The notes beneath the pieces were generated by a model, which was given only the letters and a program-made list of their open reading frames with translations, did no database searches and was not told where the DNA came from. DNA of 64,000 bases from an uncultured bacterium (GTDB lineage Bacteria > Patescibacteriota > Minisyncoccia > Phycocordibacterales > Phycocordibacteraceae). Positions 1 to 64,000 of the stretch are shown here, piece after piece. Position numbers and translations under genes: made by a program. Numbering within the stretch: the first letter of the stretch is position 1; the number at the start of each line of letters is the position of its first letter. The stretch covers positions 38,787-102,786 of the forward strand of contig CAVXAH010000001.1 of assembly GCA_963759775.1 (NCBI GenBank), written 5' to 3'.

Positions 1-139
1 AACCATCACGATTTATAATACTCAGCCAAAAACCCAACCGCTTGTCGCAAGCACGCGCTTTGCTACCAAAAGCGGGCTCGTCTTCCGTATAAAAACGGCA
101 ATAAATGTCCCCAAAGGTAGCCCGCAAAGTCCGGGGAGT

Positions 140-862
140 GTGCAAACAACGGTATATGCCGACCGTCCTGGCGAGACCTATAACGTAGGCCCAACGACCT
201 TTGTTCTTCCTGGGCTTTCAGGGACACCGCAATACGCGCAAGTGACCGCTGTTTCAAGCGCCCCTATGCAAGGAGGAGCTTCCGGTACCGTACCTGTCGT
301 GCTTCCCGACGCGGAAGCAACTGCGCGTGCGTCCCTCAAGACCGCTCTCGCTCCGCAACTTGAGGCAGCACTTCGTGAGTCAGTCCCGGAGGGATACGTA
401 CTTCTTCCTGGTGCTGCTACAACCGTGTATACAAAGGAGTCGTCTGTTCCTTCTGAGACGACGGGAATGGTTGAAATACGAGAGAAGGGAACGATTACAG
501 GTGCGATATTCCCCGTACAGGCTCTTGCCTCTGCAATTGCAAAAAATAGCCTCTCGGGAAGATATGCCGGTGAACCGGTAACTCTCAAAACGATTGAGGG
601 ACTTGTGCTTACGGCAGAAGTGGCGCCGCACGCGACTCTCCCAAGCTACAGTTTCTCACTTGCAGGCAGCGCCACCCTCGTCTATGTGATTGATCCAGGT
701 CGTATCACCGCCGCCATTTCTGGAAAAACACGTGCCGCCGCTGAAGTAGCGCTCACCAACTACCCAGAGATAAAAAAAGCAAAACTTATCCTGCGTCCAT
801 TTTGGCGACAGAGTTTTCCCGAGGATCCCGCTTCAATTGACGTTGAAGTTGGAAAGCCTTAA
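140..862 (+). CDS. hypothetical protein (possibly C-terminal part of a larger secreted protein; may start upstream of the window)
   Basis: 240-aa ORF, no recognisable motifs, Ala/Thr/Ser/Gly-rich; followed by a hairpin terminator. Confidence 0.4.
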   Translation: MQTTVYADRPGETYNVGPTTFVLPGLSGTPQYAQVTAVSSAPMQGGASGTVPVVLPDAEATARASLKTALAPQLEAALRESVPEGYVLLPGAATTVYTKESSVPSETTGMVEIREKGTITGAIFPVQALASAIAKNSLSGRYAGEPVTLKTIEGLVLTAEVAPHATLPSYSFSLAGSATLVYVIDPGRITAAISGKTRAAAEVALTNYPEIKKAKLILRPFWRQSFPEDPASIDVEVGKP

Positions 863-887
863 GCGGTAGGGAGGGCTCAGAATTTGA

Positions 888-920
888 CCCGCCACACTTC
901 TGCAGTGTGGCGGGTTTGAC
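888..920 (+). terminator. rho-independent terminator
   Basis: cccgccacac-ttctgca-gtgtggcggg followed by tttgac. Confidence 0.6.
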
Positions 921-959
921 TCCTTTTAAAGTTTCTGCTACATTCATCTCTACATCCAC

Positions 960-1175
960 ATGGCGGAAGAAGCGGATAAAAAAACGGCAACCGGTACCGT
1001 TGAGGAGGTGTTGCCGAACTCCCTTTTTCGAGTTCGCGTCGGTGAGGAACTTATCCTCGCATATCTTGCGGGGAAGATGCGTTTAAACCGCATCAGGGTC
1101 CTCGTCGGCGATCAGGTGGAAATGGTTCTCGACCCGTATGGCGGACGAGCACGTATTGTGCGAAGACTCACATAA
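960..1175 (+). CDS. infA: translation initiation factor IF-1
   Basis: 71 aa; [14 protein letters not shown]...[13 protein letters not shown] motif typical of the IF-1 S1-like fold; position upstream of rpmJ-rpsM. Confidence 0.9.
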
Positions 1176-1194
1176 AAATATTTACAAAATCAAG

Positions 1195-1311
1195 ATGAAA
1201 GTCCGCGCGTCAGTAAAAAAACAACAGCCAGGAGACATCATCGTCCGCCGCCACGGACGCTTGTATCGTATTAATAAGAAGAATCCGCGCCGTAAGATGC
1301 GTCAGGGTTAG
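1195..1311 (+). CDS. rpmJ: 50S ribosomal protein L36 (Cys-less C-minus form)
   Basis: 38-aa [12 protein letters not shown]...RRKMRQG not in the ORF track (<60 aa); canonical position between infA and rpsM; lacks the Zn-ribbon cysteines. Confidence 0.8.
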
Positions 1312-1340
1312 TTTTTATATTTGAATTTTACTTCTTCTCT

Positions 1341-1721
1341 ATGCGTATTGCTGGTGTAACCATTCCCGATAACAAACAACTCGCGTATTCGCTGCCGCTT
1401 ATTTATGGCATCGGTCCAACTCGTGCACGTGAGATTTTGGTCAAAGCAGAGATTCCTTTCACCGCGATGGGTAAGGACCTTTCTGCAGAAAAAGAGCAGA
1501 AGCTCCGCTTGCTTGCGGAAGCGTTTACCATTGAAGGCGAACTACGTCGTGAAATCGGTCAGAATATCAAACGCCTCAAAGACATTCGCTCAGCACGAGG
1601 CATTCGCCACGAACGCGGGCTACCGGTTCGAAACCAGCGCACCAAGACCAACTCCCGTACGCGTCGCGGAAACGTCCGTAAGACTATGGGTAGCGGTCGC
1701 CGTACGCTTGAAAAGACATAA
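1341..1721 (+). CDS. rpsM: 30S ribosomal protein S13
   Basis: 126 aa, MRIAGV.IP....L..IYGIG motif, basic C-terminus. Confidence 0.95.
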   Translation: MRIAGVTIPDNKQLAYSLPLIYGIGPTRAREILVKAEIPFTAMGKDLSAEKEQKLRLLAEAFTIEGELRREIGQNIKRLKDIRSARGIRHERGLPVRNQRTKTNSRTRRGNVRKTMGSGRRTLEKT

Positions 1722-1724
1722 AAT

Positions 1725-2159
1725 ATGGGAAAAAAACGCATCATTAAGAAGAGCGGACGCGGTCTTGACCAAGGACGCAAAGAACGCGCACTCGCAAAGG
1801 TTTCTAAAAAGCATCTTGAAAAGGGCGTGCTTCACATTGAAGCAACGTTTAACAATACAAAGGCTGTGCTCACCGATGAGACGGGAAACGCAATCGTCTC
1901 GTCTTCCGCAGGAGCTCTCGGCTTCTCAGGCGCTCGTAAGTCAACTCCCTACGCGGCTGCGAAAGTAGGTGAACTTATCGGTGAGAAGGGCGCAATGATT
2001 GGTCTTAAAGAAGCGGTTGTCATCATCCGCGGAGTCGGTGCTGGCCGCGAGTCTGCTCTTCGCGCGTTTGCCAGCAAGGGTATACAGATTAAAAGCATCA
2101 AGGATGCGACCCCTGTGCCACACAATGGTCCGCGCCCACCTAAACCCCGCCGTATATAA
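1725..2159 (+). CDS. rpsK: 30S ribosomal protein S11
   Basis: HIEATFNNT...SSAG..GF.GARKSTP...TPVPHNGPRPPK motifs. Confidence 0.95.
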   Translation: MGKKRIIKKSGRGLDQGRKERALAKVSKKHLEKGVLHIEATFNNTKAVLTDETGNAIVSSSAGALGFSGARKSTPYAAAKVGELIGEKGAMIGLKEAVVIIRGVGAGRESALRAFASKGIQIKSIKDATPVPHNGPRPPKPRRI

Positions 2160-2162
2160 CCT

Positions 2163-2777
2163 ATGAAAACTGGACCTCGATATAAAATTGCAAAGCGACT
2201 TGGTGTAAGTGTCTTTGAAAAGGCACAGACACAGAAGTTTGCTGTTTCTGAAGCCAGGAGCGCTAAGAATAAGAAGGGTGGCGGACGCCGTGGCCGAAGC
2301 GAGTTCGGTCGCCAAATGCTTGAGAAGCAGAAGGTACGCGTGACTTACGGCGTTACCGAGCGTCAGTTCAGAAACTACGTCCGTGAAGCTCTTACCGCTG
2401 CCGGCACAAACCCAACCGACAGGCTTCATGAGTTCCTTGAACTTCGTTTCGATAACGTGGCGTATCGCCTCGGTCTTGCGCCAACGCGCCGAGCGGCACG
2501 CCAGATGGTTGCGCACGGACACCTCATGGTAAATGGAAAGAAGGTACGCGTTCCAAGCCATCGTGTGTACGTCGCGGACCGCATTGCGATCCGTGAGGGA
2601 AGCAGACCGCATGCATTTTTGACGAATTTCAACGAGAAGTTCCTAGAGCGGCCATTGCCGTCTTGGCTCTCGTGGAATCCGAAAGATATGGAAGGCGGGG
2701 TTGCTGAGCGTCCTACCCAAGCCGTGGTAGGGACCGCAGGGGATCTTTCGGCAGTGCTGTCTTTTTACACACGTTAA
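2163..2777 (+). CDS. rpsD: 30S ribosomal protein S4
   Basis: 204 aa, PRYKIAKRLG N-terminus, S4 domain; operon position. Confidence 0.95.
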   Translation: MKTGPRYKIAKRLGVSVFEKAQTQKFAVSEARSAKNKKGGGRRGRSEFGRQMLEKQKVRVTYGVTERQFRNYVREALTAAGTNPTDRLHEFLELRFDNVAYRLGLAPTRRAARQMVAHGHLMVNGKKVRVPSHRVYVADRIAIREGSRPHAFLTNFNEKFLERPLPSWLSWNPKDMEGGVAERPTQAVVGTAGDLSAVLSFYTR

Positions 2778-2799
2778 TAATTAGGTAACTGATTGAGTT

Positions 2800-3744
2800 A
2801 TGGAATACCACATCACACTTCCGAGTAAGCCGCGCGTTGTTTCAGAGGAAAATGTTTCAGGAACATACGAAATTGATTCACTGTATCCGGGCTACGGCCA
2901 TACACTTGGCAACTCGCTTCGCCGCATTATCCTCTCTTCGCTTCCAGGCGCCGCAGTAACCCAGGTCAAAATTGAAGGTGTTTCGCACGAATTTGCCACC
3001 ATGGAAGGCGTTCGTGAGAGCGTCATGGAGCTTTTGCTTAACCTGAAGCGTGTCCACTTCGTCCTACACGGAGATGAGCCACAAACCATTCGCCTCACCG
3101 CGAAGGGTTCAAAGGAAGTAACCGCAAAAGATTTTACGCTCCCAAGCCAAGTAGAAATCACCAATCCCGATCAGCACGTCGCTGATCTCTCAGGAAAGGT
3201 AGCGCTTGAGCTTGAGGCAACTATTGAGCGCGGCATTGGCTACGTGCCACGCGAAGTGCTCACGAAAGATAAGGTAGACATTGGCACGATTGCACTGGAC
3301 GCCGCTTTTACACCTATCAGGCGCTGTAACTACGAAGTAGAAAACATGCGCGTCGGAGACCGCACCGACTTTAACCGTTTGCGCATTCTTATTGAGACCA
3401 ACGGAACCATCGCACCACGTGTGGCACTTGAGCGCGCTATTGAGACAATGATTCACCAGCTCTCAGCCGTCATCGGTTTCCAGGAACTTGCCGCGGTGTC
3501 GGAAGAGGAGGGTGCTGATTCAGCTATGGGAGGCGAGAAGGATGGAGCGAAGATGAAAATCTCTGACCTCGGCCTCTCAACTCGCGTTACTACTTCTCTT
3601 GAGGAAGCAGGCATCAAGTCTGCAGCTGGTCTCGCACGCAAAACCGCAAGCTCGCTCAAGGAGCTTGATGGCATTGGCGACAAAGCAATTACTGAGATTG
3701 GAACCGCGCTCGCCAAAGTGGGTCTTGCGCTCAAGGGCGAATAA
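2800..3744 (+). CDS. rpoA: DNA-directed RNA polymerase subunit alpha
   Basis: 314 aa; N-terminal GHTLGNSLRR motif, C-terminal alpha-CTD; follows rpsD. Confidence 0.95.
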   Translation: MEYHITLPSKPRVVSEENVSGTYEIDSLYPGYGHTLGNSLRRIILSSLPGAAVTQVKIEGVSHEFATMEGVRESVMELLLNLKRVHFVLHGDEPQTIRLTAKGSKEVTAKDFTLPSQVEITNPDQHVADLSGKVALELEATIERGIGYVPREVLTKDKVDIGTIALDAAFTPIRRCNYEVENMRVGDRTDFNRLRILIETNGTIAPRVALERAIETMIHQLSAVIGFQELAAVSEEEGADSAMGGEKDGAKMKISDLGLSTRVTTSLEEAGIKSAAGLARKTASSLKELDGIGDKAITEIGTALAKVGLALKGE

Positions 3745-3749
3745 TCACC

Positions 3750-4104
3750 ATGAGTTCCCGAAACAAAACACGCTCATTCAACCGCCCCGCAAACCAACGC
3801 CGGGCACTCATCCGCTCCTTGGCGCGCTCTCTTATCATGCACGAGCGTATCTCAACCACGGAAATGAAGGCCAAAGAGCTTCGTCCGTATATTGAACGTC
3901 TCGTCACCTACGGCAAAAAGGGCACCCTCGCATCACGCCGTCTTGCTATCGCGAGCCTCCATGACGCCAGCTGCGGTTAAGAAGCTTTTCGGAGCAATCG
4001 CGCCTCGCTATAAGGAGCGCGCGGGTGGGTACACGCGCGTTGTGAAGCGTGCTCATCGCGGCTCAAACGACGCCCGCAAGCTTGCCTACATCCTGTTCGT
4101 ATAA
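3750..4104 (+). CDS. rplQ: 50S ribosomal protein L17, interrupted by an apparent single-nt frameshift near 3961-3975
   Basis: N-terminal 76 aa in frame 0 (to a stop at 3980) and C-terminal ...[26 protein letters not shown]... in frame +1 (to 4104); together a full-length L17. Confidence 0.8.
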
Positions 4105-4118
4105 TAACTAGCTACTTG

Positions 4119-4131
4119 CCCCGTTAGAGGC
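4119..4131. repeat. solo copy of the CCCCGTTAGAGGC terminal-repeat motif (family A) between rplQ and rplM
   Basis: 13-nt identity with the left end of the 55758-55876 element; no partner within 150 bp. Confidence 0.4.
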
Positions 4132-4147
4132 TCCACGATATAACCCT

Positions 4148-4549
4148 ATGACATCAACCATGACATCAACCCCAAAAACCAAAGCCTCTAATGGGGTGCA
4201 AGAAACGAGCTTCACCATTGACGCAACGAACCGCACACTTGGCCGTGTGGCAAGCGAGGCGGCGCATGCGCTTCTTGGGAAGCGTTCCGTGCACTTCGCA
4301 AAGCATATTCCACTTCCCGTGAACGTCACAATAGAAAACGTCGCCAAGCTCCACCTCCCCGAGCGCCGCACAAAAGGAAAGGTGTACCTCTACTACACCG
4401 GTTATCCAGGCGGCCAGAGGGCAGTACGCATGGACGAATTCATCGCTAAGAAGGGCATTGAAGAAGCTGTTCGTAAAACGGTAGATGGCATGATTCCTCG
4501 TAACAAGCTCCGCCGCGAGCGCATGAAGCGCCTTACGGTCACCAAATAA
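4148..4549 (+). CDS. rplM: 50S ribosomal protein L13
   Basis: 133 aa, L13 core similarity (NRTLGRVASE..., RMIPRNKL). Confidence 0.9.
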   Translation: MTSTMTSTPKTKASNGVQETSFTIDATNRTLGRVASEAAHALLGKRSVHFAKHIPLPVNVTIENVAKLHLPERRTKGKVYLYYTGYPGGQRAVRMDEFIAKKGIEEAVRKTVDGMIPRNKLRRERMKRLTVTK

Positions 4550-4550
4550 T

Positions 4551-4949
4551 ATGTCTACTTCTCATTTCATTACTGCCGTTGGTCGCCGCAAAACTGCGGT
4601 TGCAACGGTCCGTGTCACCAAGGCCGCCAAAGCTAGCGTGGTAGTAAACGGCAAGACTCCGAAGGAATATTTCAAGACTGATGAGCGTGCAAAAGTTGCT
4701 GAGGAAGCACTTGGAGGTGCAGAGAGTGCTGAACACTATGCAGTCGTTGCCCGTGTTCACGGTGGCGGTATCGCCGCTCAGGCAGGCGCACTTCGTCACG
4801 CTATTGCTCGAGCAATCATTGAGGCAGAGCCAAACACTCGCGCAAAACTGAAAAGCATTGGTTTCCTTACCCGCGACTCACGCGCAAAGGAGCGCAAGAA
4901 GCCAGGTCTCAAGAAGGCGAGAAAAGCCCCTCAGTGGTCAAAGCGATAG
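4551..4949 (+). CDS. rpsI: 30S ribosomal protein S9
   Basis: 132 aa, GRRKTAVA N-terminus, basic KKPGLKKARKAPQ.SKR C-terminus. Confidence 0.95.
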   Translation: MSTSHFITAVGRRKTAVATVRVTKAAKASVVVNGKTPKEYFKTDERAKVAEEALGGAESAEHYAVVARVHGGGIAAQAGALRHAIARAIIEAEPNTRAKLKSIGFLTRDSRAKERKKPGLKKARKAPQWSKR

Positions 4950-4958
4950 AAAAACCAA

Positions 4959-4990
4959 AAGAACGTCCGCAAAATGCGGACGTTCTTTAT
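4959..4990 (+). terminator. rho-independent terminator after rpsI
   Basis: gaacgtccgc-aaaat-gcggacgttc followed by tttat. Confidence 0.7.
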
Positions 4991-4992
4991 AA

Positions 4993-5022
4993 TTGACAGC
5001 GCGCTTGTGGCGCGTTTATAGT
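4993..5022 (+). promoter_or_regulatory. sigma70-like promoter (TTGACA-17-TATAGT) with a GC palindrome in the spacer
   Basis: ttgaca gcgcgcttgtggcgcgt ttatagt, then the RBS aaaggag ahead of the 5082 ORF. Confidence 0.5.
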
Positions 5023-5081
5023 GCAGACAGAGGTAGAGCACATTTTGTGGTAAACCAACCCAAACCAAAAGGAGCCCGACA

Positions 5082-5741
5082 ATGCACAAGCAGATAGGTA
5101 TGGCCTTCATGGCCATGTTTTTTGTTTCGGGGGTGGCATTTGCGGAGGACGAACAGTCCAAAGCACCTACCCTAAAGTCCTGCCAGGTTGCCAACAAGGA
5201 CAGTCGGTTGTGCCTGTTGCACGTTGACTATGGCCGGCCGCTTCAGCAGATGGTGATTGACGGCATGTTCAAGACTGTGGAAGAGCAAATCGACCTACAG
5301 AAATGGTCGGTCGTGCTGGAACCGGAAGCTCCAAGATTGGTTGCTGTCGGGATTCTTCGGCTTACGGCGAAGGGTATGGAGTCACTTTCCATCGATGGGC
5401 AAGGCATCTCCTCCACGATAGTGAGGGACTGGATGGCCGCCCATCGCTTACGTCCGGCAAATTTGCACGAACTGCTTGCTTTCCGTCTCGCCGGATCGGC
5501 ATGGGACCCTGAGCCATATTCGTGGCTTGTGGCACTTGGATTTGTCGCCACCCTAAATGGCGCCGACTACGTGCCACTGATTGATCTTGCTGAGGGTGGT
5601 TGGCAGCTCATTTTGTCGGAAGATGATTATTGGGACCCCGATACTCGGTTCCTCGCCGTTCTTGAAGATCAGCGGACGCCAGGCGACGTGATTCGTGAAC
5701 AGCTCCGGAAAACGCTGGACTCAGAAGTTTCTACGAGGTAA
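5082..5741 (+). CDS. hypothetical secreted protein (signal peptide)
   Basis: 219 aa; N-terminal hydrophobic signal-like segment MAFMAMFFVSGVAFA; strong RBS; no known domain recognised. Confidence 0.5.
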   Translation: MHKQIGMAFMAMFFVSGVAFAEDEQSKAPTLKSCQVANKDSRLCLLHVDYGRPLQQMVIDGMFKTVEEQIDLQKWSVVLEPEAPRLVAVGILRLTAKGMESLSIDGQGISSTIVRDWMAAHRLRPANLHELLAFRLAGSAWDPEPYSWLVALGFVATLNGADYVPLIDLAEGGWQLILSEDDYWDPDTRFLAVLEDQRTPGDVIREQLRKTLDSEVSTR

Positions 5742-5765
5742 TTTCGTTCTTCGTTTCATCCCAAA

Positions 5766-5798
5766 GACCCAGCACTTACGCTGGGTCTTTTATTTTTG
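5766..5798 (+). terminator. rho-independent terminator
   Basis: agacccagc-acttac-gctgggtct followed by tttattttt. Confidence 0.7.
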
Positions 5799-5822
5799 AC
5801 TCCAGACTTTCTTTCAGGCATA

Positions 5823-5871
5823 CCCCGTATAAGAACTTTCTATAAAACTTGAAAAAAGTTTCTATACGGGG
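5823..5871. promoter_or_regulatory. inverted repeat CCCCGTATA-N31-TATACGGGG with nested AT-rich hairpin, 15 nt upstream of grpE; candidate heat-shock operator
   Basis: 9-bp perfect arms; internal aaactt-gaaaa-aagttt hairpin and a TTTCTATA direct repeat; not CIRCE or HAIR consensus. Confidence 0.4.
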
Positions 5872-5885
5872 CATAGTGGAGACCA

Positions 5886-6444
5886 ATGAGTGATAATGAT
5901 GATGTACATATTGAATCCGATGACGCTGAAAGCGGTGCGAGCGAGTCTGAAATAGCCGAGAATGAGTCGCGTGCCGAAACAAAGCTCGGGAAGCTCCACG
6001 CAGAACTTGATGCGTGCAAGAAAGAGAAACAGGAGTACCTGGACGGCTGGCAGCGCTCAAAGGCAGACTATGTAAATGCGTTGAAACGTTCTGAGGGCGA
6101 TTTAAAAACGGCCCGGTCAGTGGGGCTTATGAAGGCTGTAGAAGCCCTTCTCCCTGCGTATGACGCTCTTGGGCGCGCGACCGGGCACGGCGAAGTACCT
6201 GCTGGTTTTCAGGCTATTGCTAAGCAACTAGAAAGTTCCTTCGCTACGCTCTGGGCTCACGGAGGTGGGGAAGGTCGGTGAGAAGTTTGACCCTCTGATT
6301 CACGAGGCCCTGGGACAGGATCCCGTAGACTCAGAAAACAAGGATGACACGGTCACGGCAGTTCTTGAGACAGGTTGGAAGATTCAAGATACAATCATCC
6401 GACCAGCAAAAGTGCGCGTCGGGCGTTTTCAGGAAAATAAATAG
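5886..6444 (+). CDS. grpE: nucleotide exchange factor GrpE, with apparent +1 frameshift near 6273
   Basis: N-terminal 131 aa in frame 0, GrpE C-terminus (GEKFDPLIHEAL...VRVGRF) in frame +1; an extra g in the aagg run restores one ORF. Confidence 0.85.
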
Positions 6445-6490
6445 TTGCATTTGTTTTCCTTTTTTTGTATTTTTTATTATCTTACTATAA

Positions 6491-8388
<1,898 letters not shown>

Positions 8389-8396
8389 AAGTTTAA

Positions 8397-8432
8397 ACCG
8401 CGCGAGAGCTATCTCGCGCGGTTTCTTTTTGC
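8397..8432 (+). terminator. rho-independent terminator after dnaK
   Basis: ccgcgcgag-agctat-ctcgcgcgg followed by tttcttttt. Confidence 0.7.
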
Positions 8433-8459
8433 ATTGCTAAAAGCACAGGAGTATAATCG
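8431..8459 (+). promoter_or_regulatory. sigma70-like promoter for dnaJ (TTGCAT-17-TATAAT)
   Basis: ttgcat tgctaaaagcacaggag tataat, immediately upstream of dnaJ. Confidence 0.5.
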
Positions 8460-8465
8460 GTTCCA

Positions 8466-9554
8466 ATGGCTAAGGACTACTACTCAGTGCTGGGAGTTGA
8501 TAAGAAGGCAAGTACGGACGATATTAAGAAGGCGTTCCGCAAACTTGCTCACAAATACCATCCGGACAAGGGCGACGGGGACGAAGCGAAATTTAAAGAA
8601 GTAACGGAGGCGTACAGCGTCCTTGCGGACGAAAAGAAGCGTCGCGAATACGACACGTACGGTCAGGCATTTGCGGGTGGAGGAAGACGCGGTGGCGCTC
8701 CCGATTTTGGTGGTTTTGATTTTAGCCAGTTCCAACAGGGGTTCGGTAACGGTGGCGTGGAGTTTGACTTCGGAGACGTGTTTGAAGGATTTGGGGACAT
8801 TTTTGGTGGCGGGCGCCGCAGCAACCGCGCGAAGCGCGGTCGTGATATTTCTATTGACCTTGAAGTCACCTTCAAAGAATCCATTTACGGTACGAAGCGC
8901 ACTGTTTTGATAGCGAAAATTGCGACTTGCACCTCCTGCGCAGGCACCGGAGCCAAGTCTGAAACAGAAATGGAGACCTGCAAAACTTGCAATGGTTCAG
9001 GTCGTGTCCACGAGGCAAGGAATTCTATTCTCGGCCAGTTCACGAGCGTGCGCACCTGCGTTATGTGCGACGGGCTCGGAAAGATACCGAAAGAGAAATG
9101 CGCGGAGTGCAAAGGTCATGGCGTTCATCGCAAAGAAGAGGAAATTCAGGTGATGATCCCCGCTGGTCTTGAAAACGGCGAAATGATTCGTCTGCCTGCG
9201 CAAGGCGAAGCAGTGAAGGGCGGTTCTGCCGGTGACCTTTATGTAAAAGTGCATGTTGCGCCACACCCTACGTTTAGAAAGGACGGCAGCAACCTCGTTA
9301 TGGAGCTTCCCGTGAAGCTTACCGACGCGCTCCTTGGGAGCACGGTCTCTATTGAGACACTTGAAGGTAAAACACTTGAGGTGAAGATTCCACAAATGCA
9401 GCGCGCCGAAGAAATACTCCGTGTGAAAGGGAAGGGTGTGTCGTATGAAAACGGACGCGGCGACTTGCTTATCCACGTGCACGCTGCACTCCCGCACAAG
9501 CTCTCCGGTAAAGCGAAGAAGGCGGTAGAGGACCTGAAAGCAGAAGGACTCTAG
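8466..9554 (+). CDS. dnaJ: chaperone DnaJ
   Basis: J-domain with HPD (KYHPDK), G/F-rich linker, four CxxCxGxG zinc-finger repeats, C-terminal domains. Confidence 0.95.
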
Positions 9555-9701
9555 AACCCATTTCAAAATTTCGACACGAGCGGGGCACTGTCTCCGAGGG
9601 GGTCGCGAAGTACGACGGTGCGAGCGTTTCAGGCGTTTTTTGAGCACAAAAATGCCGTACCCGAGAAGGCAGTATCCCGTGAGTGGGTTTTGAAATGGGT
9701 T
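9555..9701. repeat. about 147-bp intergenic element with 14-bp terminal inverted repeat AACCCATTTCAAAA (family D, copy 1)
   Basis: about 85% identical to 51107-51246; internal conserved hairpin ggcgtttttt-gagcac-aaaaa(a)cgcc with a G-U compatible substitution. Confidence 0.7.
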
Positions 9702-9737
9702 CTAAAAGCCGCACCCGCGGTGAGTTAGAATATATGC

Positions 9738-10259
9738 ATGACCGCAGCTGATGGTTTGGCAGAAGTAAACACACTTGCCACCGAAACGGCACTTTCCGCA
9801 TGGGCCTGGGCCGGCGATTTTTTGATAGTCATTATTGTCTTCTCGCTCTTTTTCGTGTTTGCGTGGTACGCCGGGAGAGGACCCTTTGTTGCGCTTCTCT
9901 TGTCCTTGTACGGCGCGTACGCGGTGTACGTCGTATTTCCTTATATGTCGCTCTTACCAAGCGCGCCAGCCTCCACCGCGCTTGCGGCAAATATCGGACT
10001 CTATGCGGCATTTACGCTCGTGATCTACCTCATTTTGCGTCGCGTCATCGTATCTGATTTTCTTTTTATCGGAGTCATCGGAATTATTATCCTTGCCTTG
10101 CTTGGTGCCTGCTTCGTACTCGCACTCGCGCACCATGTATTTCCCGTAGAGAGTGTATACACGTTCACCCCTGCCGTTGATGCCTTGTTCGCGGCAAAAG
10201 AGTGGTTCTTCTGGTGGTTCATTGCTCCACTCGTCGGCCTTCTTTTCCTCGCTCATTAG
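9738..10259 (+). CDS. hypothetical integral membrane protein
   Basis: 173 aa, 4-5 hydrophobic helices, no known motif. Confidence 0.5.
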   Translation: MTAADGLAEVNTLATETALSAWAWAGDFLIVIIVFSLFFVFAWYAGRGPFVALLLSLYGAYAVYVVFPYMSLLPSAPASTALAANIGLYAAFTLVIYLILRRVIVSDFLFIGVIGIIILALLGACFVLALAHHVFPVESVYTFTPAVDALFAAKEWFFWWFIAPLVGLLFLAH

Positions 10260-10302
10260 TCAGCCCGCCTCTTGTGCTCCGTGGTATATTTTTGTCATGA
10301 AT

Positions 10303-10417
10303 CCCGTTAGAAATCGCGGACGCCGTCGAAGCCGTAAAGCGGGTTTTTTTACTAACCTTAATCGGATAGGGTTCGGTCGTGCAGTTACCTGCGTGTCCGC
10401 GTCCTATTTCTAACGGG
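10303..10417. repeat. MITE-like element (family A), TIR CCCGTTAGAAAT / ATTTCTAACGGG, abutting the tyrS ATG
   Basis: 12-bp perfect TIR extended by a covarying stem (atcgcggacgc / gcgtgtccgcg); internal TAATCGGATAGGG core shared, in inverted orientation, with 49096-49198. Confidence 0.7.
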
Positions 10418-11670
10418 ATGAACATCGCTGAGGATTTGAAGGCGCGAGGGCTCGTGGAGCACTCATCTGCTGATGTCGCCACCATTCTTGGCACCCCGCG
10501 TACGGTGTACCTCGGCATAGACCCCACTGCCGACTCACTCCACGTCGGGCACTTAGTTCCCATTCTTTTTATGAAGCGGCTTGCCGCGGCAGGTCATAAG
10601 CTTGTCTTTTTGGTTGGGGGCGGTACCGGCATGATTGGCGATCCGAAAGAGAAAGGGGAGCGCGTACTGCTTGATGAGAAAACCATAAGTAAAAATACGG
10701 AGGCTCTCAAAAAACAACTTGAAGACATTTTGGGACGCTTGCCATTCAAAATGGTAGACAACGCCACATGGCTCTCTAAGGTCCGTCTTGTGCCATTCCT
10801 TCGCGACATAGGAAAACACTTCACCGTAAACGACCTCGTAAAGCGCGACCTCATAGCAAAACGCCTTGCAACTCCGGATGAGAGTATTTCGTACACTGAA
10901 TTCACCTACTCACTTCTCCAGGCCTATGATTATTTGGAATTAAATACTAAATACCACTGCGATCTTCAGGTTGGGGCTTCGGACCAATGGACGAACATTC
11001 TTTCGGGTGTTGACCTTATCCGCAAGAAAAAGGAAAAGAAGCGTTCGCGCTCACGGTTCCTTTGGTTACTGACGCGAGCGGCAAAAAGTTTGGGAAATCC
11101 GAAGGAAATGCAGTATGGCTTGACCCTGAGAAGACATCTCCGTACCAGTTCTATCAGTTTTGGCTTGGCTTACCGGACGAAGGCATAGAAAAGTATCTCA
11201 AGATTTATACTACTCTTCCGCTTGGAGACATTGAGGCACTTATGGAGAAGCATCGCGCGGCTCCACAAGAGCGCGAGGCGCAAGAGGTGCTTGCGCGTTT
11301 CGCGACTGAGTCGTTGCATGGCCCAGCAAATACCGCAGAAGCGGCGGCGGCAACCGATGCGCTTTTTGGCGGACGCTCTCTTGAAAGCCTTAGTCGCGAC
11401 GAGCGTGAGGCGGTCATACGAGAAGTCCCATCCCTCGCACTTTCAAAGAAAGAACTTGAGGCAGGGTATCCACTTACTGAAGCACTAGTGGGAGGTAAGC
11501 TTGCTTCCTCAAAGTCCGATGCGCGCCGACTTATAGAAGGGAAGGCGGTTACTCTAAGCGGGCTGTTAATCGAAAATGCAGATCAAAAACTCTATCCGGG
11601 CGACCTCAGTGGCGGCCTCGCACTCATTCGCAAAGGCAAGCGCGATGTGCTCGTTTTGGTTTTGAAATAA
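10418..11670 (+). CDS. tyrS: tyrosyl-tRNA synthetase, apparent frameshift near 11030-11040 (A-run)
   Basis: class I HIGH motif (LHVGHL), KFGKSEGN (KMSKS-like), C-terminal S4 domain; pieces 10418-11188 and 11062-11670 colinear with TyrRS; start taken as MNIAEDLKARGLVE at 10418. Confidence 0.9.
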
Positions 11671-11699
11671 ATTCCGTCTTCGCGTATACTCAAAAAACT

Positions 11700-11783
11700 G
11701 CGTCGGTAGGTAAGTGGTCAAAACACGCACGCTGTAAACGTGCTGCCCTCGCGGCTTCGGAGGTTCGAATCCTCCCCGGCGCA
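11700..11783 (+). tRNA. tRNA-Tyr (anticodon GTA), type II with long variable arm; CCA not encoded
   Basis: acceptor stem GCGTCGG/CCGGCGC (one G-U), anticodon stem GCACG/CGTGC with loop CTGTAAA, T-arm GGAGG-TTCGAAT-CCTCC; D-arm pairing weak. Confidence 0.7.
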
Positions 11784-11798
11784 CACAAAAAAGGACGT

Positions 11799-11828
11799 CC
11801 CGAGCGTGAGCTCGGGCGTTTCTTTTTG
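11799..11828 (+). terminator. rho-independent terminator after tRNA-Tyr
   Basis: cccgagc-gtga-gctcggg followed by cgtttcttttt. Confidence 0.6.
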
Positions 11829-11833
11829 TGGCA

Positions 11834-11850
11834 GCCGGGGAGGATTCGAA
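11834..11850. repeat. inverted 17-nt copy of the tRNA-Tyr T-arm/acceptor 3' segment
   Basis: gccggggaggattcgaa is the exact reverse complement of ttcgaatcctccccggc at 11764-11780. Confidence 0.8.
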
Positions 11851-12198
11851 GAGACGGAGCGGGGTACCCATTCAGCAGAATGGGTCGCGAGGCGCGGACA
11901 CGACCAAACCCAAGCGACGGCGAGGGTTTGAGTTGCGGAAGAAAAGTGTACTCACGGTCCAATCCCGGCGCTCCGCCCGCGCGGTTACGCGTCGGGCGCT
12001 GGAGCCTATGCCGCTCTCTATGCACGGTTTTGTTGGCGGGGGGTTGCGGAGCGAGGGCACGTAGCTTCGCAAGGTCGGAGCCTGACGAGGCGAGACGGGG
12101 TCGCGGAATCCGCCAGCAGGCGGATATCTGTGACAGAAGCTTGAAAAAGGAATGGAGCGGCAGGGCGAGGGTCGATTTTGGGTTATACTGAAAACTAT

Positions 12199-12996
12199 AT
12201 GGCCACGGCTACACTTACAAAAAACCTTAAACGACCTGCTCCAAAAAATACGGATTCTTTTGATAACTTTTTAAACGAAATAATTTGTGGTGATGTTATG
12301 GATGTGCTGAAAAAGATCCCTGACGGATCAATTGATATTGTCGTCACATCACCTCCCTATAATCTCAAAAACTCTACTGGCAACGGAATGAAAGATGGTC
12401 GTGGCGGTAAATGGGCAAACGCGGCACTTCAAAAAGGATATTCACATCATCATGACTGTATGCCTCACGGTGAGTATGTTCAATGGCAGAGAAATTGTTT
12501 GGCAGAAATGTTAAGAATCGTCCCGGACGATGGTGCAATCTTTTATAATCACAAATGGCGTGTACAAAACGGATTACTACAGGACCGTCAAGATATTGTG
12601 GAGGGTTTACCTGTACGCCAAATCATAATCTGGCGCAGAAAAGGCGGCTTCAATTTTAATCCCGGATATTTCGTGCCCACCTATGAAGTTATCTATCTCA
12701 TCGCCAAAAAAGATTTTAGACTTGCCCCCAAAGCAAATGGTCATGGTGATGTGTGGGAGTTCACGCAAGAAATGAATAATGATCATCCAGCAGCTTTCCC
12801 CATTGATTTGATCGATAGAATTATTGCTTCTACAAACGCGAAGACCGTTTTAGATCCTTTCATGGGTTCTGGCACCACTGCCATTTCAGCCATAAATAAT
12901 GGTCGTCACTATGTTGGTATCGAAATCTCGCCTGAATACTGCGAAATGGCAGAGAAGAGAATAAAAGACCACAAATCCCAAATTAAACTTTGGTAA
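12199..12996 (+). CDS. DNA methyltransferase, beta-class (motif IV SPPY precedes motif I FxGxG); N4-cytosine or N6-adenine
   Basis: VVTSPPYNL then DPFMGSGTT; about 40% GC versus about 55% for flanks; ATG at 12199 preferred over the TTG at 12178 used by the ORF track. Confidence 0.85.
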   Translation: MATATLTKNLKRPAPKNTDSFDNFLNEIICGDVMDVLKKIPDGSIDIVVTSPPYNLKNSTGNGMKDGRGGKWANAALQKGYSHHHDCMPHGEYVQWQRNCLAEMLRIVPDDGAIFYNHKWRVQNGLLQDRQDIVEGLPVRQIIIWRRKGGFNFNPGYFVPTYEVIYLIAKKDFRLAPKANGHGDVWEFTQEMNNDHPAAFPIDLIDRIIASTNAKTVLDPFMGSGTTAISAINNGRHYVGIEISPEYCEMAEKRIKDHKSQIKLW

Positions 12997-13000
12997 TACT

Positions 13001-13798
13001 ATGAAAAAGAAATCGGTTATCTATACCAAACCATCTCTTATCGCAAAACTAAAAGAAATTTCAGCGACGGGATGGATTCCAAATGCTCGTCACGGCAATG
13101 CTGGCGGTATTGGTAATACACTTGAGGATTTGCTCGGTATCAAAGAAAACAATTTGCCAATCCCAAATGCCGCAGAATGGGAACTAAAAACACAAAGAGC
13201 AAACACGACTTCACTCACTACTCTTTTTCACATAGAACCGTCGCCGAGAGCCATTGGCTTTGTGCCAAAAGTGCTTCTGCCGATGTACGGTTGGGCTCAT
13301 CAAGAGGATGGAAAGAAATATCCAAAAGGAGAAAAGAGTTTCCGGCAGACGATACATGGACAATCACCGAGCGACCGAGGATTTAAGGTCGTTATAGATC
13401 GCAAGGAAGAAAAGGTCCTTATCTCTTTTGACGCAGGAGGCGTGGATATAAGACACAAGAAATGGCTAACGACAGTTAAAAAGCGCATAGGGCTTACGGA
13501 ATTAAATCCACAGCCTTATTGGGGCTTTGATGATCTTGAGCATAAGGCAGGAACAAAACTACTCAATTCTTTTTACGTGCAGGCGGAAGTGAAAATTGAA
13601 GAGAAAAAAGAATTCTATCACTACACGAAAGTGATGATGCTTCAGAAGTTCAGCTTTGAGGGATTTCTCAAAGCACTTGAAGAAGGCAAGGTTCTCGTAG
13701 ATTTTGATGCTCGAACGGGACACAACCATGGAACCAAGTTTCGCCTACGCCAGGATTGTTTACCCATGTTGTACGAGAAAATAACGAAAATCCTATGA
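13001..13798 (+). CDS. Type II restriction endonuclease, MutH/MvaI-BcnI-like PD-(D/E)XK fold
   Basis: 265 aa, 5 bp downstream of the MTase; ...IPNAAEWELKT resembles the MutH catalytic (D/E)-X-K segment; size matches MvaI/BcnI family; AT-rich like the MTase. Confidence 0.55.
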   Translation: MKKKSVIYTKPSLIAKLKEISATGWIPNARHGNAGGIGNTLEDLLGIKENNLPIPNAAEWELKTQRANTTSLTTLFHIEPSPRAIGFVPKVLLPMYGWAHQEDGKKYPKGEKSFRQTIHGQSPSDRGFKVVIDRKEEKVLISFDAGGVDIRHKKWLTTVKKRIGLTELNPQPYWGFDDLEHKAGTKLLNSFYVQAEVKIEEKKEFYHYTKVMMLQKFSFEGFLKALEEGKVLVDFDARTGHNHGTKFRLRQDCLPMLYEKITKIL

Positions 13799-13925
13799 GC
13801 GACACAGATGCGCTGTATGTGATCTGGAAGCACTTGAAAGAGATAACGGGTTAACCTATCAGAGCCACCACAAAATAAAGACCGCTCTCGTGAGAGAGCG
13901 GTGAAGGTAGATGAAAGAGCGACTG

Positions 13926-14111
13926 TCAGTTTGGATTGAAGTTCGGATCCTCGGCCTCGTCACCCTCGAACATTTCGAGTTGCGGCCGATCAATCAAGTC
14001 AAACTGTCCCGCGCCCGCCAAAGGGTCACGCGGCGTGTGCGTGTCGGCTGGCCACTCCGCCCTAAACCCTTCCGCGAGCGCGTTGCTACGCGGTCCAGAT
14101 TGTGCACTCAT
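13926..14111 (-). CDS. hypothetical small acidic protein
   Basis: 61-aa ORF, GC-rich, no RBS; weak. Confidence 0.2.
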   Translation of the reverse strand: MSAQSGPRSNALAEGFRAEWPADTHTPRDPLAGAGQFDLIDRPQLEMFEGDEAEDPNFNPN

Positions 14112-14257
14112 AAATTTCCCCCGTATCTGATTCCCTGAACCCCAGGGAGATAAGACCGTCAGTTCTGTAAAGCAACCGACGATACCTCAATGGTATTCCT
14201 GGTATGAGTGATGTCAACGAATAGAGCGTGCATATCTTTATGCGACATATAAAATCT

Positions 14258-14287
14258 TGCATCAAATGCAGGAAGTGGTATAATGTA
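14258..14287 (+). promoter_or_regulatory. sigma70-like promoter (TTGCAT-16-TATAAT)
   Basis: ttgcat caaatgcaggaagtgg tataat, upstream of the 14335 ORF. Confidence 0.45.
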
Positions 14288-14334
14288 TGCAGATTTTAAG
14301 GAGTTCCCACAACACCTATCAACAAGGAGATGTC

Positions 14335-14583
14335 ATGCCCGTAAACGATATTGAGGTACCGATCATTAGTCGGCAGGCGCCTCCAGGAATGGTCCGACTC
14401 ATGCTTGGTCCAAAGGAAGAGACGTCTCGTAACAACGACGAAGAAATGCACATCCTCGATCGTCCGGCTTCGCAGCTCCCATATGTTATCGGCCGAGCGG
14501 AAGCACTTACCACGGAGACTAAGACCGGTCGGATATTTAACGACAAAAAAGTACAGCTCCATCCGAAACGTCCACGACCATGA
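14335..14583 (+). CDS. hypothetical protein
   Basis: 82 aa starting at MPVNDIEV with RBS aaggaga 5 nt upstream; no known domain. Confidence 0.35.
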   Translation: MPVNDIEVPIISRQAPPGMVRLMLGPKEETSRNNDEEMHILDRPASQLPYVIGRAEALTTETKTGRIFNDKKVQLHPKRPRP

Positions 14584-14616
14584 TGCGCCCACAAAACCTC
14601 GCGAACAACACACTGT

Positions 14617-15141
14617 TTGCGAGGTTTTTTATTTCTGCGTTTGTATGGAAGTATGTCGTCGTCAAAGCCGGAATTGGATATTCCCACCTCCTATCGAGCA
14701 ATGATAGAGAGCTCGGTTGGGGCGAATCTCTTCCGCCATCTCTATTTTCGTATAAACGGTAAAACGATTGACGTGCTTGAGGACGGCGATCTCTCCTGCG
14801 CGATGTTTGTTACTACTATTCTTCTCACATTCGGGCTGATTAAAGAATTGCACACTACTGTAAACGAAACCCTCAAAGATATTCAAGAGTCAGGTTGGTA
14901 TGAAATTCCTGAACCGCGGGCAGGAGCTCTTATCTTGTGGGGGTTCAAAAAGAAAGATGGCGGTACGCAGGGGAAACATCGTCATGTTGGATTTTTCATA
15001 GATACCGAAACTGCGATCAGCAATGATTCCGATACTCGAGTGATTCTGCGTCATCATCCAACTTACGGGACATTCCCAAACGGGGAAGCGCGACGCGATA
15101 TTCTTGCGTACTACTGGAACGACAAGTTGAACACAAAATAA
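14617..15141 (+). CDS. putative NlpC/P60- or CHAP-like cysteine hydrolase
   Basis: Cys in DLSCAMFV and His in HRHVGFF spaced about 60 aa apart as in papain-like NlpC/P60 amidases; start may be at the internal Met (14653). Confidence 0.35.
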   Translation: MRGFLFLRLYGSMSSSKPELDIPTSYRAMIESSVGANLFRHLYFRINGKTIDVLEDGDLSCAMFVTTILLTFGLIKELHTTVNETLKDIQESGWYEIPEPRAGALILWGFKKKDGGTQGKHRHVGFFIDTETAISNDSDTRVILRHHPTYGTFPNGEARRDILAYYWNDKLNTK

Positions 15142-15227
15142 AGATATCCCCCAATGAAGCTTGTGTGAATATTCTGTCGCGGTACCGTTACTAGCAGAAC
15201 CCCCGCCACCAACCGAAGGAGAAATCC

Positions 15228-15650
15228 ATGACTAACCTCATACTCCTCTTTCGGCATTGCATCGAAAGGGGTGAAGAACGACCGTACATTGACCGGTTAA
15301 TTGCAGATGCGCAAAAGCGTTTCAAAGGCCTCTACATGAAAGACGCAATGTGGTGGGAGACGAAAGAAGAATTTCACTTCAAGTACCTCATTCCACCCGC
15401 TTCGATCGTGGTTGCCGCACGGCAGTTCGCGATTCCCGTTTCGGAGATGCTCATTGCACGCCTCGTCCCAAACGGCGTTGATGTTTGCGGAAAGATGTTT
15501 CTGCTCCCCCAACGAGTTCGTCTGGAAGTGGAGCATACTTCGCTCCGCAGACCACTTGACCTCATTGCTCGTCCTCTTATTAAGGGCAGGACCAAGGCGG
15601 AAATCGTGCAAATGGCGCGTGCACTGAAACTTGAAGTCACGGCGGAGTAA
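15228..15650 (+). CDS. hypothetical protein
   Basis: 140 aa with good RBS (aaggagaaatcc ATG); no known domain. Confidence 0.5.
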   Translation: MTNLILLFRHCIERGEERPYIDRLIADAQKRFKGLYMKDAMWWETKEEFHFKYLIPPASIVVAARQFAIPVSEMLIARLVPNGVDVCGKMFLLPQRVRLEVEHTSLRRPLDLIARPLIKGRTKAEIVQMARALKLEVTAE

Positions 15651-15668
15651 CCCTCCGCCGTTTTTATT

Positions 15669-16646
15669 TTGTGGTATCTTTTTTACATGATGGGAGCGAA
15701 ACCAGTCCTTGTCTCCGGCGTAAAACCGAGCGGAGTACTCCATATTGGCAACTACTTTGGCGCAATGCGTCAGCAAGTTGAACTCTTTAAGTCGGGGAAA
15801 TACCGCTGTTTCATCTTCGTTGCGGACTATCACGCCCTGAATACAACCCAAGACGCAGCGACGATGCGCGAGCAAATACGCGACCTGGTGATGGCGTATA
15901 TTGCTGTTGGCCTAGACCCAAAAGAGGTAGTGCTCTTTAAGCAATCCGATGTGCCTGCACACACCGAACTCGCGTGGATCTTTGACACCATCACTACCAT
16001 GCCGTATCTGCAGCGCGCACACGCCTACAAAGACGCAACTGCAAAAAACAAAGAAATCAGTGTCGGCACGTTCAACTACCCCATGCTCATGGCATCTGAC
16101 ATTTTGCTCTACGACGCAAAAATTGTACCGGTGGGGCAAGACCAGAAACAGCATGTTGAGTACGCGCGCGATACGGCGGAGAAATTTAACCGTACTTTCA
16201 AAGAAGAAGTTTTCCAACTACCTGAAGCGCACATCATGGCAGACGTTGCGGTAGTGCCAGGCACTGATGGGCAAAAGATGAGCAAGAGCTACGGAAACAT
16301 CATCCCGCTCTTTGCTTCGCACGACGAACTTACGAAGCGCGTCATGAGCATCGTGACCGACTCTTCCGGAAGCCGACCAGAAAACGTATACGCCATCCAC
16401 AAACTCCTCCGCAACGAGAGTGAGCTTACTACCATATATGGTAGTAATGAAGGGAATTATAAAGCGCTTAAAGAGGCGCTTGTCGCTGACCTGGATCGTT
16501 ACCTTGCTCCCATGCGCGCAACGTACGAAGAATTGCAAAACAATCCTGACGTTATTGACGAAGTTCTTGTTGCAGGGAAGAGGGAGGCGCGTGCCGTTTC
16601 GGAGGCGAAGATGGAAAGTGTTCGGAAGGCAATAGGCGTATCATAA
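15669..16646 (+). CDS. trpS: tryptophanyl-tRNA synthetase
   Basis: class I HIGH (LHIGNYFGA) and KMSKS (KMSKSYGN) motifs, about 325 aa; true start may be the internal MMGAKP. Confidence 0.9.
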   Translation: MWYLFYMMGAKPVLVSGVKPSGVLHIGNYFGAMRQQVELFKSGKYRCFIFVADYHALNTTQDAATMREQIRDLVMAYIAVGLDPKEVVLFKQSDVPAHTELAWIFDTITTMPYLQRAHAYKDATAKNKEISVGTFNYPMLMASDILLYDAKIVPVGQDQKQHVEYARDTAEKFNRTFKEEVFQLPEAHIMADVAVVPGTDGQKMSKSYGNIIPLFASHDELTKRVMSIVTDSSGSRPENVYAIHKLLRNESELTTIYGSNEGNYKALKEALVADLDRYLAPMRATYEELQNNPDVIDEVLVAGKREARAVSEAKMESVRKAIGVS

Positions 16647-16654
16647 TTATATAT

Positions 16655-18004
16655 ATGGAACGAACACTCATAGGAGAACTTGGAAAACATACGGGAGAAA
16701 CGATTTCTATCTCAGGGTGGGTAGATGTTCGTCGCGACCAGGGAAAGCTCGTCTTTTTTGATTTCCGCGACCGAACAGGAATCGTCCAGGGCGTAGTGCT
16801 TCCAAAAAGTGAGGCCCTAGAAGCGGCGAAAGGTATCCGCAATGAATACGTCGTCCGCGTCGAGGGGGTCGTCAACAAGCGCCCAGAAAAAAATATCCAG
16901 ACGGACAAAGTAAACGGAGATATTGAACTAGAAATCAAAGCCATTGAGGTTCTCGCGCAAGCGGAAACACTTCCGTTTGACAGTGCCGCTGACCTTAACC
17001 TCGACACCCTTCTTGATTATCGCCCTCTCACCGTGCGCCGTAAGCGCGAACGCGCCCTTTTTAGAATCCAGCATGAACTGATTTCCGCATTTCGAACTTA
17101 CCTGAACGAGCAGGGCTTTACTGAATTCCAAGCTCCCAAAATAGTTGGTCCTGACGCTGAGGGTGGAGCCGGGGTCTTTAAACTTGAATACTTTAAAGAT
17201 AAGAGTGCGTACCTCGCCACCTCACCACAACTCTACAAACAACTCATGGTTGGCGCATTTGAACGCGTGTATGCCACGGGCCCACAATTTCGTGCAGAAA
17301 AACATTCAACCACCCGCCACCTGAATGAAATCTCAATGCTCGATTTTGAAATGGGATTCATCAAAGACTACACGGACGTGATGGATATGGTCGCTGGCTT
17401 TCTTCGGTATGCAACGAAACGTGTGGGAGAACGCCATGCCGAAGAACTCAAGGAATTTGGAACCCCGCTACCTCTTGCTCCAGATGCATTTCCAACGATG
17501 AAGCTTCGCGAGGCGCAGGAAATCATCTTTGCGGAAACAGGAAAAGATAAACGAGAGGAGCCTGATCTTGAGCCAGAAGATGAACGCTGGCTTTCTGAAT
17601 ACGCGCACAAGAAGTTTGGGAGCGATTTCTTGTTTGTGACACACTACCCGGTTTCCAAGCGGCCGTTTTACACGATGGAAGACCCCGAGGATCCTGGTTT
17701 TACAAAAAGCTTCGATCTTTTGTTCCGTGGCGTTGAAATTCTTTCCGGTAGTCAACGCGTTCATGAGTACCATACGCTTGTTGAAAAGATTAAGTCCAAG
17801 GGGCTTAACCCTGACAATTTTGCGTTCTATCTCATGGCCTTCAAGTATGGCCTTCCTCCACACGGTGGCATTGGCTTGGGACTCGAGCGTCTCACACAAA
17901 AATTCGCGGGTATTGAAAACGTAAAAGAGGCAACTCTCTTCCCGCGCGATATGAATCGTATTGACGTGCTTTTGTCAGCTGAAATTCCTGACGAAAAAGC
18001 ATGA
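16655..18004 (+). CDS. aspS: aspartyl-tRNA synthetase, archaeal/eukaryotic type
   Basis: N-terminal OB fold, class II motifs FRAE...HL.E and GIGLGLERL...FPRD; 449 aa without the bacterial insertion domain. Confidence 0.85.
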   Translation: MERTLIGELGKHTGETISISGWVDVRRDQGKLVFFDFRDRTGIVQGVVLPKSEALEAAKGIRNEYVVRVEGVVNKRPEKNIQTDKVNGDIELEIKAIEVLAQAETLPFDSAADLNLDTLLDYRPLTVRRKRERALFRIQHELISAFRTYLNEQGFTEFQAPKIVGPDAEGGAGVFKLEYFKDKSAYLATSPQLYKQLMVGAFERVYATGPQFRAEKHSTTRHLNEISMLDFEMGFIKDYTDVMDMVAGFLRYATKRVGERHAEELKEFGTPLPLAPDAFPTMKLREAQEIIFAETGKDKREEPDLEPEDERWLSEYAHKKFGSDFLFVTHYPVSKRPFYTMEDPEDPGFTKSFDLLFRGVEILSGSQRVHEYHTLVEKIKSKGLNPDNFAFYLMAFKYGLPPHGGIGLGLERLTQKFAGIENVKEATLFPRDMNRIDVLLSAEIPDEKA

Positions 18005-19425
18005 GGCTTGTTTTTACAAAAGGAACGATAGACGCCGCCCCCAAGGGTTATGTACGCGTGCGGATCACTCACGAACCAAAAGGAACGAGGAAGTTTGTTC
18101 GCGAGGGCGCCGTTGAGTGGCTTGAGCTCGGTGCAGGAAAACCAACGGACATGAACTACCGTAAGTTTATGGTGCTGTGCCGATCTGTTGTTCAAACCGC
18201 TAAAGGAAATAAAGCAAGAAAAATTGCTATTCAGTTTGACCGTACTCCTGAATTTTTTGAAAATTTGCAGAACCATACGCCTGAAGAAATTTCACGTGTC
18301 GCGGCAGAGAATTTTGAGATGGCGAACTTTGACTGGAATGTCTTTAAAACGAAACCAAAAGAGGGGTGGAATACGGTAGAAGAAATCCTCCTCTACGGCG
18401 GGTCTTCAAAGTCAATTGAGAAGGCTGCGCAAGTGGGTCAGATGGTGGGGCAGGGCGTAAATGCCTGCCGGGCACTTGCAAACACCCCAGGGGGCGACAT
18501 GACTCCCCTGAAGCTCGCCAAAGCCGCAAAAGAGGCTGTAAAAGGGCTTGCCGGTCAAGGTAACTACCCTTGGGCAAGAAAGAGATGGAAAAGCTTGGTA
18601 TGGGGGCTCTTTTGGGGGTCGCAAAAGGGTCGTCCGAGGAGCCTACATTTACCGTCATGGAGTACCGAGCTGGCGGCAAAGAAAAGCCCAGTCGTGCTTG
18701 CCGGTAAGGGAGTTACGTTTGATAGCGGCGGACTCAATTTGAAACCCTCCGGAAGCATTTATGAAATGCATATGGATATGTCGGGTGCCGCTTCTGTCAT
18801 ACACGCCGTTGCGCTCGCCGCTCGTCTCAAACTCAAAAAGAATGTCATCGGACTTCTTCCGTCCGTTGAAAACATGCCGGGCAATAGCGCGTATCGCCCC
18901 GGAGATGTGCTCAAATCTCTTTCTGGAAAAACTATTGAGGTCTTGAATACGGATGCAGAGGGTCGCCTGATTCTTGCCGATGCACTTACGTATGCAAAAC
19001 GTTTCAATCCGTCAGTTGTATTTGATGTAGCGACACTCACTGGTGCAGCAGTCTCTGCGCTTGGTCTTCATGCAAGCGGACTCATGACGCGCGACGACAA
19101 AGTCGCGAAAAAAGTGGAGGAAGCGGGCGAGGAGTCGGGAGATTATGTGTGGCGTCTCCCGCTTTGGGATGAATACGAAGAAGCGATAAAGGGAACGTTC
19201 GCTGATATCACTAATTCCGCAACGGGCCCGTACGCGCGTTCTGGCGGCGCAATAGAGGGCGGCATGTTCCTCTGGCAATTTGCAAAAGAACTCGGAGTGC
19301 CCGTGGGTGCATCTTGATATTGCGCCACGGATGACTGCGGCGCCGGGAGACGAGCTTGCGAAGGGTGCGGCCGGAGCCCCCGTGCGACTCCTGGTAAAAT
19401 TTATAGAACAATGGCCGTCACACTA
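18001..19425 (+). CDS. pepA: leucyl aminopeptidase (M17 family), with clustered apparent frameshifts (near 18550, 18575, 18690, 19300)
   Basis: NTDAEGRL signature and VLAGKGVTFDSGG; alternative frames encode KKEMEKLGMGALLGVAKGS and the true C-terminus WVHLDIAPRM...VRLLVKFIEQW ending at 19425. Confidence 0.85.
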
Positions 19426-19548
19426 AACAGTGTTGCCGCACGCACGATTACGAGAGTGGTACTATTTAAAAATGACTTTCCCTACACGAAAATCCCCAAG
19501 TCCTAATGACGGTGCGGCCAAAGCCGCGACACCGTTTTAGTGTGTCGG
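19415..19548. repeat. MITE-like element (family B), TIR CCGTCACACTAAAC / GTTTTAGTGTGTCGG, filling the pepA-scpA junction
   Basis: each TIR is the exact reverse complement of the opposite TIR of the GIY-YIG element at 22259-22542; the left TIR contains the pepA stop codon. Confidence 0.75.
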
Positions 19549-19551
19549 CCA

Positions 19552-20289
19552 ATGGAAACCCTAGTTCATCGCACTGGATTTTCTATTAAAACTGCCTCGT
19601 ATGAGGGACCCTTTGAGGTTGTGCTTGACCTTATAGAGGCACGTAAACTTTTGATAAATGAATTTGCGCTCGCAACCATAACTGACGACTACATTCAGCA
19701 TGTTCGAAAGCAGGAAACATTTCCGGTTGAGCAAACGGCAAATTTCATTCAAATCGCTGCAACTCTCCTCCTCATAAAATCAAAGTCGCTTATTCCGGAC
19801 CTTGAGCTCACCGAAGATGAGCAGGGGGATGTGGAGGATTTGAAGAGACGACTTGCTACGTACGAGCGTGTACGAGACGCGGCGCGCGAGCTTGCTCGTG
19901 TGTTTGGAAAAGAAGTGATGCTCCCGGCAGGGGAGAAGAAGCCTGAGGTCATGTTTGCGCCTGCGGCAGATATGACGAGCTTGGCGCTTTCCGAAGCGCT
20001 CGCGCGTGTACTTGCCGCACGCGAAGCAGTGGAAGAACTCCCCGAAGCGCGCGTAAAGCCGATGATTACTATTGAAGAGATGATGGATCGTCTCGCAAAA
20101 CGTGTGCAGTCGGCCATGACGCTTTCTTTCAAGGAATTCTCCGGAACCGCAAAAGAAAAAGTGGAAGTGATTGTTTCTTTCCTCGCTCTCCTTGAGCTTG
20201 TGAAGCAGGGTGCCGTTGGTGCGGAGCAGTTTGAAAACCACGGCGATATTCGTATTTCTCATACCGGCACAGGCGTCCCGAGCTATTGA
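19552..20289 (+). CDS. scpA: segregation and condensation protein A
   Basis: ScpA family N-terminus (FEGPFEVVLDLIEARKL..I.E..LA.ITDDY) and C-terminal winged helix; start taken at METLV. Confidence 0.8.
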   Translation: METLVHRTGFSIKTASYEGPFEVVLDLIEARKLLINEFALATITDDYIQHVRKQETFPVEQTANFIQIAATLLLIKSKSLIPDLELTEDEQGDVEDLKRRLATYERVRDAARELARVFGKEVMLPAGEKKPEVMFAPAADMTSLALSEALARVLAAREAVEELPEARVKPMITIEEMMDRLAKRVQSAMTLSFKEFSGTAKEKVEVIVSFLALLELVKQGAVGAEQFENHGDIRISHTGTGVPSY

Positions 20290-20360
20290 GGTCAGTCATC
20301 GGGTTTGGTACAATCACGCATCTGCGAACATCAGTTCGTAAACAACAAGGAGCGAGGCCA

Positions 20361-20543
20361 ATGTCTTCGGTTCACAAAGTGGTTTTCAAAAATTTGTGTG
20401 ACGTTCGTATGGGCAAGCGAGTTTCTTTGTCAGTTACCGCCGGGCAAGTACGCCAGGCAAAGGAAGTACAAAAACTCGCGCAACAATCAGGAAGAGAAGT
20501 GCGCGATCTGATTGACGGAAAAAAACAGTTCCTTGATCAGTAG
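20361..20543 (+). CDS. hypothetical small protein
   Basis: 61 aa from MSSVHKVVF with RBS aaggag; followed by a strong terminator. Confidence 0.4.
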   Translation: MSSVHKVVFKNLCDVRMGKRVSLSVTAGQVRQAKEVQKLAQQSGREVRDLIDGKKQFLDQ

Positions 20544-20554
20544 ACCAACATCTA

Positions 20555-20597
20555 CAAGCCCCCGCTGCAAAACCTAGGTTTTGCAGCGGGGGCTTTA
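20555..20597 (+). terminator. rho-independent terminator
   Basis: agcccccgctgcaaaacc-tag-ggttttgcagcgggggcttt. Confidence 0.7.
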
Positions 20598-20742
20598 TCG
20601 TTTAGTATATAGAGAACATGTCGAAAAGCTCCCAGATGCGAGGCGCGGGAAGACGAGCGACTGAGGCGTACGTCATGGTACGACAAAGGAGCTCGGCGGG
20701 ACCCGCAACAAAGCAGATGGGGCTTTTAGGCTTGTTCTCACT

Positions 20743-21303
20743 ATGTTGACACCTCCGGCGGCGCTTCTAGCTCTCCTTTTCGCTCATGGGGAACCCATGT
20801 CGAAAAAGGATGCGGTAAAGGTGTTGGAATGCTCGCCGAACGACCTTGTGAAAGCGATTTCTGTACTTCACGAATCCCTCAACTCCACGGGACTTTCTGT
20901 TATTGAAACCGAAGAGGACTTAGAGCTCCGAACGGCTCCCGAAGCAGCGCAGATCGTAAAAGACCTTCGCGAAAGTGAACTTTCAAAGGATCTCGGAAAA
21001 GCTAGTCTTGAAACACTGGCGACTATTGCATACCGTGCGGGCTCCACGCGCGGCGAGGTTGATTGGGTTCGTGGCGTAAATTCTTCTACTTCGCTCCGTA
21101 CACTTCTCATCCGCGGACTTATAGAAGGGAAGGAGGATCCCGCGGACAAACGCCGCATTCGGTACTCGGTGACGACTGAAGCGCTTGCACATCTCGGTGC
21201 AAAACGCCTTGAAGATCTTCCACGCTTTGAAGAGCTCTCCAAAGAAGCTGAGAAAACGGTAGAGGCAGTAGCCGCAGCGGAGAAATCCGAAGTCACGCAG
21301 TAG
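20743..21303 (+). CDS. scpB: segregation and condensation protein B
   Basis: ScpB tandem winged-helix signature (ALLFAHGEP....L, TLATIAYR....R.E...VRGV). Confidence 0.8.
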   Translation: MLTPPAALLALLFAHGEPMSKKDAVKVLECSPNDLVKAISVLHESLNSTGLSVIETEEDLELRTAPEAAQIVKDLRESELSKDLGKASLETLATIAYRAGSTRGEVDWVRGVNSSTSLRTLLIRGLIEGKEDPADKRRIRYSVTTEALAHLGAKRLEDLPRFEELSKEAEKTVEAVAAAEKSEVTQ

Positions 21304-21309
21304 TTCAAT

Positions 21310-22257
21310 ATGGACACTCCAGAACTCCAGGCACTCGCGAAACATGCGCGCTTTATGAAAGAAGCCGGTATCGCGCTCCTCCTCTCTTGTGTGGTTCTTG
21401 CGGCATTTCTTTTTATTCCGCTTACTTCACGCTCAGAAGATACGAACGATGTGCTGATCACAAAACCCGTTGCAATAAACGCATATGCGGACATTCCGCT
21501 TCAAGCGGAAGCCGCGATTGTGTACGACTTGGTAAGCGAGGAAACCCTTTTTGATAAAAACGCAGATGCGCAGTTGCCACTCGCTTCGCTCACAAAACTC
21601 CTCACGGTGTACGCGGCGCTTGCAGAAATTGCACCCGGAACACCAATCACTATTTCAAAAAGCGCCTCGGCAAGTGAGTACCCGCGCCTTTTTGCTTCCG
21701 GCGAAACGCTCTCGCTCGCTGACCTCTCGCGTCTCACGCTTACCGGTTCTCTAAACGATGGTGCCGCCGCAATAGCGGAAACCATAGCCGCGCGCAAACA
21801 AATATCCATGCACGCGATGCTCGCGAGTGCTGCGACGGCGCTCGGTCTTTCACAAACGTACGCCGTAAACGGAAGCGGACTTGATGAGAGCCTGACTGTT
21901 TCTGGCGCATATGGCTCGGCACACGACGTGGCGCTTCTCGCAGGTGCGCTCGTCAAGCGTGCTCCCACCATTGCTTCTGCAACCACCGAATCCTCCGCAA
22001 CTGCTGCCAATGAGTCCGGAAAAACTTATACCGTAAACAATACAAATCCGACTGTTATTTATACGGCACGACTTCTCCTTTCAAAGACCGGATTCACCGA
22101 CCTCGCCGGCGGAAACTTGGTGCTTGTCTTTGATGCCGGAATTGACCATCCTGTTGCGGTTGTCGTGCTCGGCTCCACCGAAAAAGACCGCTTCACCGAT
22201 GCAACTGCACTTGTTGCCGCTACCCTTGCGCACTTCTCAGGAGTTTCTTCTCTATGA
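21310..22257 (+). CDS. D-alanyl-D-alanine carboxypeptidase (S11 serine peptidase, PBP5-like)
   Basis: SxxK (ASLTKLLT), SGN-like (NGSGL) and KTG (KTGFT) motifs; N-terminal membrane anchor. Confidence 0.8.
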   Translation: MDTPELQALAKHARFMKEAGIALLLSCVVLAAFLFIPLTSRSEDTNDVLITKPVAINAYADIPLQAEAAIVYDLVSEETLFDKNADAQLPLASLTKLLTVYAALAEIAPGTPITISKSASASEYPRLFASGETLSLADLSRLTLTGSLNDGAAAIAETIAARKQISMHAMLASAATALGLSQTYAVNGSGLDESLTVSGAYGSAHDVALLAGALVKRAPTIASATTESSATAANESGKTYTVNNTNPTVIYTARLLLSKTGFTDLAGGNLVLVFDAGIDHPVAVVVLGSTEKDRFTDATALVAATLAHFSGVSSL

Positions 22258-22258
22258 C

Positions 22259-22542
22259 CCGACACACTAAAACAACCTTGCGAGACGACTATGTATTACG
22301 TATATATTTTGCAAAGTAAGAAAGACGGGAAGTTTTACACGGGATACACCACTGATTTACGACGTCGTCTCGCAGAACACACGACAAGAGCCTCAATCTC
22401 AACGCGCTCGCGACTTCCTCTGCAACTGTTATATTACGAAGCATATATGTCGCAGGCCGACGCAAAATCTAGAGAGTATCGCCTTAAGACTTCTCAAGGC
22501 GCGCGCACTGCATTAAAGCGACGAGGTCGTTTAGTGTGACGG
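22259..22542 (+). mobile_element. TIR-flanked GIY-YIG gene unit (family B putative autonomous copy)
   Basis: imperfect 15-18 bp TIRs CCGACACACTAAAAC / GTTTAGTGTGACGG immediately flank the ORF; right TIR overlaps the ORF stop and the mraY start; same TIR family as 19415-19548. Confidence 0.55.
22291..22539 (+). CDS. GIY-YIG nuclease superfamily protein (YhbQ/UPF0213-like)
   Basis: 82 aa, YVYIL..K.GK.YTGYT.DL.RRL.EH then Y.E motifs. Confidence 0.8.
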   Translation: MYYVYILQSKKDGKFYTGYTTDLRRRLAEHTTRASISTRSRLPLQLLYYEAYMSQADAKSREYRLKTSQGARTALKRRGRLV

Positions 22543-23606
22543 GTATGATTAGTCTCGCCGCTCAAGTTTTCATCCCATCTGCAATCGCGTTCGCGCTTGG
22601 CATCGTCTTTGCGCCACTTCTCGCTGGAATTTTATATGAAAAGAAAGCGTGGAAAAAGAAAGCGGGGAAGGGTAATGGTATGGGCGGCGGTGGCACTCCT
22701 ATTTTTGATGAACTTCATAAGATACGGGAGGTTTCAACGCCACGCATGGGCGGCATTTTAATCTGGGCATCGGTTTTAGCGACCGCATTTGGAATCTGGC
22801 TCCTCGCTCGAACCGTGGGTGGTGTTTTTCTTGACCTCAACTTCATAGACCGAAGCGAAACGTGGCTCCCCATTTTTGCACTGTTTGTTGGGGCCATTGC
22901 GGGACTCTTTGATGACCTTCTAGAGATATCTTCAGGCACGGGAGGTCTCTCTCTTCGCGGAAGACTCGCCATTGTAGCGGTAATGGGGCTTGCTGCGGGA
23001 TGGTGGTTTTATACAAAACTCGGCGTTACGGCTCTCGGCATTCCTTTCGGGAATCCGCTTGAACTGGGCGCTCTTATCATTCCATTTTTTGCTCTGGTAA
23101 CCCTCGCTATTTATGCGGGCGGGACAATTGATGGAATTGACGGACTTGCGGGGGGAGTTTTTGCAATTATTTTCATGACGTACGCCGGCATCGCCTTTGG
23201 AGAGAGCCAGTTCGCACTCGCAACCTTCGCTGCAACGTGTGCAGGCGCGACACTGGCTTTTCTTTGGTTCAACATCCCACCCGCGCGCTTCTATATGTCG
23301 GAAACCGGCAGTATGGCTCTTACGCTTGCGCTTGCCATGACCGCGTTTGCGGCCGATAACCTTGCAAAGGGCGTGGGGGTGTTCGTGCTTCCTCTCGTCG
23401 CGCTTCCACTCACCGCAACGGTCATTACGACCCTGCTTCAGGTGTTTTGGAAAAAGTCCTTTCATACCAAACTTTTCATGGTCGCGCCTATTCACCATCA
23501 TTTTGAAGCTCTTGGTTGGCCACCCTATAAAGTCACGATGCGCTACTGGGTGATTACGATCATTGCCGGTGTTTTGGGCCTTTCAATCGCGCTCATTTCC
23601 GCGTAG
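22536..23606 (+). CDS. mraY: phospho-N-acetylmuramoyl-pentapeptide transferase
   Basis: DD motif, DGIDGLAGG, HHHFE motif (PIHHHFE), 10 TM helices. Confidence 0.9.
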   Translation: MTGMISLAAQVFIPSAIAFALGIVFAPLLAGILYEKKAWKKKAGKGNGMGGGGTPIFDELHKIREVSTPRMGGILIWASVLATAFGIWLLARTVGGVFLDLNFIDRSETWLPIFALFVGAIAGLFDDLLEISSGTGGLSLRGRLAIVAVMGLAAGWWFYTKLGVTALGIPFGNPLELGALIIPFFALVTLAIYAGGTIDGIDGLAGGVFAIIFMTYAGIAFGESQFALATFAATCAGATLAFLWFNIPPARFYMSETGSMALTLALAMTAFAADNLAKGVGVFVLPLVALPLTATVITTLLQVFWKKSFHTKLFMVAPIHHHFEALGWPPYKVTMRYWVITIIAGVLGLSIALISA

Positions 23607-23611
23607 TAGCT

Positions 23612-24715
23612 ATGATAAAAGGATTCTCCGGCGATCGACCCTTTTTCGCGATCGCGGTTACGCTTGCACTCACGGGCATAGCTATTTTCGCTTCTGCAAC
23701 ACTCGGACTTCTCGCTCGCGAGGGATCCTCTATCTCTCACAACATTCTCGTTCAAACGACACTCGGACTTGGGCTTGGCGTCCTTGCGCTCGCGTTTATG
23801 CGCTCCATTTCTATCGCCTTTATACGAAGCGTGGCGCCGTGGGTATACTTCGCAACTCTCGGCCTCACCGCTCTCGTTTTTATTCCCGGCATTGGAACCT
23901 TCGCAAATGGCGCGACACGCTGGATTGACCTCGGCTTCATTACCCTCCAACCTGCTGAGTTCTTAAAAATTGGCATCGTACTTATGCTCGCCTGGTGGCT
24001 CGCTCCAAGAGCACGAATGCTCAGTGAGCCACGGCGCGGCCTTATCCCTTTTCTTGCGATCCTCTCGCCGGCCGTACTACTTCTTCTCCTCCAGCCAAAC
24101 ACCTCCACCACTATTTTAGTCGTCGCGACAGGCGTGGTGATGTATTTTGTCGCCGGGGCACCATGGAGAGATTTGGGGATTCTTCTCTTACTTAGTGTTG
24201 CGGCAATCGGACTCATTCTCATTGCGCGCCCCTATACGCTTGAGCGTGTAAAAACATTTCTTGACCCATCTCAAGACGCGCTCGGCGCGAGCTATCAAAT
24301 CCAGCAATCGTTGATTGCGGTTGGGTCAGGCGAGCTTTTTGGACGTGGTTTCGGACAGGGAATAGAGAAGTTCAATTATTTACCGGAGCCTTCCGGTGAT
24401 TCCGTATTTGCCGTCTTTGCTGAAGAAACGGGGTTTGTGGGAAGCATATTCCTTCTCTTTCTCTTTGTGCTCCTTGGCGCACGTGGAATTGTGATAGCGG
24501 GGGACTCCCGGGACCTGTTTGGTGGACTGGTCGCGCTTGGATTCTCTTTTTTGATTGTGTTTCAAGCATTCATAAATATCTGCGCCATGATCGGCATTAT
24601 TCCCCTCACGGGACTCCCGCTCCCATTCGTCTCCCACGGCGGCACCGCACTCCTCGCTGTCCTTGCAATGTGCGGACTTATCTTGAACGTCGCCGCGCAT
24701 CGGAAAAGTAGTTAA
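23612..24715 (+). CDS. ftsW: SEDS-family peptidoglycan glycosyltransferase FtsW
   Basis: FtsW/RodA family membrane protein, PE.SGDSVF and HGGTA motifs; dcw position between mraY and murG. Confidence 0.9.
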   Translation: MIKGFSGDRPFFAIAVTLALTGIAIFASATLGLLAREGSSISHNILVQTTLGLGLGVLALAFMRSISIAFIRSVAPWVYFATLGLTALVFIPGIGTFANGATRWIDLGFITLQPAEFLKIGIVLMLAWWLAPRARMLSEPRRGLIPFLAILSPAVLLLLLQPNTSTTILVVATGVVMYFVAGAPWRDLGILLLLSVAAIGLILIARPYTLERVKTFLDPSQDALGASYQIQQSLIAVGSGELFGRGFGQGIEKFNYLPEPSGDSVFAVFAEETGFVGSIFLLFLFVLLGARGIVIAGDSRDLFGGLVALGFSFLIVFQAFINICAMIGIIPLTGLPLPFVSHGGTALLAVLAMCGLILNVAAHRKSS

Positions 24716-24733
24716 AGCTGTTATACTTTCCGT

Positions 24734-25876
24734 ATGACTATCGTGTTTACTGGGGGCGGGACTGGCGGACATTTCTACCCCCTCATTGCTATCGCAGAAT
24801 CTCTGAAAGACATCGCGCGGGAGCGACGTCTTCTTGACCCCAAACTTTACTTCCTTGCGCCCGCACCCTTTGATGAAAACGCGCTCTTTGAAAACGGCAT
24901 TACTTTCGTGAAAATTCCTGCAGGAAAGCGTCGTCGGTACTTTTCTATTGAAAACTTCACGGGCACGTTTACTTCATTTTTTGGTCTCATACAAGCTCTT
25001 TTTACTCTCTTCAGGCTTTATCCGGACGTCGTCGTGTCAAAAGGCGGGTACGGCAGTGTGCCTACCACCGTCGCGGCACGTATCCTTAACATCCCCGTCA
25101 TTATCCATGAGTCGGATGCAAAGCCGGGTCGTGCAAACCTTTTTGCATCAAAATGGGCAAAACGAGTTGCGATTTCCTTTGACAGCGCTGCGCAGTATTT
25201 TCCGGAGAAGGTGCGTAGCAAAATCGCACGCACGGGTATTCCTGTTCGTAAAGCACTGATGCGTATTGAAGCCGAAGGCGCAAGACAATATTTGGGTCTT
25301 GAGCAGGGTATTCCGACCGTGCTGGTGCTTGGCGGCTCACTGGGGTCACTACGCATCAACGAAGCAATCCTCGGTTCACTTCCTGACCTCGTGTCGTTTG
25401 GAAATGTGATTCATCAAACAGGACGCGACCATCTCGTCCAAGTAAAAAGCCTTGCGAGTGTCGTCCTTGGGGGCAATCCGCACGCTGACCGCTACCACCC
25501 ATTTGATTATCTTTCTGAACTCTCCATGCAGAGGGCAGGCGGCGTTGCCGATGTCATTATTTCCCGTGCAGGCTCTGGCACCATTACTGAAATCGGTCTC
25601 TGGAAAAAACCCGCAATCTTGATTCCCATTCCAGAGGAGGTAAGCCATGATCAGCGCACCAACGCCTACGCATTTGCACAGACGGGCGCAGCCATTGTTA
25701 TTGAAGAGCAGAACTTGTCTTCACACATCCTTAGTTCCGAAGCAAAACGTATTGCGGGGAACAAAGAACTTTCGCGAAGCATGGGGGAGCGCGCGGCGCA
25801 GTTTTCTGACCCAAATGCGGCCCGTGTTCTTGCTGAAGAAATTGTCTCAATGGCGCTCGCCCACGAAGCCCAATGA
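24734..25876 (+). CDS. murG: undecaprenyldiphospho-muramoylpentapeptide beta-N-acetylglucosaminyltransferase
   Basis: TGGGTGGHFYP N-terminus, GT28 C-terminal domain. Confidence 0.9.
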   Translation: MTIVFTGGGTGGHFYPLIAIAESLKDIARERRLLDPKLYFLAPAPFDENALFENGITFVKIPAGKRRRYFSIENFTGTFTSFFGLIQALFTLFRLYPDVVVSKGGYGSVPTTVAARILNIPVIIHESDAKPGRANLFASKWAKRVAISFDSAAQYFPEKVRSKIARTGIPVRKALMRIEAEGARQYLGLEQGIPTVLVLGGSLGSLRINEAILGSLPDLVSFGNVIHQTGRDHLVQVKSLASVVLGGNPHADRYHPFDYLSELSMQRAGGVADVIISRAGSGTITEIGLWKKPAILIPIPEEVSHDQRTNAYAFAQTGAAIVIEEQNLSSHILSSEAKRIAGNKELSRSMGERAAQFSDPNAARVLAEEIVSMALAHEAQ

Positions 25877-27210
25877 AAGACTCTAAGGTCGTCACTCGAT
25901 TTGCACCGAGTCCCACAGGTTTTTTACATGCGGGGAATTACCGCACCGCAGTATTTGCCTATCTCTTTGCAAAAAAACATGGCGGCGAATTTATCGTGCG
26001 CATTGAGGATACGGATCGAGAGCGTTCAAAAAAAGAATACGAGGATAATATTTTTGAAGCGCTCTCATGGCTTGGCTTGCCCTACGACAAAAAGTTTCGC
26101 CAAAGCGAGCACGCCGCACGACATCGAACGCTTCTTGAAGAGCTTATAGCGAAAGACAAGGCGTACATTTCAAAAGAAGCGCCAAAGAACCCTGCAGACC
26201 GTGATGAGGTGGTTCGATTCCGAAACCCGGGTGGAACGGTGTCTTTGACTGACGAAATCCGTGGAGAAATTACAATGGATGTGTCTGACCTTGGTGATTT
26301 TGTTATTGCGAAATCGCTTGATGAACCGATATTCCACTTTGCAGTGGTTGCGGACGACGCTGACGAGGGTGTGACACATGTGATTCGCGGCGAGGATCAT
26401 ATCTCTAACACGCCACGGCAGATTTTGATTCAACGCGCACTCGGTGTTCCAACTCCTTTCTATGCACATTTGCCGCTCATCCTTGGGGCGGATCGTTCAA
26501 AGCTCTCAAAGCGCCGAGGTGCGAAAGCGATTACAGAATACCGCGATGCGGGTGTTCTCTCGGAGGCGATGCGTAATTATCTGTCACTTCTTGGTTGGAA
26601 TCCTGGAGATGACCGAGAGTATTTCACACGTGAAGAGCTCGTTGCCTCATTTGAAATTTCACGTGTCCAAAAGGGAAGTGCTATTTTCGACGAGACCAAG
26701 CTTTTTTCGGTGAACCAACATTGGATGCGTCTGCTTTCCGACGACGAATTCATTTTGCGCGGAAATCTCTCTGCGTCCGAGCACAGCTTACTGCGAAAAG
26801 TAGTACCACTCCTTAAGGAACGCGCGCATACTTTTGGCCAGGCACGAGAAATACTCGCAGGCGAACTTGCCTGCATTTTTACACTGCCGACGCTCGCAAC
26901 CAACCAGCTTGTCGCAAAAGAGCCTTCTGGAGCGCCTGCATCAGCCGGTACGCGCCTCGCCCAGATAGCGAAGGTCATTTCATCAGGCCTAGAAGATCCA
27001 TCTTCGGCCGAAAGCGTAAAAGCTCTCGTTATGCCGTATGCCGACCAGAACCTAAAAGAAAATGGTGGCCGTGGCGCTGTTTTATGGCCACTCCGCTACG
27101 CACTTTCCGGGCAAGAGAAATCTCCTGACCCTTTTACCCTCATCTCTATACTTGGCAAAGAGGAGTCTCTTTCGCGTATTCAAAAAGCAATTGATATACT
27201 GAGCCAATGA
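25873..27210 (+). CDS. gltX: glutamyl-tRNA synthetase
   Basis: RFAPSPTGFLHAGN (HIGH-like) and KLSKRRG (KMSKS) motifs. Confidence 0.9.
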   Translation: MKDSKVVTRFAPSPTGFLHAGNYRTAVFAYLFAKKHGGEFIVRIEDTDRERSKKEYEDNIFEALSWLGLPYDKKFRQSEHAARHRTLLEELIAKDKAYISKEAPKNPADRDEVVRFRNPGGTVSLTDEIRGEITMDVSDLGDFVIAKSLDEPIFHFAVVADDADEGVTHVIRGEDHISNTPRQILIQRALGVPTPFYAHLPLILGADRSKLSKRRGAKAITEYRDAGVLSEAMRNYLSLLGWNPGDDREYFTREELVASFEISRVQKGSAIFDETKLFSVNQHWMRLLSDDEFILRGNLSASEHSLLRKVVPLLKERAHTFGQAREILAGELACIFTLPTLATNQLVAKEPSGAPASAGTRLAQIAKVISSGLEDPSSAESVKALVMPYADQNLKENGGRGAVLWPLRYALSGQEKSPDPFTLISILGKEESLSRIQKAIDILSQ

Positions 27211-28458
27211 AGCTCTGGCTGGCCGCTTTTTTTCTTCTCCTTTCTTGGTCATTTTTGCCTCATATAGTCTACGCGCAGTCGGCAAGCGAGCTCCAGGCAC
27301 AAATCGCGGAGCACAACAAGCAAATATCGGCTCTGCAGGCGGAAATTGCGAAATACCAGAAGGAGCTTGATACGCTTGGCAAAGCAGAAAAATACGCTCC
27401 AAGGGACGGTTAATACGCTCGCACTTCAGCAGAAACAGCTGGCGACGCAAATACAGGTGACTCAAAATAAAATTAGTTCGGCAAACTTGAAAATCTCCGA
27501 ACTCAGTCTTTCCATTGGAGACAAGGAGAAAACTATTAAAAATCAGCAGGCAACGATCGGCAAAATGTTTCGCGATGCCGCACAAAACGAGTCGGTACCG
27601 CTAGTCGCGCGCATGCTCGGGGCCGGATCGCTTGGCGACGCGTGGGTTGCGGTGGACGAAACGGTGCAACTGAACCGCGCACTTCAGGAAAATATAAAAA
27701 TTCTTGAGACCGTGCGCGAGGAGCTCACGGACAATCGCGACGCCGTCTCAAAGACGAAAGCGACTCTCGTTGCGCTCCAAAACCAACTCGCAACTGAAAA
27801 GCGCTCCGTAGACATTAGTAAGGCGGCACAACAAAAACTTTTGACCGACACGAAAAACCAGGAAGGTGCATATCAAAAACTGCTCGCTGACAAACGTGCA
27901 GAAGAAGTTGCGTTTGAGGCCGCGTTGTTCAATCTTGAATCACAACTCCAATATATTGTTGACCCGAAGCATATTCCGCCAGCAGGAAAGGGAATACTGC
28001 GCTGGCCACTCGCTGAGGTGTATATAACCCAGCAGTTTGGAAAAACGTCTTCATCAGGTCGTCTCTATGCCTCTGGTACCCATAACGGCATAGACTTCCG
28101 CGCCTCCATTGGCACACCGGTTCGCGCGGCGCTCTCGGGAACGGTGGTTGAAATCAATCAGGGGGCCGTACAAAACTGCCAATACGGAAAATGGGTTCTT
28201 ATTAGGCACAACAATGGCTTGGGAACGCTGTACGCCCACCTCTCGGATATCGGCGTGAGAAAAGGTGGGGAAGTTACGACAGGGCAGGTGATTGGCTATT
28301 CGGGGAATACGGGCTACGCAACGGGACCGCACCTTCATTTCGGTGCGTACCTCGCTGAAGCAGTTTCCTTTAAACAGTACGCGTGTAAGAGCGGCTACGT
28401 AGTGACTATCCCTGTAGCGCCTATAACTGCATATTTAGATCCATTGTCCTATCTTTAA
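27207..28458 (+). CDS. M23 family metallopeptidase with signal peptide and coiled coil (EnvC/LytM-like), apparent frameshift near 27381 (A-run)
   Basis: pieces 27207-27413 and 27346-28458 are both open through the overlap; HNGIDF...HLHFG LytM motifs at the C-terminus. Confidence 0.8.
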
Positions 28459-28485
28459 ATCTCGGCAAGACCAGAATAGGGTAGA

Positions 28486-28671
28486 ATGGGGGACATGTTG
28501 CGACTTATCTTTTGGGTTGTGGTTGGTGTTCTCGCCCTTTCGTTTTTCGGCATTTCACTCCAGTCAATCATAAGTTCACCTGCGGGACAGGAGAATTTCG
28601 CCTACGTATGGCACCTCGTCGTTTCTCTTTGGAACTGGCTGTTCCAGTTCTTTACTAATCTCATTCCCTAA
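28486..28671 (+). CDS. hypothetical small membrane protein
   Basis: 61 aa, two hydrophobic segments; weak RBS. Confidence 0.3.
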   Translation: MGDMLRLIFWVVVGVLALSFFGISLQSIISSPAGQENFAYVWHLVVSLWNWLFQFFTNLIP

Positions 28672-28673
28672 CT

Positions 28674-28928
28674 ATGGAGCCACAAAAGCCTGTTTCGGTG
28701 GTCATTCCGGCAGATGCGAAGCCTACGTTCTCAAATACGACCCAAATCACTGTTTCAGACGACTCTGTGGTCATGCAGTTTGCCTATGTGCGCCCAAATA
28801 CGCCTACCGGCCAGCTTATTGCCGAGATTATTATGTCTCCCAAACACGCGATTGACTTTAGTAGAGCGCTTGACGCCACCATCAAAAAACACTTTACGCG
28901 GCATCTAGACTCGGGAGAAATTAAATAG
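28674..28928 (+). CDS. hypothetical protein
   Basis: 84-aa ORF tightly following the previous one. Confidence 0.4.
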   Translation: MEPQKPVSVVIPADAKPTFSNTTQITVSDDSVVMQFAYVRPNTPTGQLIAEIIMSPKHAIDFSRALDATIKKHFTRHLDSGEIK

Positions 28929-28935
28929 GGATGCC

Positions 28936-29019
28936 GCGGAAGATTGTACGGTGCGCAAGTAGCATCGATACAATCTTGCGTATCTTTTACGACGTTCAGG
29001 AACAACGTCGTAAAAGATA
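28936..29019. promoter_or_regulatory. tandem strong hairpins (9-bp and 16-bp perfect stems); likely bidirectional terminator region
   Basis: aagattgta...tacaatctt and tatcttttacgacgtt-caggaac-aacgtcgtaaaagata. Confidence 0.5.
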
Positions 29020-29073
29020 TATTGTGCGACGTATGGCTATTCTGCCAAGAAGGCAGGAAAACCTCCTCCCTAT

Positions 29074-29219
29074 CACTTAAAGGCCTGAATAAGGACTCCG
29101 GCGAATGAGATGAGTGTGCTTGCAAGTCCGGTAACGAACGCATAAATCTGAAGACTGTCTCTGCGTCGTCGGTGTTTATGAAGCGGTGCGTTGATAAGCT
29201 GTTTTTGTGCGTAGTCCAT
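29074..29219 (-). CDS. hypothetical tail-anchored small membrane protein (48 aa)
   Basis: own translation MDYAQKQLINAPLHKHRRRRDSLQIYAFVTGLASTLISFAGVLIQAFK; basic N-terminus plus one TM; no clear SD. Confidence 0.25.
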
Positions 29220-29228
29220 GGTTAAAAG

Positions 29229-29996
29229 TTAACACGACACATTCGCTGAAATGTACTCCACCGCCTCGTCTACAGTGTCCACCACCCGGTAAAGCTCCAT
29301 ATCGGCCTTATCAACCGCTTTACGGTTCTCGTACATCTCTTTTTCGATAAAGGTGAGGAGGGGTGTCCAGTATTCCCTATCAAAGAGCACGATGGGTACT
29401 TTTCTGATTTTCTTGGTTTGCACCAACGTTACGATTTCAAAAAATTCATCAAGGGTGCCGAAGCCACCAGGAAAATAGACATACACTTCCGAAGCGTAGG
29501 TGAGCATCACTTTGCGCACAAAGAAGTGATCAAAGCTAAAACGTTCGGTAAGATACGGGTTGTACTGCTGTATGGCCGGAAGATTAATGTTGAGACCGAC
29601 CGAGGTGCCGCCCGCCTCAAAGGCACCCTTGTTCCCTGCTTGCATGATGCCGGAACTTCCGCCCGTGACGATTGCAAATCCTTTTTTTGCAAGTTTACCG
29701 GCAAGCTCCGATGCAATTGCATACATGGGACTGTCTGCTGGAACACGCGCGCTACCAAAAAAAGTGGCAGAAAGGCCGTGGCGACCAATGATGTCGAATC
29801 CTTCCACAAATTCCGACATGATTTTGAACACTCTCCACGACTCAACACGGTTTGGTTTACACACAAGGAGCGGCTGGTCTTCCGGCATCGTCGCGTGACC
29901 TTCTCGTACCATGTCTGCGAGATGTGCTCCGCTCTTGGCGACCGATGGAAGGTTTTCCCGAGTTAAATCTTCATTCATTCCTATAAATTCTAACAT
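29229..29996 (-). CDS. LOG family protein (TIGR00730 / cytokinin riboside 5'-monophosphate phosphoribohydrolase-like)
   Basis: GGSSGIMQAGNKGA and PGGFGTLDEFFE motifs. Confidence 0.85.
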   Translation of the reverse strand: MLEFIGMNEDLTRENLPSVAKSGAHLADMVREGHATMPEDQPLLVCKPNRVESWRVFKIMSEFVEGFDIIGRHGLSATFFGSARVPADSPMYAIASELAGKLAKKGFAIVTGGSSGIMQAGNKGAFEAGGTSVGLNINLPAIQQYNPYLTERFSFDHFFVRKVMLTYASEVYVYFPGGFGTLDEFFEIVTLVQTKKIRKVPIVLFDREYWTPLLTFIEKEMYENRKAVDKADMELYRVVDTVDEAVEYISANVSC

Positions 29997-30013
29997 GAGT
30001 AAACCAACCTTTG

Positions 30014-30442
30014 TTATGGAGCTTTGCAGGTACTTGAGCGTGTATATCCCTTGGTTTCAGCTGCAGTCGCTGAGGTGAACTTCACAAGGTTTGCGGGGCT
30101 AATACGCGAGATACCGGAGCACCAAGAATAGTAATATTTGGTGCCATTTTTTGAGGCCACGACTTCCCCACTCTCTGTAGGAAGTGTCATAGGCGCGGGT
30201 GTGACCCCCTGCACGACTGCAGCACTCAAATTCTCAAAGGGAACCTCTTGTATGGTGAAAGCATCCCGCTCTCCGAGGTCGCGCTCAACAAGCATCCCAA
30301 GCCAAAAGGTTGTGGAGCAACACAACACAAGGATTCCAACCGCAAAAACATCTTTGGGGATGGTCTCAAAGCGGGCTCGCAACCGATCCAAAAGTCCTGA
30401 CCAAAAGGTCTTGCTTCGTTCAATAAGTCCTGCTATAGTCAT
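30014..30442 (-). CDS. hypothetical membrane-anchored protein
   Basis: 142 aa with one TM; Cys-containing C-terminal domain (YYYSWCSG...C). Confidence 0.4.
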   Translation of the reverse strand: MTIAGLIERSKTFWSGLLDRLRARFETIPKDVFAVGILVLCCSTTFWLGMLVERDLGERDAFTIQEVPFENLSAAVVQGVTPAPMTLPTESGEVVASKNGTKYYYSWCSGISRISPANLVKFTSATAAETKGYTRSSTCKAP

Positions 30443-30462
30443 GCGACATTTAGCTTAGCACT

Positions 30463-30735
30463 ATGGCATCAACCAAAGCCGGCGGATCAACAAGTAACCT
30501 ACGCGACTCAAACCCGAAGTATTTGGGTGTGAAGCTCGGCGACGGCGCAAAAGCTCGTCCAGGCATGATTATCGTCCGCCAGCGCGGCACAAAGATTGAG
30601 GCCGGAAAGAACGTAAGAGTTGGCAAAGACCATACCCTTTTCTCAATGACCGAGGGCACTGTTACCTTTAAACAAAAGCGTTTTACCCGCTACGACGGCC
30701 AGATCGTCTCAAAGAAAGTCGCGCACGTAGTTTAG
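30463..30735 (+). CDS. rpmA: 50S ribosomal protein L27
   Basis: [19 protein letters not shown]...IIVRQRGTK...G.NVG.GKDHTLF signature. Confidence 0.95.
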
Positions 30736-30760
30736 AGTTTTTAGTTTGCAGTTTTGAATA

Positions 30761-30794
30761 AGAAAACCCGGCGCTTTGCGCCGGGTTTTCTAAA
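30761..30794. terminator. bidirectional rho-independent terminator between rpmA (+) and rplI (-)
   Basis: aaaacccggcgc-tttg-cgccgggtttt with T/A runs on both sides. Confidence 0.75.
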
Positions 30795-30823
30795 AACTAA
30801 AAACTTGAAACTGAAAACTTCTT

Positions 30824-31267
30824 CTATTCTGCCTCAACGATTATTTGGAACTTGCCGAAACTCTCTCCTGCAGAGACTGGGACATCAAACGTGCCGACTT
30901 CTTTGATTGGCTTTTCAAGGCGAACTACGTCTTCTGGGAGTTCAATGTGAGCCTGCTCACGAACTGCATCGAGAATCTCTGTCTCCCCCACTGCGTCGTA
31001 GAGGTGCCCTTTCTCGTTCACCTTCATCTTGATTACAATGCGCTTCTCGCCAAGCGTCTCCAAGCTCTGGGCTACCAAGGTTCCCTGCATTTTGCGCTGT
31101 ACGTCCATCTGCTTCTTCCTGAGCTCTGCGTTCTTGCTAGCCGCCGGAGTAGCAGGAATGGCCATTTTCTTAGGGATAAGGAAGTTCAGGCCATGCCCGT
31201 CCGACACCGTGATGGTGTCGTGCATTCGGCCTGTGTCCTTCACATCTTTCGTCAATATAACTTTCAT
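30824..31267 (-). CDS. rplI: 50S ribosomal protein L9
   Basis: MKVILTKDVK..G..GD...V..G...NFL N-terminal domain, 147 aa. Confidence 0.9.
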   Translation of the reverse strand: MKVILTKDVKDTGRMHDTITVSDGHGLNFLIPKKMAIPATPAASKNAELRKKQMDVQRKMQGTLVAQSLETLGEKRIVIKMKVNEKGHLYDAVGETEILDAVREQAHIELPEDVVRLEKPIKEVGTFDVPVSAGESFGKFQIIVEAE

Positions 31268-31268
31268 A

Positions 31269-31404
31269 CCCTGGGGTACAGCATGGCATTGCTCCTAAGT
31301 GGCTAGCCGTGACGTAGAAATATAGAGATTATTAAATCAATACCGCACGAGGAGCAGAGCGGACATCGGAGCAAAAAGCCACGATGCCATGCTGTCCCAC
31401 GGGG
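31269..31404. repeat. MITE-like element (family C), 21-bp TIR CCCTGGGGTACAGCATGGCAT, directly upstream of the rplI start
   Basis: right end ATGCCATGCTGTCCCACGGGG is a near-perfect reverse complement; second copy at 53369-53500. Confidence 0.7.
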
Positions 31405-31446
31405 CATAGTCAGGCTATCCTAACCGTTTAAACGCCAAAAGGCAAC

Positions 31447-33345
31447 TTATTTGGACTCGTGATCGTAGACGCCGTCCCAGGCAGTGGGCGGGTCTTTTTT
31501 GAGGTCTTCGCAACGTTCAATAAACATTTCACTTGTCGCGTCGGGTCCGTATGAGAGCACCTTCTTGAAATGACTTATCGCTTCGTCCCACTTCCCTGCC
31601 GCATACGCTTTGCGGCCGAGCTCAAACTCGGCAACTGACTCTTTCGCGACAGGTGCAGTAATAAGTTCGTAAATCTTTTTTGGTTCTCGCTTTCCTTTCA
31701 CGCGCACCGTGTCTATTTCGCGGGTCGTAAACTGTTTATCAGCCTTAATCTTTTCATACGTGCTCTCGCTTATAAGGCAGGTGACGCCATACTTCTTGGT
31801 AAGACTTTCCACTCGCGAAGCGAAGTTCACCTCGTCGCCCATGATCGTGTAATTAAAGCGCTTTGTGGAGCCCATATTGCCCACAATGACCTCGCCCGTG
31901 TTGAGACCGACGCCAATTTTGATTTCCGGAATGCCGCGTTTCTTCCATTCCACGTTGAGCTCCTTGAGCTTCTTAGTCATATCTTGCACCGCGCTTGCTG
32001 CACGCTTTTCTTGTAGAGAATCCTCTATTGGTGCGCCCCAAAACGCCATAATTGCGTCGCCAATGTATTTGTCCACAAGTCCGCCATGTTCCATGATGAT
32101 GTCCGTCATCGCGGTCAGATACTCGTTCATCAGGTGCGTCAGATTTTCAGGTGTTAGGCCCTCCGAAATGGTAGTGAAGCCTCGGATGTCTGAGAAAAGA
32201 ACCGTCACCCGTTTCCTTTCGCCTCCAAGTGAAAGCTTCTTTGGGTCTTTCATGAGCTCAACGACGACTGCAGGAGAAAGGTACTGCTGGAAACTCTTTT
32301 TAATAAACTGTTTTTCTTTGGACTCGGATACGTATTCAAATGCAAGCATCGCCGCGCTTCCTAGAAACAGAGCAATCAGTACATACAAAAGAGGGATAAC
32401 GATGCCAAACGAAAAGAGAACCAACGCTTTCACCGAGAGCGTGACCACAAACACGGCGAGGATGGCCGTGAGTGCAAGGAAATTCCTAAAGTACGTTACC
32501 GCAAGTCCCGCGAACGTTGCGACCACAAGGAGCAATGGCCACACAAGAAATGGGGGTAGATCGTACATAAAGCGCTTTTCAACAAGAGTATTGAGTGCGT
32601 TTGCATGCACCTCGACCCCCGGCATGAGCCCAAATGGCGTCTTGAAATTATCTCGCAGGCTTTCAGCGGTTGCACCAATGAGTACATACGAGTCTTTGAA
32701 AACAGCGGGCGGAATAGTCCCGTCCACGACGTCTCTCATGGAGACCGTGAGGATGGTCTCTGCTGGTCCGGAATATGCTATACGCAAACGCTCGGGGGTT
32801 CCTTCGACTATCTCCCCGAAAAGCGCGGCCGAGAAGCTGTGGACTGTTTCTCCCGAACGGAGAGTCAAGGATGTGTCCGTTGCGCGCAAAATGCCGTCAG
32901 GACTAAAACTAACGTTTACGAACCCTGTCTGGCTCAACGCTTCAATCACCCCGAGCGGTTTGGTTATGATATTCCCTTTTGCCACTTCAATAGGCAAGAC
33001 AATCGGGACATTTGACTCTTGAATGGCGCGCGCAAGCGCGGCATCGTCGCTTGCACCCGCGCGCGAAGGCTCTGCAAAATGAATATCGATGCCGATTGTC
33101 TTCGCGCTTTGGAGATTCCGAATAGCCTTCGCAAACTCTTCGCGCGCCCATGGCCACTGGCCAAGTGCGGCAAGGCTTGCTTCGTCCGCGGCAACAATAA
33201 CGATGTGGCGTGGTTGCTCGGATTTGATGAACAGTCGGTCGGTGAGCTGTTCCTGCCATGAGTTAAAAAAACCATAGTGAAAACACAAAATCACGAAACC
33301 GGCCGTTCCACACACAATGCTCGCGCGGTAAAAAGTCCGCGACAT
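31447..33345 (-). CDS. CHASE2-sensor class III adenylate/guanylate cyclase with C-terminal TPR-like region
   Basis: N-terminal CHASE2-like periplasmic domain, multi-TM block, cyclase core VTVLFSDIRGFT...KYIGDAIMAFWGAP, 632 aa. Confidence 0.85.
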   Translation of the reverse strand: MSRTFYRASIVCGTAGFVILCFHYGFFNSWQEQLTDRLFIKSEQPRHIVIVAADEASLAALGQWPWAREEFAKAIRNLQSAKTIGIDIHFAEPSRAGASDDAALARAIQESNVPIVLPIEVAKGNIITKPLGVIEALSQTGFVNVSFSPDGILRATDTSLTLRSGETVHSFSAALFGEIVEGTPERLRIAYSGPAETILTVSMRDVVDGTIPPAVFKDSYVLIGATAESLRDNFKTPFGLMPGVEVHANALNTLVEKRFMYDLPPFLVWPLLLVVATFAGLAVTYFRNFLALTAILAVFVVTLSVKALVLFSFGIVIPLLYVLIALFLGSAAMLAFEYVSESKEKQFIKKSFQQYLSPAVVVELMKDPKKLSLGGERKRVTVLFSDIRGFTTISEGLTPENLTHLMNEYLTAMTDIIMEHGGLVDKYIGDAIMAFWGAPIEDSLQEKRAASAVQDMTKKLKELNVEWKKRGIPEIKIGVGLNTGEVIVGNMGSTKRFNYTIMGDEVNFASRVESLTKKYGVTCLISESTYEKIKADKQFTTREIDTVRVKGKREPKKIYELITAPVAKESVAEFELGRKAYAAGKWDEAISHFKKVLSYGPDATSEMFIERCEDLKKDPPTAWDGVYDHESK

Positions 33346-33349
33346 GGGG

Positions 33350-34702
33350 CTAGAAAATAGTGAGCGCCTCTTTCAGGCTCGCACCCTGCTCTTGATCATT
33401 TGCGACCACCACCGTATATACATCGGGTTTAATAGCGCCAGAAAGGAGGAACGTAATCGTTGTGTCATCAACAATTTTAAAACGGAGGGAGATGGAAGAT
33501 TCAAGACCTTTTCGGGTTAAGAAAACGCCCACGGTACGAGAAAGTCCTTGCCCCTGAAGCGTAAGGGTCTCCGATGACTTCTCAGAGATTTTTGATGGTG
33601 AGATATCTTTAAGCTCAACTTTGTCCAGGCGGGAATCTGACTTTTCTTTCTCTTCCTGCTCTTCCTCCGACTTATTATCGTCGTTTTTCTTTTTCCTCTT
33701 GCTCGTTTCTGATTCTGAAGAAGACGTTGCTTGGATTTTCTGTTCTTCACCTTGGAGCACTTCCTTCTCTTTCTTTTCCTTTCCCTTCTTTTCTTCTTGC
33801 TTTTTCGTTTCTGTTTCTGTCTCTGTCTTACTTTGGAGAAGTTTTGCTTTCTCGTTCGCCTTTTCTCTCAGTGATTCTTTTAAAGATTCGTTCGCTTCAT
33901 TAAGACGTTTTTTGGCTGCTTCCACAGAATCCTTCTTGTTTTCGCTGTCGCCCTTATCACGCTTATCTTCTCTCTCTTCTTTCTCTTTTACTTCTTTTAT
34001 TCTTTTTTCCTCAAGCTGTTTATTAAACTTAAACCACGCCCTCTCGGTGTCGTCCTTTGTCATTTTTGAGACGAGCATCTTCTCGGCGCGGTGCTTCATA
34101 ACCGCCTTCTCTCCGACAGAGGTCACAACCATTTTGTCTAACTCTGGCTCTCCCGACGTCTCGTCAATTGGGGTAACCGCAACAGCGCTCTCCTCAACTT
34201 CAACGGTGGTGATGCCATCTTGGTAGGTAACATTGAAGGATGTTCCGCGAACGGCAGCGACCGTGTTCTGGGTTTTGATTTCAAAGTACTCGCCTCTCTC
34301 AAATATTTTCTCAACTCGCGACCAAATGGAACCGCCGAGGAGAACTATCGTGCTAACTTTTTCGTTGTTCTCTGCTGGAATTGTGATCTGCGTGTCGCTG
34401 TCAAGCACCATGCGCTTATCCAAAGAAGTGATAAGAGCGCGCCCCGTGGAAGAAGTGCGTATTGTGGCACCCACACTCGTCGTCGCCTGCTTGTTAACCT
34501 TCACCACGTCAAGCGAGCCTTTCTGGCTTATGAAAACGTCGTCTGCGAGGACGGTGACCATAATGCTGCCTGCGGTATCTACAACCACTCCTTCGCTCGG
34601 TGCCTCGCTCTTGGACCCGTTCTCCACATACACGTAGCTTCCTCCACCAACCGCAAGAAGAACGAGCGCCCCGACAATAAGTTTTATGTGCATAGTAAAC
34701 AT
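33350..34702 (-). CDS. FecR-domain protein with K/E-rich low-complexity linker; start placed at MFTMHIK
   Basis: signal anchor, FecR-like beta domain (GGSIW...AAVRGTSF), long KE-rich repeat region; immediately upstream of the cyclase in the same orientation. Confidence 0.65.
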   Translation of the reverse strand: MFTMHIKLIVGALVLLAVGGGSYVYVENGSKSEAPSEGVVVDTAGSIMVTVLADDVFISQKGSLDVVKVNKQATTSVGATIRTSSTGRALITSLDKRMVLDSDTQITIPAENNEKVSTIVLLGGSIWSRVEKIFERGEYFEIKTQNTVAAVRGTSFNVTYQDGITTVEVEESAVAVTPIDETSGEPELDKMVVTSVGEKAVMKHRAEKMLVSKMTKDDTERAWFKFNKQLEEKRIKEVKEKEEREDKRDKGDSENKKDSVEAAKKRLNEANESLKESLREKANEKAKLLQSKTETETETKKQEEKKGKEKKEKEVLQGEEQKIQATSSSESETSKRKKKNDDNKSEEEQEEKEKSDSRLDKVELKDISPSKISEKSSETLTLQGQGLSRTVGVFLTRKGLESSISLRFKIVDDTTITFLLSGAIKPDVYTVVVANDQEQGASLKEALTIF

Positions 34703-34704
34703 AC

Positions 34705-35943
34705 CTATTTTCCTGTAGTTAGAAACTGCACGGCGCGTTCCATCTGCGGATCTTTTTTCGCCTCTACATCTGCCCGTGTACGCTCTACTTTGATGTCGGG
34801 AGTAACTCCGCTCTCTGCTATCCAATGTCCTGCCGGAGTAACCCAGCGCGCAACGGTTATTTTAAGGGACCCTTCGCCAAGGTCAGTAAGCTGTTGTACC
34901 GAACCTTTGCCAAATGAATGCGTGCCGATAATCGTGGCTTTTTTCGTGTCCTGGAGCGCGCCTGCAAAAATCTCTGAGGCAGAAGCAGAGCCTCCGTCAA
35001 TAAGCACCACGATTTTCGTGCCCTTCGGCACATCGTTGTACCCAACACTTGTGTGAACTTCGTTTTCTGTTTTGCCACCGAAATCTTCGGTTACTACGGG
35101 AGCGCCTTTTGGAAGGAAGTGGCTTGCGATGCGTACGGCGCTTTCAAGATACCCGCCCGGGTTGCCGCGAAGATCAATGACAAGATTCTTGGAGCCTGAA
35201 TTTTTAAACCTGACAAATGCTTGATTAAAAAGCTGACTTGAATTTGCCGTAAAGGCATAGAGCGCGATGTGGTACACACCACTTTTTGCATCAAGCCCAT
35301 CTTCTGTTTCGATCATTTGGATAATCGCTCGCGTAACCGTAACCGTGAGCTTCTTACCGTCTCGGAGAATGATAAGCGTCACCGTGGTTCCTGCGGGACC
35401 ACGAATCTTACCGACCGCATGGTCGGTTGAAATACCGTCCGTGCTTTCTCCATCAATGCCTATAATCTGGTCCCCCGCAAGAATACCGGCCGCCTCAGCG
35501 GGCGTACCCTTGAGTGGCGCAATGACTGTCAAAACGCCGTCCTTTACGTCTATTTCCATTCCCACGCCTGCAAATGTTCCTGAAATCGTTTCTGCGAATT
35601 CCTGCGCTTCTTCAGGAGGAAAATATACGGTGTAGGGGTCACCATAGGAAGCGGCGAGGCCTTCAATGGCACCCCACATACGCTCCTTTACGGAAGGCAG
35701 CGTAGAAGAGGCGTGCGTAATCACGTAGTTTGAATTAAGGGTATTCCATGCCTTCCAAAAATCAGTGAAGTCCGCCGTCTCGTCCGGAGTTGCATCAAGC
35801 CTGTCGCCCACAAGGGGTAAGTGCGCGGCAACGGAAGCGGGAGTAATGCCTGCTCCGCCAACGGTAATGCCAGCGGAGAAAGCCGCCGCCGCCACGAGCG
35901 CGAAAGAAATAGCGCGAAGGGTAAGTGAAGCTCCGGAGCGCAT
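34705..35943 (-). CDS. ctpA: carboxyl-terminal processing protease (S41 family) with PDZ domain
   Basis: PDZ then S41 catalytic segment NPGGYLESAV and ...GKGS.Q; start placed at the internal Met before the signal peptide. Confidence 0.85.
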   Translation of the reverse strand: MRSGASLTLRAISFALVAAAAFSAGITVGGAGITPASVAAHLPLVGDRLDATPDETADFTDFWKAWNTLNSNYVITHASSTLPSVKERMWGAIEGLAASYGDPYTVYFPPEEAQEFAETISGTFAGVGMEIDVKDGVLTVIAPLKGTPAEAAGILAGDQIIGIDGESTDGISTDHAVGKIRGPAGTTVTLIILRDGKKLTVTVTRAIIQMIETEDGLDAKSGVYHIALYAFTANSSQLFNQAFVRFKNSGSKNLVIDLRGNPGGYLESAVRIASHFLPKGAPVVTEDFGGKTENEVHTSVGYNDVPKGTKIVVLIDGGSASASEIFAGALQDTKKATIIGTHSFGKGSVQQLTDLGEGSLKITVARWVTPAGHWIAESGVTPDIKVERTRADVEAKKDPQMERAVQFLTTGK

Positions 35944-35981
35944 ACGATTTCCCGTAGTATACCACGTGCTATTATTTTTAT

Positions 35982-36899
35982 ATGATCTTCCGGCATGAAA
36001 GCGCGGGAATGTTTTGGATCGATGTGGAGCATCCATCGCCGGGAGAAATTCGCACCATCGCGCGCGAATTCTCTATCGGAGAACGCATTGAGACAGAACT
36101 TCTCTCCCCTACCCCACTCCCGCTCGTCGCTAGTGATAATGAGCACGTTCTTCTTGTTCTCCATGTACCAAGCCATGCAGGCGAGGATCAATATTTTAAA
36201 AATCAGGAGGTGGATTTTGTGGTGGGAAAGAACTTCATTTTAACCGTGCGCTATGAAGTCGTTGCTCCTTTTCACCGTCTTCGTAAAATCCTTGAAACGA
36301 CCGGTATGGTAGGTGACACTCCTGAGCTCGGTACTGATGTTCTTCTTGAAATACTCTTTGCACACCTTTTTTCATCTATTCGCGATCATGCAAATCATGT
36401 TTCCGGCCGCTTAGAAAGAATTGAGCATCAAGTCCGTGAAGGTAACGAACGGGAGGCTGTGCTTCGCATTTCAGAAACCAGTCGTGAGTTCCTCCATCTT
36501 TCTTCAGTCACGAGAAATAATGAAGAACCTTTGTCTCGCTTTCTTGACGCACTTCATAGGCGGCATTTCTTTGGAGTTGGTTTTGTAGAGCGTGCGCAGC
36601 GCCTGCGTGCGGAACACGAGCAACTTTCGCGCCTCATAGATACCCATCGCGCAATTGCAACCGAACTTAGAGAGACCAATGACGCTCTTCTTTCGGCAAA
36701 ACAGAATGACGTTATGAAGAAACTAACCGTTATTATCTTTTTGATCCTTCCCGCAGAGCTTACTATTTTCATTTTTGATATGGCATTGCCTGGAGCTCCT
36801 CTTGCGGGAAATCCAAATGCATTTTGGATTGTCATAGGAGTTATTGTGGCGGTTGTTGGTTGCTTATCTTTGTTTGTTGCTCATAAGCGCTGGTTTTAG
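35982..36899 (+). CDS. CorA-family divalent cation transporter with non-canonical DMA in place of the GMN motif
   Basis: CorA-like cytoplasmic domain and two C-terminal TM helices; loop reads IFDMALPG where CorA has YGMNF. Confidence 0.7.
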   Translation: MIFRHESAGMFWIDVEHPSPGEIRTIAREFSIGERIETELLSPTPLPLVASDNEHVLLVLHVPSHAGEDQYFKNQEVDFVVGKNFILTVRYEVVAPFHRLRKILETTGMVGDTPELGTDVLLEILFAHLFSSIRDHANHVSGRLERIEHQVREGNEREAVLRISETSREFLHLSSVTRNNEEPLSRFLDALHRRHFFGVGFVERAQRLRAEHEQLSRLIDTHRAIATELRETNDALLSAKQNDVMKKLTVIIFLILPAELTIFIFDMALPGAPLAGNPNAFWIVIGVIVAVVGCLSLFVAHKRWF

Positions 36900-36901
36900 C
36901 T

Positions 36902-38362
36902 ATGGCATTACTTGATCGAATCTTTGGTGCATTTCAGAAGAAAAGTAAGGCGGTACCGGCATCGCTCTTCTTTACCAACACCTTGTCGGGAAAAAAGGAG
37001 CGCTTCATGCCAACTAAACCTGGCGTTGTCACCATGTATTCCTGCGGACCGACCGTGTATGGTCCCCAGCATGTGGGAAACTTGCGCGCCGCTGTCTTTG
37101 CCGACACCCTAGCGCGCGTGCTCCTTGATGCAGGGTTTCATGTGCGCAGAGTCATCAACATCACTGACGTTGGTCACATGGTCGGAGATGGCGACCAAGG
37201 AGAGGACAAGATGGCTTTTGGCGCTGCGCGCGAAAAGAAATCTCCAAAAGAAATAGCAGACCTTTATACGAAGCGTTACTTAGATGACATTCGCGCGCTT
37301 AACATTGATACCGACCATATTGTCTTCCCGCGCGCGACCGAGTACATCAAGGAGCAAATAGCGCTCGCAAAAACACTTGAAGAAAAAGGCTTTGCGTATA
37401 AAACATCAGACGGGCTTTATTTTGATACGGCAAAATTCCCCAGTTACGGAAAATTGGGCGGCGCCGTGCATGCCGAACTTGAAGCGGGAAAGCGTGTGGA
37501 GGTTGGCGGCAAGCACCGTGCCGCCGACTTCGCCCTCTGGCGCCTCGCAAAGCCACATGACCTCCAGCAATGGGATTCTCCCTGGGGCCGTGGGAACCCC
37601 GGCTGGCACATTGAGTGCTCGGCGATGAGCCGGGCGCTTCTGGGGCAAGATATAGACATTCACACCGGAGGCGAAGACCATATTGCGGTTCACCACAACA
37701 ACGAGATCGCGCAGTCGGAGGCGGCGACCGGCCGTCCCTACGTGCGCTACTGGATGCACAACGCCTTTCTCACCATGCAAGGAGAAAAAATCGCAAAGTC
37801 GGTCGGGAACGTAGCGTACCTTTCCGACCTTGCCGAACATGGTCTCCATCCGCTCGCGCTTCGTTATTTTTTCATACAGGCCCACTACCGCACTCCCCTT
37901 TCTTTTTCGTGGGCTGCGCTTGAAGGTGCAAATGAAGCACTCATGCGCCTCTGGAAAATTGCAAAAGAAATCAAGACTGAATCGGGAAAGCGCGGTGCGC
38001 CCTCGGACGTGCTTGACCGTTTCAATGCGTCCGTGAGGGATGACCTCGGCACATCCCAGGCGCTCGCTATGGTTTGGGAGAATGTGAAAAGTGAGGAATA
38101 CACCTGGAACCAGAAGTGGGCTCTGTTGGAGCGTGCAGACCACGTACTCGGCCTTTCGCTCATTGAGCCGCCGATAGAAAATGCGGAAATTGCGAAAGAG
38201 AACATTCCAAAAGAGGTGGAGGAACTACTCGCAAAACGCGAAGCGGCGCGTGCGGCGAAGGATTTTGGAGCTGCAGATGCACTCCGAAGCGAAATTGAAA
38301 ACCGTGGATATCGTGTGGAAGACGGCCTGAAAGGACCAGGATTGACCAGAAGCACGCAGTAA
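36902..38362 (+). CDS. cysS: cysteinyl-tRNA synthetase
   Basis: MYSCGPTVY..QHVGN (HIGH-like), KIAKSVGN (KMSKS-like), Zn-binding Cys. Confidence 0.95.
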   Translation: MALLDRIFGAFQKKSKAVPASLFFTNTLSGKKERFMPTKPGVVTMYSCGPTVYGPQHVGNLRAAVFADTLARVLLDAGFHVRRVINITDVGHMVGDGDQGEDKMAFGAAREKKSPKEIADLYTKRYLDDIRALNIDTDHIVFPRATEYIKEQIALAKTLEEKGFAYKTSDGLYFDTAKFPSYGKLGGAVHAELEAGKRVEVGGKHRAADFALWRLAKPHDLQQWDSPWGRGNPGWHIECSAMSRALLGQDIDIHTGGEDHIAVHHNNEIAQSEAATGRPYVRYWMHNAFLTMQGEKIAKSVGNVAYLSDLAEHGLHPLALRYFFIQAHYRTPLSFSWAALEGANEALMRLWKIAKEIKTESGKRGAPSDVLDRFNASVRDDLGTSQALAMVWENVKSEEYTWNQKWALLERADHVLGLSLIEPPIENAEIAKENIPKEVEELLAKREAARAAKDFGAADALRSEIENRGYRVEDGLKGPGLTRSTQ

Positions 38363-38377
38363 GGGAAAATTGCCTGA

Positions 38378-39733
38378 ATGGCAACCGATCGCATTCCTCC
38401 ACAAAGTCTTGAGTCCGAACGCGCACTCCTCGGCGCACTCCTCTTAAAGCCAGACGCTATCCACGACGTCGGCGACCTTATTAAGCCGGATTCTTTTTAC
38501 GCAGAGAAACACCGCCTCATTTTTGCCGCGATGCGCGACCTCTCCGATCGCGGAGAGCCCCTTGACCAGCTCACCCTTTCCGAGCGACTCACTGGCCAGG
38601 GACTTCTTGAGCGCGCGGGCGGCCGTGCCTATCTCGCAGAGCTTGCGGCTGCGGCACCCGCGCCAGGTAACTACGCCCACTACGCTGACCTCGTCTCCCG
38701 CAAACACTTGATGCGCGGTTTGATAGACGCTTCCTACGAAATAACGGAGGCGGCGTACGATGAAGCCCGCGACACTCCCGAAGTGCTTGATGAAGCTGAA
38801 AAGAAAATCTACGCCATTGGGAATGCGTCGGCGATGCACAAGTTCGTCGCTATTGGCGACAAGGTGCACGACGCGTGGGAACGTCTTGAGTTGCTTTCAA
38901 AAAAAGAAGACGGTATTCGTGGTGTTTCTTCTGGCTTCCCCGACCTTGATGCTCTGCTTTCAGGCTTTCATCCTTCCGATCTCGTCATTCTCGCGGCGAG
39001 ACCTTCCATGGGTAAGACGTCGCTTGCACTTGATATCGCCCGGAACGCCGCTGTCCAGCACAAAGTGCCAGTGGGAATCTTCTCCCTTGAAATGAGCTCC
39101 GAACAACTCGTTGACCGCATGCTTGCCGCCGAGTCCTATGTGAATGCGTGGAAAATCCGCACCGGCGCCATCAAGGCGGAAGAGGACTTTGACAAAATTC
39201 GCGATGCGCTTGAAAGCCTCTCAAAGGCACCTATTTATATTGACGACAAGCCGGGCAACAACATCCTCGCCATGCGCGCGGTGGCGCGTCGCCTGAAGCG
39301 TGAGCGTGGTATTGGCCTCTTGGTAGTGGACTACCTCCAGCTTATGGCTCCCACTTCAACCAAGTCGTCCGACTCTCTGGTTCAGCAGGTCACCGAAATA
39401 TCGCGCTCTCTGAAAGGCCTTGCGCGCGAGCTTGAAGTGCCGGTCATTGCCCTCTCCCAGCTCTCGCGCGCAGTTGAACAGCGCGGTGGCAAGCCGCGGC
39501 TCTCCGACCTCCGCGACTCAGGTTCTATTGAGCAAGACGCCGACGTGGTGATGTTCATTCACCGTGACGATAAATCAAATAAAGACAGCGACAAGCCAGG
39601 TGTTGCTGAAATTTTGATTGAAAAGCACCGCAACGGTCCGACCGGAAAGATTGAACTCTATTTTGATGAGAAACGCGCGACCTTCATGCCGATTGACAAA
39701 TCTGGCTACGGCGACCTCGCAAAAGAATTTTAA
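38378..39733 (+). CDS. dnaB: replicative DNA helicase
   Basis: DnaB N-terminal domain (PQSLESERALLGALL), Walker A GARPSMGKTS, RecA-like C-terminal domain. Confidence 0.95.
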   Translation: MATDRIPPQSLESERALLGALLLKPDAIHDVGDLIKPDSFYAEKHRLIFAAMRDLSDRGEPLDQLTLSERLTGQGLLERAGGRAYLAELAAAAPAPGNYAHYADLVSRKHLMRGLIDASYEITEAAYDEARDTPEVLDEAEKKIYAIGNASAMHKFVAIGDKVHDAWERLELLSKKEDGIRGVSSGFPDLDALLSGFHPSDLVILAARPSMGKTSLALDIARNAAVQHKVPVGIFSLEMSSEQLVDRMLAAESYVNAWKIRTGAIKAEEDFDKIRDALESLSKAPIYIDDKPGNNILAMRAVARRLKRERGIGLLVVDYLQLMAPTSTKSSDSLVQQVTEISRSLKGLARELEVPVIALSQLSRAVEQRGGKPRLSDLRDSGSIEQDADVVMFIHRDDKSNKDSDKPGVAEILIEKHRNGPTGKIELYFDEKRATFMPIDKSGYGDLAKEF

Positions 39734-39735
39734 AT

Positions 39736-40335
39736 ATGGACCGCATTGAGGAGCTGGCGCAAGCATTCACTCGGTTCCCCGGCATCGGACCACGACAGGC
39801 AAAGAGGTTTGTGTTTCATCTTCTTTCTGTTGCTCAAAGTGAACGACTAAAACTTTCTGAACTCATCGGTGCGCTTGGAAAAGACGTGCACCAGTGTCCC
39901 GAATGTCTCCGCTACGCAACTGGTTCAAGTGCTGTGTGTAATTATTGCGTCGACAAGTCGCGCGACGATTCCCTGCTCATGCTTATAGAGAAGGATCAAG
40001 ACCTTGCCGCCGTTGAACGCGCCGGCACCTACAAGGGCCGCTATTTCGTACTTGGTGGCGTGCTCACCCTCTCTGGGAAAGGATCTATCCGCGAGAAAGA
40101 GCTTGGAAAAGCTATTGAAAAACGTCTTGCAAAGGGTCTAAAAGAAATCGTACTTGCCCTTTCAGCAACGAGTGAGGGGGAGCATACTGCCGACCACCTT
40201 CGTGAACTCCTCGCTTCCTACCGCGACAAGGTTCACTTTTCAGAACTAGGCCGAGGGCTCGCGACCGGCAGTGAGCTTGAGTACTCTGACGGCGAGACGC
40301 TGCGCGCTGCCCTCTCAAACCGCAAGGATGCATAA
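39736..40335 (+). CDS. recR: recombination protein RecR
   Basis: HhH (FPGIGPRQAKR), C4 zinc finger (CPEC..C..C), Toprim domain. Confidence 0.95.
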   Translation: MDRIEELAQAFTRFPGIGPRQAKRFVFHLLSVAQSERLKLSELIGALGKDVHQCPECLRYATGSSAVCNYCVDKSRDDSLLMLIEKDQDLAAVERAGTYKGRYFVLGGVLTLSGKGSIREKELGKAIEKRLAKGLKEIVLALSATSEGEHTADHLRELLASYRDKVHFSELGRGLATGSELEYSDGETLRAALSNRKDA

Positions 40336-40342
40336 CAAAGAT

Positions 40343-40371
40343 TGACTTTTACTGTGGTATGGTGTATAATA
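40343..40371 (+). promoter_or_regulatory. consensus sigma70 promoter (TTGACT-17-TATAAT)
   Basis: ttgact tttactgtggtatggtg tataat, then RBS aggagag and a TTG start. Confidence 0.55.
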
Positions 40372-40401
40372 AGGTTTGGCCTTTAGTTATAGGAGAGAAC
40401 C

Positions 40402-40728
40402 TTGAGAGACCGCAACGAGTACTACGGAGTTGATTGGAGCGATAAGTCTCCTCCACTTTCATTTTTCGCAAAGATCATGGTGGCGTTGGGCACTCTCGCG
40501 TTCGTTGTATTCTTGTTGTCGTTTTTTTACAACCGTCTTTATGAGGTTGCAACGGCGCCAACAATGTTTGCGAACCAAGACACCTGCCTGTGCGTTCACG
40601 GTAAGAACGCGGACGGCAGTCCGGCCGCGTGCAGTAGCATGCGCGGGCACTACGCTGTCTCGTGGGTGCCACGCGAAGCGGCTCCCACGGAAACTGTCCG
40701 CGCCGAGCCCTGCTGGCTCGATGGATAG
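40402..40728 (+). CDS. hypothetical membrane protein (TTG start)
   Basis: 108 aa, one TM, Cys-rich C-terminal part; own promoter and terminator. Confidence 0.4.
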   Translation: MRDRNEYYGVDWSDKSPPLSFFAKIMVALGTLAFVVFLLSFFYNRLYEVATAPTMFANQDTCLCVHGKNADGSPAACSSMRGHYAVSWVPREAAPTETVRAEPCWLDG

Positions 40729-40740
40729 AAAACTCTAAAA

Positions 40741-40785
40741 GCGCTGTTGTTCTTCGGAACACAGCGCTTTTTTCTTTTTTTACTG
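40741..40785 (+). terminator. rho-independent terminator
   Basis: agcgctgtt-gttcttcggaac-acagcgct followed by tttttc. Confidence 0.7.
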
Positions 40786-40798
40786 CAAGAAGTTTAGT

Positions 40799-42142
40799 TT
40801 AACGTTCCTCCACGAAGGTAAGAGCCTTACCTTTCATAGATGCGCGGCCGGTGCGGCCAATGCGGTGCACATAATCTTCATACGTTCCCGGGAGGTCGTA
40901 GTTGATGACGTGTGAGACGGCGGGGATATCAAGGCCGCGTGCCGCAACGTCGGTTGCGACGAGTGCTTGCACCTGACCGTTCTTAAATGCCTGGAGCGCC
41001 TTCATGCGTGCATTGTGGCTTTTGTTGCCGTGGATAGATTCCGCGTGAATATGTGCGCGTGAGAGCATCTTGGCGAGGCGCTCAACACCATGCTTGGTGC
41101 GACCGAAAATGAGTACGCGACTGAATTCTGATGTTGAAAGGAGTTCGGTAAGAACCACAAACTTGTCCTTGCCGCGCGGGATGCGCACGACGTCTTGGTC
41201 AACGTTTTTTGAGGTATCGCGCGTCTTTACGGAAATACGAACCGGGTTTTTAAGAAAATCGCCAATCAACTTCTCAATATCCCGCGACATGGTCGCTGAA
41301 AAGAAAAGCGTGTGGCGCTCGGTACGCATCTTCGCCAAGATAAAACGCATGTCATCAATGAAACCCATATCAAGCATGCGATCTGCCTCATCAAGCACCA
41401 CGCTTCCAAAACCAGAAAGCTCAAGCGCACGGCGCTCCATGAGGTCCTTCAGGCGACCTGGGGTACCAATAACAAACGCGGGGTTGTAGCGAAGTTGTGA
41501 GATCTGCGGACCGATGTTTGCCCCGCCCACCGCGACCATGCCGCGAAAACCAAGTCCCTTTGCAAACCCCGCAAGCTCACGCTCAATTTGAACCGCGAGT
41601 TCGCGCGTTGGCGCCATGATAAGCACACGCTCGTTCTCTTTCGTTATTACTTTGTTGATGAGCGGAATAAGAAAAGCGGCGGTTTTGCCGGTCCCCGTCT
41701 CTGCGAGCCCAACAACGTCTTCGCCGCGCAAAATGTGCGGAATAGTCTTGTCTTGAATCGGGGTGGGGAGCTCATAGCCCTTCGCAATGACATTCTTTTT
41801 CAAACGCTCATCAATCAGGAAATCGCTAAATTTGTGCTCGGGTACGAAATGTTCTGCTACCTCGGTGATGACCGCTTTGTTGATGAGCTTTGCGAGGTCC
41901 GCTTCGGTGCGTCCGAAAGAACCGCCCATGTTCCCGCGTCCGCCGCCTCTGCCTCCGCCACCACGATAGCCTCCACGGCCTCCGCTGTAGCCACCTCGGC
42001 TCGGGTAACCACCTCCACGACTAGGACGAGAACCACCGTCGCGGCTAGGCCGTGACGGACCATGTGCAGAACGACCCTCGCCTCCGCGCGAGTGCCCTCC
42101 TCCCCCTCCCACGCCCTGATGAATCCAACGCCCGTGTTGCAT
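40799..42142 (-). CDS. DEAD-box ATP-dependent RNA helicase with N-terminal RGG/GR-rich extension
   Basis: Q motif, Walker A AETGTGKT, DEAD (VLDEADRM), SAT, HRIGRTGR motifs; first about 70 aa are Gly/Arg repeats (start uncertain). Confidence 0.9.
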   Translation of the reverse strand: MQHGRWIHQGVGGGGGHSRGGEGRSAHGPSRPSRDGGSRPSRGGGYPSRGGYSGGRGGYRGGGGRGGGRGNMGGSFGRTEADLAKLINKAVITEVAEHFVPEHKFSDFLIDERLKKNVIAKGYELPTPIQDKTIPHILRGEDVVGLAETGTGKTAAFLIPLINKVITKENERVLIMAPTRELAVQIERELAGFAKGLGFRGMVAVGGANIGPQISQLRYNPAFVIGTPGRLKDLMERRALELSGFGSVVLDEADRMLDMGFIDDMRFILAKMRTERHTLFFSATMSRDIEKLIGDFLKNPVRISVKTRDTSKNVDQDVVRIPRGKDKFVVLTELLSTSEFSRVLIFGRTKHGVERLAKMLSRAHIHAESIHGNKSHNARMKALQAFKNGQVQALVATDVAARGLDIPAVSHVINYDLPGTYEDYVHRIGRTGRASMKGKALTFVEER

Positions 42143-42191
42143 ACTAAAAAACTATAAATAGAAAGGTTTACGAAACCCTTCGTTGATTAAA

Positions 42192-42509
42192 TTAGGAGAT
42201 CGAATCGATCTTTACCTTCAGGAATGGCTGGCGATGTCCGCGACGCTTGTGGTATCGGCTCTTTGCCTTGTACTTCACCACGTCAATTTTCGGCGCTCTG
42301 CCTGCCATCACTACCGTACCCTTGACCTCTGCGCCCTTGATAGTGGGAGCGCCGATAGTCGTATCTGATCCATTATCAACCAATAGGACCTCATCAAAAA
42401 CAACCGAGTCACCAGCTTTCTTTTCGCCTGGGAGTTTCTCAATAAAAAGCGTGTCGCCTTTCGAGACGACATACTGCTTTCCGCCAGTCTTAATAACGGC
42501 AATTTCCAT
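42192..42509 (-). CDS. rplU: 50S ribosomal protein L21
   Basis: MEIAVIKTGGKQY.VS.GD...EKL signature; internal Met chosen as start. Confidence 0.9.
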   Translation of the reverse strand: MEIAVIKTGGKQYVVSKGDTLFIEKLPGEKKAGDSVVFDEVLLVDNGSDTTIGAPTIKGAEVKGTVVMAGRAPKIDVVKYKAKSRYHKRRGHRQPFLKVKIDSIS

Positions 42510-42662
42510 GTCCTCGCAATGTACCGTTTTTAGGCTGAAAAGGCAATAGCGACGGGTTATGCACCCCCTCTCTTCCCTTCTTGTCTCCAAAAGTTATAAA
42601 CTTACACGTGGGGGATACCGTGCGGACACTTCTGTCCGCGACAACTGTGGAGAATCTGTGCC

Positions 42663-43031
42663 GTGAACATAATAAGAGTGTTGTTCTTTGTGGGCATTAT
42701 CGGTATAAGCCCTACTGCATATGCCGATGTGCCGCGCTGTGATGAGGTTCGGAAAGTATCGCTTTCGGTTGGTGCTGAGGCCGAGCAGCAACGGCAACTC
42801 GATTCCAACAAATTGCAGGATGATGTTCGTATATGGGTTTGTCGTGCGATTCATCTCAACCAAGTACCGGTTTCGGTTAAATACCAACCCAGTATGCGGG
42901 CGCTTCGTGTGCTCGAGTACCGCTGGTTTTCTCCGACACGATACGAAGGAGATGTGCCTGCGTTTGAGTTTCGGGTTTCTCTCACTATCCTCGACGTACC
43001 CCGTCCGCCTCTTTGGTTTTTGTTTAAGTGA
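42663..43031 (+). CDS. hypothetical secreted protein
   Basis: 122 aa with signal peptide; followed by terminator. Confidence 0.45.
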   Translation: MNIIRVLFFVGIIGISPTAYADVPRCDEVRKVSLSVGAEAEQQRQLDSNKLQDDVRIWVCRAIHLNQVPVSVKYQPSMRALRVLEYRWFSPTRYEGDVPAFEFRVSLTILDVPRPPLWFLFK

Positions 43032-43067
43032 GCGGGGCGAACCTTTGGTTCGCCCCGTTTTTTATTC
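43032..43067 (+). terminator. rho-independent terminator
   Basis: ggggcgaacc-tttg-gttcgcccc followed by gtttttt. Confidence 0.75.
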
Positions 43068-43309
43068 CTCAACTGTTGGTTTATCAAGTGGATGGTCGAT
43101 AGACGCATGTGAAGACAACATCACTTCGTGTAAGTGGCTCGAGGCTGTATCACATAATTTCCTTCCCCTCTTTTCAAAAAGACGCTTTGCTTGAGCTTCA
43201 GGTGCCAAGAGGCGTACGCTTAAACGCATTTACGTTTGGGAGTTAGTTTTGTTGCAAAACGGACAAGCCAGGCGTAGGGTATGCCCGGAATCCACAAAGG
43301 AGAATTGTA

Positions 43310-43843
43310 GTGAACATTGACGAAACAGTTGCCCTTGCAGACGAGTTGAGATTGTCTTATGTCGAAAAGAAAACTCCGCCACAGGAGATGATCGACAAAC
43401 TCACTGAAGGCATAGCGAAGTGTCTCGCACATCAAAAGGTTTCTGAACTTAAGCGCGTTACAGAAGCCCTGGGTCCGCTCATTATGGTGTGTGAAGCACG
43501 TGATATTCGAGAGGAGGGACGCTGGCGCGGACTCGCCTATGTCGGAGGATTGTTCCGCGACTACCCGCAACAGCTTGAGATCGAGCGCTGGCTTCACCCA
43601 ACTAACGTGAAGCGCAAGATCCTCGACAGAATTATTGGTGAACCTGGCATTTCGTTTGAAACACTTCGACATCTTTTCAAAGACGAAGATGCTCCGCAAG
43701 AACTTGCTTTGCTCTACGGTGCCGGACTGCTGACGGAAATGCCCGGGAAACATTCCAAAGCACATTTCTTCGTCAGCAGCGTTTCAAAACGACGTATCAA
43801 GCAATATGACGAGGAGCGATGTACGCCCGAACCACCTCCATGA
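43310..43843 (+). CDS. hypothetical protein (GTG start)
   Basis: 177 aa; RBS aggagaa upstream of GTG; no known domain recognised. Confidence 0.4.
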   Translation: MNIDETVALADELRLSYVEKKTPPQEMIDKLTEGIAKCLAHQKVSELKRVTEALGPLIMVCEARDIREEGRWRGLAYVGGLFRDYPQQLEIERWLHPTNVKRKILDRIIGEPGISFETLRHLFKDEDAPQELALLYGAGLLTEMPGKHSKAHFFVSSVSKRRIKQYDEERCTPEPPP

Positions 43844-43881
43844 GAACTGTTCTCTTAAGACCGCGAATACTTCGCGGTTTT

Positions 43882-44943
43882 TTATTCAGGTTCTATTGAA
43901 GGTTTCTCAAGAACAAGTGCGTCGACTCCAATCTTCGTACCTTCAATGCGGAATACGTCTTTTTCTATTTTTCCGAGTTCTTTATAGCCCGCGTTGTAGT
44001 GAGAGACGGCGGTGCCAAGCGTCGTGCCGAGTTTTCGATAATACTCTTCATAGGTGCCAATGTGCTTTCCCAGCTCCCCCACCCTTTTCTTTATTTCTTC
44101 CGCCTGTTCTTCAATTTGAAGCGCTTTGAGGCCCTGGAGCACGGTCTGTAGATACGCAAGGAAAGAGGTCGGTGAGACGATAATCACTTTCTTTTGAAAT
44201 GCGTATTCAATAAGATCGCGGGTTTGGGTTTTCATTGCTCCCACCTGATTCGTCAAAAGGTCGTAGTAAATGCCTTCCGAAGGAATAAACATAAACGCAA
44301 ATTCCATGGTGTTTTCTTCCGGTCGCACGTATTTGGAAGTCTCATCAATACGAAGTTTGAGGTCGCCCTTAAACGCTTTTTCATACCCTTCGCGCTCCGC
44401 GGCGTCGCGCGCGCCAACTGCGCGATTATAGTTTTCAAGCGAAAACTTGGAGTCTATCGGGATGATGCGTTCTTTCACGAATACCACCGCGTCTACGATT
44501 TCTCCGTTTTTGAATGGGTACTGCATTTGGAACTGCCCGGGCGCAAGCACGTTCTTGAGAACCGTCTCAAGGTAGTACTCGCCGAGAATTCCCCGCTGTT
44601 TCGGGTTCTGCAGTACGTCCTGAAGGTTCTGAAGCTGGTCGGCAAAGGAGACGACTTGGCGGTTTGTTTCATCTAGCTTTGCAAGGCGATCCGTGACGTC
44701 CCGCACAATCTTTGTGGATTCTGAGATTTGCCGATGTGCGCTGTCTTGCATGGCCTTAGTGGACTCTGAAACACGCGCATCAAGTGTGCGCGTGAGCTCC
44801 TGCATCTGCTGTTGGATAAGCATGAGGCCGCCTTCCTCCGGCGCCGCATTTTTCTTCTTTAACCATCCAAATACAATAGAAAGTCCGATAATTTGAACGA
44901 GTACAAGGACAATAACGATAATGGCGATTTCAAGGGGACTCAT
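43882..44943 (-). CDS. rmuC: DNA recombination protein RmuC
   Basis: N-terminal TM plus coiled coil, RmuC nuclease-like C-terminal domain. Confidence 0.85.
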   Translation of the reverse strand: MSPLEIAIIVIVLVLVQIIGLSIVFGWLKKKNAAPEEGGLMLIQQQMQELTRTLDARVSESTKAMQDSAHRQISESTKIVRDVTDRLAKLDETNRQVVSFADQLQNLQDVLQNPKQRGILGEYYLETVLKNVLAPGQFQMQYPFKNGEIVDAVVFVKERIIPIDSKFSLENYNRAVGARDAAEREGYEKAFKGDLKLRIDETSKYVRPEENTMEFAFMFIPSEGIYYDLLTNQVGAMKTQTRDLIEYAFQKKVIIVSPTSFLAYLQTVLQGLKALQIEEQAEEIKKRVGELGKHIGTYEEYYRKLGTTLGTAVSHYNAGYKELGKIEKDVFRIEGTKIGVDALVLEKPSIEPE

Positions 44944-44996
44944 AGGTTTTATGATATTCTACTACACACTACTCACTACCAACTACCCACTGTTTT

Positions 44997-45449
44997 ATGA
45001 TTCACGAAAACATTAAATCTTCTATCCCGGCCGCTATGCGTGCGAAAGACGAGGTAGAGCTTCGTACGCTACGCTCTCTCGTAACCGCTATGACAAACGA
45101 GGTGGTCGCAAAAAAGCGTAAACCGGATGAGTTCCTTACCGACGAAGAGGCACTTGCAGTCTTGAAGCGCGCCGCGAGCCAACGAAAGGATTCTATTGAG
45201 CAATTTGAAAAAGCAGGACGAAATGAGCTTGCGGTGCCGGAGAAAGCGGAGCTCGCAATTATTGAAGTCCTCCTCCCTGCCCAAATGCCGAAAAGCGAAA
45301 TTGAGGCATTCGTAAAGAAAAAGATGACTGAAATGGGAGTCACGAACCGAGCAGATGCGGGCAAGTTTGTCGGTACCCTTATGAAAGAGCTCAAGGGTAA
45401 GGCAGATGGCGCTGATGTAAAAGCCGTTGTGGATTCACTGCTTCTTTAG
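44997..45449 (+). CDS. GatB/YqeY domain protein
   Basis: 150 aa, YqeY family pattern throughout. Confidence 0.85.
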   Translation: MIHENIKSSIPAAMRAKDEVELRTLRSLVTAMTNEVVAKKRKPDEFLTDEEALAVLKRAASQRKDSIEQFEKAGRNELAVPEKAELAIIEVLLPAQMPKSEIEAFVKKKMTEMGVTNRADAGKFVGTLMKELKGKADGADVKAVVDSLLL

Positions 45450-45505
45450 AAAATCGTGGTATAATGCAGGTTGGTATGGAAAATCAGCCAACTGGAGGTA
45501 AAAAG

Positions 45506-45727
45506 ATGGCAAGAACACCGGAAGAGATGCGGTTGCTCTGGGTTAAAGATCCTGAGAAAGCTCGAGCATTGTCCGACTTTGGACGCCAAAAAGCACAAGT
45601 CCTTCGTGGAGTGAAAAAGGTTGAAGTGGAAAAAGAAAAACCCTCAATCAATCACTTCGTTTCAGATGAGGTGCTCAGAAAAATGGAGAAGCACTTTCGA
45701 CCAGACACTCGAGTCAAGGACGACTAG
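45506..45727 (+). CDS. hypothetical small protein
   Basis: 73 aa from MARTPEEM with RBS ggaggt; extended -10 (tggtataat) upstream; terminator downstream. Confidence 0.4.
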   Translation: MARTPEEMRLLWVKDPEKARALSDFGRQKAQVLRGVKKVEVEKEKPSINHFVSDEVLRKMEKHFRPDTRVKDD

Positions 45728-45741
45728 CTCCCACCAACCAC

Positions 45742-45790
45742 CCCGCAGTGCCACAAGCACTGCGGGGGTTTGTTTTGTTTTTATGAGTTT
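45742..45790 (+). terminator. rho-independent terminator
   Basis: ccccgcagtgc-cacaa-gcactgcgggg followed by gtttgttttgttttt. Confidence 0.75.
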
Positions 45791-45810
45791 TCTTGTTATA
45801 AAAGCCACAC

Positions 45811-45882
45811 GGCCCTATCGTCTAACGGTTAGGACGGAGCCTTCTCAAGGCTTAAATCGGGGTTCGATTCCCCGTAGGGTCA
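45811..45882 (+). tRNA. tRNA-Glu (anticodon CTC); CCA not encoded
   Basis: acceptor GGCCCTA/TAGGGTC, D-arm GTC-TAACGGTTA-GAC, anticodon stem GAGCC/GGCTT with loop TTCTCAA, T-arm CGGGG-TTCGATT-CCCCG; close to the E. coli tRNA-Glu layout. Confidence 0.8.
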
Positions 45883-45955
45883 TGACGCACCGCACGGCCG
45901 CCGAAAGGCGGCTTTGTGCGTCATGATCCTAAGCAAAGCCTGGGAGGCTTTGCGT

Positions 45956-45971
45956 CGGGGAATCGAAAACC
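45956..45971. repeat. inverted partial copy of the tRNA-Glu T-loop
   Basis: ggggaatcgaa is the reverse complement of ttcgattcccc. Confidence 0.5.
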
Positions 45972-46054
45972 TTGCGAGCATATTTTGCAATTTCCTGAAG
46001 CAAAATATCCGCAAGGTGTACTGAAACTGTAAGTTTCGATAAGCGTACTCGCGG

Positions 46055-46068
46055 TCCCCGTAGGGTCA
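46055..46068 (+). repeat. 14-nt direct repeat of the tRNA-Glu 3' end (TCCCCGTAGGGTCA)
   Basis: exact match to 45869-45882, 173 bp downstream; att-site-like. Confidence 0.8.
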
Positions 46069-46072
46069 CAAA

Positions 46073-47362
46073 TTATCTCCGTTTCCACTCCTTCTCTTGC
46101 CTTACCAATTTAGAGACGTTTGCGGGGTCGGCAAGAAGTGCCTCCACAATGCGTTCGGTCCGGATAGACTGCGAACCTTTTATAAGTACTACGTCCCCTT
46201 CTTTCACAAAGGTAGGCAGGGTGGCGGCCGCGGCATGAGAATCTTCAAGAGCAAATGCACGCTCGGCCGACATGCCCGCAAGACGTGCCGCCTCTACCAT
46301 TTGCTTTGAGCGAATCCCTACCCCCACCACCACGTCTGCCGCATCTGCCGCAGAAGCGCCGATGCGGGAGTGTTCAGTCACGGAGTAGCGACCAAGCTCA
46401 AGCATGTCTCCCAGCACGGCGATACGACGACCGCGACAAGGAAACTCTTTCAAATTCCACAACGCTTCTTCAACTGCAGCAGGAGAAGAATTATAGGATT
46501 CATCAATAAGATACGAGCCATGTTTCCCCAAAAGGAGCCGACCGCGTCCGGGCGGAGGAACAAAAGCAGCGAGTGCCTCTATCGCCTCTTTGAGTGAGAT
46601 ACCAAATACGCTTGCCGCGGCGATGGCCGACCCCACAGAAAGCATCTGTGTGCGACCTATAGAACCCCTCACTATAGCGGGAACCTTTTTACCCGCGAAA
46701 GTTACGATGGCTTGCATGCCGGAGGCCATGCCGCTCTCTTCGTACAATTCAATTTGATCCAATCGCACATTTGATTCCGGCTCAACGCCGTACGTGACCA
46801 GACGCACCGGAAGACGCTTTGCCATTTCTTTCGCAAACGAATCGCTTTCCGAAATGATGAGTGGCGCGGCAGACGGAAGTGCATACGCCGGTGAGAATTC
46901 TTCTTCTCTGACCGCCTGTGGGGTTGCGTACGCCTCTACGTGCACAGGGACGTCCGGCAAGCGCGTAATGACGACCGCGTCTGGGGTTGCGATTTTGAGT
47001 ATTTTCGCGAGGTCGCCTGGTCGGTCCGCTCCCACTTCAAGCACCAAGAGGTTTGGGTAATGGTTCGGGAGAAAGAGAAGCGAGAAAATCTGCTTTATAA
47101 TTTTTGTCCACGCAAGCGGGTTTCCCCATGGGTTGGGAACTCCAAAAACAGTAAAAGGAACTCCAAACTCTGTGTTGTAGCTCTTCTCACTTTTGCGGAC
47201 AAAGAAACGCGAAGAAAGTGCGGCAGCTACCGCATCTTTCGTTGAGGTCTTCCCCACCGAGCCACTAATCATCACTACCTTGGGGCGATAGCGCCGCACC
47301 ACCTGGTGCGCCGCTATGGCGAGAACGCGCGCAACACACGATTTGAGAAAATCCCTAATCAT
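46073..47362 (-). CDS. murF: UDP-N-acetylmuramoyl-tripeptide--D-alanyl-D-alanine ligase
   Basis: Mur ligase P-loop GSVGKTSTKD, GDMLELG motif characteristic of MurF. Confidence 0.9.
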   Translation of the reverse strand: MIRDFLKSCVARVLAIAAHQVVRRYRPKVVMISGSVGKTSTKDAVAAALSSRFFVRKSEKSYNTEFGVPFTVFGVPNPWGNPLAWTKIIKQIFSLLFLPNHYPNLLVLEVGADRPGDLAKILKIATPDAVVITRLPDVPVHVEAYATPQAVREEEFSPAYALPSAAPLIISESDSFAKEMAKRLPVRLVTYGVEPESNVRLDQIELYEESGMASGMQAIVTFAGKKVPAIVRGSIGRTQMLSVGSAIAAASVFGISLKEAIEALAAFVPPPGRGRLLLGKHGSYLIDESYNSSPAAVEEALWNLKEFPCRGRRIAVLGDMLELGRYSVTEHSRIGASAADAADVVVGVGIRSKQMVEAARLAGMSAERAFALEDSHAAAATLPTFVKEGDVVLIKGSQSIRTERIVEALLADPANVSKLVRQEKEWKRR

Positions 47363-49095
47363 AGTGAGGAGGGCGTAGTGGCACGGTCGGGCGGTACGTC
47401 GTAGTAATTAATCAGGAAGTGAGTCAGGTTCATGAAGGTAGAAGTGAGTGTTTCGGATGCGTAGCGAACCCCTTGCGGATCGTTGGTGTAAAGGAGAATG
47501 ATAAACCGCGGCGCGTACGAAGGAAAGTAGCCGAAGAAGGAGTGGAAGTACCTATCTTTGTAGTACCCGCCTCCGGGCATGGTGAGCTGGGCAGTTCCGG
47601 TCTTTGCCGCAACAGACATAGACGCTATTTTTTCCTTTCCCTGCGCAAGGTCAAAGTCAACGACGTGAGTAAGCATTCCCGCGACCGTGCGCACTGCCTC
47701 CGGAGAAAACACCTCCACTGTCTCCGGTGGCTCAAGAGTCCGCGTGATGCCGGTATCAAGCTTAATGGCGCGCGTGAGGTAGGGCCGAGCCATTGCCCCG
47801 TCGTTTGCGAGCGCACTTAAGGCACTTATCATTTGCACCGGTGTTACCGCGATACCTTGGCCAAATGAGGCGGTGTCGTAACCTACCTGCTGCGGCCTTG
47901 AGATGTTTTGGAGAAGACTTCCCGTTTCACTTGGAAGGTCAATGTGTGTCTTCTCGCCAAAGAGGGTCGTGAAGTACGTTCGGAGTCGCTCTTTGCCGAG
48001 TTGTCGCCCAACCCAGGAGGCGCCGAGGTTCAAAGATTCCGACAAAATTTGCTGTACCGCTACCCTTCCGCGCGCCTTGAGGTCAAAGTTGCAAATAGTG
48101 TAGGTATCCACGTCCATACAACCCGTATCGTTATAGGTTGAGTCGGCGGTTATCGCATCCGCATCAAGGCCAGCGGCCACAGTGAGTGGCTTCACTATGG
48201 AGCCAAATTCATACACATGCTCCACAAGCGGATTCCCGAGAACCGCCGGGTCAACACTTGAGAGATCGTTCGGGTTGTAGGTCGGGACCGTGAGAAGAGC
48301 GAGAACGGCTCCTGTGCGCGGGTCCATAATGATTCCGCCTGTTTCTTTGCTCTTAAATTTCGCGTGCACTGCTTTAATTTCACTCTCAAGCCGAGTCGCA
48401 ACCGCGGGCTCAATGGTGGTTACCACATTGCCCTCACGTACGTTTTTTGTATCAATGAGTAAATCCCCCGCGCCTGAGAAAAGGGTTGCGAAGAAATTTT
48501 TATAAAGAGAGTCACCGCTGCGCGCGAGTGTGTGGTCATAGTACGACTCAAGACCTGTTCGTCCGGAAAGACTGTCGCCGCTACCATAGGAAACGATGCC
48601 AACTGACTGTGCCGCAAGCGTCCCTCCAGGATACTCTCTCCAGCGCTCACGAAGCACTATGACGCCGGGTATTTTAAGCGCGGCGAGCGCGCGACCTTCC
48701 TCTTCCAAAAGATGATGCGCTATCTCAACATACACACGCTCGGACCGTAGAGATGCGGCGAGGAATACCTCACGGTCAATGGTAGAGGTGGCGAGTGCGG
48801 TCGTAAGGGAGTTGTAAGCGGCTTCGGGGTCTTTAAGGGTCTGGGGATTCATTGCGAGCAAAAACCCCGTTTGAAGGGTCGCGGCTGAAATGAGTGCTCC
48901 GTCCTTGCGAGTGAAATAAATAGACCCGCGATCAAAAAGTCCACTTATGCCGCCGGAAAACTGCCGCTCGGCCTTGAGCGCATACGTTTCTCCCTGCACG
49001 ATTTGGACAATGTAGAGGCGTCCGGCGATAAGGATCGCGATGATAAGAATTCCGAGAAATACAAGTCGGATACGGAGTCTAAACTGCGCGCGCAT
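47359..49095 (-). CDS. ftsI: penicillin-binding protein (transpeptidase; FtsI/PBP3-like)
   Basis: SxxK (SIVK), KTGTA motifs, N-terminal TM; dcw position before murF. Confidence 0.9.
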   Translation of the reverse strand: MRAQFRLRIRLVFLGILIIAILIAGRLYIVQIVQGETYALKAERQFSGGISGLFDRGSIYFTRKDGALISAATLQTGFLLAMNPQTLKDPEAAYNSLTTALATSTIDREVFLAASLRSERVYVEIAHHLLEEEGRALAALKIPGVIVLRERWREYPGGTLAAQSVGIVSYGSGDSLSGRTGLESYYDHTLARSGDSLYKNFFATLFSGAGDLLIDTKNVREGNVVTTIEPAVATRLESEIKAVHAKFKSKETGGIIMDPRTGAVLALLTVPTYNPNDLSSVDPAVLGNPLVEHVYEFGSIVKPLTVAAGLDADAITADSTYNDTGCMDVDTYTICNFDLKARGRVAVQQILSESLNLGASWVGRQLGKERLRTYFTTLFGEKTHIDLPSETGSLLQNISRPQQVGYDTASFGQGIAVTPVQMISALSALANDGAMARPYLTRAIKLDTGITRTLEPPETVEVFSPEAVRTVAGMLTHVVDFDLAQGKEKIASMSVAAKTGTAQLTMPGGGYYKDRYFHSFFGYFPSYAPRFIILLYTNDPQGVRYASETLTSTFMNLTHFLINYYDVPPDRATTPSSL

Positions 49096-49198
49096 CCCGT
49101 TAGAAATAGAACACGAACACTCTCGAAGTGTTGTGCCCTATCCGATTAGGTCCAATAATCATATGCCTCATCATATCGTGTTCGTGATTTCTAACGGG
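49096..49198. repeat. MITE-like element (family A), TIR CCCGTTAGAAAT / ATTTCTAACGGG, abutting the ftsI start codon
   Basis: 12-bp perfect TIRs, covarying sub-terminal stem (agaacacgaaca / tgttcgtgat), internal CCCTATCCGATTAGG core inverted relative to 10303-10417. Confidence 0.7.
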
Positions 49199-49213
49199 AC
49201 GCATTGTACAAGA

Positions 49214-49510
49214 CTAACGCAAAGCAGTCGTCGGTGCACCGGTCACAAATACTTGTGCGACGGGTTTGCTGTACCCGGCGGCGCTGTAGTTGGTCGCTGT
49301 TACGGACTGAAGCATAGAAAAATAGGAGGATTCAAGAGATGCTACTGCCGCTTCCCCATCGCGCACCGACTCGGCAAACCCTACGGTGAGAGTCGCGTAG
49401 TTCATGACAACCGCAATAAGCGCGACATAGGTGAGTGCGAGTGTGGCGGCGAGCACAGCAAGAGCTCTTACCGGTGAAATATTAAAACGAACGGCAGCAA
49501 CTCTAGACAT
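49214..49510 (-). CDS. putative cell division protein FtsL-like (single TM)
   Basis: small bitopic protein between rsmH and ftsI; internal Met chosen. Confidence 0.45.
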   Translation of the reverse strand: MSRVAAVRFNISPVRALAVLAATLALTYVALIAVVMNYATLTVGFAESVRDGEAAVASLESSYFSMLQSVTATNYSAAGYSKPVAQVFVTGAPTTALR

Positions 49511-50435
49511 AGGCAGGAATACGGGCTTCACGCGCAACCGGTGCGCGCTCAAAGACGCGAAGCTTCGCGCTCCTGGCCCTGCGGTTTTGGAGTACCTCCG
49601 CCCGTGACGGAACGATTGGTTTTTTGTCGACCAAGGTGCCAAGCCCCTCGTGCACCGCATCACGGAACGTACTTTTAACGATGCGGTCCTCTATTGAATG
49701 AAAAGAGATCACCGCTAGACGACCGGAAGGACTGAGATGTTTTAGTGCAGCGGCAAGACCTTCACGAAGTGCATCCAGCTCGTCGTTCGCCGCGATGCGA
49801 AGCGCCTGAAAGGTCTTCGTTGCCGGGTTCATCTTGCCGCGTTGGTACCAATGCGGTGTGCCGTCTTTCACTGCCTCTACGAGTTCCACCGTGGAGAGGA
49901 TGCGGCCCGAACCCCGCTTTGCCACTATCGCGCGCGCAATGCCGCGCGCGAAGCGCTCTTCGCCGTATGCGTAGAAAATATCCGAGAGTTCTTCTTCGGT
50001 TGCGCTGTTCACGATTTCTGCTGCACTTTTTCCATCCGTGCCGTAGGTCATCAAAAGCGGTTCGTCACCCTGGAATGAGAAACCGCGCGGTGAGGCAATT
50101 TGATAACCGCTCCACCCGAGATCAAAAAGGGCTTTATCAATCGTTGGTATACCCAGGCGTTCAAGGACGGTGTCCAACCGACGGAAGTTGTCGTTTACCA
50201 CGTGTGCGACGGGCCGATCTGCACGACGGTCTGCGGCGTATGCCTCTCGCGCACGCTCTACCGCGTCAGCATCGGCATCAATGCCAATAAGCTTTCCGTC
50301 TGCACCAAGGCGCGAAAGGAGTTCTTTGAAATGCCCTGCCCCGCCAAGCGTTGCATCAACTACCACATCGCTCGACTCTACCGCGAGCGCCTCAATCACT
50401 TCTTGTACCAAAACGCTGTCGTGTTTTGCTTCCAT
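49503..50435 (-). CDS. rsmH: 16S rRNA (cytosine1402-N4)-methyltransferase RsmH
   Basis: MraW family: DATLGGAGH, SFHSIEDRIVK motifs; internal Met chosen as start. Confidence 0.9.
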   Translation of the reverse strand: MEAKHDSVLVQEVIEALAVESSDVVVDATLGGAGHFKELLSRLGADGKLIGIDADADAVERAREAYAADRRADRPVAHVVNDNFRRLDTVLERLGIPTIDKALFDLGWSGYQIASPRGFSFQGDEPLLMTYGTDGKSAAEIVNSATEEELSDIFYAYGEERFARGIARAIVAKRGSGRILSTVELVEAVKDGTPHWYQRGKMNPATKTFQALRIAANDELDALREGLAAALKHLSPSGRLAVISFHSIEDRIVKSTFRDAVHEGLGTLVDKKPIVPSRAEVLQNRRARSAKLRVFERAPVAREARIPAYV

Positions 50436-50436
50436 A

Positions 50437-50865
50437 CTATTTTGAGTTGCCGAGCGCCTCAGCGTAAGAATCAGCATTACGCTCAATAGCTGCGGTGTAT
50501 CTCTTCCACGCCGTTTCGTCCCAAAGTTCAACGCGGCCGGCAACGCCGGCAACGACCGCTTTCGCGTTCAGTTTTGCAAATGATTTCAAATGGTCAGGCA
50601 CGAGGATACGGCCCGCGGAGTCCACTTCGGCTTCCATTGCCCCTGCAAGAAAAAGGCGCGCGAGTCCGCGGCCAGCAGTATTTCCTGTTGCGTGGCGGGC
50701 ATAGCCCTCTGCCTCCTTGTCCCACGCCTTCTTGGGGTAAATAAAAAGACAGCGGTCGAGCCCACGAGTGAGCACGACCGAGCTTCCAAGCTCCTTGCGA
50801 AACTTCGCTGGAAGTGAGATGCGATTCTTAGGATCAAGCGTGTGTGTATATTCTCCGATGAACAT
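50437..50865 (-). CDS. mraZ: transcriptional regulator MraZ
   Basis: two MraZ repeats (DPKNRISLPAKFR / DSAGRILVPDHL). Confidence 0.9.
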   Translation of the reverse strand: MFIGEYTHTLDPKNRISLPAKFRKELGSSVVLTRGLDRCLFIYPKKAWDKEAEGYARHATGNTAGRGLARLFLAGAMEAEVDSAGRILVPDHLKSFAKLNAKAVVAGVAGRVELWDETAWKRYTAAIERNADSYAEALGNSK

Positions 50866-50877
50866 AAAGATTTTGTT

Positions 50878-50973
50878 GGGAGCGAAGCGACTTAGAAAAT
50901 CTTTACCCTGTTAAATCTTTCGCCTCTGGCGAAAGGCCGGCGGAGCCGGATTTAACAGGGTGGGACTCGCTCC
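50878..50973. promoter_or_regulatory. about 96-nt nested hairpin in the mraZ upstream/leader region (candidate structured RNA or MITE-like palindrome)
   Basis: outer GGAGCGA/TCGCTCC, perfect 12-bp CCCTGTTAAATC/GATTTAACAGGG, two internal GC hairpins (tttcgcc-tctg-gcgaaa, ggccggc-gga-gccgg). Confidence 0.4.
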
Positions 50974-51069
50974 AAATCCAGCTCGTCCCACTTTCTCCCA
51001 CTAGCAGTGAAGTATATGACACTCTATCCCACCTGACGAATGAGGTTATCCCCACCCCAACATGCAACG

Positions 51070-51096
51070 AAAAACCGCGCCTTTGACGCGGTTTTT
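51070..51096. terminator. bidirectional terminator (serves lysK on the minus strand)
   Basis: aaaaaccgcg-cctttga-cgcggttttt. Confidence 0.65.
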
Positions 51097-51106
51097 CGTC
51101 AAAATC

Positions 51107-51246
51107 TATTTCAAAACCTCAACACGAGCGGGGCACTGCATCCGAGGGGGTCGCGAAGTTGGGCGGTGCGAGCGTTTCAGGCGTTTTTTGAGCACAAAAA
51201 ACGCCGTACCTGAGGAGGTAGTGGCCCGTGAGTGGGTTTTGAAATA
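51107..51246. repeat. about 140-bp element with 12-bp TIR TATTTCAAAACC (family D, copy 2), ending 4 nt from the lysK stop
   Basis: about 85% identity with 9555-9701 including the perfect hairpin ggcgtttttt-gagcac-aaaaaacgcc. Confidence 0.7.
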
Positions 51247-51250
51247 AGCA

Positions 51251-52816
51251 TTAGGCGGAAGCCTCTTTGAGACGTTTTAAAACAAAATCTCGCGGAAGGA
51301 CCGAAAGAAACCACCCGGCTTTCGGCCCGGAGTCGCGCGCAAGGAAAAGCTGATAGAGCGCGACAAATAAATCTTTGGGCGCAATCGGTACTTCTGTCTT
51401 TAATTCATGGAGTCGCGCGTGGACTTCTTCTCCGGTTTTCTTCCCTCCTTCAAAAAACTCTGCAAGCAAAGAGCTCGCTTTCTTCTGCGCATCCGAAAGT
51501 GTAATCTCGGGCATTGTCTCTTGCAGTTCGTAGCGGAATTCTCCCGGTGCGTACGTCGTGAGCCAAAACTTCGCATACCGGGCACGTTCCCGCAGATAAT
51601 GCTTTTCTGTCTCGGTAAGTTGGCTTCCTTTTACGCGCTCCGCTTCCACCACGAGGTCAAGGTGCGGCATTTGCACAATGAACGCGACCTCCTTGAAGCG
51701 AAGCTGCCACGGGGATGGAAGTTCCGCGCGGTCTTCGGGAAGTTCGCAGAGCGCGAAAAGCCGCGAGTAGTCATCGGCCTTCCCTTGTCGCACGCCTTCT
51801 CCCAGGTCGTCATACCAGTCGTACATGCGGGGCACCGAATCTCCTTGCGGATCTACATCAATTTGCTCGCGAATGTCTTTACCGATGAGCACAAGACGAA
51901 AAACTTGTGGGGGGAAAAGATCGGCCATTTCTTTTGCAGAAGAACCACGTCCCTTCGAGGAAGACATCTTTTTTCCTCCAACTAAAAAGAATTCATAGGG
52001 GGTGTCGAAGGGCGGTTCAACATTGAAGATCTCGCGACAAATATGGTTCGCCACATCTCGCGAACCACCTTTTGTTGAATGATCTTTGCCTCCACCTTCA
52101 ATATCAACACCCAGCGCGACCCACTTGGCTGCCCAGTCCACTTTCCAGAAAAACTTCGACCTTCCCCCATAAGGTGCAACACGGCCCGAATGCCCGCACG
52201 GAACACAGCCATCGGGAGAACGATCGCAGTTGTAGGCAACGGTCTTGCCATCAAAGTCAGATGCACGTGTCGTCATCATCTTTCCGCATTTTTCGCACAC
52301 AACTGAAATAGGGAGCCATGACTCTTCCTTTACCGAACCCGAAATTTCTTTCAAAATTCGGCGCACATCCGCAGCTTTTTCAAGCGCTGTTTTAATGAGA
52401 GAGTCCATCGCTCCGGAGCGGTAAAGCTCTGTCGCGCGATAGTATTCTGCTTTAAAACCAGCTTTTTGCTGAACCTGCAAGAATTCTGCCGCGAAAAATT
52501 CCGCGTAATTTGCATATCCATCCTCTGGGCTCGGCACACTGAACAAAGGTTTTCCTAGATGTTCTTTAAATTTTTCTTGATCGAGATATGCAGGAACGGT
52601 ATCTAGGGCATCGAAATCATTAAATTCGTATTTAAAGGTGTTCGCTATTCCATATTCAGATAAGACTTCCGAAACAAGCCCATGAACAGCCACACTTCTC
52701 ATTGAGCCCACATGGACTCGGCCCGACATCGTCTTTTCATCACGGATAAGCAGTTTTTTCCCGCCTTTTGCGCGCGTATTTTGTATTTCTTTTGCAATCC
52801 GATCAGCCCAAAACAT
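51251..52816 (-). CDS. lysK: lysyl-tRNA synthetase, class I
   Basis: HVGSMRSV (HIGH-like) and KMSSSKG (KMSKS) motifs; about 520 aa class I LysRS architecture. Confidence 0.9.
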   Translation of the reverse strand: MFWADRIAKEIQNTRAKGGKKLLIRDEKTMSGRVHVGSMRSVAVHGLVSEVLSEYGIANTFKYEFNDFDALDTVPAYLDQEKFKEHLGKPLFSVPSPEDGYANYAEFFAAEFLQVQQKAGFKAEYYRATELYRSGAMDSLIKTALEKAADVRRILKEISGSVKEESWLPISVVCEKCGKMMTTRASDFDGKTVAYNCDRSPDGCVPCGHSGRVAPYGGRSKFFWKVDWAAKWVALGVDIEGGGKDHSTKGGSRDVANHICREIFNVEPPFDTPYEFFLVGGKKMSSSKGRGSSAKEMADLFPPQVFRLVLIGKDIREQIDVDPQGDSVPRMYDWYDDLGEGVRQGKADDYSRLFALCELPEDRAELPSPWQLRFKEVAFIVQMPHLDLVVEAERVKGSQLTETEKHYLRERARYAKFWLTTYAPGEFRYELQETMPEITLSDAQKKASSLLAEFFEGGKKTGEEVHARLHELKTEVPIAPKDLFVALYQLFLARDSGPKAGWFLSVLPRDFVLKRLKEASA

Positions 52817-52840
52817 ATGGGAATCCTAGCACGTCCCTAC

Positions 52841-53320
52841 TTACGCCACCTTTTCTATCGTGTAGGTCTGTTTGCCGTTTGGAGTCTCAAACGTAAATTC
52901 GTCCCCTTTCTTCTTGCCCATGAGCGCAGCGCCTAGCGGCGAGACGTGCGAAAGCTTGTGGAGACGCATCTCTGCCTCCTCACTACCCACGATTTCGTAT
53001 TCGTGCATGTCTGTTCCCTTCTCTTTCTTAATGGAAACTTTTGAGCCGAAGCCAACGATGTCTTTTCTCTTTTTACCCTCCGTGACAATCTTCGCGTGCT
53101 TCACCAACTCCTCAAGCCTTCTGATACGCTCCTCGGTTGCGGCCTGAAGGTCGCGCGCTTCCTGGTACTCCGCGTTTTCGGAAAGGTCGCCAAGCGAGCG
53201 GGCGTACTCAAGGTTCTTTGCAATCTCGGTACGGCGAACGGTTTTCAAATGCTCGAGCTCCTTCACCATTTCATCAAACTTCTCTTGCGAGACCATCGTC
53301 TCTTGGGTGGCATCGGTCAT
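52841..53320 (-). CDS. greA: transcription elongation factor GreA
   Basis: GreA N-terminal coiled coil and C-terminal FKBP-like domain; start at MTDATQE. Confidence 0.9.
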   Translation of the reverse strand: MTDATQETMVSQEKFDEMVKELEHLKTVRRTEIAKNLEYARSLGDLSENAEYQEARDLQAATEERIRRLEELVKHAKIVTEGKKRKDIVGFGSKVSIKKEKGTDMHEYEIVGSEEAEMRLHKLSHVSPLGAALMGKKKGDEFTFETPNGKQTYTIEKVA

Positions 53321-53368
53321 ACGTGTGCTGTTTGCGGGCATTGTACGTGCTCTGCTCTGAAGCGCAAG

Positions 53369-53500
53369 CCCTGGGGTACAACATGGCATCGTGTCTTTAG
53401 CTCCAACGATCAAAAGCTATAAACCTTTTGTTTTTATGTGACGTCTGGCAACTGAAATAAACGTAGGACACGAAGAGTAATGCCATGTTGTCCCACGGGG
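53369..53500. repeat. MITE-like element (family C) copy 2, TIR CCCTGGGGTACAACATGGCAT / ATGCCATGTTGTCCCACGGGG, 48 nt upstream of greA
   Basis: TIRs match 31269-31404; internal sequence differs but keeps sub-terminal complementarity. Confidence 0.7.
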
Positions 53501-53524
53501 CAAGCCCATAAGGAAAAATCGATT

Positions 53525-55222
53525 TTATTTGAAGTAGTCCGAGGCAGTTTCGCGAAGTTCCGAAAACACCTGGCTCATGACGTAAATACCGCCAAGCGTA
53601 TTTGTTGAAGGACCACGTTCCATAACCACCACATACACATATTTCGGTTTTTCATACGGAAAAAAACCGACTGCCCAAGAGTTGTGGTACTCGTTCCGGA
53701 CGCCTGTCTGCGCCGTGCCTGTTTTTCCTGCAAGATGCGCGAGAGAGTCAAACGAAATAAGTCCGCTTGAAGTACCATCTCGTACTCCTTGCCGCATACC
53801 TTCGCGCACGATTTGAAGTGCCTCTTTAGTAATGGGAAGTTCTACGCCTTCTGACGGCGCGTCCGGAAGACGTGTCGTGGACTCCTTGAGGACGGTCGGG
53901 GTAACAAGCACTCCGTCATTTGCTACCGCCGCAATCGCACGCGCCATTTCAAGAGCTGTCACCTGCATCGCATATTGCCCGATCGCGGTGTGGTACGTGT
54001 TGCCGATATTCCACTTCTCACCATACGTTTCTTCTTTCCAGCTTGGAGTTGGCACAAAGCCGCTCGCTTCCCCGGGAAGCGCCACACCGGCCGGATCCGT
54101 AAGACCAAATGTGCGATACCAGTATGCGAGGCGTTCAATACCAAGTCCCTTCTGAGCGCCGAACCCTCCACCGACGATGTAGAAATAAATGTCGGAAGAC
54201 CATGCAATTGCCCTCCGTAGATCAACGGTCCCATGTATCTTCCAATCTTTAAATATATTGGGATTTTCTGGATTGTAAGGGTTCGGTATGGAAATAAAAC
54301 CTTTGCTGTCGTAAATGGTGTATTCCGGTGTAATGATGCCGTCAGTGAGCGCGCCGGCTGCGAGAAGTGGCTTCACGACAGAGCCTGGCGCATAGAGCCC
54401 CTGCACAGGCCGATTGAGGTACGGACGGCGCGCGTCCTTGCTATAGCCCTCAATAACACTTGAGGGTCCGCCCGAGGCAAGCACGTTCGGGTCGTATTCA
54501 GGATACGAAACGAGTGCGCGTAGTTCTCCCGTATCTACATCCATCAAAATGCCAGAGCCACCGGAAAACGAGACGTTGTCTGCGAGACCCTTGATAGCTT
54601 TATAAAATGCCTCTTGCACACGCGCATCTATGGAAAGCGTGAGGGAGTGCCCAGGCACGGCAGGCACCACAACACCTTGGGACTTCACTTCGCCAAGGGC
54701 ATCTGTTTCAACAAGGAGACGACCTCCCTCTCCGCGAAGTTCTGCATCATAGGAAGCCTCAATACCTGCGAGACCTTTTGTTTCCGTACTGTAGTAATTG
54801 CCCTTGGAATCTTTTTTGGGGTATGAAACGTACCCTAGGAGTGCTCCGAACCCTGGCGTTTTGTATACGCGGCGAACGAAGCCGCCCTCGGTTGCTTCGT
54901 TCGTGATGAGTGGGATGCCGTTAGTGTCAGAAATGATGCCGCGTTCTGCAAACAACACATGCTCCTCAAGCGAGTTTCGTTCGCTCGCCTCGGCATAGGT
55001 GCTCCCCTGTCGGACTTGTAAATTCCAAACCTGTGCAAGAAGGAGAAGCAGAATGAGACCGAGCGACCCACCGAGTAGGACGAACGCAGAGCGCGCGAGC
55101 GGGCGTTCAAGCCTGCCTTCAAAACGCGAGCGGTCAAACTCCGAGACGTTTGCATCATCAAGAAATATTTCGTCTGGATCTATCTCAAAACCTCGTGTTT
55201 TTCTTTTTCCCCACAATCTCAT
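53525..55222 (-). CDS. mrdA: penicillin-binding protein 2 (elongasome transpeptidase)
   Basis: SxxK (SVVKP), KTGTA motifs; upstream of mreD/mreC/mreB. Confidence 0.9.
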   Translation of the reverse strand: MRLWGKRKTRGFEIDPDEIFLDDANVSEFDRSRFEGRLERPLARSAFVLLGGSLGLILLLLLAQVWNLQVRQGSTYAEASERNSLEEHVLFAERGIISDTNGIPLITNEATEGGFVRRVYKTPGFGALLGYVSYPKKDSKGNYYSTETKGLAGIEASYDAELRGEGGRLLVETDALGEVKSQGVVVPAVPGHSLTLSIDARVQEAFYKAIKGLADNVSFSGGSGILMDVDTGELRALVSYPEYDPNVLASGGPSSVIEGYSKDARRPYLNRPVQGLYAPGSVVKPLLAAGALTDGIITPEYTIYDSKGFISIPNPYNPENPNIFKDWKIHGTVDLRRAIAWSSDIYFYIVGGGFGAQKGLGIERLAYWYRTFGLTDPAGVALPGEASGFVPTPSWKEETYGEKWNIGNTYHTAIGQYAMQVTALEMARAIAAVANDGVLVTPTVLKESTTRLPDAPSEGVELPITKEALQIVREGMRQGVRDGTSSGLISFDSLAHLAGKTGTAQTGVRNEYHNSWAVGFFPYEKPKYVYVVVMERGPSTNTLGGIYVMSQVFSELRETASDYFK

Positions 55223-55226
55223 GGAT

Positions 55227-55493
55227 TTATCCCGTTAGAGATAGGAAGCGCTTGAGCCGGTTTTTGAGATAACGCTTACCCATTCCCGTTTTGAGGTACT
55301 TTTCACGCGCAAAAGCATCTTCGGCCGTTTGAGATGCTTCGTAATATATGAGTGTGAATGGACCACGTCCTTTAGTGTACGCCACTCGATTTGAATTGTG
55401 CAGGGCCAAGCGCTTCCGAAGATCTTTCGTGCAGCCGGTATACCATCGACCGTCACTTTTAGCTTGGAGAACGTACACATACACAAACGACAT
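55227..55493 (-). CDS. GIY-YIG nuclease superfamily protein (YhbQ/UPF0213-like), paralog of 22291-22539
   Basis: 88 aa, VYVYVL....G.WYTGCT.DL.KRL..H and YYEA motifs. Confidence 0.8.
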   Translation of the reverse strand: MSFVYVYVLQAKSDGRWYTGCTKDLRKRLALHNSNRVAYTKGRGPFTLIYYEASQTAEDAFAREKYLKTGMGKRYLKNRLKRFLSLTG

Positions 55494-55506
55494 AATCTCT
55501 AACGGG
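55231..55506 (-). mobile_element. TIR-flanked GIY-YIG gene unit (family A putative autonomous copy)
   Basis: perfect 12-bp TIRs CCCGTTAGAGAT / ATCTCTAACGGG lie 1-3 nt outside the stop and start codons of the GIY-YIG ORF; same TIR family as three MITE-like copies. Confidence 0.6.
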
Positions 55507-55758
55507 ACGCGATAATACTCGTCTCAAAGAATCTGCGCACGGAATAGGAAAGCAGTGCGGCGAGTGCCCCAAGAGTGCTGTACAGAAAGGGTGGATGTAT
55601 ACCCGGGACATAGTAGAGAATGTCAGCGAAAAGCCCTATAGCAAGCACCGAAAGTGGCGAGACGATTCCCGCAAGTAGCGCGAGCAGTCCCGATACGACT
55701 GCTGGAAATACAAAAAGTGAGGCGATGGCAGACAAAATAATGGTCGCGCGGATGTTCA
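55499..55758 (-). CDS. mreD: putative rod shape-determining protein MreD (small polytopic membrane protein)
   Basis: position after mreC; hydrophobic 85-110 aa; annotated from the GTG at 55758 because the longer ATG start (55834) lies inside the repeat element. Confidence 0.45.
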
Positions 55759-55876
55759 CCCCGTTAGAGGCAGGTCGCGACCCAACATCAACTCGAGATC
55801 GTTGGGTGAAAAAGAGATTTTTACCGTAATTCATATTTAACTCTTAATCGAACGGGACCGCGGCCTCTAACGGGGG
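55758..55876. repeat. MITE-like element (family A), CCCCGTTAGAGGC / GCCTCTAACGGGG, overlapping the mreC 3' end and mreD 5' end
   Basis: imperfect about 20-bp TIRs including a covarying extension (aggtcgcgac / ggaccgcggc); internal ctcttaatcgaacggg resembles the family core. Confidence 0.6.
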
Positions 55877-56677
55877 TACTGGGAGTGTAAGGCCCGTGTC
55901 TTTCAGGACTACCCACGTTATTGAAAAAGGATTTTGGACAGGGGTAATCAAAAGCGTGGCGGAGGGAGACGCTGGATCTGTTTCCACGTGCGTGACGGTC
56001 CCAACGAAAAGTGCACCGGGACCTGGGGCGTATACGCCGTCGCCAACACCAATGGCGGCACTCTTTGAAACCTGCGCGGTGAATGTTCCCCCACCCGCTC
56101 CTAGAATTGAAAGTGCGGTTCTGTTTTTCCCTACCCACCCGGGCGTTCGCATGCCAGAGGAAGAAAAGAGAGTGATGCGGGCAAATGACGACGTGAGGGA
56201 CGTGACGAGGCCGAGCGGCGTGCCGCCACGGCCAAAGGCCTCCATGCCAAGGGTTACACCTGCGTCTTCACCCGCATTCACGACAAGCGTGTCATACGGA
56301 GCCTGTGGAGGTCGGGCGAGTACGCCCGCGGCAATCCCCGATGGAGACTCAGCCCCTTTCCCAATAAGCGCTTCCAAATCGCTTACTCTTTCTGAGAGGG
56401 TTCGGTTCTCCGTAGATCGCTCGGCATTTTGGAGCATGAGATGTTCATTTTCTGCCCTAAGCTTCTTTGCATCCACAAACCCAGACATCAATGAGTCCGC
56501 CTTTTCTGTTATAGAATCCCCTGCTCGAAAAAGCGGAGTCGCTATTTTAAGGAAAAAGTCCGGCAGAAGAAGCCGGATGGCAAATAAAGCAAGTACGAAC
56601 ACGAACACCACCGCTCCCGCGGTGACCCCCGAAGGAGAGAGTAATGCGTTACGCCTCAGGGAGTATCTCGTCTTCAT
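55844..56677 (-). CDS. mreC: rod shape-determining protein MreC
   Basis: N-terminal TM, coiled coil, MreC beta domains; internal Met start chosen. Confidence 0.85.
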   Translation of the reverse strand: MKTRYSLRRNALLSPSGVTAGAVVFVFVLALFAIRLLLPDFFLKIATPLFRAGDSITEKADSLMSGFVDAKKLRAENEHLMLQNAERSTENRTLSERVSDLEALIGKGAESPSGIAAGVLARPPQAPYDTLVVNAGEDAGVTLGMEAFGRGGTPLGLVTSLTSSFARITLFSSSGMRTPGWVGKNRTALSILGAGGGTFTAQVSKSAAIGVGDGVYAPGPGALFVGTVTHVETDPASPSATLLITPVQNPFSITWVVLKDTGLTLPVPPLEAAVPFD

Positions 56678-57701
56678 CGAGGAAAAAGTCAGCGTAGAGC
56701 TCTGGGTTCTCGGTTGCCATTCCGGTACCGCGCACGACCGCAGAAAGAGGATCCGCCGCAACCTTTACCGGAACACCAAGCATCTTCGCCAGGATTTCCG
56801 GAAGGCCTCGCAGGAGCGCTCCGCCGCCAAACACCGTAACACCACGTTCAAGCACGTCAGACAAAAGCTCAGGCGGCGTTTTCTCAATCACGTCTTTCAT
56901 GGCGTCCATAAGCGCATCAAGCGAGGGCGAAAGAGCTTCGCGCACATGCGCATCAGTGAGTGTAATTTCACGCGGAAGTCCGGTCGCAAGATCGCGGCCG
57001 CGTATTTGGCGCGAGAGTGTCTCTGAAAGCGGCGTCACCGCACCAATAGCAATTTTGGTTTCTTCCGCAGTACGCTCCCCAATGCCGAGTTTGAATTCAC
57101 TTCGTACAAAATCAATTATATTTTCATTGAAACGATCCCCCGCCACTTGTGAGCTTTTTGCAGAGACCGTACCGGAAAGTGAAATGACCGCAATATCAGT
57201 CGTGCCGCCACCAATATCAAGCACCATCGTGCCGATTGCCTCTCCTACAGGAAGCTTTGCACCAATCGCACCTGCAACCGGTTCCTCAAGTATGAATACT
57301 TCGCGCGCGCCGGCGTTTTTAGCAGCATCGCGCACCGCACGGCTTTGCACGTTCGTCACGCCAGTTGGAACTCCTATGACGATACGGGGACCAAAGAGTC
57401 GCGCATGGCCACCCTGTGCTTTATTAATAAGGTACGTGAGGAGTTCTTCAGTCACTTCAAAGTCGGAGATAACACCATGAGAGAGCGGACGTACGGCGCG
57501 GATATGCGGTGGCGTCTTCCCAAGCATACGCTTTGCGCCTGCACCCACAGCGACCACTTGTCCTGTTTTGTCGTTTATCGCCACCACCGATGGCTCGTTA
57601 ATAACAATGCCCCGCCCGCGCACGTAGACGAGAGTATTGGTCGTACCAAGGTCAATGCCAATATCACTTCCGAAAAATGAGTTTTTAGAAAATTTCGCCA
57701 T
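56649..57701 (-). CDS. mreB: rod shape-determining protein MreB
   Basis: actin-like ATPase motifs ([10 protein letters not shown], VxDIGGGTTD), 350 aa. Confidence 0.95.
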   Translation of the reverse strand: MAKFSKNSFFGSDIGIDLGTTNTLVYVRGRGIVINEPSVVAINDKTGQVVAVGAGAKRMLGKTPPHIRAVRPLSHGVISDFEVTEELLTYLINKAQGGHARLFGPRIVIGVPTGVTNVQSRAVRDAAKNAGAREVFILEEPVAGAIGAKLPVGEAIGTMVLDIGGGTTDIAVISLSGTVSAKSSQVAGDRFNENIIDFVRSEFKLGIGERTAEETKIAIGAVTPLSETLSRQIRGRDLATGLPREITLTDAHVREALSPSLDALMDAMKDVIEKTPPELLSDVLERGVTVFGGGALLRGLPEILAKMLGVPVKVAADPLSAVVRGTGMATENPELYADFFLDEDEILPEA

Positions 57702-57703
57702 AC

Positions 57704-58948
57704 CTAGAGCGCAAGTACTTCTTTTCGAGATTTCTTTGAGACCGCTCCACTTGCGCGATCAACCACCTCATACTCCCCGCCTTCAAGCGTCTTCTTCCCA
57801 ACCACAATACGTGTTGGGATACCAAGCAAATCGCTTTCTGCAAATTTCTCTCCCGCACGAAGATCGCGATCGTCGTAGAGCACTTCAACACCCGCCTTCA
57901 CGAGGTCTGCGTAAAGCGCATCCGCCATCTTCGTTGCCTCATCCCCTGCCTGTCCAAGCGAAACCAAGTGAAGGGCGAACGGCGCAACCGACTTTGGCCA
58001 TACCAGGCCCTTTTCGTCCGCAAGCAGCTCAACAATCGCCCCCACGAGTCGTGTGGGACCAATGCCATAACTTCCCATAAACACTGGATGATTGTTCCCT
58101 TCCTTGTCTTTGTAAGAAAGCCCGAGTGCTTCGGAGAAACGCGTACCGAGTGTGAAAATATTCCCAACCTCAATCGCTTTTTTCTCTACAAGATTTTCTC
58201 TATCAAGACCGAGCTTTTTGAGAGTTGCGTCCGTCATCACCTCTTTATTTACGGCTATGTGCTTCTTTTCGTCCACATATATGAGATCTTCACCTGCCTC
58301 CGAAACCATCTGAAATTCTTCGGAAAACTCCGAAAAAATACCACCTGAGGCGAAAGTGACATGGGTGCTTTCTCCAATTCCCAGAGCACTAAAAGAGCGT
58401 ACATACGCCTCGCGTACCTTGGCATAGACCTCCTCGTGCTCTTTTTGGTCCTTACAGAAGGAATACAAGTCTTTCATAAGGAATTCTTTGCCGCGCATAA
58501 CACCGGACTTGGCGCGAAGTTCGTTACGGAATTTGGTTTGAAATTGATATGCAAGAGCGGGAAGGTCGCGATACGAAGAAATATGTTCGCTCATAATCCG
58601 CGTCAGCGGCTCTTCGTGGGTAATCGCAAGCCCTGTTTCTCCACCAGATTTAAAATTGGTCTTGAACCAGTTATCAACTTTCTTATCATCCCAACGATCC
58701 GTGCGCGACCAAAGCTCTTTGTCTTGAAGCGCAGTCATAAGAAGCTCTTGTCCACCCACGGCATTCATTTCGGTGCGGATAATGCCGACTACTTTATTCA
58801 AAACCCGGATGCCAAGCGGAAGATAGGAATACACACCCGCCATTTCCTTGTGTACATATCCGGCACGAATGAGAAGCTGCGCATTCTTTGAAACTTCGTC
58901 CGCGGGTGCGTGTTTGCGGGTTTTGGTGAAAAGCGCGGATTGTCTCAT
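57704..58948 (-). CDS. proS: prolyl-tRNA synthetase (short form without editing insertion)
   Basis: class II motif 2 (YQFQTKFRNE...RGKEF.MKDLYSF), anticodon-binding C-terminal domain. Confidence 0.85.
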   Translation of the reverse strand: MRQSALFTKTRKHAPADEVSKNAQLLIRAGYVHKEMAGVYSYLPLGIRVLNKVVGIIRTEMNAVGGQELLMTALQDKELWSRTDRWDDKKVDNWFKTNFKSGGETGLAITHEEPLTRIMSEHISSYRDLPALAYQFQTKFRNELRAKSGVMRGKEFLMKDLYSFCKDQKEHEEVYAKVREAYVRSFSALGIGESTHVTFASGGIFSEFSEEFQMVSEAGEDLIYVDEKKHIAVNKEVMTDATLKKLGLDRENLVEKKAIEVGNIFTLGTRFSEALGLSYKDKEGNNHPVFMGSYGIGPTRLVGAIVELLADEKGLVWPKSVAPFALHLVSLGQAGDEATKMADALYADLVKAGVEVLYDDRDLRAGEKFAESDLLGIPTRIVVGKKTLEGGEYEVVDRASGAVSKKSRKEVLAL

Positions 58949-59078
58949 GCGGAAAGTATACCCAGTACTAAACTTTGTCGCAAAGTTTTAGTGCCGGGCG
59001 CAAAACGGACGGCGCAATGCTGTTGCGCTTTGAGAATATGTGTTATAATAAAGTTCGTTCAACCAAGGGAGTTAGCAG

Positions 59079-59471
59079 ATGAAAAAAGTGTGCCTACGGG
59101 CAGGCTTCATGCTGGGTTTGATCTTTGGAGTTGTTGGCTGTGCGTCGGAAGAGTGGAAGCCGACGCCGGAAAAGGAGTGGCGCATGGCAAACCTGACGGC
59201 GAGCGATGGCGAAGTCTGGTGCGAAGACATCGGCGCCGCACTCAAGTTTGCGGTGGCTTCTGACGAAGACTCCACGAGGTTTGCTCCCCTCGGGTATGCA
59301 TACGGGTGCGGGAAGTTCACGGTAGAAACCCCTCTTCAGGTCGTCTTCCACGACTGCAAAGCCGTTGATGGATTTCCCGATGATCCACGGGAAGTGTGTC
59401 CCGCAATGATCTTTCAAAGCATGGGCGCACCACGAAAGGCGTACATTGTGGTCTATCCTGAGCGGTATTGA
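59079..59471 (+). CDS. hypothetical lipoprotein
   Basis: lipobox-like LIFGVVGC signal peptide, RBS aagggag. Confidence 0.5.
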   Translation: MKKVCLRAGFMLGLIFGVVGCASEEWKPTPEKEWRMANLTASDGEVWCEDIGAALKFAVASDEDSTRFAPLGYAYGCGKFTVETPLQVVFHDCKAVDGFPDDPREVCPAMIFQSMGAPRKAYIVVYPERY

Positions 59472-59487
59472 TACGCGAGTATCGAAA

Positions 59488-59530
59488 AGGGCTGTCTTTC
59501 AAGATGAAAGACAGCCCTTATGTTTTTATA
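59488..59530 (+). terminator. rho-independent terminator
   Basis: aagggctgtctttc-aaga-tgaaagacagccctt followed by atgttttt. Confidence 0.75.
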
Positions 59531-59603
59531 GGCCGGTGTGATGCCTTGCCTTCTGCCCTAAAAATGGTACGATAATTCCTCGAACCAACCATAGGAGTGA
59601 GTC

Positions 59604-59951
59604 ATGCACAGAGTCTGTACGGTGATTTTCGTCCTTCTGTTCTTTTCGGTCGGAAGTGCGAATGCTCGAGAAGGGTTCAAGAGCACGTATGTGAACCCCG
59701 GCCAGCCTTGGTGTCTGAGCAAAGGCACCATGCAGGTGCTACCAAAAGAACCAAAAAATTCGGCACTGTTTAAAAAAGAGGAGACCGAAAGAGGTTGTGG
59801 AAGATTCAAAAAGAAAGCGCGCGCAACGGTTATTTCGAAAGCCAGCGCCGTGGCAGAACCGAATCCCGACGAGCGGTACGTGTATCAGGTTTTCGTCCAC
59901 GGTACTTCTTCCATCGTTTATATCCAAACGAAAGGGAAAATTCCCGACTGA
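59604..59951 (+). CDS. hypothetical secreted protein
   Basis: 115 aa with signal peptide (VGSANA), RBS taggagtg. Confidence 0.45.
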   Translation: MHRVCTVIFVLLFFSVGSANAREGFKSTYVNPGQPWCLSKGTMQVLPKEPKNSALFKKEETERGCGRFKKKARATVISKASAVAEPNPDERYVYQVFVHGTSSIVYIQTKGKIPD

Positions 59952-60006
59952 AATTCCTACCCAGACCGCCCCTATTATTTTAGGAGCGGTTATTTTTTTG
60001 TGCGTC

Positions 60007-61110
60007 CTACCCCACGATTCTGTAAATGTCGTGGAAGGTTACGACAACCATGAGCACTATAAGGAATACAAACCCAATCCCGTTGGCCGCCTGCGATACC
60101 GCCTTTTTAATAGGGCGCCGAGTGATTGACTCAACGATGACGAAGAGGAGGCGTCCGCCATCAAGCGCTGGTATCGGGATGAGGTTAATGAGGGCAAGAT
60201 TAATAGAAATGATTGCCGTAAGCGCTAAAAGATCGCCAAACCCAGAGGCACTGGCACTCCCAACAGCACCAGCGATGCCGACAGGTCCCGCTACTTGGGA
60301 AAGATCCGCGTTCCCGGTGAACACATTCCCGAAGAACTGGGCGAGTCCAATGGCAGTTGCAGTCGTTGCGCCCCATGTAATCACCCCTCCCTGATAGAGC
60401 GCTTCCCCGAAACCAAGCGGCACGATACCGACGACAGCGACTGAAATGCCGAGCGCGTAGCGCGAAGGCTCAGAGGTCACAAGACCCTGGAGAGGCGTGG
60501 CGCGAAGCGTGAGCATCTCGCTCCCTCGTTTTACGCCGAGCATCACCTCACCTCCTTTGCTTGCTGCAATAAATTTTGTAAAACTTTCCGGATCCACCGC
60601 GTTCCAGGAGCCCTCCGCGTGCGTGGCGACCAGGATTCCGTCTCCTCCCATAAGTCCCGCTTTCGCCGCCGGAGATTCTGGGAGAACGGCCGCTACCGCA
60701 AGCACGGTCTCTTTTGCAATAGAAATTTCTTCAGGAGCAAGGGCTCGGGGGGTTCCCGCAATAAGCGCACCGGTAATGAGCACGTACGCAAACAAAAGAT
60801 TCATCGCAATACCGGCGATAAGCACCATCGCCTGCGCAAAACGATTCTTGTCGGTAAACGCTCGTCCTCCTGTATTTACTTCCCCTTTTGCCTCGCTATT
60901 CTCCCCATATATTTTTACGAATCCGCCAAACGGAATCCAGTTGAGCGTATACAGAGTCTCTCCCTTCCTTGCAAGCAGTGCCGCGCGCGGTGGAAAACCA
61001 ATGCCAAATTCATCAACCCGCATGCCGACCAGCTTTGCAACGACAAAATGTCCAAATTCATGGACAAGAATGAGCAGAACGAGAACGCCAATAAATATCA
61101 GAATCCCCAT
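60007..61110 (-). CDS. rseP: RIP metalloprotease RseP (site-2 protease, M50)
   Basis: HEFGH zinc motif in TM1, PDZ domain. Confidence 0.9.
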   Translation of the reverse strand: MGILIFIGVLVLLILVHEFGHFVVAKLVGMRVDEFGIGFPPRAALLARKGETLYTLNWIPFGGFVKIYGENSEAKGEVNTGGRAFTDKNRFAQAMVLIAGIAMNLLFAYVLITGALIAGTPRALAPEEISIAKETVLAVAAVLPESPAAKAGLMGGDGILVATHAEGSWNAVDPESFTKFIAASKGGEVMLGVKRGSEMLTLRATPLQGLVTSEPSRYALGISVAVVGIVPLGFGEALYQGGVITWGATTATAIGLAQFFGNVFTGNADLSQVAGPVGIAGAVGSASASGFGDLLALTAIISINLALINLIPIPALDGGRLLFVIVESITRRPIKKAVSQAANGIGFVFLIVLMVVVTFHDIYRIVG

Positions 61111-61116
61111 GATGCC

Positions 61117-61668
61117 TTACTGGCTAATTTCCTGTTCCTTCTTTTCCAAATGTTTCAGGAGCGCTGCCGTTCCTGCATCAACCATTTTTTGCATCTCGGC
61201 TTTGAGACGCGCAAGCTCGTCTTTTCCCATCCCGCCTTCCTTTTCCGCCGCTTCAAGTGCATGCATGGTATCGGTCCGGTGCGAGCGGAGCGTCATTTTT
61301 GCCTGCTCAGCTTTCTCTCCCGCAAGTTTTTTGAGTTGGGTGCGGCGGTCTGCGGTGAGCTCCGGAAAAGAAACACGCAGTCCTTGGTCGTCAACAGCAA
61401 CACCAACTCCGAGATCTGCTTCCACAATTCCCTTCTCTATCGTTTTCGTAAGCGACTTATCCCACGGGACAACGCGAAGTGTTCGAGAGTCTTCTACTGA
61501 AATAGCCGCGAGTTCGCGAAGCGGTGTTTGCACGCCGTATGCTTCTGGCTTTACACCATCAAGAAGCGAGGGGCTTGCACGCCCCGTCCGCACGCCCCCA
61601 AGCTCGCGCGAAAGCCACTCTTCTGTTTCCTTAATACCTACTTTGAGTTTTGAAAAGTCGTATGCCAT
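61117..61668 (-). CDS. frr: ribosome recycling factor
   Basis: 183 aa RRF pattern (LRTGRASP.LLD...V..YG...PL). Confidence 0.95.
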   Translation of the reverse strand: MAYDFSKLKVGIKETEEWLSRELGGVRTGRASPSLLDGVKPEAYGVQTPLRELAAISVEDSRTLRVVPWDKSLTKTIEKGIVEADLGVGVAVDDQGLRVSFPELTADRRTQLKKLAGEKAEQAKMTLRSHRTDTMHALEAAEKEGGMGKDELARLKAEMQKMVDAGTAALLKHLEKKEQEISQ

Positions 61669-61680
61669 GCGCCAATTATA

Positions 61681-62397
61681 TCACTTGAGCTCTTTAGGTA
61701 GAACGAGCGAGAGGTGCTCTAAAATCATTCGCACTGGCGCGGCGCGGTCCTGGAGGTGCCCCCGCAACTCTTGAATATCCTCCAATAAGGGAATTATGGA
61801 CATCGTGAGTCCATAATTCCGCGCGGCTATCTCAACTCCATTTAGAATCGTAATCGCTGTGTCTCGATTTTCGCGTCGTTCGTCCTCATCTTTCCCGCTT
61901 ACAAGTCTCTTAATCATCGCGCTCCTTTTCTCTTTGTTTGCTTTCAAGAATTCAGCCACCGCCTCCGGTATTTTCGTTTGGTTCTTCGTGCTTCGTGTTT
62001 CGTGTTTCAAAACACTTACCCGAGACTTGAGTGTCGGAAGTAGCATACCGAGCGTCGGCAGTACCAAAAACAAATAAGTGTTTTGCGGTGGTTCTTCAAA
62101 GAGTTTAAGAAGCGCATTTTGCGCTTCTTGGTATGCACGACTCGCCGCAATGATCACGGCCTTTTTCTCGCCAACAATCGGCGCCTGCGAAGCGAAGCGT
62201 ACCACCTCACGCGCGTCATCTACTGAAAATAGCCCGTACCGAAGCACGACGACATCGGGATTGTTTTTAGTTTGTAGTTTTAAGTTTTGAGAAATCCACA
62301 TCTCTGCGTGCGCAATTCCCTCCTCCACCTCTGCCGGAATGACGAACGCGTGGTGTTGCATAAAGTAAGTATAATCTGTATATAATGGAGGTTCCAC
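61681..62397 (-). CDS. holB: DNA polymerase III delta' subunit-like clamp-loader protein (degenerate P-loop)
   Basis: AQNALLKLFEEPP (sensor-1 / LLKTLEEPP box) and LPTLKSR; lacks Walker A. Confidence 0.6.
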   Translation of the reverse strand: MEPPLYTDYTYFMQHHAFVIPAEVEEGIAHAEMWISQNLKLQTKNNPDVVVLRYGLFSVDDAREVVRFASQAPIVGEKKAVIIAASRAYQEAQNALLKLFEEPPQNTYLFLVLPTLGMLLPTLKSRVSVLKHETRSTKNQTKIPEAVAEFLKANKEKRSAMIKRLVSGKDEDERRENRDTAITILNGVEIAARNYGLTMSIIPLLEDIQELRGHLQDRAAPVRMILEHLSLVLPKELK

Positions 62398-62420
62398 TGG
62401 AACTGTATAAGGAGTCGTAC

Positions 62421-62570
62421 ATGGGAAAGCTGAAAGTGTCGACCGCCAAAAAGTCCCGCAGGCCCGAAGATGAGATCTTCCGCGAAGCGCGCGAAAATTT
62501 GATGTGCGCTCGGGAACTGGTCAAAGAAATGAGAGTTCTCCAGCGTTCTTGGAAGCCCCTACATCGGTAG
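62421..62570 (+). CDS. hypothetical small protein
   Basis: 49 aa from MGKLKV with RBS aaggag; terminator downstream. Confidence 0.3.
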   Translation: MGKLKVSTAKKSRRPEDEIFREARENLMCARELVKEMRVLQRSWKPLHR

Positions 62571-62595
62571 GGGCTTTGTTTTTGTTTTCTAAAAA

Positions 62596-62626
62596 AATAA
62601 CCCCCTCTTTGAGGGGGGTTATAACT
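62596..62626. terminator. bidirectional terminator
   Basis: aaccccctc-tttga-ggggggtt flanked by A and T runs. Confidence 0.7.
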
Positions 62627-62642
62627 GTCAAACTCTGGGCAG

Positions 62643-63737
62643 TTACGAAAGAAAAAGAACGGGTGGGTGCTTGAAAAGACCGCGCTCTTTTGCAATATTC
62701 CGCAGAATTTCGCTATACGGAATGATTGTTTCCGAGTAGAACTGCCAGTCCCGGGAACCTCCACCCAAATATTTTTGGAGCGAATCTTTTTGTGCCGCTG
62801 GGTCGTCCGGCTTCCATCCGCGGTTCACCAGATACTTCGCGACAATCATAATGGAGTCTTCTGGAGAAGACAAAGACGGAATTCCGTCCCCATCTGCATC
62901 CGTGTCCCACATCTGCTCCGCGAATGTATCGGGAACAAACTGTCCACACCCCATCGCCGCCCGGTGAGACCCGCGAATCTCATACGGATCCCATCGGTAC
63001 CGATATGCGAGCGCAAGGTGCGCACGCATCCTCTTGAAAGCATCTGCTGATCTCATCCGTCCATCGGGGATCATGAAGAAACTGTAGAGCATGTTTTGCA
63101 CGCTCCACGCCCCCGCAAACCGACAATGATTACTTTCCATCCGCAGGAGTGCCGCGATTTTGTAGCGGCTCACCTTGTGTTTCTTTTCGGCAAGCGCAAA
63201 CGCAGACTCATGAAGAATAAGGAACATGATTCCGCGTTCCACAGACCCAGGCAGAAGCACTGTCTCTTTGAGAAGAAATTTTCGACACGCGCTTGCAACA
63301 GGGTTTGACTTCTCTTCCTCGTACAACCGCAGTCGATGGTCACCCAGAACTTTTTCAATAAAGTCTTGTGGGAGCCGCGTATTGCCAGAAGAAGATACCG
63401 CCAGCAGTTTGCGAATGAACCATTCAGCCGGATTTTGAGAAAGCTGTCGGATGAGGTCTTTATGCCTTGGTGAGGATCGGCTTGGCATCCGCTCTGTTAT
63501 GGCACGGTACGGAGCAACTCCCTCGCACGTTGTATCAGGGAGTATCTCGCGTGCCGTAAAAGAACGAAACGACTGCTCAAGCTTGTTGCGCCACTTCTCT
63601 TTCGGCGAATACGTCGGCTCCACCTCATACACGTACTGCGTATAAAGCGGCGCTTCCGACTCGGCACAGCGAAGTGGTATCGAACAGACTTCAACATTGA
63701 ACAGCGTCAGCGTTGTGACAATGAGCATGGAAAACAT
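62643..63737 (-). CDS. lytic murein transglycosylase (MltB-like)
   Basis: MGCGQFVPDTF motif (GCGQFMP.TF) of MltB-family transglycosylases; N-terminal signal anchor. Confidence 0.75.
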   Translation of the reverse strand: MFSMLIVTTLTLFNVEVCSIPLRCAESEAPLYTQYVYEVEPTYSPKEKWRNKLEQSFRSFTAREILPDTTCEGVAPYRAITERMPSRSSPRHKDLIRQLSQNPAEWFIRKLLAVSSSGNTRLPQDFIEKVLGDHRLRLYEEEKSNPVASACRKFLLKETVLLPGSVERGIMFLILHESAFALAEKKHKVSRYKIAALLRMESNHCRFAGAWSVQNMLYSFFMIPDGRMRSADAFKRMRAHLALAYRYRWDPYEIRGSHRAAMGCGQFVPDTFAEQMWDTDADGDGIPSLSSPEDSIMIVAKYLVNRGWKPDDPAAQKDSLQKYLGGGSRDWQFYSETIIPYSEILRNIAKERGLFKHPPVLFLS

Positions 63738-64000
63738 GATGTTTCCCCCCGTGATTGGACCCACATAGATCCGCTAATAACTGTAGCGGAAAAATATCAA
63801 AAAGAAAATGGACAACTTTGATGCGAAACCTTGCTGTCTCTAAAACTCTTCAAATTCAGGGAGAATATTCACGATGACGGAATCAGAAACTGTTGATGGA
63901 GAAGTCGTGGTTTGGCAGGTGATGGTGTAGGTAGACTGCTTGGTGATGGTCGGGGTCTTTGGTGATCCTGTTGAGAAGCTACCACCTATGGCAGGTCCTG

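Follow-up and report, generated by a model that had tools for sequence, protein, structure and literature searches.

A structured intergenic repeat with a conserved three-way junction in genomes of the Patescibacteria

Interspersed structured intergenic repeats are well known as a kind, the REP/REPIN, ERIC, Correia and RPE families being examples. REPINs and BIMEs are non-autonomous and are mobilised by RAYT (Y1 HUH) transposases, the enzyme being encoded elsewhere in a single copy. A REPIN consists of two inverted REP units of about 25 nt with conserved ends (GTAG-type), and it usually occurs in tens to hundreds of copies per genome. In attC sites the base of the stem is conserved (R''/R' RYYYAAC / GTTRRRY) and the apex is variable. 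The genomes of CPR/Patescibacteria are small and streamlined, with few known repeats or non-coding RNAs, and a search of the literature for MITEs or structured intergenic RNAs of the CPR returned nothing relevant. The repeat described here is new in that a conserved three-way-junction head is borne on lineage-specific stems, in a CPR host, and is absent from Rfam; as a motif it is solid and supported by covariation, on the basis of six sequences.

The family comprises six members (c1 to c6) in three genomes, three of them (c1, c2 and c5) in the window, that is, the whole 64-kb stretch of DNA that was analysed. The first-pass annotation had reported c1 after dnaJ and c2 between lysK and mraZ at about 85% identity; both are present where it placed them, with extents of 9552-9704 and 51104-51249, and their mean identity in a MAFFT alignment is 88%. 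A repeat finder gave 90% over 98 nt and 88% over 49 nt, and an exact 31-mer common to the two copies occurs twice in the window against 0.00 expected from 100 shuffles. The likeness ceases at the element borders in the MAFFT alignment, which indicates a discrete repeat unit and not a segmental duplication. No further close copy of c1 or c2 was found within the window by nhmmer. A Logan contig carrying an identical DnaJ stops 91 nt past the dnaJ stop, within the exact block shared by c1 and c2, which is the behaviour of a k-mer assembler at repeats, and the element thus breaks short-read assemblies.

Copy c1 (9552-9704, + strand) is a whole hairpin element with a 19-bp terminal stem TAGAACCCATTTCAAAATT / GGTTTTGAAATGGGTTCTA. 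Its palindrome, TAGAACCCATTTCAAAA / TTTTGAAATGGGTTCTA, is longer than initially stated and takes in the dnaJ stop codon TAG (9552-9554, + strand) as its first three bases. The copy occupies most of the 183-nt spacer between dnaJ and a gene for a 173-aa membrane protein, the ATG of which (9738) lies 34 nt from its end. In c2 (51104-51249, + strand) the closing stem pairs 51107-51118 with 51235-51246, and the terminal pairings quoted earlier for both copies are present. The lysK stop codon (TAA on the - strand, 51251-51253) is 4 nt from this closing stem, and the spacing from the lysK stop to ATTTCAAAA in c2 equals that from the dnaJ stop to ATTTCAAAA in c1. Outside the core, c1 and c2 have about 40 nt more per arm, which is partly common to c3 (ACACGAGC..., CCGAGG). 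The inner hairpin GGCGTTTTTT-GAGCAC-AAAAAACGCC was correctly given for c2 and incorrectly for c1, in which the 3' arm is AAAAATGCC; the change there, taken at first as G-to-T, is a C-to-T plus one absent A, and it does yield a G-U pair on the + strand only. Such one-base differences call for some care, since dnaK (6503-8385) has two frameshifts against the protein of a relative (L013; tblastn frames 2/3/1) and tyrS (10418-11667) has one (frames 2/1), these being either assembly indels or pseudogenes of essential genes, so that one-base run-length differences in the window may be assembly errors.

Copy c2 is antisense to both lysK and mraZ. Between it and the mraZ promoter we read from the sequence a terminator-like hairpin, AAAAACCGCG-CCTTTGA-CGCGGTTTTT, with an A-run and a T-run (51070-51096); the site scan placed a terminator-like site overlapping this hairpin and a promoter-like site for mraZ at 51039-51011. 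The hairpin probably terminates lysK, in which case c2, beginning about 10 nt past it, would sit reversed in the lysK 3' UTR. The segment 50900-51040, upstream of mraZ and beside the promoter-like site, has several GTGGGA / TCCCAC repeats, which resemble MraZ operator repeats; the motif also occurs upstream of mraZ in the related genome GCA_035525885.1 (L015). There the lysK-mraZ spacer (L015:11570-12219) is 650 nt long, with no called gene and no match to the family.

The 61-aa ORF (51062-51247) noted over c2 exists, and c1 does not keep it, having no start codon and a frame shift in that frame; no relatives of this ORF were found among 5.8 billion proteins. A protein-coding reading of the element was rejected on the broken frame in c1 and on the want of a homologue in the databases. 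Neither copy preserves an ORF and both fold better than shuffled sequences, which bears out the earlier preference for structure over coding: the minimum free energy (MFE) on the + strand is -65.7 kcal/mol for c1 (z -5.3) and -69.4 kcal/mol for c2 (z -6.6), with 0 of 200 shuffles as good in either case.

The other members were obtained by successively wider searches. An nhmmer profile of c1 and c2 detected c3 (E 6.7e-8) in a related Paceibacterota MAG, GCA_035525885.1 (L015:2549-2690, minus strand), where it takes up the entire spacer between frr and an M50 peptidase gene and overlaps the frr stop codon. A degenerate pattern from c1-c3, run over 241 million metagenome records, gave 12 matches, 11 of which represent one unrelated coding sequence; the single real one, c4 (L022:13566-13674), comes from a 775-kb metagenome contig that is unrelated, where it is flanked by pilC with its terminator on one side and by a pilin gene on the other. 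The core common to the earlier members served for a covariance model (R1), which was built without c5 and found this divergent member (subtype B) at 12063-12141 on the + strand of the window with 25.1 bits (E 2.5e-5 to 6e-5). Model R2, which additionally included c5 and was built without c6, found c6 in GCA_035525885.1 (L015:18766-18851) with 24.8 bits (E 6e-5). The c1 core scores 81.8-83.7 bits. The two divergent members have the 10-mer CGGGGTCGCG in common, and folded alone c5 recovers P2 and P3 of the predicted structure and c6 only P3. Weaker model matches were set aside: L022:5732-5824 falls inside an ORF, L029:17359-17430 has no AGCA hairpin, and window 59431-59529 and others score below 13 bits.

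Copy c5 lies in a non-coding stretch of 390 nt, with tRNA-Tyr on one side and a restriction-modification pair on the other. The 3' half of this tRNA is repeated in inverted form (11764-11800 / 11814-11850, 37-nt arms) and after it lie about 330 nt of non-coding DNA, rich in GC (64%) and with a fold z of -4.0, in which c5 is contained; past c5 come a low-GC N4/N6 DNA methylase gene and an MvaI/BcnI-family endonuclease gene, and the region 11700-13798 looks like an island inserted at the tRNA. We considered a tmRNA or other large RNA in the GC-rich stretch, where ARAGORN finds none, and a conserved 330-nt RNA spanning c5, with which the failure of the c5 and c6 flanks to align is inconsistent. 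At 11860-11935 the hairpins TACCCATTC-AGCA-GAATGGGT and ACCC-AA-GC-GACG-GC-GA-GGGT display the signature loops of the family in reverse order, with no covariance-model match; possibly this is a unit ahead of c5 that has degenerated or been rearranged.

All six members have in common a three-way junction of about 65 nt formed by the helices P1, P2 and P3. P1, the closing stem, differs in sequence from lineage to lineage. In P2 a lower stem of 3 bp is followed by an internal loop 5'-GNA / GA-3' bounded by invariant C-G and G-C pairs (C-GNA-G / C-GA-G), a 4-bp upper stem and an apical loop that is mostly GACG, the exceptions being GUCG in c4, GGCG in c2 and a longer loop in c6. P3 is a hairpin of 10-15 bp with an invariant AGCA loop and, in c3-c6, a bulged A on the 3' side. 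In c1 the core junction spans 9598-9662 on the + strand, P1 pairing 9598-9600 with 9660-9662, P2 occupying 9604-9626 (internal loop GAA/GA, GACG loop at 9614-9617) and P3 9632-9656 (AGCA loop at 9643-9646), and the MFE fold of the single sequence reproduces the consensus junction. The c2 core, placed by covariance-model alignment at 51146-51211 (+ strand), has P2 at 51152-51174, where two mismatches break the apical stem, and P3 at 51180-51205, a perfect 11-bp hairpin with the AGCA loop. In c5, P1 is AGCTTC/GAAGCT, P2 (12074-12096) has a GGA/GA internal loop and a GACG loop, and P3 (12100-12134) has the AGCA loop and the bulged A at 12126. The stem of c4 is 23 bp long and of unrelated sequence, and the closing stems of c5 and c6 are just 5-6 bp. 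The terminal closing stem stressed by the first-pass annotation thus shows the least conservation within the family; what is conserved is the apical three-way junction.

The junction is supported by covariation. With four sequences, 96% of the cells are paired and 7 of 20 pairs are changed on both sides; with six, 95.7% of the cells are paired and both-side changes occur in 18 of the 20 core pairs, figures to be read with the provisos that c1 and c2 are close relatives and not independent and that the two larger alignments had been fitted to the model. Sliding the register by 1-3 columns leaves only 35-60% paired, and the observed values were reached in 0 of 500 shuffles. The clearest case is P3, in which the arms AUUUUUC/GAAAAAU (c3, c4), AUCCGCC/GGCGGAU (c5) and AAAUCUC/GAGAUUU (c6) surround the same AGCA loop. 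The check for compensatory changes between c1 and c2 proposed with the original description came out in favour of structure: RNAalifold of the + strand gave 46 pairs, 7 with one-sided changes kept through G-U pairing, 1 compensatory and 0 broken. In a less biased test, in which the structure of one copy was imposed on the other, the + strand kept 8 and broke 2 (from c2) or kept 9 and broke 8 (from c1), and the reverse strand kept 4 and broke 7 (from c2) or kept 7 and broke 8 (from c1).

The + strand had been singled out on account of a G-U pair in one hairpin; it is the better-folding strand, and not in that hairpin alone. The RNAalifold consensus of c1 and c2 is -55.7 kcal/mol on the + strand against -36.95 on the reverse, and the MFE of the element is -71.5 against -55.3 kcal/mol for c1 and -70.4 against -53.7 for c2. 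Over the element itself the strand difference is 16.2, 16.7, 3.9, 9.3 and 11.1 kcal/mol in c1 to c5, respectively; with flanks it is 21.8 kcal/mol in c5 (-54.6, z -4.2, on the + strand against -32.8, z -1.3, on the - strand) and 10.4 kcal/mol in c6. The RNA fold is therefore better on the same homology-defined strand in all six members, and in c1-c5 this strand is also richer in G than in C, even at c2, where the surrounding GC skew runs the other way. Under DNA energy parameters the asymmetry of c1 shrinks to 4 kcal/mol, which makes the bias mainly a G-U, RNA-type signal. An explanation by replication strand was discarded, as the GC skew tracks gene orientation and places no origin or terminus.

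These properties would suit a host-functional structured RNA, either a trans-acting or protein-binding small RNA in paralogous copies or a cis-acting UTR module, and the C-GNA-G / C-GA-G internal loop, the AGCA loop and the bulged A would then tentatively form its binding site. We hold this to be a possible explanation with the odds clearly against it. It accounts for stems that covary around invariant unpaired nucleotides in three genomes and two subtypes, for the common RNA strand of all six members with a much weaker bias under DNA parameters, for the excess of G even against the local skew in c2, and for the position of four of the six copies, which are in sense orientation 34-135 nt upstream of a gene. 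The arrangement of the copies speaks against it. None of the copies is in synteny from one genome to another, and the orthologous sites lack the element; c2 and c3 each run antisense to the gene on either side, without visible means of transcription; c2 and c6 begin 10-20 nt past a terminator hairpin, with no promoter/terminator pattern found; P2 of c2 is broken and its loop altered; the downstream genes are unrelated; and the family is absent from four related loci sets.

The first-pass annotation had named two outcomes that would count against its proposal, namely an Rfam family explaining the repeat and many additional copies lacking structural conservation. All six members are without a match in Rfam 15, and the additional copies c3-c6 do conserve the structure. 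At the Rfam gathering threshold the window yields two tRNAs only, and no member was overlapped in permissive searches with E up to 10 around c1, c2 and c5 and up to 1 at the c3, c4 and c6 loci. The suggestion of a small RNA fared less well, as no promoter or terminator was found around c1 and c2, c2 is antisense, no copy is syntenic and the core of c2 is damaged. Framing c1 or c2 we found no promoter-like or terminator-like site, with a consensus scan that may not suit CPR promoters; an independent small-RNA gene was accordingly rejected on the lack of a promoter and terminator at c1 and c2, the weak part of the case, and of a conserved position in five related loci sets. A riboswitch or cis-regulatory leader was likewise dismissed, c2 and c3 being antisense to both neighbours and the genes downstream of the others (a membrane protein, a pilin, a DNA methylase and a protein of no known function for c1, c4, c5 and c6) being unrelated. 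The over-representation of TTTTGAAAT in the window (10 occurrences against 1.5 expected) was judged a coincidence, as the six that lie elsewhere than in an element all fall within coding sequence, and the match at the tyrS end, GGTTTTGAAATAA, is made up of the conserved VLK-stop codons.

The distribution of the family is patchy. DnaJ and class I LysRS assign the window, which comes from a contig of 594,792 bp, to a Paceibacterota / Kaiserbacteria-like group of the Patescibacteria. The nearest public relatives share only 84-85% identity in DnaJ and 77% in LysRS, and the spacer from dnaJ to the next gene, 183 nt here, is element-free and 16, 78 and 45 nt long in three of them. One of these dnaJ spacers (L014:11084-11161, GCA_964455225.1) has short repeats of its own, built of several CATGACTCA and CATGAGTCAAGA-type units and not related to the element. 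In four relatives the model matched nothing in the lysK-mraZ spacer, and the frr-M50 spacer filled by c3 in L015 is 15 nt in L016. Genome GCA_035525885.1, with c3 and c6, has no c1, c2 or c5 at the corresponding sites, and no copy was found in three other related genomes (L014/L016, L029 and L030, about 83 kb in total). There are no syntenic copies between genomes, none of five related loci sets conserves the position, and orientation relative to the neighbouring genes is mixed, c1, c4, c5 and c6 being sense and c2 and c3 antisense. Copy c1 looks intact and recent and c2 partly degraded, to judge from the broken upper stem of P2, the altered loop and the loss of the outer 7 bp of the c1 stem. 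Non-syntenic, patchy spread with empty orthologous sites speaks for turnover and not for a fixed gene, and the occurrence of the element at different places in related CPR/Paceibacteria makes a small mobile element likelier than a housekeeping RNA gene. A 19-mer exact scan of GTDB representative genomes returned 12 matches of 19-24 nt, all by chance, a 23-mer exact scan of metagenomes none, and five viral scans nothing or one chance match (L031); BLAST against plasmids and phages gave no match. Together, the exact-pattern public scans and the BLAST searches suggest that the family is rare or fast-evolving.

One form of mobility to be weighed is that of a classical MITE, in which a DDE transposase (e.g. 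of IS630/Tc1 type) would bind terminal inverted repeats and duplicate a TA, c1 having been inserted in the TA of a dnaJ TAA stop. In c1 the arrangement TA|GAACCCATTTCAAAA...TTTTGAAATGGGTTC|TA, a perfect 15-bp inverted repeat with TA/TA flanks, is what this predicts, and so are the non-coding length of 140-150 bp, the empty orthologous sites and a dnaJ ending in TAA in one relative (L014). As the whole element is a hairpin, its 'inverted repeat' ends are not independent evidence for a MITE, and no transposase was found among 40 ORFs of the window. In c2 the left flank is CA, not TA (CA/TA, against TA/TA at c1), and the outer 7 bp have been lost; for the remaining copies no clear duplication is seen at the flanks, the spacers of relatives being too diverged for exact borders. 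The termini are the least conserved part: the closing-stem ends are ATTTCAAAA/TTTTGAAAT in c1 and c2, AACGAG/CTCGTT in c3, GAATAAAC/GTTTATTC in c4, AGCTTC/GAAGCT in c5 and AATCG/CGATT in c6, so that those of c3-c6 are unrelated to one another and unlike those of c1 and c2, and the apex is conserved with covariation. MITEs are characterised by terminal inverted repeats conserved among members; the ends found here are unrelated across c1/c2, c3, c4, c5 and c6, and we consider a classical MITE improbable.

The element might instead be a 3'-end or intercistronic stem-loop retained by the host in the manner of REP or ERIC sequences, and would then stabilise the transcript, be cut by RNase III or terminate transcription, whichever way it faces. 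Copies c1, c2 and c3 lie at 0-4 nt from, or overlap, the stop codons of dnaJ, lysK and frr, c2 has the lysK stop on one side and the terminator-like hairpin of lysK on the other, the stems of 19-23 bp are nearly perfect, and the hairpin forms in either orientation. A terminator is contradicted by the sequences following the stems, which contain no T-runs; no U-tract lies past the closing stem on either strand, hence the element is not an intrinsic terminator, and the site scan, run on both strands, put no terminator-like site at the closing stems of c1 and c2. Moreover, c4, c5 and c6 are not at gene 3' ends (a separate terminator comes first, or the upstream gene is far away), the conservation of the loops and of one strand is more than a simple stabiliser needs, and relatives manage without the element at the same sites. 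Such a role is, in our judgement, very improbable as an explanation of the family.

We favour the reading that the element is a non-autonomous mobile or duplicative structured repeat of Paceibacterota, recognised through its junction and not through terminal inverted repeats, and assign it a probability of about 0.5. New copies would arise by duplication or transposition, inserting between the genes of compact operons, facing either way and often tight against a stop codon. The junction (the C-GNA-G / C-GA-G loop and GACG loop of P2, the AGCA loop and bulged A of P3) would be the part retained over long periods and recognised in trans, as folded RNA or single-stranded DNA, by the enzyme that propagates the element, and single copies would decay afterwards. 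A conserved junction with variable ends points to recognition of the folded strand. A copy that is co-transcribed would add a very stable stem of at least 19 bp to a 3' UTR or intercistronic RNA. Several observations weigh against a mobile repeat. No transposase, integrase or reverse transcriptase was found among the 40 ORFs of the window, which are nearly all housekeeping genes apart from one MvaI/BcnI-type restriction-modification pair; copy number appears low, the exact-pattern scans having given one further copy; and there is no clear target-site duplication, TA/TA occurring at c1 only. Covariation and invariant loops across lineages would equally be expected of a host-functional RNA, and a purely DNA-level parasite does not explain the consistent RNA-strand asymmetry.

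On a more speculative level, the junction could be a new functional RNA module, whether a small ribozyme or an RNA that serves an enzyme encoded in trans as scaffold or for recognition. It would spread through CPR genomes as RNA or by an RNA-dependent mechanism of its own and be defined by the invariant C-GNA-G / C-GA-G loop, the GACG and AGCA loops and the bulged A, the long lineage-specific stems acting as handles for RNase III-type processing; we think this unlikely. If mobile, the repeat would be one of the few structured, covariation-backed elements described for the uncultivated CPR radiation, and its partner protein could reveal a new mobilisation or RNA-binding activity. It also inflates spacers by the essential genes dnaJ, lysK and frr, which matters for MAG annotation and operon prediction.

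Other repeats were seen in the window. A second interspersed repeat of about 125 nt, with arms CCCGTTAGAAAT / ATTTCTAACGGG and centre TAATCGGATAGGG, occurs at 10297-10420 (+), between the 173-aa membrane-protein gene and tyrS, where relatives have an ABC-transporter gene, and at 49093-49204 (-), just upstream of an ftsI-type PBP gene and after a short preceding gene of the operon. The greA-PBP2 spacer holds an inverted pair (53357-53398 / 53480-53512) of a third, short repeat, AAAGCCACGATGCCATGCTGTCCCACGGGGC with its complement, and another copy of this repeat lies at 31375-31405.

Comparison with described systems, made from their general features, places the family near several of them and within none. 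Like many Rfam candidate motifs it is a short, multi-stem, covarying motif of unassigned function and narrow phylogenetic range, but it has no match in Rfam 15 and its gene neighbourhood is not constant, unlike that of most such motifs. With ERIC, Correia, RUP, BOX and RPE-type repeats it shares an imperfect intergenic palindrome of 100-150 nt, found in either orientation and often co-transcribed, as well as presence/absence polymorphism between relatives, and the TA flanks of c1 are as in Correia. Those families are defined by conserved termini and overall sequence, whereas here the host is a reduced CPR genome, and to our knowledge none of them is described as having a covarying multi-helix junction with invariant loops. 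The attC sites, IS200/IS605 ends and sso origins are likewise strand-specific hairpins of 57-150 nt that may start right after a stop codon; long attC sites may carry branched apical structures, and they too keep structure over sequence. The strand bias here, however, nearly vanishes with DNA energy parameters, unlike that of attC and other single-stranded DNA signals. The c1 ends (TAGAACC... / ...GGTTCTA) misfit the R boxes and the apex is conserved in place of the base, the reverse of attC, so that the element is not an attC site; the neighbours dnaJ, lysK and mraZ are housekeeping genes and not cassettes, and no integrase was found in the window. The likeness to REPINs and BIMEs extends to non-coding, intergenic, long hairpins with compensatory changes from selection on structure, to a non-autonomous nature and to strand specificity through recognition of a folded single strand. 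The differences are that REPINs usually number in the tens to hundreds per genome, against three copies in 64 kb and almost none in public scans here, and that their conservation is at the ends; with no REP-like short unit, apical conservation and no Y1 transposase/RAYT gene found in the window, membership of the REP or REPIN-RAYT systems was rejected. In conserving its junction and varying its ends, the element follows the reverse of the logic of MITEs and REPs.

Follow-up and report, generated by a model that had tools for sequence, protein, structure and literature searches.

Inverted-repeat elements abutting start codons share their ends with a unit that encodes a minimal GIY-YIG nuclease

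Results

Five elements in the window

The window (the whole 64-kb stretch of DNA analyzed here) contains nine exact sites for TCTAACGGG/CCCGTTAGA, where 0.38 are expected, and none of 100 shuffled windows has nine or more TCTAACGGG sites. All nine are accounted for by five elements bounded by inverted repeats (A1 to A5), which are located next to tyrS (A1), ftsI (A2), mrdA (A3), a putative mreD gene (A4) and rplM (A5). In four of the five, the element exactly abuts a start codon (tyrS ATG, ftsI ATG, putative mreD GTG and rplM GTG). A1, A2, A4 and A5 are short copies, 76–115 bp in length, without a nuclease gene. A preliminary description of this DNA had called the copies MITE-like, which suits these four short elements, but the copy near mrdA carries an intact GIY-YIG ORF and is not a MITE.

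A1 is a short (non-autonomous) element on the plus strand. Its core (10303–10417, 115 bp) adjoins the ATG of tyrS at 10418, and the downstream protein has a TyrS Pfam match with an E value of 1e-47. With its terminal T...A pair the element covers 10302–10418, and the tyrS start codon begins with the right terminal A. A target-site duplication, TGAA, is found on both sides. The left copy (10298–10301, plus strand) is located inside the old start context ATGAA (10297–10301), and the right copy (10419–10422, plus strand) provides the TG that completes the rebuilt tyrS ATG (10418–10420).

A2 is a short element of the same subfamily on the minus strand. The core (49096–49198, 103 bp) adjoins the ATG of ftsI (49095–49093), and the terminal pair extends the element to 49095–49199. 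The target-site duplication is TGCG on the minus strand, with the gene-proximal copy at 49091–49094 and the distal copy at 49200–49203, within the old ATG context (49204–49200), giving the arrangement ATGCGT-element-ATGCGC. The inverted repeats of A1 and A2 are perfect over 12–14 bp. The direct contact of element ends with the tyrS and ftsI start codons that had been described before is seen exactly in both cases.

The other three elements have no target-site duplication. A3, the full-length element, lies on the minus strand between the putative mreD and mrdA, with a 276-bp core at 55231–55506 (55230–55507 with the terminal pair). Its end is positioned 8 nt before the mrdA ATG at 55222, the spacing given earlier. 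A4, also on the minus strand, is located between mreC and the putative mreD, the ORF between mreC and mrdA. The core covers 55760–55874 (115 bp; 55759–55875 with the terminal pair), and GTG 55759 of mreD begins with the terminal G. The frame of mreC, identified by its MreC Pfam match, extends 10 codons into A4, to a stop at 55846–55844, and the element also contains an ATG, at 55834, in the reading frame of mreD. This element is absent from the preliminary description.

A5, on the plus strand, has a core of 76 bp (4120–4195; 4119–4196 with the terminal pair) and a degenerate right repeat, TCTAATGGG. The CCCCGTTAGAGGC upstream of rplM had been regarded as a solo copy, and this does not hold: it has a partner, GCCTCTAATGGGG, with one mismatch, which ends exactly at GTG 4196 of rplM. 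The terminal G of A5 is the first base of this codon. Two internal ATGs, at 4148 and 4160, share the reading frame of rplM, and the L13 Pfam match begins three codons after GTG 4196, corresponding to residue 20 of the ORF from 4148.

The full-length form and its nuclease

The ORF in A3 (55227–55493, minus strand) encodes a GIY-YIG nuclease of 88 residues (PF01541, E value 3e-14). The stop codon of mreD (TAG, 55501–55499) is located inside the left repeat of A3, 5 nt before the nuclease ATG. At the other end, the right repeat TCTAACGGG provides the last codons of the nuclease (..S-L-T-G), and the flank contributes the stop codon, TAA, 4 nt upstream of the mrdA ATG at 55222. The same architecture is found in related DNA, where 80 loci (L001–L080) contain 68 full-length copies with a nuclease ORF bounded by the same 9-mers. 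These loci are from Patescibacteria, Omnitrophota, Elusimicrobiota, Planctomycetota, Desulfobacterota and others. The ORFs usually end in ...RFLSLTG, with the stop supplied by the flank in about 50 of the 68 copies, across phyla.

The sequence of the A3 nuclease matches PDB entries 1zg2 (E value 5e-11) and 1ywl (E value 6.5e-4). Residues Y7, Y18, G20, R28, H32 and E52 are invariant in 39 nuclease sequences, and we take them to be those with catalytic roles (Tyr, Tyr-x-Gly, Arg, His and Glu). The predicted model has a pLDDT of 91. A fold search with this model finds 1zg2 and then Slx1 chains, with E values of 5e-3 to 3e-2, and UvrC and I-TevI with E values of about 1. The TM score against Slx1 nuclease domains is about 0.62–0.65. 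Judged by its sequence and predicted fold, the A3 nuclease is a member of the Slx1/UPF0213 branch of GIY-YIG proteins, nearer to these than to UvrC or the homing enzymes. Pfam shows only the catalytic domain in the 88 residues and no DNA-binding domain. Relatives of the nuclease form 7089 clusters (at 50% identity) with E values up to 1e-3 and 654 clusters with E values up to 1e-10; the test for terminal inverted repeats covered relatives of 64–81% identity only. A blastn search with a full-length copy gave no match among plasmids.

Copies in related DNA and their target sites

Related DNA of many phyla, about 2 Mb in total, contains about 270 copies, roughly 70 of them full-length and nuclease-coding and 200 short. 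Their size distribution is bimodal, with the full-length units at 272–282 bp. GIY-YIG is the only type of ORF between the repeats in these 2.0 Mb, and no longer unit bounded by the repeats and a duplication, and free of inner repeats, was found there. The elements follow the formula Y-CCCGTTAGA...TCTAACGGG-R. The inverted repeat is 13 bp in length and about 99% complementary family-wide; its outer 9 bp are invariant, and the first and last three repeat positions show only complementary variation. These estimates of conservation are biased, as the metagenome copies were ascertained by exact 12-nt ends.

The target-site duplication is 4 bp, with the consensus T-N-N-A, and the commonest target is TGAA within ATGAA. 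A perfect duplication is present in 143 of 269 copies, and about 47% are without one. The spectrum is led by TGAA/TTCA (66), TAAA/TTTA (36) and TCAA/TTGA (14). Duplications of 4 bp are found in 48 of 120 cases, compared to 13 by permutation (maximum of 25 in 2000). Extension of the palindromic repeat into the flanks was considered and rejected, with 4 inverted matches where 10.5 are expected. Models with a 6-bp or a 2-bp duplication were rejected: flanks such as ATGAAC...GTGAAT, the free sixth base, duplicated non-consensus bases (TGAG, TGCG) and a CTCA empty site are all consistent with 4 bp plus a Y/R pair that the element carries. The ATGAAC...GTGAAT flanks also show that this terminal pair is part of the element and converts ATG to GTG.

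The tyrS site is empty in the closest relative (L211/L212), which has 85% TyrS identity and an orthologous upstream gene. The sequence there reads ...TATACTcgctgcATGAATCTT, without the element, and ATGAAT is present only once. Seven comparisons of occupied and empty sites, that of tyrS included, all fit Y[...]R plus 4 bp; they include one full-length copy and one insertion into the repeat of another element. There are also seven tandem pairs, and in six of these the spacer consists of R, the duplication and Y (5–6 nt), the product of repeated hits on one 4-bp site. The copies in L022 and L145 were considered as orthologous ftsI insertions. The protein downstream of the L022 copy (MRAITFDIES) is not FtsI, and the two copies are therefore independent hits on ATGCG.

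One short copy (L073, 3043–3161) retains about the first 20 nuclease codons, and the right end of A1-type copies, TCCTATTTCTAACGGG, is the same as the 3' coding end of AAAT-type full-length copies. On the strength of such sequence remnants, the short copies are taken to be deletion derivatives of the nuclease unit. Repeat positions 10–12 of a short copy agree with those of the neighboring full-length copy in only 8 of 36 cases, so that cognate recognition, if any, rests on the outer 9–10 bp.

In a scan of viral contigs, most hits belong to a 91-bp repeat of one phage group, which is unrelated and has no Y/R flanks. L201 and L209 alone resemble the present family, referred to here as family A.

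Start codons rebuilt at the insertion site

In related loci, 44 of 121 elements have an end at a start codon, compared to about 1% of random positions. Among the full-length copies that abut a start codon, 26 do so with the right end and 1 with the left. Abutment is seen in 78 of 191 short copies, with many others located away from start codons, and in 22 of the 24 copies of the A1/A2 subfamily, all with the same orientation. The genes downstream are unrelated to each other (tyrS, ftsI, mreD, rplM and dozens more, in many phyla).

The arrangement at these sites shows how it arises. Where the TGAA (or TGCG, TGAG, TGGA) of a start context ATGNN serves as target, the old ATG stays upstream of the element. 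The terminal R and the duplicated TG then form a new start, ATG for T...A elements and GTG for C...G elements. A start codon rebuilt in this way explains why TCTAACGGG is flush against start codons. The excess at start codons would reflect a site preference, or a better survival of insertions for which imprecise deletion is not possible, or the two together.

Reading frames through the elements

The frame from the old tyrS ATG passes through A1 (10297–10413, plus strand; 38 codons), with the translation MNPVRNRGRRRSRKAGFFTNLNRIGFGRAVTCVSASYF, and ends at a TAA in the right repeat, 4 nt before the tyrS ATG at 10418. Likewise, the frame from the old ftsI ATG (49204) passes through A2 (49100–49204, minus strand; 34 codons), with the translation MRPVRNHEHDMMRHMIIGPNRIGHNTSRVFVFYF, and ends at a TAA (49102–49100) 4 nt before the ftsI ATG at 49095. 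The old ftsI ATG is itself 9 nt after the stop codon (49216–49214) of an upstream ORF.

Of 63 copies at start codons, 28 can be read from the old ATG through to their end without a stop, compared to 7.7 with shuffled interiors and 10 with reverse-complemented interiors, and the other 35 have internal stops in that frame. For A1-type copies, the frame is open in 14 of 24 and interrupted by internal stops in 8. An enrichment of 2–2.5 fold is seen for frames ending at the new start, and none for the fusion frame. Part of this openness may be inherited rather than selected. A frame that begins at the old ATG and stops at the new start suggests translational coupling.

An extended -10-like box, TGgTATATT (10282–10290, plus strand), ends 6 nt upstream of the old tyrS ATG, and the relative with the empty site has TATACT at the same spacing. 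Across the family, TANNNT is most frequent at this distance of 6 nt before the old ATG (33 of 83, compared to 7), and SD-like motifs are rare there (9 of 83). A strict scan for sigma-70 -35/-10 pairs upstream of tyrS found no site. The -10-like box points to a putative leaderless-type promoter at the old tyrS ATG.

Pairing of the arms

The RNA of A1 is predicted to fold with -53.5 kcal/mol (z score -4.5) and that of A2 with -46.3 kcal/mol (z score -5.4). The sub-terminal stems differ in sequence and yet remain complementary, in agreement with the preliminary description (CGCGGAC/GTCCGCG in A1, CACGAAC/GTTCGTG in A2), and the same is true of 24 copies of the subfamily. In the sub-terminal helix of these copies, 91% of the cells are paired and three of the seven pairs show changes on both sides, with few independent compensatory events. 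Pair 1 of the arms is UA in 29 and CG in 28 cases, pair 13 is UA in 27, CG in 19 and AU in 13, and the pairing collapses past position 13. Related copies neither lose the pairing nor lie at random relative to genes: they keep the complementarity of the arms and cluster at starts. An inner box, TAATCNNATAGG, is conserved and common to A1-type copies.

Selection on the hairpin at the RNA or single-stranded DNA level had been proposed, and at the RNA level it is not borne out. Sense and antisense strands fold equally well, without asymmetry in fold energy or in the use of G-U pairs. Rfam finds only two tRNAs in the whole window at gathering thresholds, and in the A1 region, at E values up to 10, only a chance SAM/SAH hit of 9.7 bits. 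As the arms covary without strand bias, the pairing looks like a property at the DNA level; covariation of the two ends can also arise if one protein binds both, and is not proof of a hairpin.

Discussion

Family A is a family of transposable elements with a nuclease-coding parent, in which insertion rebuilds start codons; the nuclease would drive the mobility, and the explanation as a whole is probable. The target-site duplications, the empty orthologous sites and a coding parent with the same ends argue for mobile DNA and not primarily for regulatory RNA, and the earlier proposal of control modules instead of mobile DNA is at odds with all three. Its milder form, control as well as mobility, survives in one sense only, that of a frame ending at the rebuilt start, which has statistical support in a subset of copies.

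In the proposed mechanism, the GIY-YIG protein would mobilize both the full-length and the short forms. A nuclease of the structure-specific type would recognize the paired arms (as hairpin or cruciform) together with the invariant terminal 9–10 bp, and host repair and ligation would complete the movement that it initiates. A hydrolytic nuclease of 88 residues without a DNA-binding domain would not achieve strand transfer alone, and host functions or an unseen partner are therefore needed. Once an element is inserted, ribosomes would initiate at the old ATG, which keeps the promoter and ribosome-binding context of the host and is often leaderless. They would traverse the element, melting the hairpin, and stop either at the TAA of the right repeat or where a TGA overlaps the new start. 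Re-initiation on the host gene after termination would leave essential genes expressed. The full-length element would similarly borrow the expression signals of the host. Whether the 272–282 bp unit is moreover an autonomous transposon of a new class, with an 86–95-residue Slx1-like nuclease that recognizes the paired ends as a DNA structure and moves the unit, aided by host repair and with a 4-bp duplication, and with an evolved tendency to land on start codons, often those of leaderless genes, to rebuild them and to hand ribosomes on by termination and re-initiation, appears evenly balanced.

The elements might instead be MITEs of the ordinary kind, mobilized by a conventional transposase whose gene lies elsewhere, with the GIY-YIG gene as a passenger or an aid to retention. 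Inverted repeats with a short duplication of fixed length are the classical DDE signature, and 4-bp target duplications are known from IS families. The nuclease is also too small for a complete transposase, and positions 10–12 of the short copies rarely match the local nuclease-coding copy. However, the nuclease unit is the only coding form among about 270 copies in 2.0 Mb, and the short copies are its deletion derivatives. Moreover, its ORF is physically joined to the right repeat and, in about 50 of 68 copies, ends at a stop codon that the target provides, an arrangement that a passenger would hardly maintain. We consider this explanation unlikely.

It is quite unlikely that cis-regulation by hairpins under selection at the RNA level is the primary role of the copies, with mobility incidental or extinct. 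Target-site duplications and empty orthologous sites, a nuclease gene bounded by the same ends, the unrelated host genes and the many copies away from starts all speak against it, as do the equivalence of sense and antisense and the lack of an Rfam match. Of the marks of a structured cis-regulatory RNA, namely an Rfam family, a strand-specific structure and association with one gene family, none is found here. The features that agree with such a role are the position of copies at the 5' ends of genes, the covariation of the stems, the frame that traverses the element, the inner box TAATCNNATAGG in A1-type copies and the very stable hairpins (z scores of -4.5 and -5.4), which would bury the rebuilt start codon.

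A homing-type endonuclease that cuts element-free sites or borders, the element being copied by double-strand-break repair, is very unlikely. GIY-YIG enzymes serve as the nucleases in homing genes, whether free-standing or intron-borne (PMC2988022, PMC1564403), the elements lie between operon genes like the phage seg/mob genes, and tandem re-insertion occurs at the same 4-bp site beside an existing end. Nevertheless, dozens of unrelated sites share only about 2–4 bases and hence offer no long cognate target, and the flank homology that homology-directed copying requires is absent. A regular 4-bp duplication is not expected from such copying. In addition, the nuclease has no DNA-binding domain, with Pfam finding the catalytic domain only and TIGR01453 giving 18 bits, under its 56-bit cut-off.

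That short copies next to start codons serve as genes for small proteins, selected for peptides of about 34–38 residues (MNPVRN...SYF), is hardly credible: the frame is open in 14 of 24 A1-type copies, the peptide ends (MNPVRN..., ...SYF) are conserved and the inner box always reads N-x-I/L-G in the pass-through frame, but the conserved ends are translated repeats, the interiors are barely alignable (63% mean column identity in five copies), 8 of 24 copies have internal stops, and copies that differ in length are read in different frames, likewise ending at the start, which indicates selection on the end of translation and not on the peptide.

Comparison with known systems

As a transposable-element family, family A can be compared with several known systems. 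Correia elements of Neisseria are MITEs at gene borders that are co-transcribed, and the palindromic elements of Rickettsia are translated within host ORFs. Family A resembles both in being short (about 30–190 bp), dispersed and bounded by inverted repeats with a short duplication and hairpins, in lying in or beside genes with co-transcription, and in that some copies are read by ribosomes. In contrast to them, it has a coding parent with the same ends and a GIY-YIG nuclease in place of a DDE transposase, it rebuilds the start codon, and the same ends are found across many phyla.

In the REP/REPIN-RAYT and IS200/IS605 systems, the enzymes are of the HUH (Y1) type, the target is not duplicated and the hairpins are sub-terminal. 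The likeness to family A is in a very small coding unit, many non-autonomous hairpin copies, and mobility that apparently depends on DNA hairpins and not on long protein-binding sites. The difference is in the GIY-YIG enzyme, the 4-bp duplication and the true terminal inverted repeats of family A.

Translational coupling at operon junctions proceeds by termination and re-initiation at ATGA or TAAnnnnATG. The junctions of family A are similar, with the element frame ending 4 nt before the host start or overlapping it, and with the nuclease ORF of A3 separated from the preceding mreD stop by 5 nt and from the mrdA start that follows by 4 nt. Unlike in operon coupling, the upstream 'gene' is made by insertion, from the displaced start codon of the host.

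The sequence and predicted fold of the A3 nuclease, a minimal catalytic domain, are like those of Slx1/UPF0213 proteins (YhbQ, BH0048). The prokaryotic Slx1-like group has no accessory domain and has been treated as vertically inherited repair enzymes (PMC1564403). In comparison, the nuclease gene of family A occurs in many copies between inverted repeats and target duplications, extends into its own repeat and is found across phyla. With the free-standing GIY-YIG homing genes (T4 seg, I-TevI family; PMC2988022) family A shares the location between host genes and the use of host expression signals. It differs from them in having neither a DNA-binding domain nor a long target, in its many unrelated sites, in its inverted repeats and 4-bp duplication, and in non-coding derivatives that outnumber the coding copies. 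A literature search found no account of a repeat-bounded GIY-YIG unit or of a transposable element with GIY-YIG as its only enzyme; its coverage was incomplete, and this is absence of evidence only.

Implications and annotation

If the nuclease is the mobility enzyme, a minimal structure-specific GIY-YIG nuclease would join the classes of enzymes that move DNA transposons, and the lower size limit of an autonomous element would be set anew at about 275 bp. Were the unit indeed of a new class, it would be the smallest autonomous transposon known. The nuclease units, widespread in Patescibacteria and present in several other phyla, have so far been annotated just as 'GIY-YIG nuclease family protein'. 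The findings reassign a very abundant 'repair-like' gene family, of which at least the closely related clade covered here behaves as selfish DNA. Insertion that rebuilds the start codon, combined with a pass-through frame, would let a parasite lodge before essential genes in genomes where spare DNA is almost absent.

The elements also bear on the annotation of small, streamlined genomes, where gene starts are mis-called inside them. In the window, the calls for mreD and rplM probably include false N-terminal extensions, and the source record places the start of TyrS at a GTG within A1.

Family A elements and gene starts

The family A end 9-mer TCTAACGGG or its complement is found at 9 sites in the 64-kb window, compared to 0.38 expected, and all nine sites fall into five inverted-repeat-bounded units, A1 to A5. 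A1 (10303-10417, 115 bp) ends flush with the tyrS ATG at 10418, A2 (49096-49198, 103 bp) lies directly against the minus-strand ftsI ATG (49095), and A3 (55231-55506, 276 bp) stops 8 nt short of the mrdA ATG, in agreement with the preliminary description. A4 (55760-55874, 115 bp), absent from that description, adjoins a GTG at 55759, the start of a hydrophobic ORF between mreC and mrdA that is putatively mreD. A5 (4120-4195, 76 bp) had been taken for a solo site upstream of rplM. It is instead a complete small element, the right arm of which (TCTAATGGG, one mismatch) ends exactly at GTG 4196, three codons ahead of the L13 domain match. The genes beside A1-A5 are assigned by Pfam to TyrS, MreC, ribosomal protein L13 and two class-B penicillin-binding proteins (ftsI, mrdA).

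The placement of family A ends next to start codons is real and not random. Of 121 copies, 44 adjoin a start codon that opens a frame of 60 codons or more, compared to 1% of random positions, and 78 of 191 short copies (those without a nuclease gene; see below) adjoin one that opens 80 codons or more. The elements had been proposed as possible translational or transcriptional control modules, in addition to or in place of mobile DNA. However, the terminal repeats, the 4-bp duplication, the coding parent, the deletion derivatives and the empty sites show a mobile element, and the cause of the placement is its insertion chemistry rather than a dedicated regulatory motif.

Insertion and target duplication

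The flanks of family A have the layout N1-N2N3N4N5-Y-element-R-N2N3N4N5-N6, where Y/R is the terminal base pair. N2-N5 is directly repeated in 48 of 120 copies, compared to 13 by permutation (maximum 25 in 2000), and inverted flank matches show no enrichment in the same test. In a larger set, 143 of 269 copies have perfect duplications, with the consensus T-N-N-A (TGAA/TTCA 66, TAAA/TTTA 36, TCAA/TTGA 14). The terminal bases are complementary in most full-length copies (T...A in 29 and C...G in 28 of 61), and the pair therefore belongs to the element. In flanks such as ATGAAC-element-GTGAAT, a C...G element has turned an ATG target into GTG.

Seven comparisons of occupied and empty sites are all consistent with a Y/R-bounded element and a 4-bp duplication. 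The closest relative at tyrS (85% TyrS identity, with the same upstream membrane-protein gene at 40% identity) has the empty site ...TAGctctgcTATACTcgctgcATGAATCTTGCC, where the window has ...TATATTtttgtcATGAAT[A1]ATGAACATCGCT. The other pairs of sampled loci are L022/L068, L065/L055 (two sites), L011/L004 (a full-length copy) and L051/L036, and in L005 the insertion is into the repeat of another copy. Moreover, of seven tandem pairs, six are separated by 5-6 nt made up of R, the duplication and Y, indicating that one 4-bp target was hit repeatedly, beside an existing end. Tandem elements are located at L051:254-607, L073:2763-3161, L078:405-846, L102:12-117, L134:2611-2832 and L135:6132-6366.

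The nuclease of the full-length copies

The copy beside mrdA had also been classed as MITE-like, but A3 holds an ORF of 88 codons (55493-55227, minus strand) whose product matches PF01541 (E 3e-14), the GIY-YIG catalytic domain. The right repeat encodes the last nuclease codons, CTA TCT CTA ACG GGA (L-S-L-T-G), and the TAA stop comes from the flank and precedes the mrdA ATG by 4 nt. At the other end, the left repeat contains the mreD stop TAG, and the nuclease ATG follows 5 nt later.

This nuclease is a member of the stand-alone UPF0213/Slx1-like branch. Its sequence matches PDB entry 1zg2 (E 5e-11), and its structure is predicted with high confidence (pLDDT 91). The folds nearest to this model are 1zg2 and Slx1 nuclease domains, including Slx1 bound to 5'-flap DNA, with UvrC and I-TevI more distant. 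All 39 homologues share the residues Y7, Y18, G20, R28, H32 and E52. The family is large (7089 clusters at 50% identity, E up to 1e-3), and its public names are only 'GIY-YIG nuclease family protein', 'putative endonuclease' and 'excinuclease ABC subunit C'. Many cluster representatives (among P0121-P0270) are 110-130 aa long and carry the 86-aa core at one end, as expected if gene callers read into flanks that lack an immediate stop, or start at the displaced ATG of the host.

Prokaryotic Slx1-like nucleases are regarded as vertically inherited repair enzymes (PMC1564403). In the literature searched, no description of such a repeat-bounded GIY-YIG element was found. The nuclease presumably has a role in the mobility of family A.

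The family outside the window

A search with the A3 protein, using one genome per species, gave 408 relatives among 500 candidate stretches, and 80 loci were kept (identity 64-79%). They come from many Patescibacteria lineages as well as Omnitrophota, Elusimicrobiota, Planctomycetota, Syntrophales and others. In these loci, 68 nuclease ORFs are bounded by exact CCCGTTAGA and TCTAACGGG, spaced 272-312 bp, usually with the C-terminus ...RFLSLTG and a stop codon from the flank. Short pairs of 26-190 bp are also present. A metagenome scan with the pattern CCCGTTAGAAAT-N70-100-ATTTCTAACGGG (at least 120 loci) contributed at least 127 distinct short copies. The total sample of ~2.0 Mb contains ~270 family A copies with a bimodal size distribution, and no longer unit with family A ends was found in it.

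The short copies are internal-deletion derivatives, as L073:3043-3161 retains the first ~20 nuclease codons and the 'bulge' at one end of copies of the A1/A2 subfamily (A1-type; TCCTATTTCTAACGGG) is the 3' coding end (TTC CTA TTT CTA ACG GG) of AAAT-type full-length copies.

Some copies are minimal, at 26-30 bp scarcely more than two 12-13-bp arms (L010:6537-6562, L024:10242-10270, L043:2917-2946, L201:2558-2585), and may be deletion end-products or footprints. L209:3736-3827, on a contig classed as viral, looks like a genuine copy (flanks ATGAAT-element-ATGAAC). A conserved 91-bp unit in viral contigs L202-L205 and L207 (CCCGTTAGAACG...CGTTCTAACGGG) was rejected as a different unit, recurring in one phage group and without Y/R flanks.

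Complementarity of the arms

The preliminary description noted that stem sequences differ between copies while complementarity is kept, and this is borne out. Across the 61 distinct full-length copies, complementarity is almost unbroken over pairs 1-13 and is lost at positions 14-15. Changes on both sides occur at pairs 1, 11, 12 and 13 (pair 13 is UA in 27, CG in 19 and AU in 13), and the pairing is maintained even though the right arm is coding. The sub-terminal 7-bp helix of 24 A1-type copies shows 91% pairing, and two of its positions exchange GC for AU or the reverse, in few lineages.

Long hairpins are predicted for A1 (z -4.5) and A2 (z -5.4), and short-copy interiors have moderate structure overall (mean z -1.2, 25% below -2). 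The sense and antisense strands show no difference in fold or G-U use, so the complementarity reflects Watson-Crick pairing of DNA. This is more consistent with paired arms in DNA or with two identical ends than with a selected mRNA structure. Positions 10-12 are common to a short copy and the neighboring coding copy in only 8 of 36 cases, and any sequence recognition must therefore rest on the invariant outer 9-10 bp.

Start codons and proposed translation through the element

With TGNN of an ATGNN start as target, the old ATG remains on the left side of the element, and the terminal R and the duplicated TG together form a second start codon, ATG or GTG, directly against TCTAACGGG. The A1/A2 subfamily has flanks ATGNNY-element-RTGNN in 22 of 24 copies, with the asymmetric end facing the gene; the exceptions are L123 (cttgaC-element-Gttgac) and L186 (tacgaaT-element-ATGaac). 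Full-length copies contact starts by the right end in 26 cases and by the left in one, co-oriented with the downstream gene, and their nuclease stop overlaps the host start (GGA TGA / ATG A).

In A1, the frame that begins at the old ATG (10297) runs open through 38 codons to a TAA within the right repeat, and the tyrS ATG follows after 4 nt; that of A2 likewise runs open through 34 codons. In 28 of 63 copies that have the old ATG to their left and RTG to their right, the frame extends to the end of the element, compared to 7.7 with shuffled and 10 with reverse-complemented interiors. Among these, 15 stop at the TAA of the repeat, 9 at the start-overlapping TGA, and 4 fuse to the host gene. Both start-terminating frames are enriched 2-2.5 fold, and the fusion frame is not. 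A pass-through frame is present in 14 of 24 A1-type copies, set by copy length, and many copies have internal stops in it.

The occurrence of a -10-like hexamer peaks 6 nt upstream of the old ATG, in 33 of 83 copies compared to 7 at a control spacing. One is present at the tyrS site as well as at its empty orthologue. SD-like motifs are rare here (9 of 83), and a strict promoter scan was negative. We infer that many target genes are leaderless or tightly coupled. Initiation would stay at the old ATG, with ribosomes passed on by termination and re-initiation; this role of pass-through translation is suggested by the open frames.

Annotated gene starts beside family A elements are probably wrong.

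For the source contig (594,792 bp), the public annotation gives a TyrS of 269 aa with a GTG start inside A1 (P0001; window 10379-11188). The mreD ORF (ATG 55834) reaches into A4, and the rplM ORF (ATG 4148) into A5. In addition, tyrS (10418-11670) consists of two overlapping frames, 10418-11188 and 11062-11670, each matching a class-I synthetase domain; TyrS of relatives is a single 417-aa protein. The split points to a pseudogene, a frameshift or an error in sequencing.

Other repeats in the window

A second MITE-like family (31266-31407 and 53357-53512) has the ends CCCTGGGGTACAnCATGGCAT / ATGCCATGnTGTCCCACGGGG, and both copies are flanked by a plus-strand CAT, a possible minus-strand start codon. 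A third, intergenic family of ~140-150 bp (9552-9704 and 51107-51246) has the ends TTTCAAAA.../...TTTTGAAA and a common interior (CGACACGAGCGGGGCACTG...). A 55-bp palindrome at 5820-5874, ACCCCGTATAAGAAC...GTTTCTATACGGGGC, has ends resembling family A (CCCCGT-T-AGA, compared to CCCCGT-ATA-AGA) and, judged by this likeness, may be a member of a sister family.

A 146-bp unit at 19409-19554 has a 19-nt inverted repeat, CAATGGCCGTCACACTAAA / TTTAGTGTGTCGGCCAATG, and its right end (...CCAATG) lies directly before an ORF. A perfect 40-bp palindrome at 20556-20595, AAGCCCCCGCTGCAAAACCT/AGGTTTTGCAGCGGGGGCTT, has T-rich sequence after it and probably acts as a bidirectional terminator. For the tRNA at 11700-11783, the 3' end (TTCGAATCCTCCCCGGCGCAC) recurs inverted ~50 nt downstream (11764-11850), and the two copies together form a 37-nt imperfect palindrome.

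Follow-up and report, generated by a model that had tools for sequence, protein, structure and literature searches.

A predicted Type II restriction–modification cassette at a tRNA-Tyr insertion hot spot, and a recurring tRNA-trailing module, in a Paceibacteria-like CPR genome

The MvaI system of Kocuria varians combines the endonuclease R.MvaI, which cleaves CC^WGG, with M.MvaI, which N4-methylates the inner cytosine. BcnI cuts CC^SGG. In the folded attP of CTXphi, two inverted core sites lie about 90 nt apart, and the target is dif. Ultra-small CPR symbionts are largely devoid of CRISPR. Additive genomic islands at the tRNA genes of streamlined genomes have been described as tycheposons (Hackl et al., bioRxiv 10.1101/2020.12.28.424599). 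Mobile restriction–modification (R-M) pairs that have no mobility gene of their own are sometimes accompanied by direct or inverted repeats, long target duplications or tRNA linkage (Furuta et al. 2010, NAR 38:2428, PMC2853133).

We analysed a 64 kb stretch of DNA (the window) in which an R-M gene pair follows a tRNA-Tyr gene. Taken alone, the R-M island is routine, being one more horizontally acquired MvaI/BcnI-type system beside a tRNA. Our explanation of the whole locus joins insertion at a hot spot, a mobile R-M clade and a tRNA-derived module left as a recombination footprint, and we give it a probability of about 0.72.

The tRNA-Tyr/trpS interval

The genes that frame the interval, and the part of it beyond the R-M pair, are as follows.

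10418..11670, plus strand: tyrS, with open reading frames in two frames and the stop codon at 11668-11670
11700-11784, plus strand: intact tRNA-Tyr (GTA) (ARAGORN; Rfam RF00005, 49.2 bits)
13799..15665: remainder of the inserted interval (ORF calls, Pfam and PHROGs searches)
13926-14111, minus strand: 61-aa ORF, with a terminator at 13881-13902
14287-14583: 98-aa ORF (ORF call)
14617-15141: 174-aa ORF with a weak Amidase_5/endolysin-like match
15228-15650: 140-aa ORF (ORF call)
15687..16646, plus strand: trpS, which borders the hot spot on the right

The tRNA-Tyr gene does not encode CCA. It starts 29 nt after the tyrS stop codon, in line with the roughly 30 nt reported in an earlier note on this DNA. 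A promoter-like site was found at 11662-11690, upstream of the tRNA, and a conserved -10-like TGGTATC box lies just 5' of trpS. The tyrS frame is split: in a tblastn search, TyrS of the relative L082 matched frame 2 at 10418-11020 and frame 1 at 11032-11667, and the break appears as a 1-nt indel in an A-rich run near 11020-11045. The window assembly is indel-rich, with frameshifts splitting tyrS, dnaK and grpE. Because dnaK and grpE are split in the same way, the tyrS break is probably an assembly indel error.

The relatives compared all share the tyrS–tRNA-Tyr–trpS synteny. The site is empty in L082 and L105, where trpS starts 26-28 nt after tRNA-Tyr with no scar and the DNA of 13799..15665 is absent. 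Different cargo occupies the gap in L083, L106, L107 and L108. Since relatives show both empty and unrelated-cargo states, the R-M pair is an insertion, and the tRNA-Tyr/trpS interval is an insertion hot spot in this Paceibacteria-like CPR genome. The foreign DNA amounts to about 3.9 kb (11785 to about 15665), and its core is an intact two-gene cassette of the Type II R-M kind. Horizontal acquisition, as the earlier note had proposed, was thus borne out by the empty or differently filled sites; the tyrS–trpS comparison revealed no relative with the same genes at this site.

The R-M pair has a GC content of 41.8%, compared with 51.1% for the window, and a GC3 of 0.37-0.41 versus 0.57 for trpS. 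The value of about 40% originally noted for the pair was close, and that of about 55% for the flanks was too high for the 51.1% measured in the window. Low GC by itself is no proof of recent arrival, because the GC of such pairs is only loosely tied to host GC and lies near 0.34-0.47 across all hosts. This would suit a pair that is ancestral at the site, with a GC content kept low by functional constraint, and that the relatives have lost. The two scarless relatives and the unrelated cargo of the others make that history highly improbable. It is also opposed by the nearest relatives of the R-M genes (87% and 82% DNA identity), which lie in unrelated contexts (L001 and L002). Moreover, TrpS of the nearest host relatives is about 80% identical, as against 91-92% for the R-M proteins and their copies elsewhere.

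The island begins at the 3' end of tRNA-Tyr and is missing the integrase gene and the distal direct repeat of tRNA-integrating islands. We found no integrase or recombinase domain in any ORF from 11785 to 15665, and no recombinase in the islands of L083 and L014. The only direct tRNA copy is a proximal, decayed one, and none is present at the distal island end. A search for such a repeat allowing up to 3 substitutions in 20 nt gave no match anywhere in the window, and the right end of the island holds no tRNA fragment. The left end had no similarity to 13799-14320, and looking for a repeat at the right end of the island turned up none.

The R-M pair and its clade

The cassette consists of a leader and two genes.

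11978..12198, plus strand: GC-rich leader of the R-M cassette, partly common to L001 and L002
12199-12996, plus strand: beta-class DNA methyltransferase (PF01555, 2.2e-37, 129.6 bits; PADLOC MTase_II PDLC03305, 2.4e-121)
13001-13798, plus strand: MvaI/BcnI-family restriction endonuclease (PF15515 MvaI_BcnI, 1.7e-66; PADLOC REase_II, 4.4e-82; MvaI 2oa9, 2.5e-17)

The two genes are co-oriented and 4 nt apart, and both ORFs are intact. Their pairing is kept in essentially all of the 80 related loci, and the system was matched by REBASE-derived PADLOC models. Judged by homology, the pair is a known kind of system, a Type II R-M with separate M and R genes. Its predicted function is cleavage of a site that is blocked by cognate methylation.

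The methyltransferase contains VTSPPYN near residue 50 and FMGSGTT (F-x-G-x-G) near residue 220. Its best solved relatives are named DNA cytosine-N4 methyltransferases (8s9n, 1.6e-31, full length). NCBIfam returned adenine-methyltransferase matches that were weak and sub-threshold. Going by the SPPY motif and the solved relatives, the product is probably N4-methylcytosine.

For the endonuclease, PF15515 scored 224.9 bits against a cut-off of 25, and profile positions 1-227 of 227 were covered. The AF2 model, built from a diverse alignment, had a pLDDT of 94.6. Foldseek matched it to the MvaI–DNA complex 2oaa (TM 0.76/0.81, E 1.6e-19) and to the BcnI–DNA complex 2odi (TM 0.69/0.76), and the predicted structure has the two-lobe, MutH-like fold of MvaI and BcnI. 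The earlier reading of the pair as a Type II system agrees with the Pfam, PADLOC and PDB sequence matches, and its beta-class call (SPPY, then FxGxG) agrees with the PF01555 match and the motif order. The choice of MvaI and BcnI as precedents was supported by PF15515 and Foldseek. The PD-(D/E)XK fold, on which that reading was made to depend, was found in the superposition on MvaI–DNA. The MutH/MvaI-BcnI-like assignment held for family and fold, and failed for the canonical catalytic Asp, which is replaced by N56.

The active-site residues of the endonuclease are E42, N56, E61 and K63. The catalytic tetrad of MvaI is E36, D50, E55 and K57, so that the window enzyme keeps the Glu and the E-x-K but carries Asn at the canonical Asp position. 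N56 aligns with MvaI D50 and BcnI D55. Cleavage activity is thus assumed, since the metal-binding Asp of MvaI and BcnI is Asn here. An enzyme that no longer cuts would leave the methyltransferase paired with a site-specific DNA-binding or nicking protein. The position of N56 speaks for this possibility, as does an alignment of 36 representatives of the wider family, in which Asp is the commonest residue at that column. We nevertheless consider it quite unlikely. The P-N motif is invariant in 80/80 genome loci of a large, strongly constrained clade, whose members are 80-92% identical in protein but about 70-87% in DNA. This constraint and the constant pairing with the methyltransferase are in keeping with a toxic activity from which the host must be protected. 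E42, E61 and K63 are retained, along with the acidic residue at -2 (E59). Furthermore, the carbonyl oxygen of Asn can, as a matter of general chemistry, still bind a metal ion, and it could do so here. A natural Asn-for-Asp site in a strongly conserved PD-(D/E)XK restriction enzyme poses a simple, testable question of enzymology.

Five of the six mapped major-groove base contacts of MvaI are conserved (T74, D234, H241, H243 and R248). They address the outer and inner C:G pairs of the site. R209, which reads the central base in MvaI, corresponds to Asp (D236) here, and the central-base specificity (W, S or N) is therefore not predictable from the contacts. Inside 80 homologous R-M pairs, CCWGG was the most depleted of 14 motif sets (O/E 0.30), which makes it our leading guess for the recognition site. 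In the host window CCWGG was not depleted (O/E 0.93), and avoidance of CCWGG or CCSGG by the host genome, when tested, was uninformative. By homology, the methyltransferase would modify cytosine N4 inside a CC-N-GG-type site, and a monomeric, MvaI-like endonuclease would cut unmethylated sites one strand at a time.

The same R-M pair was found in at least 541 species genomes at 79-92% protein identity, in many CPR phyla. The archaeal-labelled carriers include Aenigmatarchaeota, Micrarchaeota and DPANN. Complete CPR genomes such as OY969413.1 and CP011216.1 also have the cassette. Homologous clusters at 90% identity numbered 6981. In viral contigs the relatives of the endonuclease were more distant (57-71% identity). 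DNA homology between hosts is confined to the two R-M genes, and no integrase travels with the cassette. The cassette is thus one tightly conserved clade that has moved among very many CPR lineages and some archaeal-labelled genomes. The presence of one R-M clade in hundreds of species shows concretely how intensely ultra-small symbionts exchange defence genes.

In 12/62 loci a tRNA gene immediately precedes the cassette on the same strand, with 0.0106 expected per locus (P = 2.6e-12). To our knowledge, such a scale and such a same-strand position after tRNAs are undescribed for a single R-M clade. The leader block 12140-12172 is 100% identical to L001 (blastn) and is the sole block supported by the MAFFT alignment; for a block at about 12013-12045 the match to L001 was made only by eye. 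The roughly 95 nt between these blocks are specific to the window, and GGAGCGGCAGGGCGAGGG was found in L001 and L002 only. No sigma-70-like promoter was detected in the leader (11978..12198).

The tRNA-trailing module

Between tRNA-Tyr and the leader lies a module of about 190 nt, consisting of a terminator hairpin, an inverted copy of the tRNA from the T-loop to the 3' end, a structured spacer and a direct copy. It trails tRNA genes, and it was found twice in the window.

11785..11833, both strands: hairpin H, a bidirectional terminator with its core at 11799-11816 and A/T tracts placed symmetrically (terminator scan)
11834-11850: inverted copy GCCGGGGAGGATTCGAA, complementary 17/17 to 11764-11780
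11851..11947: spacer S, with a covarying hairpin at 11866-11885 (ACCCATTC-AGCA-GAATGGGT)
11948..11973: motif GTACTCACGGTCC and then, at about 11956-11973, a direct copy of the tRNA 3' part in decayed form (TCCAATCCCGGCGC)
45811..46069, plus strand: second module, at tRNA-Glu(CTC), with the tRNA at 45811-45882 followed by a hairpin
about 45955-45967: inverted copy TCGGGGAATCGAA of the tRNA-Glu module, followed by a spacer
46045-46057: GTACTCGCGGTCC of the tRNA-Glu module, with the direct copy at 46054-46069

The inverted copy covers the T-loop, the 3' strand of the T-stem and the 3' strand of the acceptor stem of tRNA-Tyr. By our own estimate, which is not a tool result, a chance match of 17-18 nt within 400 nt is vanishingly unlikely. 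Hairpin H forms the centre of a long palindrome (11764-11850), and the inverted copy is the outer part of its imperfect arms (11764-11800 and 11814-11850; 37 nt, 81%). The non-coding DNA at 11851-12198 (about 350 nt) has a GC content of 61.5%, close to the 330 bp of GC-rich sequence first noted. Rfam searches of the whole window, and permissively of 11600-12300, gave tRNAs only, with no tmRNA, T-box or group I intron.

A minus-strand tmRNA-like gene was suspected because the minus strand ends TTCGAATCC...CCA before the terminator; it has no T-stem 5' strand, and ARAGORN found nothing. A minus-strand tRNA pseudogene was rejected on the same absence of a T-stem 5' strand and of an ARAGORN call. 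An origin by restriction and religation at the palindromic T-loop TTCGAA was discarded as well, the T-loop of the tRNA-Glu module being non-palindromic (TTCGATT).

tRNA-Glu is the only other tRNA of the window. No island follows its module, and a convergent 429-aa ORF, which from our reading of the sequence we take to be a putative murF-like ligase, ends at 46073. A 20-nt block is all that the two window modules have in common. In the 64 kb the motif GTACTCRCGGTCC has just two occurrences, at offsets of 155-156 nt after tRNA-Tyr and tRNA-Glu, and two matches were obtained in 0/100 shuffles. The module recurs in L083, L095, L096, L078, L007 and L014, each with a clear direct copy in the same place. 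In L014, two module copies flank M, R and one ORF. In the clearest examples, the copy boundaries lie in or next to the T-loop. L082, L105 and L081 have no module, and it is absent from L106 despite the cargo at its tRNA-Tyr site. Most tRNA-adjacent cassettes elsewhere are free of the module and of flanking repeats. In viral contigs, the module motif and the inverted copy gave chance matches only, in coding DNA or phage tRNA arrays.

The inverted copy therefore belongs to a separate, recurring and undescribed tRNA-trailing module and is not specific to the R-M island. The earlier note had reported an exact 17-nt inverted copy as a mark of the R-M junction: the copy is indeed exact, and the same structure occurs where there is no island. 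Its description of the fragment as inverted rather than direct was correct, and a decayed direct copy is present too.

Four tRNA-Tyr modules (window, L083, L095 and L096) could be compared. The inverted copy is perfectly complementary to the resident tRNA in all of them (17/17), with one compensatory C-G/U-A change, while spacer S is 44-64% and hairpin H 40-54% identical. In L083, L095 and L096 the hairpin is at the same place with a different sequence. The spacer hairpin shows several two-sided changes (alignment and alifold), the spacer orientation is identical, and no promoter-like site was found in the window spacer. On either strand, the region folds more stably than its shuffled versions (z -3.8 and -2.8).

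With moderate confidence, we read the module as marking site-specific recombination within the T-loop of the tRNA, either as its footprint or as a docking end. Islands would grow additively from the tRNA, as for tycheposons, and solo modules would be what remains after cargo loss. The inverted copy may stay matched through selection or intra-palindrome gene conversion. It is unexplained by any characterised integrase system, because classical integration gives direct repeats only.

The palindrome itself suggests a simpler origin, which we regard as unlikely. The terminator hairpin may have acted as a quasipalindrome: template switching or fold-back synthesis would have produced a reversed copy of the tRNA 3' end upstream of it, intra-strand correction would keep the two arms identical, and the copy would be neither functional nor connected with mobile DNA. 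This copy makes up the outer portion of the 37-nt arms centred on the terminator loop, and arm-to-arm correction would account for both the perfect complementarity and the compensatory change. L095, in addition, repeats the tRNA end and the hairpin after the spacer, similarly to tandem-inversion duplications. However, the copy ends within the T-loop and never reaches the reverse complement of the T-stem 5' strand (Tyr in four genomes, Glu, and Gln in L078). The hairpin-proximal part of the palindrome is less well matched than the distal 17 nt, and the empty-site relatives are without both hairpin and copy. A by-product of palindrome growth also leaves aside the homologous spacer and the motif GTACTCRCGGTCC, which accompany the copy at two different tRNAs.

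The folding of both strands beyond shuffles and the covarying spacer hairpin would also suit a functional structure serving the tRNA or a convergent gene: a bidirectional terminator or insulator, an RNase III processing hairpin or an anti-tRNA small RNA, none of them a recombination scar. In many instances the module separates a tRNA from a convergent gene (tRNA-Glu of the window, L095 and L096), and the sequence of the inverted copy is preserved amid drifting neighbours. We judge such a role very unlikely. The structure has no Rfam match, the spacer has no promoter-like site, and the close relatives L082, L105 and L081 manage without the module. The inverted copy sits beyond the terminator and is therefore expected to be rarely transcribed with the tRNA, and the covariation rests on four sequences.

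The recombination-footprint reading can be carried further, at a strength that we would call speculative. The module could be a functional, undescribed CPR docking or recombination structure whose inverted copy homogenises itself. A trans-acting recombinase recognising the T-arm would insert, exchange and lose integrase-less cassettes, and the endonuclease clade would work with a P-N...E-x-K site. If this were true, the docking module would explain the spread of two-gene defence cassettes across CPR phyla and into archaeal-labelled genomes, including DPANN. The repeated integrase-less landing after tRNAs and the palindromic, tRNA-derived module hint at an uncharacterised insertion route.

Comparison with described systems

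A MITE would be expected in numerous near-identical copies, each with terminal inverted repeats and a target-site duplication. The repeat ends of the module match the local tRNA, and not each other across loci. Inverted, target-like copies bracketing a structured spacer of about 90-110 nt are reminiscent of the CTXphi attP and of invertible promoters (invertons). Yet the inverted and direct copies of the window are poorly complementary, and the conserved pairing is that of the tRNA with the inverted copy. The target of the module is a tRNA and not dif. In contrast to an inverton, all four tRNA-Tyr modules have one spacer orientation, and no promoter was found in the spacer. Neither the CTXphi attP nor the invertible-promoter model fits the module well.

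The island resembles tycheposons in being seeded at the 3' side of a tRNA in a streamlined genome, with cargo that varies among relatives. Partial tRNA copies, defence cargo and a variation that peaks next to the tRNA are further likenesses. Unlike tycheposons, the window island is without a tyrosine recombinase or a replication module, it has a conserved inverted tRNA copy, and what is repeated is a structured module about 190 nt long instead of a bare att core. Among the mobile R-M pairs, the window cassette stands apart through the absence of a flanking repeat pair, whereas L014, with two module copies around M, R and one ORF, and L078 fit that description.

Relative to MvaI, the endonuclease is about 25% identical, has Asn in place of D50 and Asp in place of R209, and belongs to a clade found across phyla in CPR and archaeal-labelled genomes, including DPANN. 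It shares with MvaI and BcnI the two-lobe MutH-like fold, the PF15515 domain, the E...E-x-K residues and 5/6 of the mapped MvaI base contacts. Its partner, as in those systems, is a beta-class methyltransferase of the SPPY type, and the solved proteins closest to that methyltransferase are N4-cytosine enzymes.

The restriction–modification locus beside tRNA-Tyr

The earlier note described a Type II restriction–modification (R-M) island beside tRNA-Tyr, and all of its elements were found in the window where it had placed them.

Features of the tRNA-Tyr locus (window coordinates)
11700–11784: tRNA-Tyr(GTA), called by ARAGORN (Rfam tRNA, 49 bits)
11799–11816, both strands: G+C-rich hairpin, scoring as a terminator on each strand
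11834–11850: inverted tRNA copy GCCGGGGAGGATTCGAA, exact reverse complement of tRNA-Tyr 11764–11780
12199–12996: methyltransferase ORF, PF01555 (N6_N4_Mtase), 2e-37
13001–13798: endonuclease ORF, PF15515 (MvaI_BcnI), 1.7e-66, whole profile covered

Between the tyrS stop codon and the tRNA lie 29 nt. Its mirrored segment (11764–11780) comprises the T-loop, the T-stem 3′ strand and the acceptor 3′ strand. A repeat search showed that GCCGGGGAGGATTCGAA is the outer portion of a longer imperfect palindrome with arms of 37 nt (11764–11800 and 11814–11850, 81%). The non-coding DNA downstream of the inverted copy (11851–12198) has a GC content of 61.5%. The R-M gene pair has 41.8% GC and the whole window 51.1%; the immediate flanks of the pair measured 51–52%, slightly below the 55% of the earlier note. 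GC3 values were 0.37 for the methyltransferase and 0.41 for the endonuclease, as compared with 0.57 for trpS. The genes grpE, dnaK (5886–8385) and tyrS (10418–11667) are each split over two to three frames relative to close homologues, which points to many indels in the assembly, probably a long-read one, rather than to pseudogenes. Since dnaK and grpE are affected likewise, the split of tyrS is probably an error and not biology. Both R-M ORFs are intact despite the indel-rich assembly.

The methyltransferase has the motifs VTSPPYN and then FMGSGTT, which is the beta-class order. The two solved entries nearest to it over the full length bear the name DNA cytosine-N4 methyltransferase (8s9n, 1.6e-31). 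The endonuclease matched MvaI (2oa9, 2.5e-17) and BcnI (3.6e-6) by sequence. AF2 modeling from a shallow alignment resulted in a pLDDT of 39.6; the accepted model, obtained with 35 diverse representatives, reached a pLDDT of 94.6 and a pTM of 0.90. Foldseek ranked the MvaI–DNA complex first (TM 0.76/0.81, E = 1.6e-19) and BcnI–DNA next (TM 0.69/0.76). The model superposes on both, confirming the predicted endonuclease fold. The REBASE-derived models of PADLOC also matched (REase_II PDLC03524, 4.4e-82; MTase_II PDLC03305, 2.4e-121), and the system is thus of a catalogued kind. The first half of PDLC03305 (513 residues) matches the methyltransferase and its C-terminal half the endonuclease, so this model represents a fused form, or a pair annotated as one protein. 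By profile and fold the pair belongs to PF15515 and PF01555, and it is predicted to work like MvaI/M.MvaI.

Upstream of the methyltransferase gene, the leader is partly common to the window (blocks 12013–12045 and 12140–12172) and only its two nearest copies in other genomes, L001 (5057–5121) and L002 (43–60). With 13% divergence in the coding DNA, L001 still has one 33-nt block at 100% identity. Base-pairing between the blocks is possible (GCCGCTC with GGAGCGGC), with ~95 nt of window-specific insert lying between them, and the resulting stem may regulate expression of the R-M genes. The leader yielded no sigma-70-like promoter.

Active site and predicted specificity of the endonuclease

The catalytic residues of MvaI are Glu36, Asp50, Glu55 and Lys57 (PMC1874612). 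In the HMMER alignment, their counterparts in the window endonuclease are E42, N56, E61 and K63. The canonical metal-binding Asp of MvaI and BcnI is therefore replaced by Asn56 (codon 13166–13168), located in the motif LPIPNAAEWELK. This motif (P-N-A-A-E-W-E-L-K) is invariant in 80/80 genome loci and in the seven viral-contig relatives covering the region. Asp is the commonest residue in the N56 column of an alignment of 36 diverse family members, and more distant members have P-D; the Asn form is a subclade extending down to about 33–58% identity. The cassette is under strong constraint, its protein identity being 80–92% versus only about 70–87% for the DNA. Together with the invariable pairing with the methyltransferase, this argues for a toxic activity that would need protection.

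Of the six mapped major-groove base readers of MvaI (T102 is not among them), T68, D207, H223, H225 and R230 are kept as T74, D234, H241, H243 and R248, while R209, which reads the central base pair, becomes D236. A recognition site of the CC-N-GG type is therefore likely. Inside the 80 R-M gene pairs, CCWGG was the most depleted of 14 motif sets (O/E 0.30, versus 0.52 for CCSGG), and the host window showed no depletion of it (O/E 0.93). We regard CCWGG depletion as a weak hint to the specificity.

Spread of the cassette and its placement near tRNAs

Homologues of the endonuclease form 6981 clusters at 90% identity, the best 120 of which (83–91% identity) are named from many candidate phyla. 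With one genome per species, the protein occurs in at least 541 genomes. Among the names of the best 80 (79–92% identity) are the bacterial ones Sungiibacteriota, Uhr-, Kaiser-, Yanofsky-, Davies-, Falkow-, Taylor- and Moranbacteria, Peregrinibacteria, Gracilibacteria, Berkelbacteria, Kazan and Saganbacteria, and the archaeal labels Aenigmatarchaeota, Micrarchaeota and Thermoplasmatota; some of these bin labels may be wrong. The window and the other copies resemble each other in DNA only over the two genes (about 12260 to about 13800), and no integrase travels with the pair. The GC content of the pair ranges from 0.34 to 0.47, versus 0.32–0.58 for the hosts (loci with less than 1 kb of flank left out).

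In 12 of the 62 loci with enough flank, the methyltransferase is preceded on the same strand by a tRNA whose end is no more than 700 nt away. From the tRNA density over the remainder of the loci, 0.0106 would be expected per locus (binomial P = 2.6e-12). The tRNAs vary (Ser, Gln, Ala, Leu, Glu, Arg). This enrichment beside differing tRNAs indicates that cassettes repeatedly land, or survive, immediately 3′ of tRNAs.

Other arrangements were seen around individual copies. In the corresponding position upstream of the closest R-M relative (L001, ~4631–4895) lies an apparent tRNA, not called by ARAGORN, with an insert of ~190 nt after the anticodon stem that may be a group I-type intron. Directly after the same R-M pair (6802–8391), a GmrSD_N-domain protein and a HEPN (RiboL-PSP) protein complete a small defence island. 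Two further copies (L011, ~5030–5195; L053, ~5035–5195) have a small putative XRE-type helix-turn-helix ORF, controller-protein-like, between tRNA and methyltransferase, which the window cassette lacks.

The TrpS beside the locus has one match at 100% identity; its next relatives are about 80% identical and bear Patescibacteria, Paceibacteria or Kaiserbacteria names. Seven of these have in common the synteny dnaK-dnaJ-...-tyrS-tRNA-Tyr-[x]-trpS-aspS.

Content of the tRNA-Tyr/trpS interval in relatives
L082: empty, 26 nt from tRNA to trpS, without hairpin or tRNA copy
L105: empty, 28 nt from tRNA to trpS, without hairpin or tRNA copy
L083: five unrelated ORFs
L106: three other ORFs
L107, 6401–6896 (tyrS/trpS interval): tRNA-Tyr and the adjoining AdoMet decarboxylase gene, inverted
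L108, upstream of trpS: zeta-toxin gene and small ORFs between direct repeats of ~95 nt (75–170 and 1683–1770)

The L107 arrangement points to an inversion, one breakpoint of which lies at the tRNA. The L108 repeats include a trpS promoter-like box, and the segment looks like an insertion with a long target duplication. In L081, a LAGLIDADG_3 ORF (263 aa, 6962–7817) lies between tyrS and tRNA-Tyr, its 3′ end overlapping the tRNA start (7732). The empty sites and the different cargo identify the interval as a hot spot, into which the window's 3.9 kb (11785 to about 15665) were inserted. None of these relatives had the same genes at the same site, and the horizontal acquisition proposed earlier is upheld.

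A tRNA-derived module

The inverted tRNA copy, which the earlier note had assigned to the island junction, is real (17/17) but belongs to a separate module recurring at tRNA-Glu without an island. The tRNA is followed by a terminator hairpin, then by the inverted copy (T-loop to 3′ end), a spacer of about 55–110 nt and, last, a direct copy of the tRNA 3′ segment. After tRNA-Glu(CTC) (45811–45882), the window's only other tRNA, the module (45883–46069) begins with a hairpin. Then come an inverted copy of T-loop and T-stem (13 nt, 12 of them exact), a spacer that holds a long hairpin, the motif GTACTCGCGGTCC and a direct copy of the 3′ end (15 nt, 14/15). The module is not followed by inserted genes, and 46073 marks the end of a convergent 429-aa ORF. 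The 13-nt motif GTACTCRCGGTCC occurs exactly twice in the window, 155–156 nt after tRNA-Tyr and tRNA-Glu, and 0/100 shuffles gave two matches. It abuts the direct copy in the tRNA-Glu module and a decayed direct copy, TCCAATCCCGGCGC (about 11956–11973), in the tRNA-Tyr module.

Further modules follow tRNA-Tyr in L083 (same tyrS/trpS context) and in two metagenome contigs, L095 and L096 (other contexts, ordinary convergent neighbours), as well as tRNA-Gln (L078, L007) and tRNA-Ser (L014), each of these three adjoining a cassette copy. In L014, the R-M pair and one ORF are bracketed by two copies of an 85-nt unit; the L078 cassette is also bracketed, since 29 nt of the module are repeated at the contig start. 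Searches of open-access papers yielded no account of a module of this kind.

The four tRNA-Tyr modules are 40–54% identical in the hairpin and 44–64% in the spacer, and in 4/4 the inverted copy is 17/17 complementary to its own tRNA. Both T-stem variants, CCTCC and CCTTC, reappear as mirror images in the copy, and this holds even for the two modules whose spacers resemble each other most. The spacer hairpin (11866–11885) shows two-sided compensatory changes. In the clearest cases (L078, L096), inverted and direct copies both start within the T-loop; the direct copy after tRNA-Glu starts no earlier than the last T-loop base. Nowhere does the inverted copy extend into the complement of the T-stem 5′ strand. 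In the empty-site relatives, hairpin and inverted copy are absent together.

Several features match what site-specific recombination in the tRNA T-arm would leave as footprints or use as docking ends: the boundary in the T-loop, the existence of direct copies, the bracketed cargo of L014 and L078, the motif shared by two tRNAs of one genome, and the presence or absence of the module at the tRNA-Tyr site. This mechanism is our inference, as no recombinase turned up anywhere. Islands would grow anchored at tRNAs in streamlined genomes, as in tycheposons (Hackl et al., bioRxiv 10.1101/2020.12.28.424599), and solo modules would be what remains after cargo loss via recombination between two module copies. 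This model does not account for the existence of the inverted copy or its perfect match, which might be kept by gene conversion within the palindrome, by selection favouring a long hairpin or a cruciform, or by a role as an inverted recombinase site. A pure fold-back origin of the copy is less likely, as the T-loop boundary is fixed and the distal 17 nt are better preserved than the hairpin-proximal arms. The module may possibly have an RNA role: it folds better than shuffles on both strands, but it matches no Rfam family and no promoter was found.

We see reasons for follow-up in the clade's distribution across CPR and archaeal-labelled (including DPANN) genomes, in its location close to tRNAs, in the Asn of the endonuclease active site and in the conserved palindromic module. 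One canonical feature of the MvaI/BcnI family, the catalytic Asp, is missing from the endonuclease. Although it has neither an integrase nor a distal repeat, the window island behaves like tRNA-anchored additive islands.
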